Below, in pieces: positions 1 through 32,000 of a DNA stretch of 32,000 nucleotides. Both the position numbers and the translations under genes were made by a program. How positions within the stretch are numbered: position 1 is the first letter of the stretch; each line of letters opens with the position of its first letter. Where the stretch lies: positions 300,001 through 332,000 of the forward strand of contig AE017199.1 of NCBI GenBank assembly GCA_000008085.1, written 5' to 3'. Origin of the DNA: Nanoarchaeum equitans Kin4-M (GTDB taxonomy: Archaea > Nanobdellota > Nanobdellia > Nanobdellales > Nanoarchaeaceae). The notes under the pieces were generated by a model, which saw only the letters and a list, made by a program, of their open reading frames with translations, was not told the DNA's origin and ran no database searches.

Positions 1-1024
1 AAAGCCTCTCCGCTTCTTTTTTTAGTTCTTCAAACCTTTCATCTATTTCTTTCTTTAGTTTATCTCCTATGAAGTAATGGCCAAAAGCATCAACTTTTGC
101 AGCAATAGCAATTTTTGCGGCTAAAGTTCTTGCCATCCTACCTCTTAATTTTTTAGGCAATTTTTGAACATATGGATGGTTAAATAATACTCCATGTTTT
201 GGTGGGGGTGTGCCTTTAGTTAAATGCTTAAACAATGCCTTTTCCGCTCCTAATACTTGGATAGTTGATGCTGGTAAGTAAGCTAATTCTTTTAAACCGC
301 CAGCTAAAGCTAATAACCTCGCTCCAACTAATGGTCCAGCAATAGCTGTTACATTTGGGGCATACCTCTCCATCATTTGTTTTATGTAATTTTGTAATTG
401 CTTTCTAAATTCATACATATCTTTTATTCTTTGAGCGAAAGTCATTAATATTTGTTTGCTTTCCTCATCTATATTACCACCCATTGTTTTGTCTAAGCCC
501 AATTCTTTTAACCATTCTTCTCTCGGTTTCTCTAATACCGCTTTCACAAATTGCTCGTGGTCTTCAAATTTTTTACTTAATTCTGGGAAATATAATTCAT
601 ACCATTCTCTAAACCTTTCCATCATTAAGTTTAATATTTTATTAGTATCGTCCAAAGCTTTTATTGCTTGTATTATTAACCAGTCATGGCTAACACTTTC
701 ACTTAGCTCTCTTATTGTTACCTCGTATTGCACATCTCTAATATAAGAGAAATTATCATTTTCTCTCGCATAGAATAGAGCTTTATTTATTAGTTTTGTG
801 TTTAAATCTAAGGGCAAATCTAATCCCTTATAAGCCCTTCCTAATATTTTTAATTCATATTTGCTTTTAAGTTTGTCAATTTCTCCTTTTAGTGATTCTG
901 GTAATATTCCTTTTTTTAATTTGTATGCTTCTTCTTCACTAAATTCCATTGGCTTATATTCCAATAAAGTACCATCTTCATCTAAAACATATAGGCCATT
1001 CAAATGTATAAATAGGTAAGCCAT
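1..1024 (-). CDS. nop5: Nop5 (Nop56/58) C/D box sRNP core protein; 3' end runs off the window start
   Basis: Not in ORF track (edge-truncated). Own translation from ATG (revcomp of 1022-1024): MAYLFIHLNGLYVLDEDG... with NOP-domain strings AGPLVGARLLALAGGLKELAYLPASTIQVLGAEKALFKHL and GRMARTLAAKIAIAAKVDAFG. TATA-like TTATAAAT lies ~27 nt upstream. Confidence 0.9.
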   Translation of the reverse strand, partial: MAYLFIHLNGLYVLDEDGTLLEYKPMEFSEEEAYKLKKGILPESLKGEIDKLKSKYELKILGRAYKGLDLPLDLNTKLINKALFYARENDNFSYIRDVQYEVTIRELSESVSHDWLIIQAIKALDDTNKILNLMMERFREWYELYFPELSKKFEDHEQFVKAVLEKPREEWLKELGLDKTMGGNIDEESKQILMTFAQRIKDMYEFRKQLQNYIKQMMERYAPNVTAIAGPLVGARLLALAGGLKELAYLPASTIQVLGAEKALFKHLTKGTPPPKHGVLFNHPYVQKLPKKLRGRMARTLAAKIAIAAKVDAFGHYFIGDKLKKEIDERFEELKKEAERL

Positions 1025-1095
1025 TTAGCTTTGTTAGACCATTATTTATAACTTTATTGCCATTTGCTTTTTAAAGAGCTATTGCATAAAATAGA

Positions 1096-1506
1096 ATGAG
1101 AGACGACTGGTTTAGAAGGTTGTTAAGAGATATCTTTATGTTAGAAAGAGATCTATTAGAGAACTTTGATATGGGATTTGATTATGCAATTCCGGGAATG
1201 CAAATGAGAGAAACAGAAAGCTATTACATTATTACTATACCATTACCAGGAGTAAGGAAAGAAGACATTAATTTATATTTAGATGGGAACAATTTGGTTA
1301 TTGATGTCCACTCTAAGGCCAAAGAAGAGAGGAAAGAGAAAAACGAATATTTCGTTAATGTAGGAGAGATACATTTACATAGGGAGATACCATTGCCAGC
1401 GAATGCCGATCCTAATTCTATAGAAGCAGAGTATAGGAACGGTTTGTTAGTAATTAGAATAAAGAAAACCAACCAATTCAGAGGAAGAAGGATCCCTATA
1501 AAATAA
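1096..1506 (+). CDS. hsp20: small heat shock protein, Hsp20/alpha-crystallin family
   Basis: 136-aa ORF. Alpha-crystallin domain pattern YYIITIPLPGVRKEDINLYLDGNNLVID...IEAEYRNGLLVIRIKK. TTTTTAAA at 1068-1075 is 28 nt upstream of the ATG. Confidence 0.85.
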   Translation: MRDDWFRRLLRDIFMLERDLLENFDMGFDYAIPGMQMRETESYYIITIPLPGVRKEDINLYLDGNNLVIDVHSKAKEERKEKNEYFVNVGEIHLHREIPLPANADPNSIEAEYRNGLLVIRIKKTNQFRGRRIPIK

Positions 1507-2014
1507 ATCCTTTTGCTTTCAAATTAATTATTTTATATAACAAATCATAACAGCAACCCCTAGAACTTATATAGTTTCCATCGAAAAATAAATCTGTTTT
1601 TATTGTGTTTACTCCATGGTCTCTTAGATATTGTTCAAACTGAGGAAATTCTAAATAATCCCAAGTTGTTTTTTTGCCCTTAATTAGTTTTTGCTCTGCT
1701 AAAAATATTGGAGCGGTTCTAATAGCTACCACTGTGCCTTTAGTTAATAGATAGCCTATCAATTCTTTCAATTCTATTACGTTAAAGCTTTCATAATCAT
1801 AATAGCTTATTAATATAGCTATGTCGAATTGTTTATATGGGGACAAATCCTCAAATTTGTAATCGGGCATAATTTTAGTATTTTTTATTCCTGTTACACT
1901 ATACCCTTTCGGGGTTGCAACTTTTATATCGTAATTATCTTGGTCAAACCTTTTATATAACTCTAAAAAATCGTCATCATAAAAATGATCCGTTAATAGA
2001 AAAAGAACTCTCAT
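1496..2014 (-). CDS. DJ-1/PfpI family protein, catalytic Cys-His apparently lost
   Basis: 172 aa, colinear with PfpI-type proteases (MRVLFLLTDHFYDDDF...DGNYISSRG). The nucleophile elbow reads VVAIRTAP where PfpI has ICHGP. Confidence 0.7.
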   Translation of the reverse strand: MRVLFLLTDHFYDDDFLELYKRFDQDNYDIKVATPKGYSVTGIKNTKIMPDYKFEDLSPYKQFDIAILISYYDYESFNVIELKELIGYLLTKGTVVAIRTAPIFLAEQKLIKGKKTTWDYLEFPQFEQYLRDHGVNTIKTDLFFDGNYISSRGCCYDLLYKIINLKAKGFIL

Positions 2015-2043
2015 TAAAATGAATTAGAAATTAATTAAAAAAT

Positions 2044-3954
2044 TTAGAAGAATTGTTGGTCTTTTCTCATTTCGTTCATGTATTCTCTACTATAGTGAGC
2101 TCTGGTCCAGAATTCTTTCTTTCTATAGGGGTTCCAGTTCTTTAATGGTCTGTAATAACCTATTATTCTAGACCATATCTCTACATCTGTGCTACCACAG
2201 GATGGGCATTGTGTGTACAAACCAGTGTAGCTCTTTTTACAATGGTTACATACTGTTATTGCTGGAGTGAATGACCAATATACTATTTTGGTTTTTAGTA
2301 TTTTCTTGGTTAATGCCGCTAATGCATCTGGTTCTGGTTGTTCTCCTAAGAATATGTGCATCATTACACCTCCAGTAAATTCTGGTTGTACCATAGATTC
2401 TATTCTTATTCTGTCGGACAATTCTAATGCTCCATAATATGGAGCAACGCTTGTTGAGTATATTGGGTTTTCTGGATCGTTTAAATAATTCAATACTTCT
2501 GGGTATTTCTTAGCATCAGCTATTGCCAATTTAGCTGCAGCACTTTCGCCGGGTACTTCTTCAACATTCCATGGAGTGCCATCCATTTTCATCCATTCTC
2601 TAGCATACTTTACTGCAAATCTTACCATGTCTCTCATTAGTTTCGCTGCTTCTAACCAATCTTTCCTAGAACCTTCGAACCATAATTCTGGGTTATTCAT
2701 ATATATAGCTGCAGCTTCTGGTAGGCCTATTATACCTATTGTATTGAAGTGTGAGCTTGGGAAGTCCCATAGATAGGAATGGAAGAACTTGTACATCTCT
2801 TTGTGTGTTCTTATTAGTTTTACATATCTTTCTCTGAACCAGTCTTCTATTTCTTTTATGATTGTTAATTTCTCAGCATATAATTCCCAGAACTTGTCAT
2901 CGTCTTTAGCTTCTAATGCCAACCTTGGTAGGTTTATTGTTGTTACTTGTATAGACCCAGTAACATCTGGCATTGCCCATAGCCCACCGAATCTTTGTTT
3001 TTCTATCTCTTTTATTCTCTCATCTTCATCTTTCTTCTTAACGCTAAATGCGAACTTTAATTCGTTCTTATCTATGTTTATCCTACAACACATTGCGAAA
3101 GAAGCATTGGGATCGACAACATTTGTGTTTAACCAATAGAAGCTACCCCTCTTTGCTGCAGTTTTGAATATTGCTTCATATATTTCTGGATCGTTCCATA
3201 GCATTGGGGCAGAGGCCATTAATGTTGGTATTGGGTATGTAAATGGTTGTCCAATTGCGTCGCCCTCTCTTAATACTTCAGTTAATGCTAATAAGAATAG
3301 TTTTGCTTCTTTTTCGTATTCTCCTAATGGGGCAACCTTTTTACCATCATAATAAGCATAGTCCCCTTCTAATATAGAGGTTGCAGCGTCCATTGTTACT
3401 GTGAAGTTTGTGAATGGAGATTGCATTCCAATCCTAGATGGGTAGTTTAAGTTGAATACCATTCTTTGTATGTTTTGTTTTATTTGTTTGTAGTCTAACC
3501 TATCATTTCTAATGAATGGTCCAGCATACCATTCTACAGAGCTAAATGCTTGTGCCCCAGTAAAGTGTTGTTGTGCAATTATTAAGAAATTAGCTACATG
3601 GTCTACAAATGTATCGAAATGTTTAGCTGGTTTAGATATAACTGTTGGTGTAATCATACCTTTTTCTAATACTCTCGCTAAGGAATGTCCAGAACAATAT
3701 GGAACATATAATGCTAAAGGTAACTTATGTATATAAATGTCTTTGTTTAAGTGTGCTTTCAATGGTCTCTCTGGCATTATTGTTAAATGTTCTTCCATTG
3801 CCTTTTCTAATACATAAGCGAAGAAACCTGTTGGACCAGGGTATTGGTTAGCGTTTTCCAATACTTCTAGGGAATTCCTTTGTACATACTCTGTAAACAA
3901 ATCTTTGGGCTTTGCCTCTACATTTTCTGGTTTTTTAACTTCTATTGGGTTCAT
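2044..3954 (-). CDS. nrdD: anaerobic ribonucleoside-triphosphate reductase (class III RNR)
   Basis: 636 aa. Has the CCRINID active-site loop, the C-terminal Zn ribbon CNHCKKSYTGLYTQCPSCGS and the glycyl-radical motif SRIIGYYRP. Confidence 0.92.
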   Translation of the reverse strand: MNPIEVKKPENVEAKPKDLFTEYVQRNSLEVLENANQYPGPTGFFAYVLEKAMEEHLTIMPERPLKAHLNKDIYIHKLPLALYVPYCSGHSLARVLEKGMITPTVISKPAKHFDTFVDHVANFLIIAQQHFTGAQAFSSVEWYAGPFIRNDRLDYKQIKQNIQRMVFNLNYPSRIGMQSPFTNFTVTMDAATSILEGDYAYYDGKKVAPLGEYEKEAKLFLLALTEVLREGDAIGQPFTYPIPTLMASAPMLWNDPEIYEAIFKTAAKRGSFYWLNTNVVDPNASFAMCCRINIDKNELKFAFSVKKKDEDERIKEIEKQRFGGLWAMPDVTGSIQVTTINLPRLALEAKDDDKFWELYAEKLTIIKEIEDWFRERYVKLIRTHKEMYKFFHSYLWDFPSSHFNTIGIIGLPEAAAIYMNNPELWFEGSRKDWLEAAKLMRDMVRFAVKYAREWMKMDGTPWNVEEVPGESAAAKLAIADAKKYPEVLNYLNDPENPIYSTSVAPYYGALELSDRIRIESMVQPEFTGGVMMHIFLGEQPEPDALAALTKKILKTKIVYWSFTPAITVCNHCKKSYTGLYTQCPSCGSTDVEIWSRIIGYYRPLKNWNPYRKKEFWTRAHYSREYMNEMRKDQQFF

Positions 3955-4030
3955 AGAGATATAGGATGTTATTTTTTAAGTTAGGAGAAACAGGCTTTTC
4001 TTTAAACAATAACGAAGAATTACAATGGTA

Positions 4031-4038
4031 TTTTTAAA
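4031..4038 (+). promoter_or_regulatory. TATA box of tRNA-Leu
   Basis: TTTTTAAA starts 28 nt upstream of tRNA nt 1. Same box and spacing as the other RNA genes in the window. Confidence 0.6.
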
Positions 4039-4058
4039 TGGTGTGTTATATATGCACT

Positions 4059-4142
4059 GCGGCCGTGCCCGAGCGGTCGAAGGGGTCGGGCTCAAGACCC
4101 GATGGGTTAGTCCCGTCCGGGGTTCGAATCCCCGCGGCCGCA
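4059..4142 (+). tRNA. tRNA-Leu(CAA), no encoded CCA
   Basis: Hand-folded. Acceptor GCGGCCG/CGGCCGC, anticodon stem UCGGG/CCCGA, loop CUCAAGA, long variable arm UGGGUUAGUCCCGUC, T arm CGGGG-UUCGAAU-CCCCG, discriminator A. Confidence 0.95.
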
Positions 4143-5006
4143 TTTGGTAATTTTATCTGCCACTTCTATAGGCAATAAATATTTTTTAGAATTCCATTCC
4201 TTTATAAACTCTTTCAGAAACTCTAAATTTGTTCTATTTCCAATAGTTACATAATGCCCAACAAAATAACCGACTGGCATATTATGGGCATAAATTATAT
4301 TGTTCTTTATTTTCCCATATAGCAATTTTTTAGCATCTCCAATTGTGGGCAAATCTAAGACGGTTCCAACAAAAGTTGCTAAGCCCATTTTTCTAGGATG
4401 GGAAAGGCCATGTCCATTAATTATATATAAGGCAGTGTAGTCTAAATCTTTTAGTATATTTACAATAGGGATTCCTTCCCGGAAAGATAGATATGTTGGT
4501 ATATAAGGAAACTCTATATTATGTTTGCAGGTTTTGGTTTCTATTAGCTTTTTGTTTTTGTCAAATATGGCTAAGGCTATAATATTATTTTTGTACCCAA
4601 TGTCTATTCCAATAACATAATCATATTCGGGATAATCAAATTTTATTTTGTTTACCAAATATTCCTGTATTTTTTGCAATTCTAATAAAGGTTTGCTCGA
4701 TTTGAAATCCTTAAATATTGGGGCATAAACTTTGTTTCCTATTATTTTAACTTCTTTCTCTAACAAAGCTTTTTGCATAGGGCTTACTATTAAATTAGAG
4801 CTTACAACCCTATACCAATGAGGAGCTTTTTTATAATACATTGCTACAAACTTTGTTGCTATTGGGTCTCCTAAAGCTTTGGCCAATTCTTTAAATGTGG
4901 TAACATAGCCCTTGGGTATTTGCTCTATTAAGTTTATTAGTTCGTTTATTAATCGTTTGCCAAACTTGTTCCAATAATTTATATCTAATAATTTAGAAGA
5001 AAGCAA
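4107..5006 (-). CDS. nfi: fusion of an alkyltransferase-like (MGMT DNA-binding) domain and endonuclease V
   Basis: N-terminus PKGYVTTFKELAKALGDPIATKFV...APHWYRVV matches the AGT DNA-binding domain with the PCHR cysteine missing. C-terminus has EndoV motifs YVIGIDIGY, YIPTYLSFREG, INGHGLSHPRKMGLATFVG and PTIGDAKK. The last 36 nt overlap tRNA-Leu antisense. Confidence 0.85.
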   Translation of the reverse strand: MLSSKLLDINYWNKFGKRLINELINLIEQIPKGYVTTFKELAKALGDPIATKFVAMYYKKAPHWYRVVSSNLIVSPMQKALLEKEVKIIGNKVYAPIFKDFKSSKPLLELQKIQEYLVNKIKFDYPEYDYVIGIDIGYKNNIIALAIFDKNKKLIETKTCKHNIEFPYIPTYLSFREGIPIVNILKDLDYTALYIINGHGLSHPRKMGLATFVGTVLDLPTIGDAKKLLYGKIKNNIIYAHNMPVGYFVGHYVTIGNRTNLEFLKEFIKEWNSKKYLLPIEVADKITKCGRGDSNPGRD

Positions 5007-5229
5007 GTAGTCTTTTGTCTGGCAATTTATCTTTGTCTTTCTCTGGATCTAATTCGTATACCCTTTCTATATGGATTTGGGTTTTCTTTAGTTTATGGTT
5101 ACTCCCTAAAATTGAGTAAGTATAGAATATAGCATCTTCTTTCTTTAATGCTATGAAATACTTCTTAAATCTAAATTTTAGAGAGCCTTTCTTTGCATAA
5201 CCCTCAACAACAAAAACTTTCTTTTCCAT
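4993..5229 (-). CDS. rplX: ribosomal protein LX (eL20/L18Ae family)
   Basis: 78 aa. KFRFKKYFIALKKEDAIFYTYSILGSNHKLKKTQIHIERV matches the archaeal LX pattern (YS.lGS.Hk.kr..i.I). Confidence 0.75.
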   Translation of the reverse strand: MEKKVFVVEGYAKKGSLKFRFKKYFIALKKEDAIFYTYSILGSNHKLKKTQIHIERVYELDPEKDKDKLPDKRLLAFF

Positions 5230-5258
5230 GAGAGATTATTTTTATGGGAATTAAAAAT

Positions 5259-6059
5259 TTATACAAAAATTATTGATGCATACCCTACAACTAACGAATA
5301 ATCCCCAGTAACATCACCACTTGTATAATAATCTAATAGTATTGGTTCCAAACCCCTTTCTTTAGCAAACTCTATTACAGAAACTATGGGTCCCCAACCG
5401 CATACGGTAGCGCCAGTCCTTACAATTTCTTTATAAAATCCTAGGCTATCTAATTTTAGTATATAGCTTATTAGCTTCATATCTAATTCTTTAACTTTTC
5501 TTCCATCGCTAAAGGGTTTATATCCATATATGTCACCATAATGAGTAAAATCGCTCGAAGCCACTAATCTAACCCTTTCTGGCAATTCCAATGCTAATTG
5601 TTTACCAACTTCTTTTGCAAATCTATATACATTAAACATAACCGATGGCACTATTAAGAAATTATCTCCATGCAAATATTGTAAAAATGGGATTTGGTTT
5701 TCTACACTATGCTCGTATAAAAATGGCCTATCATCATAATCGAAGCCATTTTTCATAAATATCATCGCTGCCTCTTCATCTATTTTGGCTATGCCTAATG
5801 GGGTTTCTATAGGCATTAAAGATACATTAGCCAAGCTCCCTAAACCTGTATGGTTTGTTCCTATTATTGCATAGGTTTTATTTCTATCGCTATTAATCCA
5901 GAATTCTGCCATGGCTTTACCGGAATATATATAGCCTGCATGAGGAACTATGCCTGCTTTTAATGAATACTCTTTTTTTAGTCCTTTAAATAATTCGTTT
6001 AGCAAAGCTATTAGTTGTTCCCTATTGGATGGATAAAACTTACCAGCTGCGAATCCCAT
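5259..6059 (-). CDS. MEMO1-family protein (AmmeMemoRadiSam system protein B, UPF0103)
   Basis: 266 aa. MGFAAGKFYPSN start, GIVPHAGYIYSG and GTNHTG metal-site motifs. Confidence 0.85.
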   Translation of the reverse strand: MGFAAGKFYPSNREQLIALLNELFKGLKKEYSLKAGIVPHAGYIYSGKAMAEFWINSDRNKTYAIIGTNHTGLGSLANVSLMPIETPLGIAKIDEEAAMIFMKNGFDYDDRPFLYEHSVENQIPFLQYLHGDNFLIVPSVMFNVYRFAKEVGKQLALELPERVRLVASSDFTHYGDIYGYKPFSDGRKVKELDMKLISYILKLDSLGFYKEIVRTGATVCGWGPIVSVIEFAKERGLEPILLDYYTSGDVTGDYSLVVGYASIIFV

Positions 6060-6081
6060 TAAATAATTTATATGTAAGAAT

Positions 6082-6309
6082 TTATAAACCCCTTAGCTCT
6101 TCTAAAGCTAATCTAACGTCTTGTTCTTTAACTGTTACTCTTTTTGCGTGTTTTGCTAATTCTGCAGCTCTCCTTGCTACTCTCTTAGCAATCTCTACGG
6201 CAACTTCTACAAAAGCTTCTTTAGCATCCTTTGTTACTCTCTTTGCACCTGCTTGTCTCATTATCCTATACAATGGCGCGACTGGGAATGGGTATTTTCT
6301 TTTCGCCAT
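6082..6309 (-). CDS. archaeal histone (HMf family) with short basic N-terminal extension
   Basis: 75 aa. The histone fold aligns to HMfB (PVAPLYRIMRQAGAKRVTKDAKEAF...AKHAKRVTVKEQDVRLA). Confidence 0.9.
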   Translation of the reverse strand: MAKRKYPFPVAPLYRIMRQAGAKRVTKDAKEAFVEVAVEIAKRVARRAAELAKHAKRVTVKEQDVRLALEELRGL

Positions 6310-6334
6310 ACAATATTTTATTTTAGCTCATTAT

Positions 6335-8137
6335 TTAAAGCTTTTTGTCTGGTTTCGCCCCAACCAAATTAAGAGCTTCGTCTATGGTCGATACCCCATA
6401 TATATTAATATTATTGAAATACTCTTTTGGTACATCCTTTAGGTTTTGTTTAGGAATAATGATATTCTTAAAACCTTCTTCGATGGCCCCTTCTATTTTA
6501 GGTATTATTCCCCCCACGGGTAATACCCTACCTTTAACATCTATACTGCCTGTAATTACAAAGGATTGATCTAATGGGGTTTTAGTTAAAGCACTTATGG
6601 TTGCTAAAGCGATAGCCAAAGAAGCAGAGTCCCCTTCTATTTCTTCGTAAGTTTGTACAAATTGCACATAAATGTCATACTCTTTTATGTCCTTACCAAA
6701 GACGCTTTTTACATAGCCTTCGATAGTTTTTATTGCTTGTTCTGCTATTTTTCCTAAAATACCAGAAGTTATTATTTTGCCATTTCCATAGGCAACATTA
6801 ACATCTATTGGTATTATTACCCCTTTGTTTCCAATAACGCCTATGCCATTGGCTCTACCAATTTCGTATCCTTCTTTTATTACTATGTCATACCTTCTCC
6901 TAAGTTCTTTAATTCTTTCCACGATTTGTTCCTCTATAGATTGGCCTATCCTTTCCGCTTCTATAACATCTTCCTTAGTTACATATTTTTTACCTTTGCT
7001 TTTTGCTATATCTCCTGCCAACCTAACATAGCCCCCCAATTCTCTAAGCCTTAATGTTAGATATCCTTCTCTTCCCGCTAATTTTTTGGCTATATTTATT
7101 ATTTCTTCTACAGCATCCCTAGTAAAATGTGGTATTTTGCCATCCCTCATTATTTCTTGTGCCACAAACCTAGCGAGTTTTTCCCTATTCTCTGGGGTAT
7201 CTGGCATGTCTTCATTCATATAAACTTCGAAACCATTCCCTTTGATACGGGATCTTAAAGCTGGGTGCATATTTTTTATAGCTTCCTCTGTACCTGCTGC
7301 TACCAAAATAAAATCACATGGTGCAGGAGTGGTTCTTACTATTGAGCCCCCACTTCTTTCATCTCTCCCAAATATAGGATATTTTTTCTCTTGCATCGCT
7401 ACTAATAATTCGTATTGAACATCCCATGGGAGAGTAGCTATTTCATCAATAAACAAAACTCCTTTATGTGCTTTATGTATTAAACCTGGTACAACTCTAT
7501 GGTGGGCAGGGGTTTCTAAACCCCCGCTTTGGAATGGGTCATGTAAAACATTACCGAATAGTTGAGATGGATTTGCCCCGGTTGCATCAACGAATGGCGC
7601 ATGTTTTTTGTCAGAATTATCTATTAATAGTTTGGGTATACTTTCCAATAATTTTCTCTTATTCATTACATTAAATCCTAATGATAAGCCTACTAACAAA
7701 ATAGAAGACATTATCATCGATGCCGCAGCAAGAATTTTTTCGCCAGTATAGTAAAAATAGAAAGGCATTAACAATGCTATTAAAGCGATTATTGCTGTTA
7801 ATTGATTTTTCCCCTTTAGGGCATTTAAAGCAGCAATTTTACTTCTTTCAACGATTTTTTTACCTTCCCCTGCTGGGACAGTTTTAATTATTGGTTGAAA
7901 CTCATCTTTCGGATTAGGAAAAGCTAAGAAATCCTCTAAACCCTCTTTAGGTAAAAGCTCTGCCATTGCTTTAGCTAGCATAGATTTACCTGTACCAGGA
8001 GGGCCGATTAGAAGCAAATGTCTTCTATTTTGGATAGCCATCTTAGCTAATTTGACAGCTTTATCTTGGCCAATAATTTGGTCTATCAATTTTTTTGGAA
8101 CTTTTATTTCTTCAGTAGTTTTAAAATCCATTGGCAT
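6335..8137 (-). CDS. lonB: archaeal membrane-bound Lon protease (LonB)
   Basis: 600 aa. Walker A GPPGTGKSMLAKA, a hydrophobic insertion (LTAIIALIALLMPFYFYY...) inside the AAA+ module, and protease Ser motif GDSASLAIALATISA with downstream K. Confidence 0.93.
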   Translation of the reverse strand: MPMDFKTTEEIKVPKKLIDQIIGQDKAVKLAKMAIQNRRHLLLIGPPGTGKSMLAKAMAELLPKEGLEDFLAFPNPKDEFQPIIKTVPAGEGKKIVERSKIAALNALKGKNQLTAIIALIALLMPFYFYYTGEKILAAASMIMSSILLVGLSLGFNVMNKRKLLESIPKLLIDNSDKKHAPFVDATGANPSQLFGNVLHDPFQSGGLETPAHHRVVPGLIHKAHKGVLFIDEIATLPWDVQYELLVAMQEKKYPIFGRDERSGGSIVRTTPAPCDFILVAAGTEEAIKNMHPALRSRIKGNGFEVYMNEDMPDTPENREKLARFVAQEIMRDGKIPHFTRDAVEEIINIAKKLAGREGYLTLRLRELGGYVRLAGDIAKSKGKKYVTKEDVIEAERIGQSIEEQIVERIKELRRRYDIVIKEGYEIGRANGIGVIGNKGVIIPIDVNVAYGNGKIITSGILGKIAEQAIKTIEGYVKSVFGKDIKEYDIYVQFVQTYEEIEGDSASLAIALATISALTKTPLDQSFVITGSIDVKGRVLPVGGIIPKIEGAIEEGFKNIIIPKQNLKDVPKEYFNNINIYGVSTIDEALNLVGAKPDKKL

Positions 8138-8162
8138 AAAAGGGCTAAAATAATTAAATATT

Positions 8163-8483
8163 TTATAGACCTAGCTTTTTTCTAACCTCTGGGTTTACTC
8201 TATCTATAGACCATGGCTTATCAGATATTTCAAATTCGACGTCTAATCCAAATTTTTCTTTTATTTTTGTTTGTATTTCATCAAACATGTATGGTAAATA
8301 AGGACATAAAGGAGTAGTAGGTATGAATTTTATTAGGATTCTGTCGTTTTCTATTATTACATCGTCTATTTCTCCCAAAGAAACAACATCGTAACCGATT
8401 TCTGGATCTATCACTGTTTTTAGCACTTCGTATATTTCTTCTTTAGTAGGTTTCTTTGAATCCTTTGAATCCATAGATAACAA
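8163..8483 (-). CDS. DUF59/MIP18 (SufT-like) Fe-S assembly family protein
   Basis: 106 aa. Has the DUF59 signature EVLKTVIDPEIGYDVVSLGEI and a conserved Cys (TPLCPY). Confidence 0.75.
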   Translation of the reverse strand: MLSMDSKDSKKPTKEEIYEVLKTVIDPEIGYDVVSLGEIDDVIIENDRILIKFIPTTPLCPYLPYMFDEIQTKIKEKFGLDVEFEISDKPWSIDRVNPEVRKKLGL

Positions 8484-8506
8484 CGTTATACTAATAGCAT
8501 TAAAAA

Positions 8507-8514
8507 TTTTAAAT
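8507..8514 (+). promoter_or_regulatory. TATA box of tRNA-Ser
   Basis: TTTTAAAT starts 27 nt upstream of tRNA nt 1. Confidence 0.55.
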
Positions 8515-8533
8515 AATCCATTAATAGGGTTTT

Positions 8534-8618
8534 GCCGCCGTGCCCGAGCGGACCAAGGGGTTCGGCTTGAGACCGAATCCCCGATAAGGGGGCGGGGGTT
8601 CGAATCCCCCCGGCGGCG
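8534..8618 (+). tRNA. tRNA-Ser(UGA)
   Basis: Hand-folded. Acceptor GCCGCCG/CGGCGGC, anticodon stem UUCGG/CCGAA, loop CUUGAGA, long variable arm UCCCCGAUAAGGGGGC, T arm GGGGG-UUCGAAU-CCCCC, discriminator G. Confidence 0.95.
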
Positions 8619-8652
8619 GCCATATATAAAGCTATCGAAAATATAACACCAT

Positions 8653-8931
8653 ATGCGTTGTATAAAGATTAAGAGATATCTACCTGCGATTAGAAAAATG
8701 GTAGCAATATATTTATATCAAATGGGTTTAACTCAAAATGAGATAGCTTATTTGTTAGAAACGACACAACCTGCTGTATCTAATTATATTAGAGGAAAAA
8801 GAGGCCAAATACAATATAAAGATTTAGAAGAAAAATCAGAGATAATCAAAGAGATGGCCGAAAGGATGGCTAAAGAGAATAAAAAATTAAACGAGATATT
8901 ATGTGAATATTGTCCGAAACTTGTTGGTTAA
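8653..8931 (+). CDS. small HTH transcriptional regulator (COG2522-like)
   Basis: 92 aa. HTH string GLTQNEIAYLLETTQPAVSNYIRGKRG, with terminal Cys pair CEYCP. Confidence 0.6.
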   Translation: MRCIKIKRYLPAIRKMVAIYLYQMGLTQNEIAYLLETTQPAVSNYIRGKRGQIQYKDLEEKSEIIKEMAERMAKENKKLNEILCEYCPKLVG

Positions 8932-8934
8932 AAA

Positions 8935-8942
8935 TTTTTAAA
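8935..8942 (+). promoter_or_regulatory. TATA box of the orphan tRNA 5' fragment
   Basis: TTTTTAAA starts exactly 28 nt upstream of the fragment's nt 1. Confidence 0.55.
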
Positions 8943-8962
8943 CCCTTTTATTATTGAATCTC

Positions 8963-9006
8963 GGGCCGGTAGCTCAGCCTGGTTAGAGCGGCGGTGGCCA
9001 TCCCCC
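8963..9006 (+). tRNA. stand-alone tRNA 5' fragment (acceptor 5' strand, D arm, first ~3 nt of anticodon stem) plus 13-nt GC-rich tail; split tRNA gene, identity not readable (Lys-like)
   Basis: GGGCCGG-UA-GCUC-AGCCUGGUUA-GAGC-G-GCG, then GUGGCCAUCCCCC, then a T-run. There is no anticodon loop, T arm or acceptor 3' strand downstream. It has its own TATA box. Confidence 0.6.
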
Positions 9007-9032
9007 TTTAAATTTTTCTTTTCCTTTCGATA

Positions 9033-9662
9033 ATGTATACTATAGCTAACTCTATCGCTTATGCTATAATTTTCCTATTTTTGATCCCCTATTTATTATA
9101 TAAACTTGGGATAGATGTTGAAAAAGAAACAACAAAGTTTTTTCCGTTAATATTAAGTTTTTTGTTCATAAGGGTTTTTGTTGATATTAATTTGTTGCCC
9201 AATACTTTTTTTACTGTTACTCCAGGGGTTTGGATTTTGGGGATAATAACCTATTTTATTGCAAGGAAAATCCCTATAATACAATGGGTTTTATTTTTTG
9301 CAACATTGTTCGTTTATGCTTTTTATGTTAATATTGATATAAAAGTTTTGGTTTTGTTGCTATATTTTTTTGGTTTGTCTTTAATAATATTGTGTCCTGT
9401 ATTTTTAATAGACAAAAAAATTGCTTTGGCACATTCTTTAGATATCGCAACCACTTTTGTGGGTTTAACCTATTTAGGATTAAAAGAGAAACATGTTTTG
9501 TCTTCTCTAATTGGAGAGCCATTTTTTATTGGATTCTTTAAAATGGTTGTATTATATGTATTATTAAAAACCTACAACAAACCATACATAAGGGCTTCGA
9601 TTTTTGTTTTAGGTTTATTAACAGGGGGGAGAAACTTTTTGATAGAAATAGCTTTAAAATAG
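9033..9662 (+). CDS. polytopic membrane protein, DUF63-like
   Basis: 209 aa, about 6 hydrophobic helices. HSLDIATTFVGLTYLGLKEKHV resembles the DUF63 archaeal membrane family. Confidence 0.5.
   Translation: MYTIANSIAYAIIFLFLIPYLLYKLGIDVEKETTKFFPLILSFLFIRVFVDINLLPNTFFTVTPGVWILGIITYFIARKIPIIQWVLFFATLFVYAFYVNIDIKVLVLLLYFFGLSLIILCPVFLIDKKIALAHSLDIATTFVGLTYLGLKEKHVLSSLIGEPFFIGFFKMVVLYVLLKTYNKPYIRASIFVLGLLTGGRNFLIEIALK
9653..9660 (+). promoter_or_regulatory. TATA box of tRNA-Pro (inside the 3' end of the upstream CDS)
   Basis: TTTAAAAT starts 27 nt upstream of tRNA nt 1. Confidence 0.5.
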
Positions 9663-9679
9663 CTTTTAATAGCCGAAAT

Positions 9680-9751
9680 GGGCCCGTAGTCTAGGGGGAA
9701 GACGCCGGGTTCGGGTCCCGGAGATCGCGGGTTCGAATCCCGCCGGGCCCA
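9680..9751 (+). tRNA. tRNA-Pro(CGG)
   Basis: Hand-folded. Acceptor GGGCCCG/CGGGCCC, anticodon stem CCGGG/CCCGG, loop UUCGGGU, T arm GCGGG-UUCGAAU-CCCGC, discriminator A. Confidence 0.95.
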
Positions 9752-9788
9752 GATATTTTTATAAATTATATTTATGTAATAGTAGTTA

Positions 9789-11573
9789 ATGAACTGGCCG
9801 TATTGGCTGGATTTCAAAGAGCCATACCAAAATGAGAAAGGGGAATGGGTGTGCCCATATTGTAAGGAAACTTTCCCTACTAAAGAAGATGCTTATCCTA
9901 GATTAATTATGACTTTAGGCAGTTACCAAAGATTATATAGAGAGTATCCCGATTTGAGAACTTTCCTTGAAGAACAATGGCGCTCTTCTGATGGACATCC
10001 CTGCCCCCAATTTACTAGATATTTCTGGAAAAGATATAATGAAAGATGGAAAGATATAGAAATAAAATCAAGGCTTTCTGAGGAATCTCAATCAACAGAG
10101 GAAATTGAGAAAAAAGAAGGGATTATCAATGATGCATTAGAAACAGTTAGGCGCATATCTCCTGTAGAAAGAAAACCGATGCATAGCCCAACAACAAAAA
10201 TAGAAAAGAAGAAAGGGAATAGAAAATATGAAAAGAGAAAAGCTGAGAAGAAAGTAGAAGAGGGGAAAGTTGTTTACGAGAGTGCTGGTATTTCAAAAGC
10301 AGTAATAGCAATAGCAGTAGCATTAGCAGCAGTAGTAGGTTTTGTTATACTTAACAATGAACTTCATATTAGCGATAAGATACTTAAATACTATAGCGTT
10401 TTAAATAAAAACAAAAGCGTTGCAAAAATTGAACATAAGATGGATATAGAGGATGTAAAAATATATCCAAGCGAAAATATTGAAGAACAATATTCTGAAA
10501 ATGATAAATATCCCGAATGTGATGAATACGGAGAAAACAGCAATTATCCCCATATAATACCAGCTTGTAATTACAAAGGACACATCTCGATAGTGCGCTT
10601 TTTCTTATTAGGAGATAGGTGGTACAGTATTAAACTAAATATTAGCAAATCTATATACTATGGCGCAAAAAATGGTTTTAAAAGTTATCGTTATTATTGT
10701 ATAGGCGATGCTTGTATAGAAGAAAAAGATTGGGAAACCAAATATTATAAAGCATTTATTTTCGACCCCCATCAAAAAGACATATTCAAAGCAATTATAC
10801 GACAATTAGATTTATATTCATGGAGGGATGAGAATAGGTTTGTAGAGCTAGCTACATCTTTTGTACAGAACATTCCTTATGATTATGATAAATACTATAA
10901 CAAATCAGGAAATACAAGATTTCCAGTTGAAGTTTTAGTGGATAATAAAGGAGTGTGCGGAGAAAAATCCCTTCTATTAGCAGGAATATTAGCATATGCT
11001 GGCTATGATGTAGTATTATTTGAATTCAAAAAGGAAAACCATATGGCAGTAGGCATAAAATGCCCATGTAAGAATACTTTCCGAGGTACAGGATATTGCT
11101 ATATAGAATCAACAAGCCTTACCCCTATAGGGTATGTTCCAGAAGAATTTATAGGTGGAATAAAACTAAGAAGTAAACCCAAAATAATAAAAGTATCCGA
11201 TGGAACAAAAATGTATACTAATTGTAAGTATATCGATTACCCTCCCACGTATTATAAAAATGAAATAATAGAAAAAGTAAGAAACTATCTAGAAAGCAAT
11301 TATGATTTGGTTTACGAGGAAGAGTTAACTAGAAGTATAGGAAAAAAATATTTGCCTCCTGGGTACACCTCTGGTACTACATGGAGAATCCCTATTAAAG
11401 GAGGGCATCCAGATTTTATATTAGCAAATTTCATAAAATGCCATGTAAAAGGGAAATGTGATAAAAATAGATCAAAAGGATTAGATGAAAGTTTAAGTAG
11501 ATATCACTATTTTGGGGTAGACATAATTGAGGAAGGTGGAAAATACTATTTAACCTTATTATTAGCAAATTAG
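9789..11573 (+). CDS. single-pass membrane protein: N-terminal Zn-ribbon-like CxxC, Lys/Glu-rich linker, TM helix, large Cys-rich C-terminal domain with transglutaminase-like (papain-fold) core
   Basis: 594 aa. WVCPYCKETF; TM helix ISKAVIAIAVALAAVVGFVIL; candidate Cys-His-acid triad context NKGVCGEKSLLLAGILAYAGYDVVLFEF..ENHMAVGIKC...GYCYIESTS. Confidence 0.55.
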   Translation: MNWPYWLDFKEPYQNEKGEWVCPYCKETFPTKEDAYPRLIMTLGSYQRLYREYPDLRTFLEEQWRSSDGHPCPQFTRYFWKRYNERWKDIEIKSRLSEESQSTEEIEKKEGIINDALETVRRISPVERKPMHSPTTKIEKKKGNRKYEKRKAEKKVEEGKVVYESAGISKAVIAIAVALAAVVGFVILNNELHISDKILKYYSVLNKNKSVAKIEHKMDIEDVKIYPSENIEEQYSENDKYPECDEYGENSNYPHIIPACNYKGHISIVRFFLLGDRWYSIKLNISKSIYYGAKNGFKSYRYYCIGDACIEEKDWETKYYKAFIFDPHQKDIFKAIIRQLDLYSWRDENRFVELATSFVQNIPYDYDKYYNKSGNTRFPVEVLVDNKGVCGEKSLLLAGILAYAGYDVVLFEFKKENHMAVGIKCPCKNTFRGTGYCYIESTSLTPIGYVPEEFIGGIKLRSKPKIIKVSDGTKMYTNCKYIDYPPTYYKNEIIEKVRNYLESNYDLVYEEELTRSIGKKYLPPGYTSGTTWRIPIKGGHPDFILANFIKCHVKGKCDKNRSKGLDESLSRYHYFGVDIIEEGGKYYLTLLLAN

Positions 11574-11819
11574 CTATTTCATTTTAAGATAGCTTTTTAT
11601 ATATTCCAACAAAAGCTTTATGTCATTTATCTCATTTTTTATATAGTTTATCTCTTTTATTAGATTTTCTATTAGTTGTTTCTCAGAATCTTGCTTTTCT
11701 AATATAGATTCAATTTTTTTATTTAGTGTATCTATTTTTTCTTCTAATGATTTGCCATTCTCTTCAATTTTTTTATAAACATCTTCGATAGTTATCTTTT
11801 TGCTATCAAATAGCCCCAT
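11574..11819 (-). CDS. small coiled-coil protein, unknown function
   Basis: 81-aa ORF filling the gap between neighbours. Heptad-rich (LEEKIDTLNKKIESILEKQDSEKQLIENLIKEINYIKNEINDIK). Confidence 0.4.
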   Translation of the reverse strand: MGLFDSKKITIEDVYKKIEENGKSLEEKIDTLNKKIESILEKQDSEKQLIENLIKEINYIKNEINDIKLLLEYIKSYLKMK

Positions 11820-11846
11820 TTTTATTTTGTTATTATTTGTTAATAA

Positions 11847-12266
11847 ATGATTGAGCGTAAGCTTAAGAGGGGTTTAAGATTAGCCAAATTTAAAGAAACA
11901 AAAATACTAATTTACGACCAATTCTCTAAAAATATATATGAAATGTTAAAACCTATTTATGAAAAGTCCAGAAAAAAACTTATCCCTATAGAAGGGGAAT
12001 TCGATTTAAATTTTGATGGATATATTCCCATAGGTACAGAGGAAGTAGTAGCATATATGTATAAAAGTTTTTTCGAAGACATTCCATTTAATAAAAAATT
12101 AGTTTATGACAACCCAGCAGTATTTGTTAGATATAAAGATTTCAATATGGAAATGCCCATGCTTTTTGGAAATGCCTCTTTTTTTGTGAAAAAGCTAATA
12201 GAAAGAAGAGAGAAAACTGTGTATGCATCTCTTAGGTCTTTGTTAGATTTGATTGATCTTATTTAA
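11847..12266 (+). CDS. hypothetical protein
   Basis: 139-aa ORF with non-repetitive composition and no competing ORF. No family recognised. Confidence 0.45.
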   Translation: MIERKLKRGLRLAKFKETKILIYDQFSKNIYEMLKPIYEKSRKKLIPIEGEFDLNFDGYIPIGTEEVVAYMYKSFFEDIPFNKKLVYDNPAVFVRYKDFNMEMPMLFGNASFFVKKLIERREKTVYASLRSLLDLIDLI

Positions 12267-12537
12267 CACAAATTATTTCTCTTTCTATCCACATAGACCC
12301 ACATCTAGGACATTTAGTGGGGTTTAGCCTATCAAATACAAACCCGCATTTTTTGCATTGGGCTTTGTATATTTTGATTTTTTTACCTTTCCTTTTTAGA
12401 ATTTTTATCGATTTTTCTAATAGTTTGTATGCTAGTTTCAAATCTATATCTAAGGTTTTAGCTAAATGTTCTATACTAATGCAATTTCCATCTATTGCCT
12501 CTATGAATTCTTGTAATGTTATATTGTGCCTCAACAA
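12259..12537 (-). CDS. HTH domain fused to C-terminal Zn ribbon (COG3357-like regulator)
   Basis: 92 aa. N-terminal wHTH-like region, then CKKCGFVF...CPRCGS. Confidence 0.65.
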   Translation of the reverse strand: MLRHNITLQEFIEAIDGNCISIEHLAKTLDIDLKLAYKLLEKSIKILKRKGKKIKIYKAQCKKCGFVFDRLNPTKCPRCGSMWIEREIICVK

Positions 12538-12582
12538 AATTGCTATGTTATATTCTTTAAAGCCTTTTTGCTTAAAATAAAA

Positions 12583-13245
12583 ATGAAGTTTTTTGAGAAC
12601 TCTATAAAATTGGGTAAAAACTTAATAATAAGCGATATCCATTTAGGATTGGAAGACACATATAACATAGCAGGGAACCAAATACCCATATTGGTAGAAA
12701 AGCTAATAGATAAAATAATAGAATTGCAAGAAAAAACCAAAACTAAAAGGCTAATAATTAATGGAGATTTAAAGCATAGCTTTTCTCCAATAAAAGAAGA
12801 GTTTATAGTTTTGGATTATTTTTTCAAAAGGTTAGGCGATTATTTCAACGATTTTATTATTATTAAGGGCAACCACGATACCGGTATAGATTGGTTATCC
12901 AAATATGGCGATGTTTTGGAATATAAAAAATTGTATGGCTACACAATTACACATGGGCATAAAAAAATAGAGGGGAAAAAATTTATTATAGGACATGAAC
13001 ACCCAATTTTAAAGCTTAGAGATGAAGTAGGTGCTACTATTAGAGTGAAAACCTTTTTGGTTAGCGATAATGTTATAGTATTGCCTGCATTTAGCCCTTG
13101 GTCTTATGGGAATGATATATTGCAACATACTGTAAGCCCGTATACAAAAAATATCGAAAATTTTAGAGCTTTAGTTTATTTAGATGGGGAATTATTGGAT
13201 TTCGGTAGAATTAGTGAAATATTAAAAGCGATTAAATCTTTTTGA
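12583..13245 (+). CDS. calcineurin-like metallophosphoesterase (COG1407 ICC-like)
   Basis: Motifs LIISDIHLG, INGDLKH, IKGNHD, GHEHP. I prefer the ATG at 12583 (MKFFENSIKLG) over the track start at 12526, which overlaps the opposite-strand gene. Confidence 0.8.
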   Translation: MKFFENSIKLGKNLIISDIHLGLEDTYNIAGNQIPILVEKLIDKIIELQEKTKTKRLIINGDLKHSFSPIKEEFIVLDYFFKRLGDYFNDFIIIKGNHDTGIDWLSKYGDVLEYKKLYGYTITHGHKKIEGKKFIIGHEHPILKLRDEVGATIRVKTFLVSDNVIVLPAFSPWSYGNDILQHTVSPYTKNIENFRALVYLDGELLDFGRISEILKAIKSF

Positions 13246-13666
13246 ATTTTCCAGGTTCGTATTCATATATTTCTCCCCTAGCTAATAGTTTTTGTATATG
13301 CTTTTTTGCTTCTTCTCCAAATACTTTTACTATTTGCTCTAAAGTAGCACCATCATTTATATCGATGTATTCCAAAATTTTGTTTCGCAAATCTCTATCC
13401 TCTTGTTCTATGTGCTCTTTTAAATATTCGTATAATTGTTTGGATATTTTCCCCATTCCATCAACGAAAATTATGTCTTCTCCTACTTTGCCTGCAACCA
13501 ATACATAATCTCCAATATCTACATCTGCTTTCCTTGGATAGCATTTAATAGTTTCGGTTCCATCATCTATTAAAATATAATCGTTCCTCTCTATACAAAT
13601 ACCCGCTATTAAAACTTTTTCCCCTATTTTATTTTTAGCAACTTCTATAGGGTATAATTTATACAT
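13232..13666 (-). CDS. OB-fold plus C-terminal winged-helix protein (RPA32/Stn1-like architecture)
   Basis: 144 aa. OB pattern GEKVLIAGICIER.DYILIDDGTETIKCY....DIGDYVLVAGKV, then wH-like ILEYIDINDGATLEQIV...LLARGEIYE. The start overlaps the eS28 stop (TAATG). Confidence 0.45.
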   Translation of the reverse strand: MYKLYPIEVAKNKIGEKVLIAGICIERNDYILIDDGTETIKCYPRKADVDIGDYVLVAGKVGEDIIFVDGMGKISKQLYEYLKEHIEQEDRDLRNKILEYIDINDGATLEQIVKVFGEEAKKHIQKLLARGEIYEYEPGKFKKI

Positions 13667-13932
13667 TATTTGCTGTATTCTAAGGGCCTAGCTTCTATTT
13701 CGGTTTCTCTCAACATTAATATATCGCCAACTCTAACTGGACCTTTTACGTTTCTTCTTATTAATCTTCCTGCGTCTTTGCCTTCTAAGATTTCAACTAT
13801 AACCTGGGTTACTTCTCCAGTAGTTCCTGTTCTTCCTACTATCTCTACAACCCTCGCTGGGTAAGCCTTAGACCAAATAACAGTATCGCCTTTTACAACA
13901 TTAGTTGGTATATCCTCTCTTTTCTCGGCCAT
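13666..13932 (-). CDS. rps28e: ribosomal protein eS28 (S28e), with ~18-aa N-terminal extension
   Basis: [58 protein letters not shown] is near-consensus S28e. Confidence 0.9.
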
Positions 13933-13981
13933 TCGTATTACTATAACTATATTTTTAAAACCTTAATGTAAGGCCTACAAA

Positions 13982-14698
13982 ATGGGTAAGGTTAGACTAT
14001 TAGTACAAAGAAGGGGTAGAGGTTCTCCAACATTTAGAAGCCCAACCCATAGAGCTGCTGGAAAAGTTAAAATACCAACCTTTGATGGGGATTTAGTAAA
14101 AGGAAAAGTTGTTGCTTTGATTAAGGATTCTATCCATTATGCTCCATTGATGGTTGTAAAATGGGAAAACGGAGCCCAATCATTATTGCCAGCCCCATTG
14201 GGAATATCTGTAGGGGATACTGTATACTATGGGAAAGAAGCCCCTAATGCAATAGGTTCAATAAAACCATTAAGCGAAATACCTGAAGGTACTAAAATAT
14301 ATATGTTAGAGAACAACCCAGGAGATGGAGGTAAATTAGTAAGAGCTAGCGGAGATTTCGCTTTATTGGTACAAAAATTAGGAGACAAAGTTATAGTCCA
14401 ATTACCAAGTGGGCAGTTTAAAACACTAAGCGCAAATGCCAGAGCTGTTATTGGTGTAATCGCAGGAGGAGGTAGAAAAGAAAAACCATTCGTTAAAGCT
14501 GGTAATAAATATTATTGGGCTTCCTCTAGAAATAGACATTGGCCTGTAGTCAATGGAGTTAAAAAGAACGCTTCCGACCATCCATTTGGAGGTAAAAGGC
14601 ATTCAAACCATTCCAAGCCATTCACAGTATCTAAATGGGCACCACCAGGAAGGAAAGTTGGTTATATTGGAGCTAGAAAAACGGGTAGAGGGAAGTAG
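13982..14698 (+). CDS. rpl2: ribosomal protein uL2 (L2p/L8e)
   Basis: 238 aa. MGKVRLLVQRRGRGSPTFRSPTHR start and GGGRKEKPFVKAG...HPFGGKRH C-terminus. Confidence 0.95.
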   Translation: MGKVRLLVQRRGRGSPTFRSPTHRAAGKVKIPTFDGDLVKGKVVALIKDSIHYAPLMVVKWENGAQSLLPAPLGISVGDTVYYGKEAPNAIGSIKPLSEIPEGTKIYMLENNPGDGGKLVRASGDFALLVQKLGDKVIVQLPSGQFKTLSANARAVIGVIAGGGRKEKPFVKAGNKYYWASSRNRHWPVVNGVKKNASDHPFGGKRHSNHSKPFTVSKWAPPGRKVGYIGARKTGRGK

Positions 14699-15971
14699 AC
14701 AAAATTTTTGCTATAGAAAACAAATAGCTTTCATTAAAATGGTTTGCTATAAATTGCGCTCCTATGAATTTGTCTATTGGGTATGACATATGTGGGAGCC
14801 CTGCTAAATTAGGAGGTACCGTTAATATATCCATTCTATAAATATTTATAGGTTTTAAGCTTTCCAATTCTTTAAACTTTGGAGGCAATATAGGCATTGT
14901 TGGTGTTAATAGCAAATCGAATTTTTTGAATAATCTTTTATACTCTTCTATAACCTTTTTCCTCCCTATTAGAGCTTTTTCATAGTATTTGCCTTTGAAT
15001 CCTTTGGTTCTTACCAAAGTGCCAACTAATATTCTTCTTTTGGTTTCTTCACAAAATAATTCTCTAGATTCCATATAGAATTCATCATAATGTTTGCCTT
15101 TTGGGTTTACACTATAGCCAAACAATATATTTCCATACCTCGCTAAATTAGTAGAGGCTTCGGCCATGGCTATAATATAATAACTAGCTAAAGCTATATC
15201 AAATAATGGGAACTCTATTTCTTCTATTTTGTATTCTTTTTCCAACTCGCTAACGAAATTGTAAAAAGCCTTTTCTATTTTTTCATCAACATCTACTCTT
15301 ATTACTCCAATAGTGAATTTTTTATCTATATATTTTATAGGCTCTTTCAATCCAACATTTGTTTGATCCCTTGGATCGGGTTTGGCTATTATCTCTAATA
15401 CCTTTTTCATATAATCTATGTTAGTGCCCATTACTCCTATTTTATCTAAAGAATTGGCATAATCTATTAATCCATATCTCGATACTAAACCATAAGTGGG
15501 GGTAATACCAATTACCGAATTAAAAGCTGCAGGATTGGATATAGATCCCCCGGTAGATACAGCTATCGCAACATGGTTATCATATTTTTTATTGAACAAA
15601 GCTGTAAATGCTCCAGCTCCTGAGGAAGAGCCCCCAGCAACCCTATTTGGGTCTAAAGCGTTTCTCGCAACTTTAATACAACTATTTACACCAAAACTAC
15701 CAAAACCAAATTCGTCCATAGCAGTTTTTCCAATAATTAGGGCATTGGCCTTTTTTAATTGTTCGCTAACAAAGGAATCATAGGGAGGGATATAATCTTC
15801 TAACATCTTACTACCAGCAGTAGTTCTAAGGTTTTTTGTAACAATATTATCTTTTATAGTAACAATAAAAGAAGGGTTTTCTATAAGCTCATTATTAAAA
15901 GTAATTATTGAGTTGGTTTTCTCATCTACTTTCTTTGCATATTCCATTATTTGCTCTACATCCATGGGCAT
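14673..15971 (-). CDS. gatA: amidase-signature enzyme, Glu/Asp-tRNA amidotransferase subunit A
   Basis: 432 aa. Amidase signature GGSSSGAGAFTA, upstream TAGSKML Lys. Has a 26-nt convergent overlap with rpl2. Confidence 0.85.
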   Translation of the reverse strand: MPMDVEQIMEYAKKVDEKTNSIITFNNELIENPSFIVTIKDNIVTKNLRTTAGSKMLEDYIPPYDSFVSEQLKKANALIIGKTAMDEFGFGSFGVNSCIKVARNALDPNRVAGGSSSGAGAFTALFNKKYDNHVAIAVSTGGSISNPAAFNSVIGITPTYGLVSRYGLIDYANSLDKIGVMGTNIDYMKKVLEIIAKPDPRDQTNVGLKEPIKYIDKKFTIGVIRVDVDEKIEKAFYNFVSELEKEYKIEEIEFPLFDIALASYYIIAMAEASTNLARYGNILFGYSVNPKGKHYDEFYMESRELFCEETKRRILVGTLVRTKGFKGKYYEKALIGRKKVIEEYKRLFKKFDLLLTPTMPILPPKFKELESLKPINIYRMDILTVPPNLAGLPHMSYPIDKFIGAQFIANHFNESYLFSIAKILSTSLYPFF

Positions 15972-15991
15972 AAATAAGCAAAATATTAAAA

Positions 15992-16045
15992 AATCAGCAG
16001 CGGCAGAAACTCTTCACTAATCATGGCTCAAGACCTTCATCATCC
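15992..16045 (-). ncRNA. C/D box sRNA; D' guide matches tRNA-Leu(CAA) anticodon loop
   Basis: Minus strand reads GG-AUGAUGA-AGGUCUUGAGCC(12)-AUGA-UUA-GUGAAGA-GUUUCUGCCGCUG(13)-CUGA-UUUUUU. TTTTTAAA lies 28 nt upstream. Confidence 0.75.
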
Positions 16046-16065
16046 AATTAATAAATAAAAATCCA

Positions 16066-16073
16066 TTTAAAAA
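16066..16073 (-). promoter_or_regulatory. TATA box of C/D sRNA 15992-16045
   Basis: TTTTTAAA on the minus strand, starting 28 nt upstream of the GG preceding box C. Confidence 0.55.
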
Positions 16074-16075
16074 AT

Positions 16076-16846
16076 ATGGATCCTGAAAAGACCGCTATAG
16101 TATACAAATTTGCCCAGCAAGTTTATGAAAAATTAGGCATTCTATTAAAAGCAGTAATATTGTTTGGTTCTGCAGCGGAAGAAAAAGATAAAGAACAAAG
16201 TGATTTGGATGTTTTACTAATATTAGATGATTTAGCAACAGATTGGGAAATGGTAAAACCAGTAATAGAGAAATATTTAGATTCTTTACTAAAAAAGGAA
16301 GAATTTAGCAAAATACATCTAAATGCTGTGACATTATCTTTCTTTTGGAGAGCAATAATTAAAAGAGATCCAATAGCTATTAATATTATTAGGGTAGGAA
16401 TTCCTATTTTTGATAGCGGTTTCTTTAGCCCATTGAAAAAACTATTGAGTACCGGTTTATTGGGCCCAACAAGAGAAACTATTTTGGATTATGCTAATAA
16501 AGTTGAATATGATTATGGTTCTTATTTGGGATATAAAATTAAAGCTTTGGAATTTTTGTATTGGGTTTTTACCCATAGCGCGCAAGCAGCTATTATGTTA
16601 TTGTATAATGAAATACCCCCTCCAAAATATGTTCCTATGTATCTTAAAAAAATGGAAAACGAAAAAATTATTCCTAAACCTTATGCAAAATGGTATGAAG
16701 AAATATATTCACTAATAAAAAAGATCTCACATGGAGAAATAACAAATTTTGATTCTTGTTTATTAGACAAATGGGAAAAAAGGGCAAAAACTTTCGCTAA
16801 GAAAATGGAAGAGATTATATCTAAAAATCTTAAAAAGGCCCTATAA
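16076..16846 (+). CDS. Pol-beta superfamily nucleotidyltransferase with C-terminal helical (HEPN/KNTase-like) domain
   Basis: 256 aa. NTase motif LFGSAAEEKDKEQSDLDVLLILDD, followed by a ~130-aa all-helical region. Confidence 0.65.
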   Translation: MDPEKTAIVYKFAQQVYEKLGILLKAVILFGSAAEEKDKEQSDLDVLLILDDLATDWEMVKPVIEKYLDSLLKKEEFSKIHLNAVTLSFFWRAIIKRDPIAINIIRVGIPIFDSGFFSPLKKLLSTGLLGPTRETILDYANKVEYDYGSYLGYKIKALEFLYWVFTHSAQAAIMLLYNEIPPPKYVPMYLKKMENEKIIPKPYAKWYEEIYSLIKKISHGEITNFDSCLLDKWEKRAKTFAKKMEEIISKNLKKAL

Positions 16847-16876
16847 TTTTTAAAATAGACCTATATTTAATCGAGT

Positions 16877-17149
16877 ATGCCAGAGGTATTCATCGGGAAA
16901 AAGCCATTAACCAATTATGTAATGGCAGTAGTAATGCAATTCATGCAAGGCGCAAACGAAGTAGTAATAAAAGCAAGAGGTAGAAACATTTCTAGAGCAG
17001 TAGATGTAGCAGAAAGAGTAAGAAAAAGATTCTTAGCTGGCCAAGTAGATGTTGGAGACATAAAAATTGATTCTGAAGAAGTAGTAGACCCAGCAACAGG
17101 ACAAAAAAGGACAGTATCAACAATAGAAATAAAATTAGTTAAGAAATAA
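16877..17149 (+). CDS. albA: Alba DNA/RNA-binding chromatin protein
   Basis: 90 aa. [47 protein letters not shown] matches Alba. Confidence 0.92.
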
Positions 17150-17150
17150 A

Positions 17151-17390
17151 TTATTTCTTTAGATCAACGAACGCTGTATCTCCTTCTTTCGTTACTACTA
17201 TTGTAAATTTGGTTGGTGGTTTTCTTCCACCTCTTTTCCATATGAATTTATTTAGCTCTTGGCTAATTTTTACTATTTTCGCTTTTGTGTGTCTCATTAC
17301 AAACTCTTTTAATGCCTTTACCGCCTTTTTTGTTCTTTTAAACCTAGAAGTAACTAATACAGCTTTTCTTAAATTTACAGTATATTCCAT
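17151..17390 (-). CDS. rpl31e: ribosomal protein eL31 (L31e)
   Basis: 79 aa. RFKRTKKAVKALKEFVMRHTK...ISQELNKFIWKRGGRKPPTKFTIVV matches L31e. Confidence 0.88.
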   Translation of the reverse strand: MEYTVNLRKAVLVTSRFKRTKKAVKALKEFVMRHTKAKIVKISQELNKFIWKRGGRKPPTKFTIVVTKEGDTAFVDLKK

Positions 17391-17419
17391 TTAGGAAAAA
17401 ACAAAGACTATTTAAAATT

Positions 17420-17659
17420 TTATATAGTGCTCAAAGCTTTTATTAGTTTCATAATATCTTGGTTTTGCTTTTTCATTGCTTCCTCATAATTCTTTTTCAA
17501 CTGTTTATACTGTTTTATTAGTTTAATTATATCATTTACACTATTAGCTTGGTCAGTTTTATTAATTATAGAAACCGCTTCACCTCTTAATACTTTCGAA
17601 GTAACATCATCGATAATGTTTTCCTCTATTTGAGGATAAATAATATAGTTTATTGATTT
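17420..17659 (-). pseudogene. 79-codon open frame with no ATG/GTG/TTG start, paralogous to the C-terminal module of the upstream 390-aa protein
   Basis: Own codon-by-codon translation: KSINYIIYPQIEENIIDDVTSKVLRGEAVSIINKTDQANSVNDIIKLIKQYKQLKKNYEEAMKKQNQDIMKLIKALSTI*. Compare NLIAKIEKAQSLGEILKLIREYKQLKKAFEEAKEKQKQMLKQLLKEL in ORF 17694-18866. Confidence 0.45.
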
Positions 17660-17693
17660 TTAGCTAACAAAGTTTAATACTATTAAAAAGTTA

Positions 17694-18866
17694 TTATTGA
17701 GTATTTACTTCGGCTTCTCCTTTTACTTCCGCATTTTCATTAGTTAAGTTTTCTAATTCTTTTAGCAATTGTTTTAACATTTGCTTTTGTTTTTCTTTAG
17801 CTTCTTCGAACGCTTTCTTTAATTGCTTATACTCTCTAATTAATTTCAATATTTCTCCTAAAGATTGGGCTTTTTCTATTTTTGCTATTAGGTTTACAAC
17901 TTTTAGCTCTAACTCTGCTTGTAAATTAGCATCTGTAATTTCTATTTTTATGTTAGCGTGCAACTCTAATGTTCTTGCCAACAAAACATCTTTAGCTAAA
18001 GATACTAAATCCTTCATTGCTTCATCTTTACTTTTTAATACTTTCTCTTTTATTTCTTTAATTTTTTTCCTAGCCTCTTCTATTTTGGTTTTAGCATATT
18101 CCTTTATTTCTTCTGGGGGTTTGTCTAATATTTGCTTTAACTCCATTGAAATTTCTAAACTGGCTTTAGCCTCTATCGCTTTTGGCCTATTTTTATAGGA
18201 AGAGTATTCTTTGTATAATTCTTCCCATTTCTTTAATAGTTCTTGGGCCAATTTTTCATTAATTAGAGAGAGTTTCTCTATTTGTGCTTTTAAGGAGAAA
18301 AAGGTAGGATCTAAATATTGACCATGGTATTCTTTTACTAATTTCTCTAACATTTTTAATCTTTTCTTTATCATATTCACAAAATGCTCTACATCTATTA
18401 CTTTTGCTAAATCCTCTGGGTTTTCTATATGCACTTTTCCTTCCCCTTTATTTTCTTCTCTTTCCTTCATTTCATTTTCCTTTTCTTTATTTTCTTTTTC
18501 AGATTCTTCTTCCATTTCATGTTCCTCTTTCTTTAGTTCCTCTATTTCTTCTTCATTATTATCTTCTAATTTTTCTAGCATTGGTTCACATTTTATTATT
18601 TTAGCATTGTGTTGTGATGCATATGTTTTAGCAATACAATCGTTTCCAAAAACTTTTTCTATTTTTTCCCCATTAGGTAATTCTAGTTCACATTTAACTG
18701 GTTTATATACTTGTATGCAATATATTTTTGGTTTCTTTGGTATTGGTATAGTTACATTAATTTCAGCATTTCCCTCGATTTTATTATTATCGCCCTTTAG
18801 TTCGCCTTTTAGCTGTACTGCGGACAATGCTAAAGGTATGGCTAAAACCCAGAATAGCTTTTTCAT
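17694..18866 (-). CDS. secreted or surface coiled-coil protein with signal peptide, 4-Cys N-terminal module and acidic tract
   Basis: 390 aa. Signal-like MKKLFWVLAIPLALSAVQ, Cys module IYCIQVYKPVKCELELPNGEKIEKVFGNDCIAKTYASQHNAKIIKC, acidic EDNNEEEIEELKKEEHEMEEESEKE, then long heptad regions. Confidence 0.6.
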   Translation of the reverse strand: MKKLFWVLAIPLALSAVQLKGELKGDNNKIEGNAEINVTIPIPKKPKIYCIQVYKPVKCELELPNGEKIEKVFGNDCIAKTYASQHNAKIIKCEPMLEKLEDNNEEEIEELKKEEHEMEEESEKENKEKENEMKEREENKGEGKVHIENPEDLAKVIDVEHFVNMIKKRLKMLEKLVKEYHGQYLDPTFFSLKAQIEKLSLINEKLAQELLKKWEELYKEYSSYKNRPKAIEAKASLEISMELKQILDKPPEEIKEYAKTKIEEARKKIKEIKEKVLKSKDEAMKDLVSLAKDVLLARTLELHANIKIEITDANLQAELELKVVNLIAKIEKAQSLGEILKLIREYKQLKKAFEEAKEKQKQMLKQLLKELENLTNENAEVKGEAEVNTQ

Positions 18867-18886
18867 TTTTACTAATATAAACCTAA

Positions 18887-18894
18887 TTTATAAA
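18887..18894 (+). promoter_or_regulatory. TATA box of C/D sRNA 18915-18966
   Basis: TTTATAAA starts 28 nt upstream of 18915. Confidence 0.5.
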
Positions 18895-18914
18895 TAGATG
18901 GTACTACTTTTTAG

Positions 18915-18966
18915 GATGATGTAGGTGGCTTGACTCTGATTAGTGATGAGAGGAGGTGATACTGAT
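18915..18966 (+). ncRNA. C/D box sRNA; D guide complementary to the 16S 3'-terminal anti-SD sequence
   Basis: G-AUGAUGU(C, 1 mismatch)-AGGUGGCUUGACU(13)-CUGA-UUA-GUGAUGA-GAGGAGGUGAUA(12)-CUGA. The 3' part lies antisense to the last 8 codons of the GTPase gene. Confidence 0.7.
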
Positions 18967-19626
18967 AGGGTATTTAACTTTTATTTTTCCATTAACCCAA
19001 AGTGATAATAATCTAACTGCTGTATCTCGTAATGGCATGCGCCATTTTTTGGATAACTTTTCTAAAAATTCATTTTCATCTTTTGCTTCTATATTAAACC
19101 GCTCTTGCAAATCCTCAAAAATTAGTTTTATTAGTTTTAAAGCCACTCTAATAGGGTTGTCAAGCTTCTCTGGGCTGTAAGAGCCTATTAAAGTTAACAA
19201 CTCTTTATCCTTTAGAGTAAAAATCCCAGGAGTGTCTTTTAAATATATTTTATTTGATAGCTTTATTAATTGGATACCTTTAGTTTTCCCTGGTATAGGA
19301 GCTGTACCGGCAACGTGTCTTCCTCTTAAAGCATTAATTAGAGAGCTTTTCCCAGTATTTGGAAAACCTGCAACGCAAACAATTATTTTGTCTTTATTAA
19401 TATTTTTCGCAACCTCTTTTATTTTATTTCTTAATACTCTTAGCCCTTTTCTTGTTCTAGAGGAAACATACACATCACCATATAAACTTAATAACTCTTC
19501 TGCTTCAACCAAATCGGCTTTGTTTAAAACTTTAATTATTATTTTGTTTAGTTTTTCTATTTTTTTGTTTGGAAATGGTATCCTAGCATCCATTACTTCT
19601 AATATTATATCACAATCATCAAACAT
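18940..19626 (-). CDS. circularly permuted GTPase (YlqF/RbgA/Nug-like ribosome biogenesis GTPase)
   Basis: 228 aa. G4 NKADL precedes G1 GFPNTGKSSLINAL and G3 DTPG, which is the permuted motif order. Confidence 0.85.
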   Translation of the reverse strand: MFDDCDIILEVMDARIPFPNKKIEKLNKIIIKVLNKADLVEAEELLSLYGDVYVSSRTRKGLRVLRNKIKEVAKNINKDKIIVCVAGFPNTGKSSLINALRGRHVAGTAPIPGKTKGIQLIKLSNKIYLKDTPGIFTLKDKELLTLIGSYSPEKLDNPIRVALKLIKLIFEDLQERFNIEAKDENEFLEKLSKKWRMPLRDTAVRLLSLWVNGKIKVKYPISITSSHH

Positions 19627-20206
19627 CTTTTTTAGAGAATATGCCCCTTAAAATTTTTAGCGAAAGAGGTATGGAAAAATCATAAATCTTTATTGTTTTC
19701 ACATTGGGTTTTTTAATTCTCGTTTTAACTAACTCTCTAATATTTCTCAAATAGGGCACAATTGTTTTGGGTACATATTTCTCCCATAAATCGCAATTAG
19801 ATAAATAGCATTCCCTAACTTGGGAAGCGGATGGTCCATTATATCTATTATTAACTATTAATTGCTTAGCAAAATAGCCATAAACTTTTCTTTTAATCCA
19901 ATTGTTTCCCCCCATATATACTAAATCGAATTTTTTCTTTTGTTTTAGTACATCTATATAAGGAGGCTCAATTAGAAAAAATTCGTATTTTTGTCCTAGT
20001 AATTCAAACATTTCTTTTTGTTCTTCTATCAAAAATGGGTAATCCTTATTTATTATTGGTTCACCATTGGGTAAAATAACTCTTACTGGTAAAAATATAA
20101 CTTCGTAATCGTTAGATAATTTGTTGGCAATATTGTAATGTGATATGGTTAAAGGCTGAAACCGACCAGGAAAATATAAAGATTTTTTTAATTTTAAGCT
20201 AAGCAT
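19619..20206 (-). CDS. cytidylyltransferase-fold protein, archaeal NMN adenylyltransferase family, with divergent HxGH motif
   Basis: 195 aa. GRFQPLTISH (family consensus GRFQPFHxGH). C-terminal NGPSASQVRECYLSNCDLWEKYVPKTIVPYL aligns to the ySGTeIRr...W..lVP region. Confidence 0.65.
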   Translation of the reverse strand: MLSLKLKKSLYFPGRFQPLTISHYNIANKLSNDYEVIFLPVRVILPNGEPIINKDYPFLIEEQKEMFELLGQKYEFFLIEPPYIDVLKQKKKFDLVYMGGNNWIKRKVYGYFAKQLIVNNRYNGPSASQVRECYLSNCDLWEKYVPKTIVPYLRNIRELVKTRIKKPNVKTIKIYDFSIPLSLKILRGIFSKKDV

Positions 20207-20436
20207 TTACATATTGCTTGTTAAAATTTAAATGCTTTGATGGCAATTAGTTATTCAATAGTTGTATATTTGCCAAAAAGCCAAAATATTTTTATTCTTA
20301 ATGAAAATCGATAGAGAATAGCAAACTAAAACTAATACGATTTGTTGATATAATTTAAGACCAAAAAACAATAATGGAAGTTTAAATAAAAATTTAGACG
20401 TTTTAACATATTTAAATGATGAACTATTAAATATGT

Positions 20437-21318
20437 ATGGTGCTCTTCGACTGGGGTACATACAATGGAGGAAGCAAGCTATATGTTGCAGAGCTATTGG
20501 GAATGAAACTAACAGAAATACCACCATACGATTTTAGCAGGAGAAATAGACCAATAGAGTATTTTAAGCAATACAAAGAAAAAGCAACAAAAGCGTTTAC
20601 AACAATAACTGCCCATGCCCCCTATTATTCATTAATCCCAAGGGATTTAAGGCAATTAGATAAAATCAAAAAAATAATGTTAGATGTGGCAATAAAAGCG
20701 AAAACTGCTGGGGCTGAAATATTAAACATGCATATAGGAGGCAAAACTGGAGACCCAGACAAAGATGTTGAAATAGTAACAAGTGTATTAAAGTATTTGT
20801 TACAAAATACCAAAGACATTAAGTTCTCCTTAGAAACATCCTATTCTGGTTATCTATTTGGTTCTATAGAAGAAATAAGGGCAGTAATAGAGGCATTGAA
20901 TTCGGATAGAGTATTAATATCGTTACAATTAGAAAATGATTGGATGAGAGAATTCGAAGTATATAGAACAGGGCAATTCCATAAAGCTGCACAATATGCC
21001 ACAGAGGATTTCTGGAAAAAGATATTGAAACAAGGGTTAGAATTGGGTAACGGTTATCTATCCCTAAGGTTTGCCCAAATAACTGGAGTAAGGCTAAGGG
21101 GAATAGTAGTTAAAAAGAGAGTTCCATTAGGAATGGGTTACCCACCATTAGAGCCATTGGCTAATGCCATAGCAGAATTTATGGTAAAAGAAGTATATGA
21201 AAAAGGTTTAGAAACAAAAATGCATATAATATATACAGGTATACCACAAACCAAGTATGTTGATACCCTTAAATTATATTCCTCAATAATGGAAAAGGTA
21301 GTAAATTATTTGAGATGA
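20437..21318 (+). CDS. xylose-isomerase-like TIM barrel protein (AP endonuclease 2 / Endo IV-like)
   Basis: 293 aa. ITAHAPYYSL, LNMHIGG, FSLETSY and LQLEND resemble the beta-strand-end metal ligands of Endo IV-like barrels, but only partly conserved. The stop overlaps the helicase start (ATGA). Confidence 0.5.
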   Translation: MVLFDWGTYNGGSKLYVAELLGMKLTEIPPYDFSRRNRPIEYFKQYKEKATKAFTTITAHAPYYSLIPRDLRQLDKIKKIMLDVAIKAKTAGAEILNMHIGGKTGDPDKDVEIVTSVLKYLLQNTKDIKFSLETSYSGYLFGSIEEIRAVIEALNSDRVLISLQLENDWMREFEVYRTGQFHKAAQYATEDFWKKILKQGLELGNGYLSLRFAQITGVRLRGIVVKKRVPLGMGYPPLEPLANAIAEFMVKEVYEKGLETKMHIIYTGIPQTKYVDTLKLYSSIMEKVVNYLR

Positions 21319-22937
21319 TTTTAAGAGAATACCAAAAGAAAGCTGTTTCTATAGCCTTAGAGAAAAAGAAATGTGTAATTGTATTACCTACGGGCACTGG
21401 TAAAACCATTATTGGAGCATATTTTGTTAAAAATTTATTGGATAAAGGCAAAGCAATAATAGTAGTTCCTACTAGAATTTTGGTTGAACAAACATACAAT
21501 GTTTACAAATCTTTAGGATTGAACCCAACAAAGATTTATGGTATAATCCCAAAAAGCAAAAGGGCAAACCTATGGAAAAAAGCCAAAATTGCTATTACCA
21601 CTCCAGAAACTGCTTATTTTGATAAGGAATATATAGATCATGACATAATTGTATTAGACGAATGCCATCACGCTATTGGAAATGACTATTATGCTAAGCT
21701 ATTAAGAGAGAAAGAGTTTGAATATAAATTAGGATTAAGCGCTTTCATTCCTAAAAAGTATAGAAAAGAAATAGAATCCCTAATAGGGGAAATAATAGAG
21801 TTGTATGACGAACCCTCTTTAAAAAAATATATCCCTAATTGGATTGGCGATATATATGAAGCGCCTTTGAACAAATTAGAATACCAATTATATAAAGAGA
21901 TTGAAGAATTAAAGAGAAAATCCAAAGGTAGCAAAAGGCTTATATATAGCTTAGCTTTGAAGTATTTGGCAACAGATGGAGGTTTGGCATTAAAAGAAAG
22001 TGTAAGCAAAAATAATATTTTATCTAAAATATTGAGCCCATTCAAAGACAAAATAGAAAAGATTAGGGATTTACACAAATGGGACGCTTTAAAAAGTATA
22101 TTAGATACATACGAATTCGAAAAAGCCATTATTTTTATAGATAGGGTTATTGTTGCAAAGAGAGTTGCCCAATCATTAGATGCAGCCCTAATAATAGGGA
22201 AAAAGCATAAAAATATAGCGCAATCCTTGAAAGAAGCAAAGGAAAAAAATATAATAGTTGCTACCTCTGCAGGGGAGGAGGGATTAGATTTACCAAGCGC
22301 AGATCTATTAATAGTATGGTCCCAAACATCTAATCCGATAAGGTTTATACAAAGGCATGGCCGAATAATGAGACCAACAAAGATGTTAAAATTTGTAACT
22401 TATATAGTTACTCCTTATACAATAGATGTTGATTTATTTTTGTCCGCGGTATTGAAGGTATCGAAATACGTTGATATAAATATAAATGTGAAAAACTATT
22501 TCAAAAAAAGCTCTGTTCATCAAATAATAAATCTATTAACAGAGCCATTAACTAAAGATATGTTAAAGCAATTGGGATTTACTGATAACGAAATAAATAT
22601 TGCTTTAAAATATGGAATAGAAAATGGGGATATAGTATACTTTTATTCCCCTTTCGGAAAATTATACATCAATAAGGACTTTATGTATATGGTTGAGAGA
22701 CGATATCCAACAATTTTCATACCAAAATGGGAGGGCAAAATAAAAATAAATAACAAAACAATAAAGGGAGATTACCAAAAGCTATATGAAAAGCTATCCA
22801 ATATGATCCCAATTAAAGGGCTAAAAATAACAGTCATAAAAAAGAAAGACATAATAGAATATGATTGGAGATCCTATAATTATACAATTGATAGCAAACC
22901 ATTATTAAGGCTAGTTTTAAGGAATGCTTTGTCTTAA
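21315..22937 (+). CDS. SF2 helicase, Hef/FANCM-like helicase core without ERCC4 nuclease domain
   Basis: 540 aa. REYQ, motif I LPTGTGKT, YGIIPKSKRANLWKKAKIAITTPE, motif II LDECHHA, motif VI FIQRHGRIMR. The C-terminal ~140 aa is unassigned. Confidence 0.8.
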   Translation: MILREYQKKAVSIALEKKKCVIVLPTGTGKTIIGAYFVKNLLDKGKAIIVVPTRILVEQTYNVYKSLGLNPTKIYGIIPKSKRANLWKKAKIAITTPETAYFDKEYIDHDIIVLDECHHAIGNDYYAKLLREKEFEYKLGLSAFIPKKYRKEIESLIGEIIELYDEPSLKKYIPNWIGDIYEAPLNKLEYQLYKEIEELKRKSKGSKRLIYSLALKYLATDGGLALKESVSKNNILSKILSPFKDKIEKIRDLHKWDALKSILDTYEFEKAIIFIDRVIVAKRVAQSLDAALIIGKKHKNIAQSLKEAKEKNIIVATSAGEEGLDLPSADLLIVWSQTSNPIRFIQRHGRIMRPTKMLKFVTYIVTPYTIDVDLFLSAVLKVSKYVDININVKNYFKKSSVHQIINLLTEPLTKDMLKQLGFTDNEINIALKYGIENGDIVYFYSPFGKLYINKDFMYMVERRYPTIFIPKWEGKIKINNKTIKGDYQKLYEKLSNMIPIKGLKITVIKKKDIIEYDWRSYNYTIDSKPLLRLVLRNALS

Positions 22938-23008
22938 TGCGCCCGCCGGGATTCGAACCCGGGTCACGGGCTTGGGGGGCCCGCATCCTACCCCTAGACT
23001 ACGGGCGC
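22938..23008 (-). tRNA. tRNA-Gly(CCC) with C at position 33
   Basis: Hand-folded from revcomp. Acceptor GCGCCCG/CGGGCGC, anticodon stem CGGGC/GCCCG, loop CCCCCAA, 4-nt variable loop, T arm CCGGG-UUCGAAU-CCCGG, discriminator A. It abuts the helicase stop codon. Confidence 0.88.
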
Positions 23009-23028
23009 TTGGTTTATAGAGAATATTA

Positions 23029-23036
23029 TTAAAAAA
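23029..23036 (-). promoter_or_regulatory. TATA box of tRNA-Gly
   Basis: TTTTTTAA on the minus strand, starting 28 nt upstream of tRNA nt 1. Confidence 0.55.
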
Positions 23037-23063
23037 TTTTATCTGCAGCTACTCCTTTCATCA

Positions 23064-23609
23064 CTATTCAGATTGTGCTTTCTCTTCATATAGCCATTGC
23101 AATTTGCCTAGCCCTGCTTGTCTCATCGTTAGATTAATCTTTGTACCTATGGGTTTTATACTTATACCAACTATTTTTGCTTTAACTATATCTTCTATCT
23201 TTAGTATCTTTTTAGTTTTTCTACCAGCCAAAACTTTGTCTTTAGAATAATCAACGATATCATCCATTATTTGAGATATATGTATTAAACCATCTGTAGG
23301 CCCAATATTTACATAAGCACCAAAATCGACTATATTTGATATAATTCCCAAGGTTACTTCTTTTAATATGGGTTTCCAGGTTAAAACTTTAAACCTTACT
23401 TTATAATATATTCCTCCATCGTTATAGCCTAAATATCCTTCACTTTTGTCTAAAATATCTAAAATAGATAAAACCCAACCTAATTGTTTATTTATTTTCC
23501 CTTCATATTGCTTTAATAATGCATTTTTAATTGCTTCTTCGATAGTTTTTTCTTTTAAATCCCTTGGATCAACTCTAACATAGTCTTCTACCTCGCTTAT
23601 AAAAAACAT
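23064..23609 (-). CDS. rpo7: RNA polymerase subunit Rpo7 (E')
   Basis: 181 aa. The N-terminal Rpb7-like fold begins MFFISEVEDYVRVDPRDL. S1 domain has GIISNIVDFGAYVNIGPTDGLIHISQI. Confidence 0.9.
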   Translation of the reverse strand: MFFISEVEDYVRVDPRDLKEKTIEEAIKNALLKQYEGKINKQLGWVLSILDILDKSEGYLGYNDGGIYYKVRFKVLTWKPILKEVTLGIISNIVDFGAYVNIGPTDGLIHISQIMDDIVDYSKDKVLAGRKTKKILKIEDIVKAKIVGISIKPIGTKINLTMRQAGLGKLQWLYEEKAQSE

Positions 23610-23643
23610 TGAATAGCAATAAATTTGTTTTTATAAATTTACA

Positions 23644-24240
23644 ATGGACTGGGAAGAGCTGGAAAAGCAAATACTAAATTGCAAAAAATGCCCTTTATAT
23701 AAATATGCTAGAAACAAAGTTATTGGGGATGGCAATAAAAATAGCGATATAGTATTTATTGGAGAAGCCCCTGGGGAAGAAGAAGATAAGCAAGGTAAAC
23801 CTTTTGTTGGGAGGGCAGGCCAATTATTAAATAAATTGTTAGAAAAAATAGGATTAACGAGGGATCAAATTTATATAACTAATGTATTAAAATGCAGGCC
23901 CCCAAATAATAGAGATCCCAAAGAAGAAGAAATAGAAGCATGTAAGCCCTATTTAGTTATACAATTAGATTTAATAAAGCCAACATATATTGTTACTTTA
24001 GGGAGATTCGCCACAAAGGAAATATTTGATTTGTTTGGCCTAAAGTTTAGCTCTATAACAAAAGTAAGGGGTAAACCATATTATGTTAGAAGATGGAACA
24101 AAATTGTTACGATATTCCCTACTCTACATCCAGCTGCCGCTTTATACCATACAAAATATTTGCCAATTATAGAGCAAGACTTTGAAAAACTAAAAGAGAT
24201 AATTAGCAATAATAAAAGAGGGTTGTTAAAGTTTATCTAA
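23644..24240 (+). CDS. udg: family 4 uracil-DNA glycosylase (Fe-S)
   Basis: 198 aa. CKKCPLY, GEAPGEEEDKQGKPFVGRAGQLL, NVLKCRPPNNRDP, ACKPYL, HPAAALY. Confidence 0.92.
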   Translation: MDWEELEKQILNCKKCPLYKYARNKVIGDGNKNSDIVFIGEAPGEEEDKQGKPFVGRAGQLLNKLLEKIGLTRDQIYITNVLKCRPPNNRDPKEEEIEACKPYLVIQLDLIKPTYIVTLGRFATKEIFDLFGLKFSSITKVRGKPYYVRRWNKIVTIFPTLHPAAALYHTKYLPIIEQDFEKLKEIISNNKRGLLKFI

Positions 24241-25072
24241 CAGATTCAAATTGTTGTAATAGCAATAATTCCTCTGTAGTAATTGGTTCTCCCCTCATTA
24301 GCTTTTCGTCTATTTCTTTTATTTTAGATTTAACCGCTTCTAAGTCTATTTCCTCTATAGGCAATGGTTTGCCCATTGTCATAGCCAACATTTCTAATTT
24401 CTTTTGTATCTCTTCGTCTGTTTTTATGTATTCTTGTTTAACCTTAGTATATTGATCTTCAATTTCTTTAAGCCTAGCTCTTAATTCGTCTAATTTCTTT
24501 AATAACTCTTGCATTGTTTCTCTAACTTTTTTCTTCTCCATTAATGCATCTCTTATTCTTTCCTTGATTATATTTAGCTCTTTTTGTTTTTCAATTAATT
24601 GTCTATTTAGCTCTTCAAATTCCATCGCAATTGGGTTTTCTTGAATTTCCATTAACTTTTTCTCTAATTTTCTTATTCTTTCAATTATTTCTTTTTCTTG
24701 TTTATAGCTCAACACTTCGGTTTGCAATATTCTTTCCAATATTTCAATTTCCCTCCTAATTTTCTTTGGATTAACATCACTTGGTAATTTTTTCAATTCC
24801 TCCCCATATTTTTCGTTTATTTCGCTTAATCGCTCCCTAATCTTTTTTATTTCCTCCAATAGTTTGTTTTTCTCTTCCATTAAACTATTTAATTCTTCAG
24901 TTAATGCTTGTTTTTTCGCCTTTAACTCTCTAACTTTTGAAACATATACCCTAATCTCTTCTTTCAAAGCTCTTTTTTCTTTTAACAATTGCTCCCTCTC
25001 TTTGTTTAACTTCAATAACTTCCTTCTCAGAAAAATAATTTGTCGGCGCAACTCTGCTTGGCCAATACTCAC
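24233..25072 (-). CDS. archaeal coiled-coil protein (COG1340-like)
   Basis: 279 aa, with near-continuous heptad repeats rich in E/K/L. Confidence 0.6.
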   Translation of the reverse strand: MSIGQAELRRQIIFLRRKLLKLNKEREQLLKEKRALKEEIRVYVSKVRELKAKKQALTEELNSLMEEKNKLLEEIKKIRERLSEINEKYGEELKKLPSDVNPKKIRREIEILERILQTEVLSYKQEKEIIERIRKLEKKLMEIQENPIAMEFEELNRQLIEKQKELNIIKERIRDALMEKKKVRETMQELLKKLDELRARLKEIEDQYTKVKQEYIKTDEEIQKKLEMLAMTMGKPLPIEEIDLEAVKSKIKEIDEKLMRGEPITTEELLLLQQFESVR

Positions 25073-25115
25073 GACGAATAAGAGAGAATTTTATTTAAAA
25101 ATACCAATCTTTAAA

Positions 25116-25343
25116 CTACTTTTCCACCTTTATAGCCCCTGTTGGGCAGGCATTAGCAGCATCTTCAGCACAATCAAGTTTATCCACTTCTATAGAGGCA
25201 ACCCCATCTTTATATAATGCTTTTACTCCATTTTTGACTAAAGCGACTTTACCATCTTCATCTGGTACAAAGAAGGTGGAACAAATCGCATGGCAAGCCA
25301 TACAACCAATACATTTGTTTTTGTCATGTATTATGCGTGGCAT
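25116..25343 (-). CDS. small 4Fe-4S ferredoxin
   Basis: 75 aa. CIGCMACHAIC cluster motif plus distal C...CP (CAEDAANACP). Confidence 0.85.
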   Translation of the reverse strand: MPRIIHDKNKCIGCMACHAICSTFFVPDEDGKVALVKNGVKALYKDGVASIEVDKLDCAEDAANACPTGAIKVEK

Positions 25344-25350
25344 TTATAAT
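25343..25350 (+). promoter_or_regulatory. TATA box of C/D sRNA 25371-25422
   Basis: TTTATAAT starts 28 nt upstream of box C. Confidence 0.5.
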
Positions 25351-25370
25351 TGGGATTATTCCCTTTATAT

Positions 25371-25422
25371 GTGATGAAAGCGTACCCCACTGATTAGTGA
25401 TGTGAGATGCGCGCGGCTGACA
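25371..25422 (+). ncRNA. C/D box sRNA
   Basis: GUGAUGA(25371-77)-AAGCGUACCCCA(12)-CUGA(25390-93)-UUA-GUGAUGU(25397-403)-GAGAUGCGCGCGG(13)-CUGA(25417-20), followed by a T5 run. Forms a GC-rich island in an AT-rich spacer. Confidence 0.8.
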
Positions 25423-25463
25423 CTACTTTTTAGTTACATGTTGTAGGTCAAAGGTGTCCAAAA

Positions 25464-25590
25464 ATTTCACTAAGAAAAAAGGGTATACATATCTTGGTTT
25501 TTAGTGGTATGTTAACTGTTATATACACGTTAACAGTTAACGTTAACGCTACCGGAATAAAACTTGTGATTCCCAAATTCTTAGTGAAAT
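25464..25590. repeat. nested inverted repeats: outer 13-bp arms ATTTCACTAAGAA / TTCTTAGTGAAAT, 101 bp apart; inner 10-bp arms GTTAACTGTT / AACAGTTAAC; four GTTAAC sites
   Basis: Outer arms 25464-25476 and 25578-25590. Inner arms 25511-25520 and 25532-25541. GTTAAC at 25511, 25529, 25536 and 25542. Tandem AGTGAAAT x2 at 25583-25598. Confidence 0.85.
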
Positions 25591-25688
25591 AGTGAAATTG
25601 CTTGGGACTTTCGGTTAGAGACGTCGCACTATATAGTGGTTATAACGGCGAAATGTCAGCCTTTAAACTTTTTATAATAAAAGCTCTA

Positions 25689-26285
25689 ATGGCCTACAAT
25701 AAGAAATATGCTGATTGGAAAAGAAAGATATGGTTTACTATAAAAGCGCCAGCCATTTTTAATGAAGTAGAGTTAGGCGAAACCCCTGCATATAAACCAG
25801 AACAAGTAATTGGTAGAAGAGTAGAATTAAATATGGCTTTAGTAACAAATAACTATCAATTGCAAAACTATAAGGGAATATTCAAAATAACAAAAGTTGA
25901 GGGAACTACTGCAAAAACAGAATTAGAAGGGATTAAAATGTATGAATCTATAATACAAAAATGGGTTGAACCCGGGAGAGATAAAATTACCGACTCCTTT
26001 GTAATAAAGGATAAAGACAATAGATTAGTTAGGGTAAAACCCGTATTAATAACCAATAGAAGGTTACATAGAAAGCAAGGCACCGCTATAAGAAATATAT
26101 GGAGAAACTATTTTGTAGAGTTAGGCAAAAAGTTATCTTTTGAAGATATGGTTATGAAAATATTAAACAAAGAAATACCAGAGCAATTGAAAATACAAAT
26201 CAAAAAGATATACCCTCCATTGTTTTTTGCTATTAGGCAATTCTATTTAGAGCCAAGAGAGAAACATATACTATTAATAGAATGA
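25689..26285 (+). CDS. rps3ae: ribosomal protein eS1 (S3Ae)
   Basis: MAYNKKYADWKRKIWFTIKAPAIFNEVELGETPAYKPEQVIGRRVE matches the S3Ae N-terminus. The ATG at 25689 lies 28 nt downstream of TTTATAAT (25661-68). The track's TTG start at 25602 adds a non-homologous extension. Confidence 0.9.
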   Translation: MAYNKKYADWKRKIWFTIKAPAIFNEVELGETPAYKPEQVIGRRVELNMALVTNNYQLQNYKGIFKITKVEGTTAKTELEGIKMYESIIQKWVEPGRDKITDSFVIKDKDNRLVRVKPVLITNRRLHRKQGTAIRNIWRNYFVELGKKLSFEDMVMKILNKEIPEQLKIQIKKIYPPLFFAIRQFYLEPREKHILLIE

Positions 26286-26446
26286 AATTCTTAGAGAACT
26301 GTAAATATACTTTAAAAAATGCTATTTATCCAAACAAAAAGCAATACTTTTTTGCTTTAAAAATATCATTATTAATAATGTCTCTAGTTGGTGGTGTAGG
26401 ATTCCTAATGCATTTAGTATTCACATTCTTATTAAAATATCTATAA
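26282..26446 (+). CDS. secE: protein translocase subunit SecE/Sec61-gamma (54 aa, below ORF-track cutoff)
   Basis: Own translation: MKFLENCKYTLKNAIYPNKKQYFFALKISLLIMSLVGGVGFLMHLVFTFLLKYL*. Tail-anchored TM with the SecE-like P.kk.y....k......l.G.iGf pattern. The start overlaps the rps3ae stop (ATGA). Confidence 0.65.
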   Translation: MKFLENCKYTLKNAIYPNKKQYFFALKISLLIMSLVGGVGFLMHLVFTFLLKYL

Positions 26447-26454
26447 AATTCTAA

Positions 26455-26982
26455 GTGAGGGCAGTAAGCTGGGTTTTAGGTTTAGTAGTAGCTATAGTTT
26501 TATCTTTAATTAGCTTTTTTATTGTATCTTTCCCATTGCAATATTCTGGAAATAAAGGATTGCCTTATTTGTTATCGCCCGCAGAGAAAACAATGCAAAC
26601 ATTTACACTAAACGAATCCTATTGTAATATTCTATGTATAAAATATAAAGCGGGACAAAATGTTGATAAAACTTTATTAGAAAAATGTGAGCAAAAATAT
26701 AACTTAGGTTGTTACAAACCAAACATAAAACCTATAGTTTTTGCGAAACCTGTGAAAAACAAAGCATTATATTGTCATTGTTATGTTTATGAACCCAATA
26801 CTAAACCTTCGTGTACTAGTTTTTATGAATCTGTCAAATCTATATTGGAAGGCAATACTATTAGTGTATTAAATGTAGAGGAGAGAGATTGTAATGAAGT
26901 TTGTGTAAACTTTTTAAAAACTTATTGTGAAACAAATTCTGGTGATTGTTCTATGGCAAACCAATGTGTGTATGTAAGATAA
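26455..26982 (+). CDS. N-terminally anchored Cys-rich extracytoplasmic protein, unknown family
   Basis: 175 aa, GTG start. TM/signal VLGLVVAIVLSLISFFIVSF, then 12 cysteines in ~120 aa. Confidence 0.5.
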   Translation: MRAVSWVLGLVVAIVLSLISFFIVSFPLQYSGNKGLPYLLSPAEKTMQTFTLNESYCNILCIKYKAGQNVDKTLLEKCEQKYNLGCYKPNIKPIVFAKPVKNKALYCHCYVYEPNTKPSCTSFYESVKSILEGNTISVLNVEERDCNEVCVNFLKTYCETNSGDCSMANQCVYVR

Positions 26983-27012
26983 TTCTTTAAACTTTATATA
27001 TCCCTATACGGA

Positions 27013-27333
27013 ATGGAGTTTTGTCCAAAAGATGGATCTATACTAATTCCTAAAAAAGAGGGAGATAAAACCTATTTGGTTTGCCCTGTTTGTGGGTATA
27101 AAAAGGAAGTAACCTCTTTGGTTATAAAGGAAGAAGTTAAGAAAAAAGAAGAATTAGGTAAAGGTATTGCTGAAAAAGAAACAATCTATTCCAAAGCCAA
27201 AGGTGTTAAATGTCCAAAATGCAGTAGCGAAGAAGTTGTTTACTTTACATTGCAAACCAGGGCAAGCGATGAAGCAGAAACTATATTTTACAAATGTTTA
27301 AAATGTGGTTACACTTGGAGAGAGTATGAATAA
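27013..27333 (+). CDS. tfs: transcription factor S (TFS; RpoM/TFIIS-type)
   Basis: 106 aa. N-terminal Zn ribbon CPKDGS...CPVCG. C-terminal ribbon CPKCSSEEVVYFTLQTRASDEAETIFYKCLKCGYTW with the acidic DE hairpin. Confidence 0.9.
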   Translation: MEFCPKDGSILIPKKEGDKTYLVCPVCGYKKEVTSLVIKEEVKKKEELGKGIAEKETIYSKAKGVKCPKCSSEEVVYFTLQTRASDEAETIFYKCLKCGYTWREYE

Positions 27334-27341
27334 TTTTTAAA
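27334..27341 (+). promoter_or_regulatory. TATA box of tRNA-Met/Ile(CAU)
   Basis: TTTTTAAA starts 28 nt upstream of tRNA nt 1. Confidence 0.6.
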
Positions 27342-27361
27342 TCGTTTCTTTTATTCTATTG

Positions 27362-27500
27362 GCCGCCGTAGCTCAGCGGTCAGAGCGCCCGGCTCATAGC
27401 ATGGGCTATGAGCTCTGACCCGAAAGGGGATGATCTCGGGGGCTCTTATGCCCCCTCGTGAGAAACCGGGAGGTCGCGGGTTCGAATCCCGCCGGCGGCA
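27362..27500 (+). tRNA. tRNA with anticodon CAU (elongator Met or Ile2) interrupted by a 66-nt intron after nt 37
   Basis: Exon 1 GCCGCCG-UA-GCUC-AGCGGUCA-GAGC-G-CCCGG-CUCAUA. Exon 2 A-CCGGG-AGGUC-GCGGG-UUCGAAU-CCCGC-CGGCGGC-A. The mature loop is CUCAUAA. Confidence 0.9.
27399..27464 (+). other. tRNA intron (canonical 37/38 position)
   Basis: A BHB-compatible drawing exists. The anticodon stem is followed by a 3-nt bulge A27463-A27465 on the 3' strand, a 4-bp helix C27393-A27396 / U27459-G27462, and a bulge U27397-G27399 on the 5' strand. An internal GC hairpin GGGGGC-UCUUAU-GCCCCC lies at 27438-27455. Confidence 0.7.
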
Positions 27501-27535
27501 TCACAATTTTTATATAAACCTAACCAATAATATGA

Positions 27536-27826
27536 ATGGCATACAAAATAGAAAAAGATAAAATAAACACAAATAAAGAAAAGAGTATTCTTACCGAAAT
27601 AGAAGAAGTTTTAAAAACAATAATTAGAGAAAGTAAAGATACTCCTTATGCCCTAGTTACTGCTCTTTCCTCCTTTATTCTGATTTTCTTTATTATATTT
27701 GGTTCTGCAATTTGTAATTTGTCTAATTTAGGAAAAGATTATTGCTGGTTATCAATTGTTCTGATTATATTGTTTAATATACTTTTTGCTTTTATAATAA
27801 CACTTAAATCCATACAATGTAAATGA
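27536..27826 (+). CDS. small two-TM membrane protein, unknown function
   Basis: 96-aa ORF with a charged N-terminus and two hydrophobic helices (ALVTALSSFILIFFIIFGSAI; WLSIVLIILFNILFAFIITL). Confidence 0.4.
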   Translation: MAYKIEKDKINTNKEKSILTEIEEVLKTIIRESKDTPYALVTALSSFILIFFIIFGSAICNLSNLGKDYCWLSIVLIILFNILFAFIITLKSIQCK

Positions 27827-28224
27827 TTAATTAAAATTTAATAATTGGGGATAATATTGCATAGAGATATTTTTTGGTTAAAACATTCTTTACGAACAAA
27901 GGGTTCTCTCGATAACTAAAGATAAATATATACTTCCTGTATCAAGAGAGAAATCAAGCACAACAGAGAGGATAAGAAAAAAAATACTATAGTGTAGTTT
28001 TCTATGATAATAATCTGAAGGCCTTATCAATTTATCAATTATTGTTGGATCAACCGGGGAATTAAACCTAACTCCCAGAATGTAACAAATTTTAATATTG
28101 TCACCATGTTATGTACTCAATTAACTAGCATCTTCTATTTTTATTGAGTTTCTATTATATAACCAATCAATAAACTTTACTTATATACTCCAGGTCTAAA
28201 GATTTGATATCCATTATATAGATT

Positions 28225-28872
28225 TTATAAATCTATCTCTTCATCTTTATTTAATACAATCGCTTCTACTCCCTTTTCTTCGGCTTTTCTTTTAAATTCG
28301 TATGGATCGGCTTTAATTATTGGCCATGTATTATAATGCATTGGTATAACTATTTTTGGTTTAAGCAAATCTATTGCCTTTAGAGCTTGGTCAATATCCA
28401 TTGTAAATACCCCCCCAATAGGTAACAAAGCAACATCTATTTTAAATAGCTCTCCAATTAGTTCCATATCTTTGAAAACCATTGTATCTCCAGCATGGTA
28501 TATGGTTTTATTTCCCTTAATTACAAACCCTCCAGGATTTCCCAAGGGATAAGCTTTTCCATTGTAATATAAAGTAGAGCTGTGCACTGCAGGCACTAAA
28601 CTAACCTTTTCTCCAATATCTATAGTGCCTCCAAAGTTCATGCCTATGCTTTCTATATTAAATTGCTTAACGAATTCTGCTATTTCATATATAGAAATAA
28701 CTTTGGCATTGTTTTTCTTGGCAATCTCTATAGTATTACCAAAATGGTCATTATGAGCATGCGTTACCAATACATAATCTACTTCAGGTATTGTTTCTAT
28801 GTATGGATCTATTATTAGCCTGTTCTTATGCTCTATAATAAAAGCGCTGTGTCCCATGTATTTGATTTTCAT
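28225..28872 (-). CDS. metallo-beta-lactamase-fold hydrolase (UPF0173 family)
   Basis: 215 aa. MKIKYMGHSAFIIE start, THAHNDHFGN metal motif, and HYNTWP near the C-terminus. Confidence 0.85.
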   Translation of the reverse strand: MKIKYMGHSAFIIEHKNRLIIDPYIETIPEVDYVLVTHAHNDHFGNTIEIAKKNNAKVISIYEIAEFVKQFNIESIGMNFGGTIDIGEKVSLVPAVHSSTLYYNGKAYPLGNPGGFVIKGNKTIYHAGDTMVFKDMELIGELFKIDVALLPIGGVFTMDIDQALKAIDLLKPKIVIPMHYNTWPIIKADPYEFKRKAEEKGVEAIVLNKDEEIDL

Positions 28873-28898
28873 AGAATAGTTATTCTAAACCATTAAAA

Positions 28899-28950
28899 TA
28901 TCTGAGCCTCTGGCATTCATCATTTCTCAGCAACGACAGGACTCTTCACA
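28899..28950 (-). ncRNA. C/D box sRNA candidate with degenerate terminal boxes
   Basis: Minus strand reads GUGAAGA-GUCCUGUCGUUG(12)-CUGA-GAA-AUGAUGA-AUGCCAGAGGCU(12)-CAGA. Both spacers are 12 nt. The internal D'/C' boxes are canonical; terminal C (UGAAGA) and D (CAGA) are variants. Confidence 0.55.
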
Positions 28951-28968
28951 CAAAATATTTTTTAATCC

Positions 28969-28976
28969 AATTAAAG
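28969..28976 (-). promoter_or_regulatory. possible TATA box of sRNA 28899-28950
   Basis: CTTTAATT on the minus strand, ~27 nt upstream of the first box. A weaker match than the others. Confidence 0.35.
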
Positions 28977-28986
28977 TTTTATTCTA

Positions 28987-29430
28987 ATGGATGTTTCTAC
29001 CCAAAGGAGGATGGCTGCTGAAATACTAAAGGTTGGACTTGATAGGGTATGGATAGACCCCAACCATTTAAAAGAAGTAGCAGAGGCATTAACTAAAGAT
29101 GATATTAGAGAGTTAATAAAGAGAGGGATAATAAAAAAACTTCCAATAGAGGGCCAATCTAGAAAAAGAGCTAGAGAATTGCATGAAAAAAAGAAAAAAG
29201 GTAGAAGAAGGGGACCAGGTTCTAGGAAAGGTAAAAGAACTGCTAGAGCAGATCCAAAGAGACAATGGATTAATAAAGTTAGGGCTCAAAGAAAGCTATT
29301 AAAAGAGCTAAAGGAAAAAAAGATTATTGATAACAAAACATATTGGGATTTGTATAAGAAAGTTAAGGGTAATCTATTCAAATCGAGATCCCATCTATTG
29401 TTATACCTTAAGCAAAAAGGTATCATGTGA
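28987..29430 (+). CDS. rpl19e: ribosomal protein eL19 (L19e)
   Basis: 147 aa. QRRMAAEILKVGLDRVWIDPNHLKEVAEALTKDDIRELIKRGII...GRRRGPGSRKGKRTAR. Confidence 0.92.
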   Translation: MDVSTQRRMAAEILKVGLDRVWIDPNHLKEVAEALTKDDIRELIKRGIIKKLPIEGQSRKRARELHEKKKKGRRRGPGSRKGKRTARADPKRQWINKVRAQRKLLKELKEKKIIDNKTYWDLYKKVKGNLFKSRSHLLLYLKQKGIM

Positions 29431-30944
29431 ACCTAATTTTATTAGCTGAAATATTATTTTCTTTAACCTCTATATTTTTTGCTGCCCTTATTTTAAAACC
29501 TTTCCTTGTATTTAATATATTTGCTACACTTTTTGGCAAACAATTCGCTTGTAAAAGCTTTGCTAATTTAAATAGCTTTTTAGCCCCAATTGTTATATTG
29601 CCAATCCCAGATGTTTGCTACAATTCTGCTATTTACAATTTAGATAATATGAAAGTTGGTTGCTTTTTGTTAAAAAAAGATTTATCTGATATATACAATT
29701 ATTACCAAAAATTGTATGGACAATGCTCTAATAATAATGAATGGCAAAAACTTTATTTTTCTTACATAATTGCGAGAAATATTGAGGATTGCTATAATAA
29801 ATATTATGGTTTACATGTAGAAGACAAAGCCCATACTAATGTGTTTCCTTGTAGTAATTTGTTTATTTATAGCAAGAATCCTATAGAAATAACTCCAACA
29901 GATGTCGTTATAATACTCAACAAACTAAAAAAATTAGAAATCAATTATTTTGATTTAGATTCAAAGCAAACAATTAAACTATACTTCAATCCAAAGATAG
30001 AAATTAAGGGAGATGTGGTAATAAAAACTGATAATGAAAGTATAATTTACAAAAGCCATTATATTAATGGAAAAAAACCTTTATATTTGGTTTTTGATTC
30101 TAAGGATTTTAATACTAAAGAAAGAACCTTTTTCATAAAATCCAATTCTTATGTTCTAATAAATTATTATGACAATGAGCAACAAATTTCCTTAGTTGAA
30201 AAGGTTGCAGCTGCAAAAAAGGTGGAAAGCTTTTTTTCTAAAATAGACCAAATTTTGGGATGGTTTGTATTATTAGCTATAGCATTTATAATAGTGTTAG
30301 TTATATTAAGTGTTCCAATAGGGGTATTGTCTGCATTGGTTAGTTCAGCCCCGACAATTTTAAATATAATTTTAAATTTAAGTAAAAAAATTGGAAAAAT
30401 AATAGCCTTTATAAAAATAGCGATTGTGATAGCCGCTTTTCTATCGCCAAACATAGCAAAACTTCTATTAGGAATTGATGATAGTTATAAAGAATTGTTT
30501 AAATCTCAAACAGGACTAGTTAGCAAAATTAATAAACCTGTGATAGGAGTAACAACCCTTATTCCTAAAAAAGACGATACCAAATGGTTTTTGTATTCGG
30601 TATTGCATAAATCTATACAAAACCTATTTGAAAAAAAAGACATAATTTTATCGAAATATAATATTAGTGTTTGCAAAATAAATAATTATAGTACAATATA
30701 TCAAGGTAGAGATATAAAAATATATTGCAACAATGGTTGTTCATTCGAAAGCAAAACCGGTAAACCAATTAATGCCAAACTATTTATAATAGATGAAGCT
30801 CCAACCAGTGAAAAAGAATACGGATTGTATCTTTCTAGGGGGAATATAGCGATTTTATTAGATCCATCTTACCCAATAGGAGAGAAAGACGTAGAAACCA
30901 TCGCTCTAGAACTTATAAAGGGCTTTAAAGCAATATATTGTTAA
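29427..30944 (+). CDS. large multi-TM membrane protein, unknown family
   Basis: 505 aa. The GTG start overlaps the rpl19e stop (ATGTGA). N-terminal TM pair, central hydrophobic block (ILGWFVLLAIAFIIVLVILSVPIGVLSALVSSAPTILNIIL...IIAFIKIAIVIAAFL), and scattered Cys in the soluble parts. Confidence 0.55.
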   Translation: MNLILLAEILFSLTSIFFAALILKPFLVFNIFATLFGKQFACKSFANLNSFLAPIVILPIPDVCYNSAIYNLDNMKVGCFLLKKDLSDIYNYYQKLYGQCSNNNEWQKLYFSYIIARNIEDCYNKYYGLHVEDKAHTNVFPCSNLFIYSKNPIEITPTDVVIILNKLKKLEINYFDLDSKQTIKLYFNPKIEIKGDVVIKTDNESIIYKSHYINGKKPLYLVFDSKDFNTKERTFFIKSNSYVLINYYDNEQQISLVEKVAAAKKVESFFSKIDQILGWFVLLAIAFIIVLVILSVPIGVLSALVSSAPTILNIILNLSKKIGKIIAFIKIAIVIAAFLSPNIAKLLLGIDDSYKELFKSQTGLVSKINKPVIGVTTLIPKKDDTKWFLYSVLHKSIQNLFEKKDIILSKYNISVCKINNYSTIYQGRDIKIYCNNGCSFESKTGKPINAKLFIIDEAPTSEKEYGLYLSRGNIAILLDPSYPIGEKDVETIALELIKGFKAIYC

Positions 30945-30965
30945 AATATAACATGTTTATAACGT

Positions 30966-31703
30966 ATGAAACTTATAGGTACAGGTTGGAAAAGTCCTTC
31001 TTTAATAGATGTGCACAATAAAGTTACTTTTACTCTATGGCTTTGTGGGTGTAATTTGAAATGCCCTTTTTGTCATAACTGGAAAATAGCCGAAAAAATA
31101 GGGTGTGGAGAATTAGATATAAATAGATTGTTAGACGAATTAGATAGTGCTTCTTTATTAATAGATTATTTACATGTTACTGGGGGAGAACCCTTATTGC
31201 AATGGGAACCATTATTGGAATTGTTCAAAACCTCTTACGAAAATTATAATGTGGAAAACAGTTTGAATACTAATTTTACATTAACTATCCCATTAAAGAA
31301 GCATTTGGATTCGGGTTATGTTCACCATGTTGCTACCGATCTAAAAGTGCCCCCAAATGAAATGTATGGGGTAGAAAATTGGAAAGCCTTATGGGAATCC
31401 TATTTGAAAAGCCTTTCTCTAATGAAAGAATATGATATCCCCTTAGAATTAAGAATTCCTGTTTCGAGATTCCCATGGGAAGAAAAGAAACCATACATAG
31501 ACCAAGCACTTAAAGCTTTAGGAGACGCAAACTTCTATGTAATAATAAACCCATTATTGAATTACCCAGTTGTAAATCCTAGAAACAAAGAATGGTGTGA
31601 CAAGCATTGTTCTCCTCAAAAAGAAGAATTAAATATAATAAAAGACTATTTAGAGAGCCAAGGAATAAAAGTTTATCTAAAAGGGCACAGCGAATTAATA
31701 TAG
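30966..31703 (+). CDS. nrdG: radical SAM activase, NrdG-like (class III RNR activating enzyme family)
   Basis: 245 aa. LWLCGCNLKCPFCHNW (CX3CX2C) near the N-terminus, and the GGEPLL SAM-binding motif. Confidence 0.7.
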   Translation: MKLIGTGWKSPSLIDVHNKVTFTLWLCGCNLKCPFCHNWKIAEKIGCGELDINRLLDELDSASLLIDYLHVTGGEPLLQWEPLLELFKTSYENYNVENSLNTNFTLTIPLKKHLDSGYVHHVATDLKVPPNEMYGVENWKALWESYLKSLSLMKEYDIPLELRIPVSRFPWEEKKPYIDQALKALGDANFYVIINPLLNYPVVNPRNKEWCDKHCSPQKEELNIIKDYLESQGIKVYLKGHSELI

Positions 31704-31758
31704 CCGGGGCAGTGGGGTCGAGAACCCCGTATGCTAGACCTGGCTACACCACGGGGGC
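31703..31758 (-). tRNA. stand-alone 5' half of tRNA-Glu(CUC) (nt 1-37) plus 16-nt GC-rich 3' extension; split tRNA gene
   Basis: Minus strand reads GCCCCCG-UG-GUGU-AGCCAGGUCUA-GCAU-A-CGGGG-UUCUCG (31758-31719), then ACCCCACUGCCCCGGC (31718-31703). No T arm or acceptor 3' strand follows. Confidence 0.85.
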
Positions 31759-31778
31759 AGTGATAAAATTTAAACCCA

Positions 31779-31786
31779 TTTAAAAA
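31779..31786 (-). promoter_or_regulatory. TATA box of the tRNA-Glu 5' half
   Basis: TTTTTAAA on the minus strand, starting 28 nt upstream of nt 1 of the half. Confidence 0.6.
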
Positions 31787-31795
31787 CATTAACTA

Positions 31796-32000
31796 ATGAT
31801 AGCTTTCATTAGCGATTTGCATTTGGGCAATATTTACGCTAATAAAAAAGAGACTGAAGAGCATAGCTATAATGCTTTGGCAAAAATCGAAGAAAAGCTA
31901 TTAGAATACCAACCAGATTTAGTTTTGGTTGGAGGGGATATATTCGATAAAAACAAAGTCTCTGGAAAAGAGATTGGGGTATTCATAGATTTTATTAATA
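31796..32000 (+). CDS. mre11: Mre11-type DNA repair nuclease (metallophosphoesterase), N-terminal part; runs off window end
   Basis: Not in ORF track. Own translation: MIAFISDLHLGNIYANKKETEEHSYNALAKIEEKLLEYQPDLVLVGGDIFDKNKVSGKE... carries phosphoesterase motifs I (SDLHLG) and II (GGDIFD). Confidence 0.75.
   Translation, partial: MIAFISDLHLGNIYANKKETEEHSYNALAKIEEKLLEYQPDLVLVGGDIFDKNKVSGKEIGVFIDFIN

Follow-up and report, generated by a model that had tools for sequence, protein, structure and literature searches.

A tRNA 5' half with its own promoter and likely terminator

The window, by which we mean the whole 32-kb stretch of Nanoarchaeum equitans Kin4-M DNA analyzed here, has a G+C content of about 31%. 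On its plus strand, with an HTH-protein gene and a DUF63 membrane-protein gene as neighbors, lies a compact element with the following parts.

8937-8942, plus strand: box A (TATA-like) TTTAAA, within TTTTTAAA (8935-8942), starting exactly 26 nt upstream of G8963
8963-8994, plus strand: 32-nt exon of a tRNA 5' half, assigned below to tRNA-Lys(CUU), tRNA positions 1-30, without a 5' leader
8995-9006, plus strand: GC-rich trailer UGGCCAUCCCCC, 12 nt, which brings exon and trailer together to 44 nt
9007-9017, plus strand: T-rich stretch TTTAAATTTTT, directly 3' of the trailer, the likely terminator of the half-gene
9033-9662, plus strand: CDS of the DUF63 membrane protein, 630 nt, the next gene after the half-gene

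An earlier, sequence-only reading had described a tRNA 5' portion at this place, and its parse holds, with GGGCCGG running from 8963. The exon reads GGGCCGG (1-7), UA (8-9), GCUC (10-13), AGCCUGGUUA (D loop), GAGC (22-25), G26, and GCGG (27-30), ending at 8994, and thus holds the acceptor 5' strand, a full D arm, G26, and four anticodon-stem nucleotides. Two extra nucleotides in the D loop explain why its 32 nt cover only positions 1-30. The D stem is made of 4 Watson-Crick pairs, and G1, G7, U8, A14, G15 (R15), G18, G19, and A21 are present; in an alignment, every position invariant in the 5' parts of the window's complete tRNAs is also found in the exon. The earlier reading was correct that the fragment ends inside the anticodon stem, but it counted 3 nt of that stem (GCG), and the published exon is one longer, to G30.

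The promoter is also where it had been placed, with TTTTTAAA beginning 28 nt upstream, at 8935, and the TTTAAA inside it at 8937, 26 nt upstream of the exon. This -26 spacing is common to the element, to a second half-gene in the window (the Glu(CUC) 5' half, listed below), and to all 5 complete tRNA genes in the window. With a promoter at tRNA-gene spacing and a T-stretch right after the trailer, the element is laid out as a transcription unit of its own.

No anticodon loop or T arm follows the exon, either in the sequence or in ARAGORN and Rfam output, and the CDS that comes next, at 9033-9662, is the membrane-protein gene of 630 nt that had been described. ARAGORN (4 tRNAs in the window) and Rfam (5 tRNAs) made no tRNA call covering 8963-8994, and the Rfam tRNA model did not report the exon when it was submitted alone either; the sole match, to the tRNA-like part of YrlA, was weak. 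No reverse complement of the trailer is present anywhere in the 32-kb window. By itself, the 44-nt transcript folds no better than shuffled sequences (z = +0.99), as expected of a molecule that needs a partner.

Co-culture and environmental contigs spanning the locus (L001, L002, L125, and L126) are identical to the window, so there is no covariation to draw on. A further contig, L128 (JGI 3300014945, Ga0169448_100393; region 2504-4022), carries Lon protease and histone genes identical to those of the window; downstream, four short unannotated genes (175, 81, 44, and 157 aa) replace Memo, L18A, and the genes that follow them in the window and in the other contigs. Either a rearrangement in the strain or a chimeric assembly could account for this difference.

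The T-rich terminator itself opens with a TTTAAA (9007-9012) that lies exactly 26 nt upstream of the DUF63 ATG (9033), the same spacing as that between box A and the transcription start at tRNA genes. Judged by this spacing, the motif may serve both as part of the half-gene terminator and as the promoter of a leaderless DUF63 mRNA. Some half transcripts in N. equitans are reported to fuse with the neighboring mRNA (Randau 2012, PMC3491384).

Identity as a published half-gene

Placing the element in the published genome depends on the relation between the two coordinate systems, and the other RNA genes in the window supply it.

15990-16045 (minus strand), 18915-18968 (plus strand), 23041-23094 (minus strand), 25371-25424 (plus strand), and 28897-28949 (minus strand): C/D-box sRNAs (sRNA12-16), exact matches to PMC3491384
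27362-27500, plus strand: tRNA-Met gene with a long intron, 62.6 bits in Rfam, missed by ARAGORN
31703-31758, minus strand: tRNA-Glu(CUC) 5' half gene, with a 40-nt exon GCCCCCG...UUCUCG, a 16-nt GC-rich trailer ACCCCACUGCCCCGGC, and box A at -26

Six published RNA sequences, namely those of the five C/D-box sRNAs and the tRNA-Met intron (Randau 2012, PMC3491384, Additional file 2), match the window exactly, on the expected strands, and set the window coordinate as the NC_005213 coordinate minus 300,000, so that the window spans NC_005213 positions 300,001-332,000. In Rfam, sRNA12-16 scored only below the gathering score, matching Pyrococcus-type sR families. The tRNA-Met intron fragment matched exactly at 27399-27461; it is described as stable and folds as a C/D-box sRNA (PMC3491384).

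Six split tRNAs are listed for N. equitans by Chan, Cozen and Lowe (2011, PMC3218864 Table 1). For tRNA-Lys(CUU), the 5' half is given at 308963 on the plus strand, with a precursor of ~44 nt and a mature part of 32 nt, and the 3' half at 380370 on the minus strand, with about 60/43 nt and a ligation site at 30/31 (PMC3218864). Given the offset of 300,000, window position 8963 is 308963 (+), the published start of the Lys 5' half, and the 44 nt of exon plus trailer and the 32 nt of exon seen in the window equal the published sizes of 44/32. A second check against the same table (PMC3218864 Table 1) gave the same agreement, with the Glu(CUC) start at 331758 (-) falling at window position 31758 and the sizes of 56/40 matching. 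Because coordinate, size, sequence context, and promoter all agree, 8963-9006 (+) is almost certainly the 5' half gene of the trans-spliced tRNA-Lys(CUU) of N. equitans Kin4-M. The half-gene has already been published; nothing is discovered here, and nothing is added beyond the published description.

Several expectations of the sequence-only reading can be set against that record. It proposed that the tRNA is split near nt 29-31, with the anticodon on a separate partner and a bulge-helix-bulge at a noncanonical position, and it pointed to tRNA-Lys of N. equitans as the probable identity; the junction is indeed at 30/31, the 3' half is a separate gene at 380370 (-), the hBHBh' motif lies at 30/31, and both the coordinate 308963 (+) and the sizes 44/32 are those of the Lys half (all PMC3218864). 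The cut at 29/30 that it named was off, the published ligation site being 30/31 (PMC3218864). Its term "orphan" is apt within the window, where no partner is present, but not for the genome, where the partner is published at 380370 (-). The Glu(CUC) 5' half is presumably the "first" orphan fragment to which its heading alludes.

The lysine identity itself cannot be read from the 5' half. The first 20 nt of the exon are identical to the start of Thermococcus kodakarensis tRNA-Ala (primer printed in PMC2965216), and the anticodon lies on the 3' half. The description of the acceptor and D arm as "Lys-like" was therefore not diagnostic, and the caveat that accompanied it, that identity could not be read here, was well placed.

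Chance expectation and alternative readings

We compared the window with 200 dinucleotide shuffles of itself, using a loose 5'-tRNA signature (U8, R9, a 4-bp D stem, A14 R15, GG, and A21). Alone, this signature is not rarer than chance, with 3 matches against 4.8 +/- 2.0 in the shuffles. When a box A at -25 to -27 is added, there are 2 matches against 0.115 expected, and both are published half-genes, 8963 (+) and 31758 (-).

These numbers bear directly on whether the element could be a decayed, nonfunctional tRNA pseudogene or the remnant of a recombination event. Such a reading would account for a tRNA part that is just 32 nt long and lacks a partner downstream in cis, and it can draw on the loose D-arm signature alone being no rarer than chance. 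However, the D stem is perfect and the invariant positions are all intact, the promoter sits at functional tRNA-gene spacing with a T-stretch right after a GC-rich trailer, and signature and promoter together are found 2 times against 0.115 expected, each time at a published half-gene. Transcripts have moreover been detected by RNA-Seq (PMC3491384). Integration debris is no better a description of a locus with a promoter, intact invariants, and HTH and DUF63 genes as neighbors, and we consider decay highly improbable. A cis-spliced tRNA, in which a very long intron separates this 5' exon from a 3' exon downstream on the same strand, is just as hard to credit. Other tRNA genes do cluster nearby, with Ser at 8533 and Pro at 9680-9751, but the Pro gene, which is the next tRNA, is complete in itself (68 bits), the T-stretch terminator comes directly after the trailer and is followed by the 630-nt DUF63 CDS, and the window lacks a reverse complement of the trailer. 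Neither ARAGORN nor Rfam reveals a downstream 3' exon on the same transcript, and the published partner maps to the other strand at a distance of 71 kb (PMC3218864).

The remaining alternative concerns the identity of the half and the place of the break. If the exon is read on to 9001, CCA falls at positions 34-36, as GCGGU (27-31), G32, G33, C34, C35, A36, and U37, followed by CCCCC as the trailer, which would make the element the 5' half of a tRNA-Trp(CCA) with a canonical 37/38 split. This is reportedly how the half was first predicted computationally, and Randau, Pearson and Soll, writing in FEBS Lett in 2005, are reported to have used RT-PCR and aminoacylation to re-assign it to Lys(CUU) with a 30/31 junction. 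The Trp reading puts G at position 33 in place of the universal U33 and leaves a trailer of just 5 nt. It also conflicts with the published mature 5' part of 32 nt, ligation at 30/31, and anticodon CUU (PMC3218864), and Trp is not among the six split tRNAs listed by Kanai (2015). We give it next to no weight, and the tRNA-Lys(CUU) half-gene is the reading carried forward here.

Expression and proposed processing

Published work on N. equitans accounts for the layout of the locus. In promoters of nanoarchaeal tRNA genes and tRNA halves, box A is a TTTAAA that precedes the transcription start by 26 nt, tRNA genes have no 5' leaders because the organism is without RNase P, and T-stretches terminate transcription downstream of tRNA genes (PMC3491384). 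The view that the element is an expressed, stand-alone 5' half, which the earlier reading based on its promoter, is borne out by the tRNA-type spacing of box A and by RNA-Seq, in which all 11 half transcripts and their termini were detected (Randau 2012, PMC3491384). In every half, a GC-rich stretch is complementary to a sequence that only its matching half contains, and most half precursors end at that stretch (PMC3491384). For tRNA-Lys(CUU) of N. equitans, a canonical hBHBh' at the 30/31 junction is stated (Chan et al. 2011, PMC3218864). In vitro, the relaxed bulge-helix-bulge of an N. equitans tRNA-Glu precursor is a substrate that the NEQ205-NEQ261 endonuclease cleaves (PMC2761253).

From these reports, a path for the Lys half can be proposed. 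Transcription starts at G1, without a leader, from box A at -26 and gives a transcript of ~44 nt that comprises positions 1-30 and UGGCCAUCCCCC. The trailer UGGCCAUCCCCC would then anneal to the complementary leader of the separately transcribed 3' half, from 380370 (-), which would contribute position 31, the CUU anticodon loop, the T arm, and the acceptor 3' strand. Joined in this way, the halves would form a bulge-helix-bulge at the exon borders, to be cut by the heterotetrameric NEQ205-NEQ261 enzyme directly 3' of G30 and directly 5' of N31; the exons would then be joined by an RNA ligase. The trailer would be lost at splicing.

Proposed geometry of the junction

[quoted passage not shown] With this geometry the leader exceeds the trailer by 5 nt (4 paired and 2 bulged nucleotides, minus 1 bulged trailer base). 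The sizes in PMC3218864 give leaders and trailers of 21/16 for Glu, 17/12 for His, 21/16 for Gln, and 17/12 for Lys in N. equitans, and of 22/17 for Staphylothermus Lys, also 5 nt apart. Among Glu, His, and Gln of N. equitans, the listed junctions are 37/38 and 32/33, the latter being that of Gln (PMC3218864). The 5-nt leader excess of Lys, derived from published lengths, thus fits the canonical geometry.

Applied to the exon and trailer seen here, the published lengths suggest a specific fold. The first bulge would consist of G29, G30, and U+1; the central helix would pair C25 G26 G27 C28 with GCCG of the leader; and the distal helix would pair GGCCAUCCCCC with GGGGGAUGGCC. On the other side, an exon-exon helix would pair A21 G22 A23 G24 with C32 U33 C34 U35 of the CUU anticodon loop, where U33, C34, and U35 follow from function and the published anticodon and C32 is an assumption. 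We infer from this arrangement a leader of the form (A)GGGGGAUGGCC-GCCG-NN, instead of the GGGGGAUGGCCAC proposed earlier, which is probably two bases too long because U+1 should sit in the bulge.

Such pairing would require the D stem to open. The fortuitous complementarity of A21-G24 (AGAG) with C32-U35 (CUCU) could conceivably explain why tRNA-Lys(CUU) is broken at 30/31 in the unrelated Nanoarchaeum and Staphylothermus, an idea that we put forward tentatively and regard as unlikely. If true, 30/31 would be among the few sites in tRNA-Lys(CUU) where a cleavable bulge-helix-bulge can form. The AGAG/CUCU pairing may already be drawn in published figures.

Search for the 3' half and its surroundings

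Scans for the partner with sequence patterns yielded only chance matches or none. In a genome collection, the pattern GGGGGATGGCCAN{30,50}CCGGCCC gave at least 120 chance matches in GC-rich bacteria, with no Nanoarchaeum among the matches listed; the pattern is not specific enough, and the base at its end is probably wrong. A tighter pattern, extended to U33-CUU-A37, gave two matches in metagenomes, both bacterial and due to chance. Neither half was matched in viral contigs, where the scan with the 5' half, included as a control, was likewise empty. In the literature searched, the half-gene sequences were not found in text or supplements and are present only in figures.

The neighborhood of the published 3' half offered another approach, as NEQ434, the reverse gyrase helicase half, lies ~2 kb from it (PMC3491384, Additional file 2). 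Protein and profile searches for NEQ434, run with chimeric queries whose termini were derived from the published flanks, found helicase-only halves of other Nanoarchaeota but not NEQ434; of the protein searches, one scored nothing and another was dominated by low-complexity candidates, and an exhaustive profile search added three further helicase-only halves, none of the three from N. equitans. The Nanoarchaeota proteins recovered (P0004-P0030 and P0045-P0047) are helicase-only reverse gyrase halves; they measure about 570-595 residues, stop immediately after motif VI, and include records named Nanobsidianus stetteri and Nanopusillus, with terrestrial Nanoarchaeota among them. As many Nanoarchaeota have helicase-only halves, the NEQ434/NEQ318-type split appears widespread in the phylum. 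These relatives are nevertheless reported to be without split tRNAs (Podar 2013, as cited in a review).

The same flanks place the NEQ434 frame at genome positions 382,482-384,209 (-), with 575 codons (MKIYYNNVCP...LRALEFKLKLLGIDLHPGSSS*). Its end, so placed, runs 28 nt into the C/D-box sRNA23 on the opposite strand (382,458-382,509), which would give an antisense overlap between the end of the gene and the sRNA.

Relation to known split and intron-containing tRNAs

Compared with the published 5' half gene of the N. equitans split tRNA-Lys(CUU), the element shows no difference, having the same start, strand, 44-nt precursor, 32-nt exon, box A at -26, and T-stretch. The closest counterpart outside the genus is the tRNA-Lys(CUU) of Staphylothermus marinus and S. 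hellenicus, which is the same isoacceptor with the same 30/31 junction and a canonical hBHBh' (PMC3218864). There, too, long perfect trans-pairing follows the hBHBh', and the leader exceeds the trailer by 5 nt (PMC3218864). Unlike in N. equitans, the Staphylothermus halves lie about 4.5-4.8 kb apart on the same strand, as the one split tRNA of each genome; their trailer is 17 nt rather than 12, and the lineage is Desulfurococcales.

Within N. equitans, the tRNA-Glu(CUC) 5' half resembles the Lys half in its box A at -26, its lack of a leader, and its order of exon and GC-rich trailer, and it is served by the same endonuclease and ligase pathway. It differs in having a relaxed bulge-helix-bulge and a 3' half common to two 5' halves (PMC2761253). 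As its junction is at the canonical 37/38, the Glu 5' half carries the anticodon, unlike the Lys half. Noncanonical cis introns of crenarchaeal tRNAs are also comparable, as their bulge-helix-bulge likewise forms at an exon border that is not in the anticodon loop, and a broad-specificity (alpha-beta)2 endonuclease cleaves it (PMC3218864, PMC2761253). In those tRNAs, however, the exons are on one transcript, whereas here the "intron" is divided into a trailer on one transcript and a leader on another, and the two loci lie 71 kb from each other.

An unaided reading of the sequence thus recognized an experimentally validated half-gene and placed its break within one nucleotide. The locus is one of the eleven founding split-tRNA half-genes and has a noncanonical junction, as does Gln (32/33) in N. 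equitans. Split tRNA genes of this kind bear on the origin of tRNA, as an assembly of two minihelix halves versus a product of late fragmentation, and on how far a minimal genome can rearrange its RNA processing.

Follow-up and report, generated by a model that had tools for sequence, protein, structure and literature searches.

A box C/D sRNA of Nanoarchaeum equitans whose D' guide is predicted to direct 2'-O-methylation of the wobble nucleotide of tRNA-Leu(CAA)

The sRNA12 locus and its surroundings

The stretch of DNA analysed here, hereafter referred to as the window, spans 32,000 nucleotides of the Nanoarchaeum equitans Kin4-M genome, at about 300001-332000. Its G+C content is ∼31%, and its tRNAs are G+C-rich. 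Near the middle of the window, the minus strand encodes a small RNA (Table 1), which reads from 16045 to 15990 as GG, box C AUGAUGA, the guide AGGUCUUGAGCC, box D' AUGA, the linker UUA, box C' GUGAAGA, a second guide GUUUCUGCCGCUG, box D CUGA and a final UUUU. A preliminary description of this DNA had listed these boxes, spacers and linker together with a T6 run, and all of them were found on the minus strand at the positions it gave.

This RNA is sRNA12, for which the ends 316045 and 315990 (genome numbering) and 23,000 RNA-seq reads have been reported, in an entry annotated 'snoscan C/D box sRNA10' (Randau 2012, Genome Biology, Additional file 2; PMC3491384). It is named NeqsR12 in Dennis et al. 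2015 (PMC4644070). sRNA12 is a genuine, expressed and abundant archaeal box C/D sRNA. A reading of it as new is not supported, since annotation of the genome had already led to its prediction, and RNA-seq mapped it in 2012 (PMC3491384). The preliminary description had anticipated a transcript of ∼54 nt; expression is borne out, but the published RNA-seq length is 56 nt (PMC3491384), within the ∼50-70 nt of archaeal box C/D sRNAs.

Table 1. Positions of sRNA12, its elements and related features in the window
Feature	Position	Strand	Basis or remark
TATA box TTTTTAAA	16066..16073	minus	-28..-21 relative to the RNA-seq 5' end
Mature box C/D sRNA12 / NeqsR12, 56 nt	15990..16045	minus	Sequence identical in Randau 2012 Additional file 2 and Dennis 2015 supplement
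Box C AUGAUGA	16037..16043	minus	Fits the RUGAUGA consensus
D' guide AGGUCUUGAGCC, 12 nt	16025..16036	minus	Positions 1-11 from D' pair with tRNA-Leu(CAA) G30-C40
Box D' AUGA, variant of CUGA	16021..16024	minus	Sequence; identical D' variant in N. equitans sRNA4
Linker UUA, 3 nt	16018..16020	minus	Between D' and C', K-loop arrangement
Box C' GUGAAGA	16011..16017	minus	Sequence
D guide GUUUCUGCCGCUG, 13 nt	15998..16010	minus	Sequence; 23S rRNA complement
Box D CUGA	15994..15997	minus	Sequence
T6 run, oligo-T terminator	15988..15993	minus	RNA-seq 3' end inside the run
Nop5/Nop56 (NEQ342), C/D RNP core scaffold protein	2..1024	minus	Pfam Nop domain, E = 2.4e-62; gene extends past the window start
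tRNA-Leu(CAA), predicted substrate	4058..4143	plus	ARAGORN and Rfam; anticodon starts at 4093
tRNA-Ser(UGA) G30-C40, GGCUUGAGACC	8564..8574	plus	Possible secondary D' site: 9 Watson-Crick pairs and 2 G.U

The D' and C' boxes of sRNA12 are each one base off consensus. A 3-nt linker between these is typical among the 25 N. equitans sRNAs that were parsed for this analysis, and the layout of sRNA12 matches that of the other 24. In a scan against Rfam, sRNA12 reached the gathering threshold of zero families; the best match was to RF01138 (sR23), at 30.7 bits for a threshold of 45 (E = 8.2e-06).

A promoter box had been proposed upstream of the gene, and this call is supported, since the same box recurs at a matching distance upstream of other RNA genes. 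Specifically, tRNA-Leu(CAA), tRNA-Ser(UGA) and sRNAs 13, 15 and 16 are each preceded by TTTTTAAA or a TTTATAA-type box that begins at position -28 or -27. In addition, the upstream regions of sRNA12 and tRNA-Leu(CAA) have the 12-mer ATTTTTAAATGG in common.

The nop5 gene announced at the start of the window proved to be real, its product carrying a Pfam Nop domain (Table 1). In Randau 2012 (PMC3491384), NEQ342 bears the name NOP56, and NEQ125 is given as a fibrillarin of this genome. For NEQ362, a protein encoded next to sRNA12, a search among 5.8 billion proteins returned no homologue besides itself. Four metagenome or assembly contigs carrying NEQ362 were identified, and these are 100% identical across sRNA12.

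Complementarity of the two guides to tRNA and rRNA

A search of the window confirmed the earlier statement that a target for the D guide is missing from it, as its predicted target lies in the 23S rRNA. Against the N. equitans 23S sequence CAGCGGCAGG, read from the Dennis 2015 alignment, the D guide forms 9 Watson-Crick pairs and 1 G.U, at -18.9 kcal/mol at 37 °C. The nucleotide at N+5 is a G, published as 23S-2309 by PLEXY (PMC3491384), and corresponds approximately to E. coli G2230 in an alignment made by eye. Judged from this pairing, a 23S target of the D guide is credible. A metagenome scan in which the D guide was fixed and any D' guide was allowed returned 8 matches, all chance occurrences inside coding repeats, and no orthologue.

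The D' guide has a different partner. The preliminary description had noted an 11-mer shared by the sRNA gene and a tRNA-Leu gene; this sequence, GGCTCAAGACC, is an exact match, and the window holds two copies of it and no more, one at 16025-16035 in the sRNA gene and the other at 4089-4099. Since ARAGORN and Rfam place the start of the anticodon at 4093, the latter segment corresponds to G30-C40 of tRNA-Leu(CAA), and C4093 is C34, as had been proposed from the box-D'+5 rule. The D' guide forms 11 consecutive Watson-Crick pairs with G30-C40, the flank positions 30, 31, 39 and 40 all being paired in this manner, and C34 pairs, as per the N+5 rule, with G16029, which is nucleotide 5 of the guide counted upstream from D'. 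The lone mismatch described at the distal 12th position is there, as an A opposite C41.

I compared this match with those available to other guides of the same organism. The 25 published sRNAs yielded 50 guides, and each was scored on the window's five tRNAs, tRNA-Met being taken in both spliced and unspliced form, for a total of 300 comparisons. The value recorded was the longest Watson-Crick run that includes N+5; it was most commonly 4, and sRNA12 D' with tRNA-Leu(CAA) is the sole pair to reach 11. The runners-up are at 9, 9, 8 and 8. The usual criterion for a target is at least 9 contiguous Watson-Crick pairs around N+5 (PMC6009581), which the 11 pairs exceed. Of the candidates considered, the D' guide fits C34 of tRNA-Leu(CAA) best, by a wide margin.

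Duplex energies, given here for 37 and 80 °C in turn, also rank tRNA-Leu(CAA) first, at -21.1 and -7.6 kcal/mol. It is followed by tRNA-Ser(UGA) at -18.4 and -4.8 kcal/mol, respectively. The two sites in 23S rRNA described below are at -15.9 and -3.6 kcal/mol for the one near the 5' end, and at -13.1 and -4.0 kcal/mol for the one near the D target. Neither the near-match in tRNA-Ser(UGA) nor the published 23S targets of the two guides appear in the preliminary description.

Both published target lists are restricted to rRNA, and tRNA targets 'are not catalogued' in Dennis 2015 (PMC4644070, PMC3491384). The PLEXY target of the D' guide is '23S-17' (PMC3491384, Randau 2012), near the 5' end of 23S; with this site, GGCUCGGGAGCC, the guide forms 7 Watson-Crick pairs and 2 G.U, followed by a mismatch. 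In the 23S alignment of Dennis 2015 the label N12 is found at two places, the D-guide site ACAGCGGCAGGU and a second site 68 nt downstream (PMC4644070). At this second site (GGCUCAGG; GGCUCAGGCGGG), at about E. coli 2297, the D' guide forms 7 Watson-Crick pairs and 1 G.U. Taken at face value, these assignments make sRNA12 a dual guide acting on rRNA only, through one or the other of these D' sites, with the match to tRNA-Leu a coincidence. They count against the Cm34 reading, as does the distance between the second site and the D target, since two 23S sites less than 100 nt apart are the usual pattern for a dual guide. The rRNA pairing also passes a relaxed 32-bit rule (PMC6009581), with 19 + 15 = 34 bits counted.

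However, at 8 or 9 pairs including G.U, both D' sites in 23S rRNA fall under the criterion of 9 Watson-Crick pairs, and at 80 °C their duplexes are weak for the growth temperature. To assess chance, ∼960 nt of N. equitans 23S rRNA were taken from the Dennis 2015 alignment, and the second site was compared with matches in the same 200-nt segment; its score is equalled or exceeded by 8% of shuffled D' guides, and by 7 of 48 other guides from N. equitans. On account of this chance-level score, the second site was rejected as a primary D' target. Guide positions 7, 9, 10 and 11 discriminate between the candidates, and at all four it is the tRNA that fits, while the rRNA does not. Finally, where other archaea have a guide with this core, its flanks are A/U, and it would form only about 7 pairs with the conserved 23S site, as judged by eye. 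That the D' guide serves rRNA exclusively is therefore very unlikely.

A broader reading is that the D' guide acts on C34 of tRNA-Leu(CAA) and in addition on other RNAs with a GGCUC core, either methylating or chaperoning these. In tRNA-Ser(UGA), 8564-8574 can pair with the guide over 11 nt with 2 G.U, and two 23S sites also start with GGCUC. sRNAs of mixed tRNA and rRNA specificity seem to occur elsewhere, as in a Micrarchaeota sRNA whose partner guide, UAGACGGGCGGU, looks complementary by eye to the 16S sequence ACCGCCCGUC. Multiple targets are noted for certain guides in Dennis 2015 (PMC4644070). Against this, the N+5 position of the tRNA-Ser(UGA) near-match, U34, is a G.U pair, whereas methylation reportedly requires that N+5 be Watson-Crick paired (PMC6009581). 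The matches to 23S do not rise above chance, and imperfect duplexes would be marginal at 80-90 °C. I consider it unlikely that the guide has such multiple substrates.

The guide module in other archaea and in known systems

I scanned a collection of one genome per prokaryotic species with the pattern TGATGA-N(1-4)-TCTTGAG-NN-NTGA-N(3-10)-TGANGA; both this and the metagenome collection scan were without N. equitans. The scan returned 27 matches, 15 in archaeal and 12 in bacterial genomes, where ∼9 would be expected by chance from the size of the collection. Archaea make up a few per cent of such genome collections (GTDB), so 15 of 27 is a strong enrichment. The 12 bacterial matches look like chance, while the 15 archaeal ones resolve into complete C/D sRNAs. 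Self-complementarity of the guide flanks, compared by eye between the two sets, did not separate them, as the bacterial chance matches are often compatible too.

In Desulfurococcales and Thermoproteota (loci L005, L016, L024), in Micrarchaeota and relatives (L006, L025, L028) and in Woesearchaeota (L030), the Leu guide occupies the D' slot. The L030 guide, CGGUCUUGAGCC, is the same as that of N. equitans over guide positions 1-11. In others it is in the D slot (L012, L013, L015, L026, and L021 from Thermococcus, the layout of sR47 described below). A further instance is the experimentally detected Sac-sR108 of Sulfolobus acidocaldarius, which reads AGGUCUUGAGUA and then CUGA. The partner guides are unrelated across lineages, and the tRNA-directed module is the conserved part. 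None of the 15 retrieved archaeal loci includes a tRNA-Leu(CAA) gene, and the targets of these sRNAs are presumed. The preliminary description had suggested that RNA-guided Cm34 is a solution suited to a compact genome. The same guide module is present in large-genome archaea of several phyla, Thermococcus, Sulfolobus and Desulfurococcales among them, which rules out a compact-genome invention.

The flanks of the guide provide one further comparison. In N. equitans the tRNA pair G31-C39 is matched by C2 and G10 of the guide, and in Thermococcales A31-U39 is matched by U2 and A10 of the L021 guide, a compensatory change. This covariation is a single cross-phylum comparison, with the Thermococcales pair taken from P. 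abyssi primer sequences (PMC3413156).

RNA-guided Cm34 on tRNA-Leu(CAA) is already known, as the P. abyssi sR47 RNP, made up of the sRNA, L7Ae, Nop5 and fibrillarin, methylates C34 of this tRNA in vitro, using a guide upstream of box D (PMC3413156). Four Pyrococcus sRNAs aim at tRNA position 34 (PMC7994747), and for P. furiosus a guide target at C34 of tRNA-Leu(CAA) is predicted in the Lowe-lab database (quoted in PMC7668247). sR47 and sRNA12 share the type of RNP, the substrate tRNA, the C34 target and the guide core UCUUGAG with C34 at N+5. They differ in the slot used (D in sR47, D' in N. equitans), in length (64 and 56 nt, respectively) and in their unrelated partner guides. Their guide flanks also differ, each following its own tRNA stem, which has A31-U39 in Pyrococcus and G31-C39 in N. 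equitans. Beyond the boxes and the guide, no homology between the two was detected in the Rfam scan, which gave no sR47 match at E ≤ 10.

The guide module is shared with Sac-sR108 and the D'-type archaeal sRNAs listed above, in which UCUUGAG is followed by 2 nt and then box D or D'. Their partner guides differ from that of sRNA12, and their box D' is the canonical CUGA in place of AUGA. The best Rfam match, sR23 from Pyrococcus, aligns with sRNA12 over the full length of the boxes, and the D' guides of the two are alike (UCUGGAGCC, UCUUGAGCC); that of sR23, in contrast to sRNA12, reads CCA, as in a Trp-like anticodon loop, and not CAA. At a score below the 45-bit threshold, sRNA12 is not a member of this family.

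Intron-borne C/D guides are also devoted to 2'-O-methylation of a wobble C34. These lie inside the intron of their own substrate, whereas sRNA12 is a separate trans-acting gene, 12 kb from the gene of its predicted substrate. The tRNA-Met gene of the window has a 66-nt intron, and the guide in it is likewise directed at C34. Elsewhere, proteins catalyse the modification: eukaryotic Trm7/FTSJ1 gives the same chemical product on tRNA-Leu. Bacterial TrmL (YibK) produces Cm34 or cmnm5Um34 on tRNA-Leu by a protein-only route (PMC6313347). Unlike sRNA12, TrmL and Trm7/FTSJ1 are stand-alone proteins that recognise the tRNA directly, guide-free, and are unrelated to fibrillarin RNPs.

These comparisons also bear on whether the D' guide is used at all. 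An orphan guide, in a degenerate C'/D' motif devoid of an active site, would leave only the D guide and its 23S target. AUGA and GUGAAGA are both off consensus, which counts against the Cm34 reading, and orphan guides are common in archaea, at 28% in Pyrobaculum (PMC6009581). However, a perfect 11-pair match that brings the wobble position to N+5 would be very unlikely to arise absent selection. The spacer, at 12 nt, has the optimal length, the wobble position is a guide target in other archaea too, and the same module is kept across archaeal phyla. An unused D' guide is thus hardly credible, the least probable of the readings considered here.

Proposed function and significance

From the complementarity and from the analogy with other archaea, I predict that the D' guide of sRNA12 directs Cm34 on N. 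equitans tRNA-Leu(CAA), which I regard as likely. The RNA is transcribed alone from the TATA box at -28, and ends in the oligo-T run. By analogy with the family, L7Ae would bind to the C/D K-turn and to the C'/D' K-loop, and a Nop5 dimer (NEQ342) with two fibrillarins (NEQ125) would complete the RNP. The D' guide would then melt the G30-C40 and G31-C39 pairs of the lower anticodon stem, and pair with nucleotides 30-40. C34 would thereby come to lie opposite the fifth guide nucleotide, with its ribose in the active site of fibrillarin for conversion to Cm34. Against the proposal, two G-C pairs in this stem would have to be opened. The D guide would pair with CAGCGGCAGG in 23S rRNA, leading to Gm at N. 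equitans 23S-2309.

Nothing in this scheme alters the mechanism of C/D RNPs as it is understood: sRNA12 would act by the ordinary archaeal mechanism, and no long-standing question is opened by it. What may be novel is solely that, from sequence, the N. equitans D' guide is assigned to C34 of tRNA-Leu(CAA). For this one guide, the C34 assignment would replace two weak published predictions that consider rRNA only.

A multiplexed sRNA12, whose D' guide would give Cm34 on tRNA-Leu(CAA) while also acting on U34 of tRNA-Ser(UGA) and on the 23S C at about E. coli 2297, and whose D guide would give a Gm in 23S rRNA, is improbable. If it were true, genome reduction would have been met by a broader specificity of the guides, and not by more guides, in a repertoire of 26 sRNAs.

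The presence of the predicted tRNA-Leu(CAA) C34 guide module in several archaeal phyla, including DPANN, and in either slot, may be of interest for work on the evolution of guide modules. Together, sRNA12 and the tRNA-Met intron guide suggest that, in this minimal archaeon, at least two tRNAs still receive their wobble Cm34 by the RNA-guided route.

Possible tRNA partners of N. equitans guides

The D' guide of sRNA12 (NeqsR12), a published box C/D sRNA, is predicted to target C34 of tRNA-Leu(CAA). It also pairs with tRNA-Ser(UGA), whose anticodon arm is identical to that of tRNA-Leu(CAA) except at positions 34 and 35. This second duplex spans 11 nt (9 Watson-Crick and 2 G.U pairs) and has an energy of -18.4 kcal/mol at 37 C. 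At N+5, the predicted methylation position opposite the fifth guide nucleotide upstream of box D or D', lies U34, paired as G.U. The pairing may represent a secondary interaction, or one that does not lead to methylation.

A guide was also identified within the tRNA-Met(CAU) intron, which forms 9 Watson-Crick pairs with its own pre-tRNA at GCUCAUAGC, a stretch made up of G31-A37 and the first two intron nucleotides, and which places C34 (27395) at N+5. The spliced tRNA matches this guide less well than the precursor does, with A38 mismatched. The intron looks like a Cm34 guide acting on the precursor, as is the case for Haloferax tRNA-Trp. In the published description of this intron, methylation guiding is stated as 'potentially', and no more (Randau 2012, PMC3491384).

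For NeqsR07, another published guide RNA, a 23S site is the sole target listed in published predictions. Its D' guide CGCUAGACUACU forms 9 Watson-Crick pairs with GUAGUCUAG, corresponding to nucleotides 7-15 of both tRNA-Pro(CGG) and tRNA-Gly(CCC), which places G10 at N+5. The D guide of NeqsR07 forms 8 Watson-Crick pairs with CCGGGUUC, a sequence that tRNA-Gly(CCC) carries in its T arm and tRNA-Pro(CGG) in its anticodon arm.

Coordinates of the features discussed (window numbering for N. equitans unless marked genome)
Feature	Position	Strand	Remarks
tRNA-Ser(UGA)	8533-8622	+	anticodon-arm stretch 8564-8574, GGCUUGAGACC
tRNA-Met(CAU)	27362-27500	+	66-nt intron, 27399-27464
tRNA-Met(CAU) intron guide	27403-27414	+	GGGCUAUGAGCU; upstream of CUGA, 27415-27418
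tRNA-Pro(CGG)	9680-9751	+	
tRNA-Gly(CCC)	22938-23008	-	
NeqsR07	genome 145962-146019		outside window
sRNA16 gene	28897-28949	-	
299-aa ORF	4107-5006	-	O6-methylguanine-DNA-methyltransferase-type DNA-binding domain fused to endonuclease V
sRNA12 TATA box	16066-16073	-	almost touches NEQ362 ATG (16076, plus strand)
L006 sRNA	6796-6833		Micrarchaeota and related MAGs
L025 sRNA	3056-3086		Micrarchaeota and related MAGs
L028 sRNA	2265-2296		Micrarchaeota and related MAGs

rRNA sites and apparent mixed guides

The site of the sRNA12 D guide is CAGCGGCAGG, in an N. equitans 23S rRNA fragment (alignment of Dennis 2015, PMC4644070). The D' guide of sRNA16, GUCCUGUCGUUG, pairs with the same sequence over 10 nt (8 Watson-Crick and 2 G.U pairs); its published target is 16S-1158. 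A single 23S position may thus be shared by these two sRNAs, both encoded in the window.

In the three sRNAs from Micrarchaeota and related MAGs, the D' guide matches the anticodon loop of tRNA-Leu(CAA). Their D guide (UAGACGGGCGGU and variants) is apparently complementary, pairing by eye, to 16S rRNA ACCGCCCGUC, and the C1402 equivalent would then sit at N+5. With a tRNA match in D' and an apparent 16S match in D, dual guides mixing tRNA and rRNA targets therefore seem to exist outside N. equitans too.

Predicted promoters around sRNA12

An identical 12-mer, ATTTTTAAATGG, is found at tRNA-Leu(CAA) (4030-4041, plus strand) and at sRNA12 (16063-16074, minus strand), and the TATA box is at exactly the same distance, -28 to -21, from both RNA starts. 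Since boxes of this kind are also present at -28 or -27 upstream of tRNA-Ser and of sRNAs 13, 15 and 16, the common 12-mer is probably just the stable-RNA promoter consensus of N. equitans. At its 3' end (4107-4143), the tRNA-Leu(CAA) gene is overlapped on the opposite strand by the listed 3' end of the 299-aa ORF.

Between the sRNA12 start and the ATG of the flanking protein gene NEQ362 (region 16046-16076, both strands) lies an A/T-rich stretch (~16049-16063), which could act as the NEQ362 promoter. If so, sRNA12 and NEQ362 would have divergent promoters within ~30 bp, and the NEQ362 mRNA would therefore be leaderless or near-leaderless.

Follow-up and report, generated by a model that had tools for sequence, protein, structure and literature searches.

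The sR13 locus and its surroundings

The window, by which we mean the whole stretch of 32,000 nucleotides analysed, covers positions 300,001-332,000 of the Nanoarchaeum equitans Kin4-M genome. Six published RNAs map to it at a constant offset of 300,000 between window and genome coordinates, among them the box C/D sRNA Neq sR13: the 54 nt at 18915-18968 of the forward strand (genome 318915-318968) are identical to the published sRNA13 sequence, GATGATGTAGGTGGCTTGACTCTGATTAGTGATGAGAGGAGGTGATACTGATAG. The RNA and its neighbours are arranged as follows.

17154-17390, reverse strand: NEQ364 (eL31), an N. equitans protein
17694-18866, reverse strand: NEQ365, 390 aa with no Pfam family, divergent from sR13, with which it probably shares the TATA box
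18887-18894, no strand assigned: TATA box (box A) TTTATAAA, a perfect palindrome read from the sequence
18915-18968, forward strand: mature C/D box sRNA Neq sR13 (sRNA13), 54 nt, placed by identity with the published sequence and by RNA-seq ends
18940-19626, reverse strand: circularly permuted YlqF/YawG-type GTPase, an exact match to NEQ366
18979-18988, forward strand: T-rich stretch TTTTATTTTT, a candidate archaeal oligo-T terminator read from the sequence

This RNA was predicted by snoscan as sRNA11 in the genome annotation (Waters 2003). Later RNA-seq recovered it as sRNA13: 45,100 reads were recorded, and the RNA runs from 318915 to 318968 (Randau 2012, Additional file 2). The same study gives its genomic context as a leftward NEQ365, a rightward sRNA13 and a leftward NEQ366, and counts it among the few N. 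equitans sRNAs with a promoter and a terminator of their own and a purine at the 5' end (Randau 2012). The NeqsR13 of Dennis et al. 2015 is also identical to 18915-18968. Sequence, coordinates, strand and targets are the same in all of these reports and in a later study of rRNA methylation, showing that they describe one object (Waters 2003; Randau 2012; Dennis 2015; Seistrup 2017). An initial annotation, made from the letters of the DNA, had called a C/D box sRNA at this locus, and the sRNA13 reads of Randau 2012 bear that call out. Its interval, 18887-18966, takes in the promoter and ends one base beyond the D box, whereas the mature RNA occupies 18915-18968. Papers from 2003 to 2017 had already described the RNA with its targets, and the methyl groups, so that the main finding is known; the small additions made here are a palindromic, shared TATA box, the absence of Shine-Dalgarno (SD) motifs in the window and the unconserved tail of the overlapping GTPase.

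The TATA box ends 21 nt upstream of the sR13 5' end (18915, forward strand) and, read on the opposite strand, is separated by the same 21 nt from the first base of the NEQ365 start codon, the A at 18866 (reverse strand). It probably serves both sR13 and a leaderless NEQ365 mRNA, an arrangement that suggests one bidirectional promoter for an sRNA and a leaderless mRNA. The initial annotation had placed TTTATAAA 28 nt upstream of the RNA, and it does start 28 nt before the 5' end found by RNA-seq. At the other end, the sR13 transcript likely stops at the T-rich stretch TTTTATTTTT, to which we would assign the termination signal reported by Randau 2012.

Other RNAs are spread over the window. Apart from the tRNA gene, each was placed by its published sequence at the offset of 300,000.

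15990-16045, reverse strand: sR12, published C/D box sRNA
23041-23094, reverse strand: sR14, published C/D box sRNA
25371-25424, forward strand: sR15, published C/D box sRNA
27362-27500, forward strand: tRNA gene with a 68-nt intron (Rfam tRNA, 62.6 bits)
27399-27461, forward strand: stable C/D-like tRNA-Met intron RNA
28897-28949, reverse strand: sR16, published C/D box sRNA

The tRNA gene is that of elongator tRNA-Met, whose intron Randau 2012 described as an abundant C/D-like RNA. After the ends of sR12 and sR16, the start codon of the next gene on the same strand follows within about 19-25 nt (genes at 14673-15971 and 28225-28872), with a TATA-like element directly after sR16, and this tight packing of sRNA and gene resembles the sR13 case.

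Box architecture and pairing with 16S rRNA

All elements of sR13 lie on the forward strand, and they were located by reading the sequence and by a regex scan.

18916-18922, forward strand: C box AUGAUGU (ATGATGT), a 6/7 match to RUGAUGA with U, not A, as the last base
18923-18935, forward strand: D' guide AGGUGGCUUGACU (DNA AGGTGGCTTGACT), 13 nt
18936-18939, forward strand: D' box CUGA
18940-18942, forward strand: D'-C' spacer UUA, 3 nt, the complement of the NEQ366 stop codon TAA
18943-18949, forward strand: C' box GUGAUGA, antisense of the codons for ..S-H-H
18950-18961, forward strand: D guide GAGGAGGUGAUA (DNA GAGGAGGTGATA), 12 nt
18962-18965, forward strand: D box CUGA

The succession AUGAUGU, 13 nt, CUGA, UUA, GUGAUGA, 12 nt, CUGA is exactly the one described in the initial annotation, and it has the marks of an archaeal box C/D sRNA, with terminal C and D boxes, internal D' and C' boxes and guide spacers of about 12 nt. 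When the strict layout (18916-18965) was searched for, it matched once in the window, against 0.0 matches per window expected from 300 dinucleotide-based shuffles, and a relaxed form of the regex matched two further known sRNAs where 0.007 were expected. The 10-mer AGGAGGTGAT taken alone is not improbable (one match against 1.7 expected with one mismatch allowed); its significance comes from its placement between the C' box and the D box.

Searches with Rfam at gathering thresholds gave no match other than tRNA anywhere in the window, so that neither sR13 nor sR12, sR14, sR15, sR16 or the tRNA-Met intron RNA reached a gathering score. A permissive search returned sub-threshold matches of sR13 to 13 archaeal C/D families, with scores of 19-27 bits against gathering scores of 42-45, the best being sR2 (26.6 bits, gathering 42) and snoPyro_CD (25.2 bits). 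Thus sR13 is a C/D sRNA by architecture and stands outside every curated Rfam family at threshold. It resembles archaeal box C/D sRNAs in general (for example snoPyro_CD RF00095, sR2 RF01139 and sR1 RF01152) in being compact, about 54 nt, with guides of 12-13 and 12 nt and a 3-nt loop, in lacking a terminal stem and in following the N+5 rule. The guides are species-specific, and this accounts for the low scores. Free sR13 gave no significant secondary structure (z = -1.38), in keeping with a C/D sRNA that lacks a terminal stem. The gene is found on five other contigs, all of them showing 100% identity over 18840-19010, and therefore no covariation could be used.

The N. equitans 16S rRNA 3' sequence was taken from the capture oligo in the Methods of Seistrup et al. 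2017, with its span from the legend to figure 4: the reverse complement of the oligo is 16S 1492-1539 (AAGUCGACACAAGGUAGCCGUAGGGGAACCUGCGGCUGGAUCACCUCC), and position 1540 comes from the text of that paper. The D guide GAGGAGGUGAUA forms 10 contiguous Watson-Crick base pairs with 16S 1531-1540 (AUCACCUCCU; duplex -17.4 kcal/mol), and A1534, which lies opposite the fifth guide nucleotide counted back from the D box, is the position that the N+5 rule designates. For the D' guide AGGUGGCUUGACU, whose target sequence was taken from the published PLEXY context, we found 11 contiguous base pairs with 16S CGUCAAGCCACCC (E. coli numbering 1405-1415; -22.3 kcal/mol) and A1408 at N+5. Both guides thus exceed the pairing of at least 9 bp to rRNA or tRNA, in N+5 register, by which a guide was defined. 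Two other sRNAs speak to the 16S sequence itself. The D' guide of sRNA20 pairs 12/12 with 16S 1526-1537 (N+5 = G1530) and a guide of sRNA18 pairs with 1504-1513 (N+5 = G1508), in agreement with the published map, which independently confirms the 3'-terminal sequence used here.

These pairings coincide with published ones. PLEXY predicted only the D' target, which is 16S position 1373 when numbered for N. equitans (-22.4 kcal/mol, in the context CGUCAmAGCCACCC; Randau 2012). The 5' (D') guide was later described as complementary to 16S 1405-1415, directing methylation of A1408, and the D guide as pairing with 1531-1540 in the anti-SD tail, directing methylation of A1534; both RiboMeth-seq and MALDI-MS, the latter on isolated rRNA fragments, detected Am1408, Am1409 and Am1534 (Seistrup et al., NAR 2017). 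The N+5 rule leaves Am1409 unexplained (Seistrup et al. 2017). The initial annotation had aimed the D guide at the anti-SD tail and, by the N+5 rule, at an A within it, and both statements agree with our re-derived pairing and with Am1534. It had also proposed a comparison with the organism's own 16S 3' end, with about 9 bp as the least acceptable pairing, and the published oligo yields 10. What it overlooked was the D' target, A1408 in the decoding site. We infer that sR13 is the guide responsible for Am1408 and Am1534, its link to both methyl groups resting on complementarity and the N+5 rule.

The prediction of a D' target only, together with the one empty guide found in many archaeal sRNAs, would fit an RNA with a single working guide, D', and an idle or orphan D guide whose match to the anti-SD tail is a matter of chance. 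Ten contiguous base pairs in the correct register make this scarcely credible, as do the detection of Am1534 by two methods and the result that only 8 of 20,000 composition-matched shuffled guides attained 10 bp. We consider it very probable that the locus is the gene for Neq sR13, with its own TATA box and two guides directed to the 16S rRNA 3' end for methylation of A1408 and A1534.

A guide directed to the anti-SD tail raises the matter of how that tail is used, and the window's 34 non-overlapping ORFs with 90 or more codons were scanned for SD complementarity. None had SD complementarity of at least 5 nt upstream of the first ATG, and 22 of the 34 had a TATA-like hexamer starting 24-34 nt before it. 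This pattern points to largely leaderless mRNAs in the window, as the initial annotation had remarked. The one occurrence of GGAGGTGA in 64 kb (both strands) is inside the sR13 guide. The conserved 16S tail is apparently unused for SD pairing by the window genes, and this makes structure or biogenesis the more likely reason for Am1534.

The same scan bears on a reading in which GGAGGUGAU is the SD site of a forward-strand ORF (GTG at 18956, 74 aa) and the boxes have arisen by coincidence. A perfect SD-like 9-mer does stand ahead of this GTG-initiated ORF, but the 74 aa are the antisense of a conserved GTPase, no window gene of the 34 uses SD, chance would yield the complete set of boxes 0.0 times and RNA-seq finds a discrete 54-nt RNA. 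On the box layout, the SD count and the RNA-seq product, both this reading and that of chance motifs were rejected, and we regard them as effectively refuted.

The overlap with the GTPase gene NEQ366

The gene on the opposite strand has Pfam matches to MMR_HSR1 and RsgA_GTPase, and its best NCBIfam match is TIGR03596 YlqF, where it scores 100.7 bits and falls short of the cutoff for the equivalog, 208.2. In an alignment of 16 homologues, NKAD (35-38), the GxxNxGKS P-loop (87-94) and DxPG (131-134) are invariant and follow one another in this order. NKxD ahead of the P-loop and DxPG indicates circular permutation, and judged by its motifs NEQ366 is a member of the permuted GTPase class. This upholds the earlier description of a circularly permuted GTPase; for the ribosome-biogenesis type, YlqF is the candidate family, as the best match with a score below the cutoff.

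Counted from its 3' end, 29 nt of sR13 run antisense to the last nine codons and the stop of NEQ366, and 18940-18984 of the reverse strand translates to IKVKYPISITSSHH followed by the stop TAA, which is the complement of the UUA spacer. The overlap lies where the initial annotation had put it, but with the published 3' end at 18968 its length is 29 nt, not 27. In the alignment of 16 homologues, the conserved core ends at ...GKIKVKYPI. Beyond it the nearest relatives have unrelated acidic tails (ELDYKEENG..., DLEEFTKQ and EIDEDLQKQSD), and more distant homologues end at ...GYWL or ...GYWF. The last seven residues of NEQ366, SITSSHH, were found in none of the aligned homologues. Since the tail and stop of NEQ366 are the antisense of the D box, guide, C' box and loop, the sRNA dictates both and not the reverse. 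A tail constrained by guide and boxes had been proposed from the outset, along with a look at the C-terminal tails of orthologs in relatives without sR13; in the aligned homologues SITSSHH is absent, and other tails or ends stand in its place. The overlap is most simply explained as a by-product of genome compaction.

At its other end (19580-19626, reverse strand), NEQ366 begins some 10-20 residues further in than most of the aligned homologues, with MFDDCDIILEV against M..KKVKEIINKSDIILxV in the homologues, and this start shares 8 nt with the end of NEQ367. NEQ366 seems to have been trimmed at both ends.

Relatives were searched for an sR13-like RNA near the GTPase gene. None was found within up to 10 kb of the gene in three of them (P0004, P0005 and P0006, 59-66% identity), where the neighbourhoods differ from that of N. 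equitans and only sR15-like and sR6-like sRNAs were seen. A search for syntenic loci through eL31 (NEQ364) gave that protein alone. Within the set of relatives examined, the overlap of sR13 with the GTPase gene thus seems to be confined to N. equitans, which agrees with the remark of Randau 2012 that most N. equitans sRNAs overlap mRNAs.

Two C/D sRNAs were observed in uncultured Nanoarchaeum relatives whose GTPases are 59-65% identical (contig L083, 2616-2665, reverse strand; contig L082, 6381-6430, forward strand). Their guides resemble those of Neq sR15 (ACACGTACCCCT / TGGATGCGCGCGG) and the D guide of Neq sR6 (GAAAGGCGGATTG), showing that some guides are conserved though gene order is not.

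A wider search used the pattern TGATGA-N1-5-GGAGGTGATNCTGA plus a D box and gave 58 matches in 185,579 species genomes, nearly all of them bacterial. With these exact boxes and guide, no other convincing C/D sRNA with an anti-SD guide was among the 58. The two archaeal matches (L034 and L058) were rejected as they have no upstream C or D' box. Fifteen matches to the D' guide in metagenomes, mostly in higher-GC DNA and with no upstream C box, were likewise dismissed as chance and not as sR13 orthologues. On present evidence the anti-SD guide in its sR13 form is particular to N. equitans. Known sRNAs share the other half of the RNA: Iho sR56 of Ignicoccus hospitalis has a D' guide directed to 1408 in helix 44, like sR13, but its second guide targets U1380, and the A1408-targeting sRNA of Nanopusillus acidilobi combines a similar D' guide with a second guide to G1508.

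The overlap also invites a different view of the RNA, namely that sR13 acts in cis as an antisense of the NEQ366 mRNA, masking or methylating its 3' end, the match to rRNA being of secondary importance. Complementarity of the D guide is 12/12 with the NEQ366 mRNA (UAUCACCUCCUC) against 10/12 for 16S, and functional links have been speculated upon for the N. equitans sRNAs that overlap mRNAs, as most do (Randau 2012). The 12/12 complementarity follows directly from the overlap, however, as it would automatically for any gene overlapped on the opposite strand, and the rRNA carries methyl groups at exactly the predicted sites. In addition, the GTPase homologues of relatives have no such sRNA within 10 kb, and the pairing is therefore not a conserved module. 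We consider a primarily cis-antisense function very improbable.

A weaker version keeps the rRNA guide function and adds that the sR13 sRNP might also bind or 2'-O-methylate an ACC codon of NEQ366, five before the stop, and so couple GTPase expression to the pool of free sR13. We give this idea little credence. If it were true, expression of a ribosome-assembly factor would be tied through free sR13 to the load of 30S maturation, and a palindromic TATA box co-firing sR13 and the leaderless NEQ365 would add to a small regulatory node.

Proposed role in 30S maturation

In the most likely mechanism, sR13 is transcribed from its own TATA box and would assemble with L7Ae, Nop5 and fibrillarin; fibrillarin is NEQ125 and NOP56 is NEQ342 (Randau 2012), both encoded in the genome outside the window. 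The D' guide pairs with 1405-1415, the top of the 5' strand of helix 44 in the decoding site, and would lead to Am1408 and probably to Am1409 as well, and the D guide pairs with 1531-1540 in the single-stranded anti-Shine-Dalgarno tail and would lead to Am1534. While bound, the sRNP may keep the GC-rich helices 44 and 45 and the 3' tail from folding too early, as hypothesised by Seistrup et al. 2017. Its stepwise release, from the D' site (A1408) and then from the D site (A1534), would time late 30S maturation, and sR13 would be an RNA-based stand-in for the RsmA/Dim1 checkpoint that N. equitans does not have.

The background to this hypothesis is that N. equitans is without RsmA/Dim1, A1518 and A1519 being unmethylated, and that its helices 44 and 45 are GC-rich, with stable tetraloops, and would fold fast (Seistrup et al. 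2017). Hypothetically, then, sR13 delays the folding of helices 44 and 45 and replaces the RsmA/Dim1 checkpoint. The chaperone or masking RNA suggested in the initial annotation is essentially this same hypothesis.

A simpler account is that sR13 is a methylation guide only, whose methyl groups stabilise the decoding site and the 3' tail at 80-100 C, with no role in timing and none as a chaperone. The methyl groups at both sites are the sole thing directly shown, hyperthermophiles are as a rule heavy methylators of rRNA, and the host I. hospitalis has RsmA yet is methylated at 1408, 1409 and 1533. The missing RsmA/Dim1 and the GC-rich helices 44 and 45 with their stable tetraloops count against this account, as does the overlap of the sR13, sR20 and sR25 footprints on the last ~17 nt of 16S, which implies ordered, mutually exclusive binding. 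We regard the guide-only account as a serious possibility, somewhat short of an even chance.

The delayed-folding hypothesis has a counterpart in the RsmA/KsgA/Dim1 checkpoint, which like the proposed function of sR13 acts late on helices 44 and 45 and gates the entry of the subunit into translation. The two differ in that RsmA/KsgA/Dim1 is a protein enzyme that makes m6,2A1518/1519, whereas sR13 is an RNA guide for Am1408 and Am1534, and their equivalence is hypothetical. A second comparison is with U3 and U14, the eukaryotic chaperone snoRNAs, which are box C/D RNAs that pair with pre-18S rRNA and control its folding and processing; U3 is much larger than sR13 and is non-methylating. In contrast to these, sR13 is a canonical methylation guide with a putative chaperone role.

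As a reading of sequence made without tools, the initial annotation recovered a real, experimentally validated guide RNA, its target nucleotide and the published functional hypothesis, and its value is that of a positive control. For N. equitans, the interest of the biology lies in an anti-SD tail that is methylated where the window shows no SD use and where the RsmA/Dim1 checkpoint, otherwise universal, is absent.
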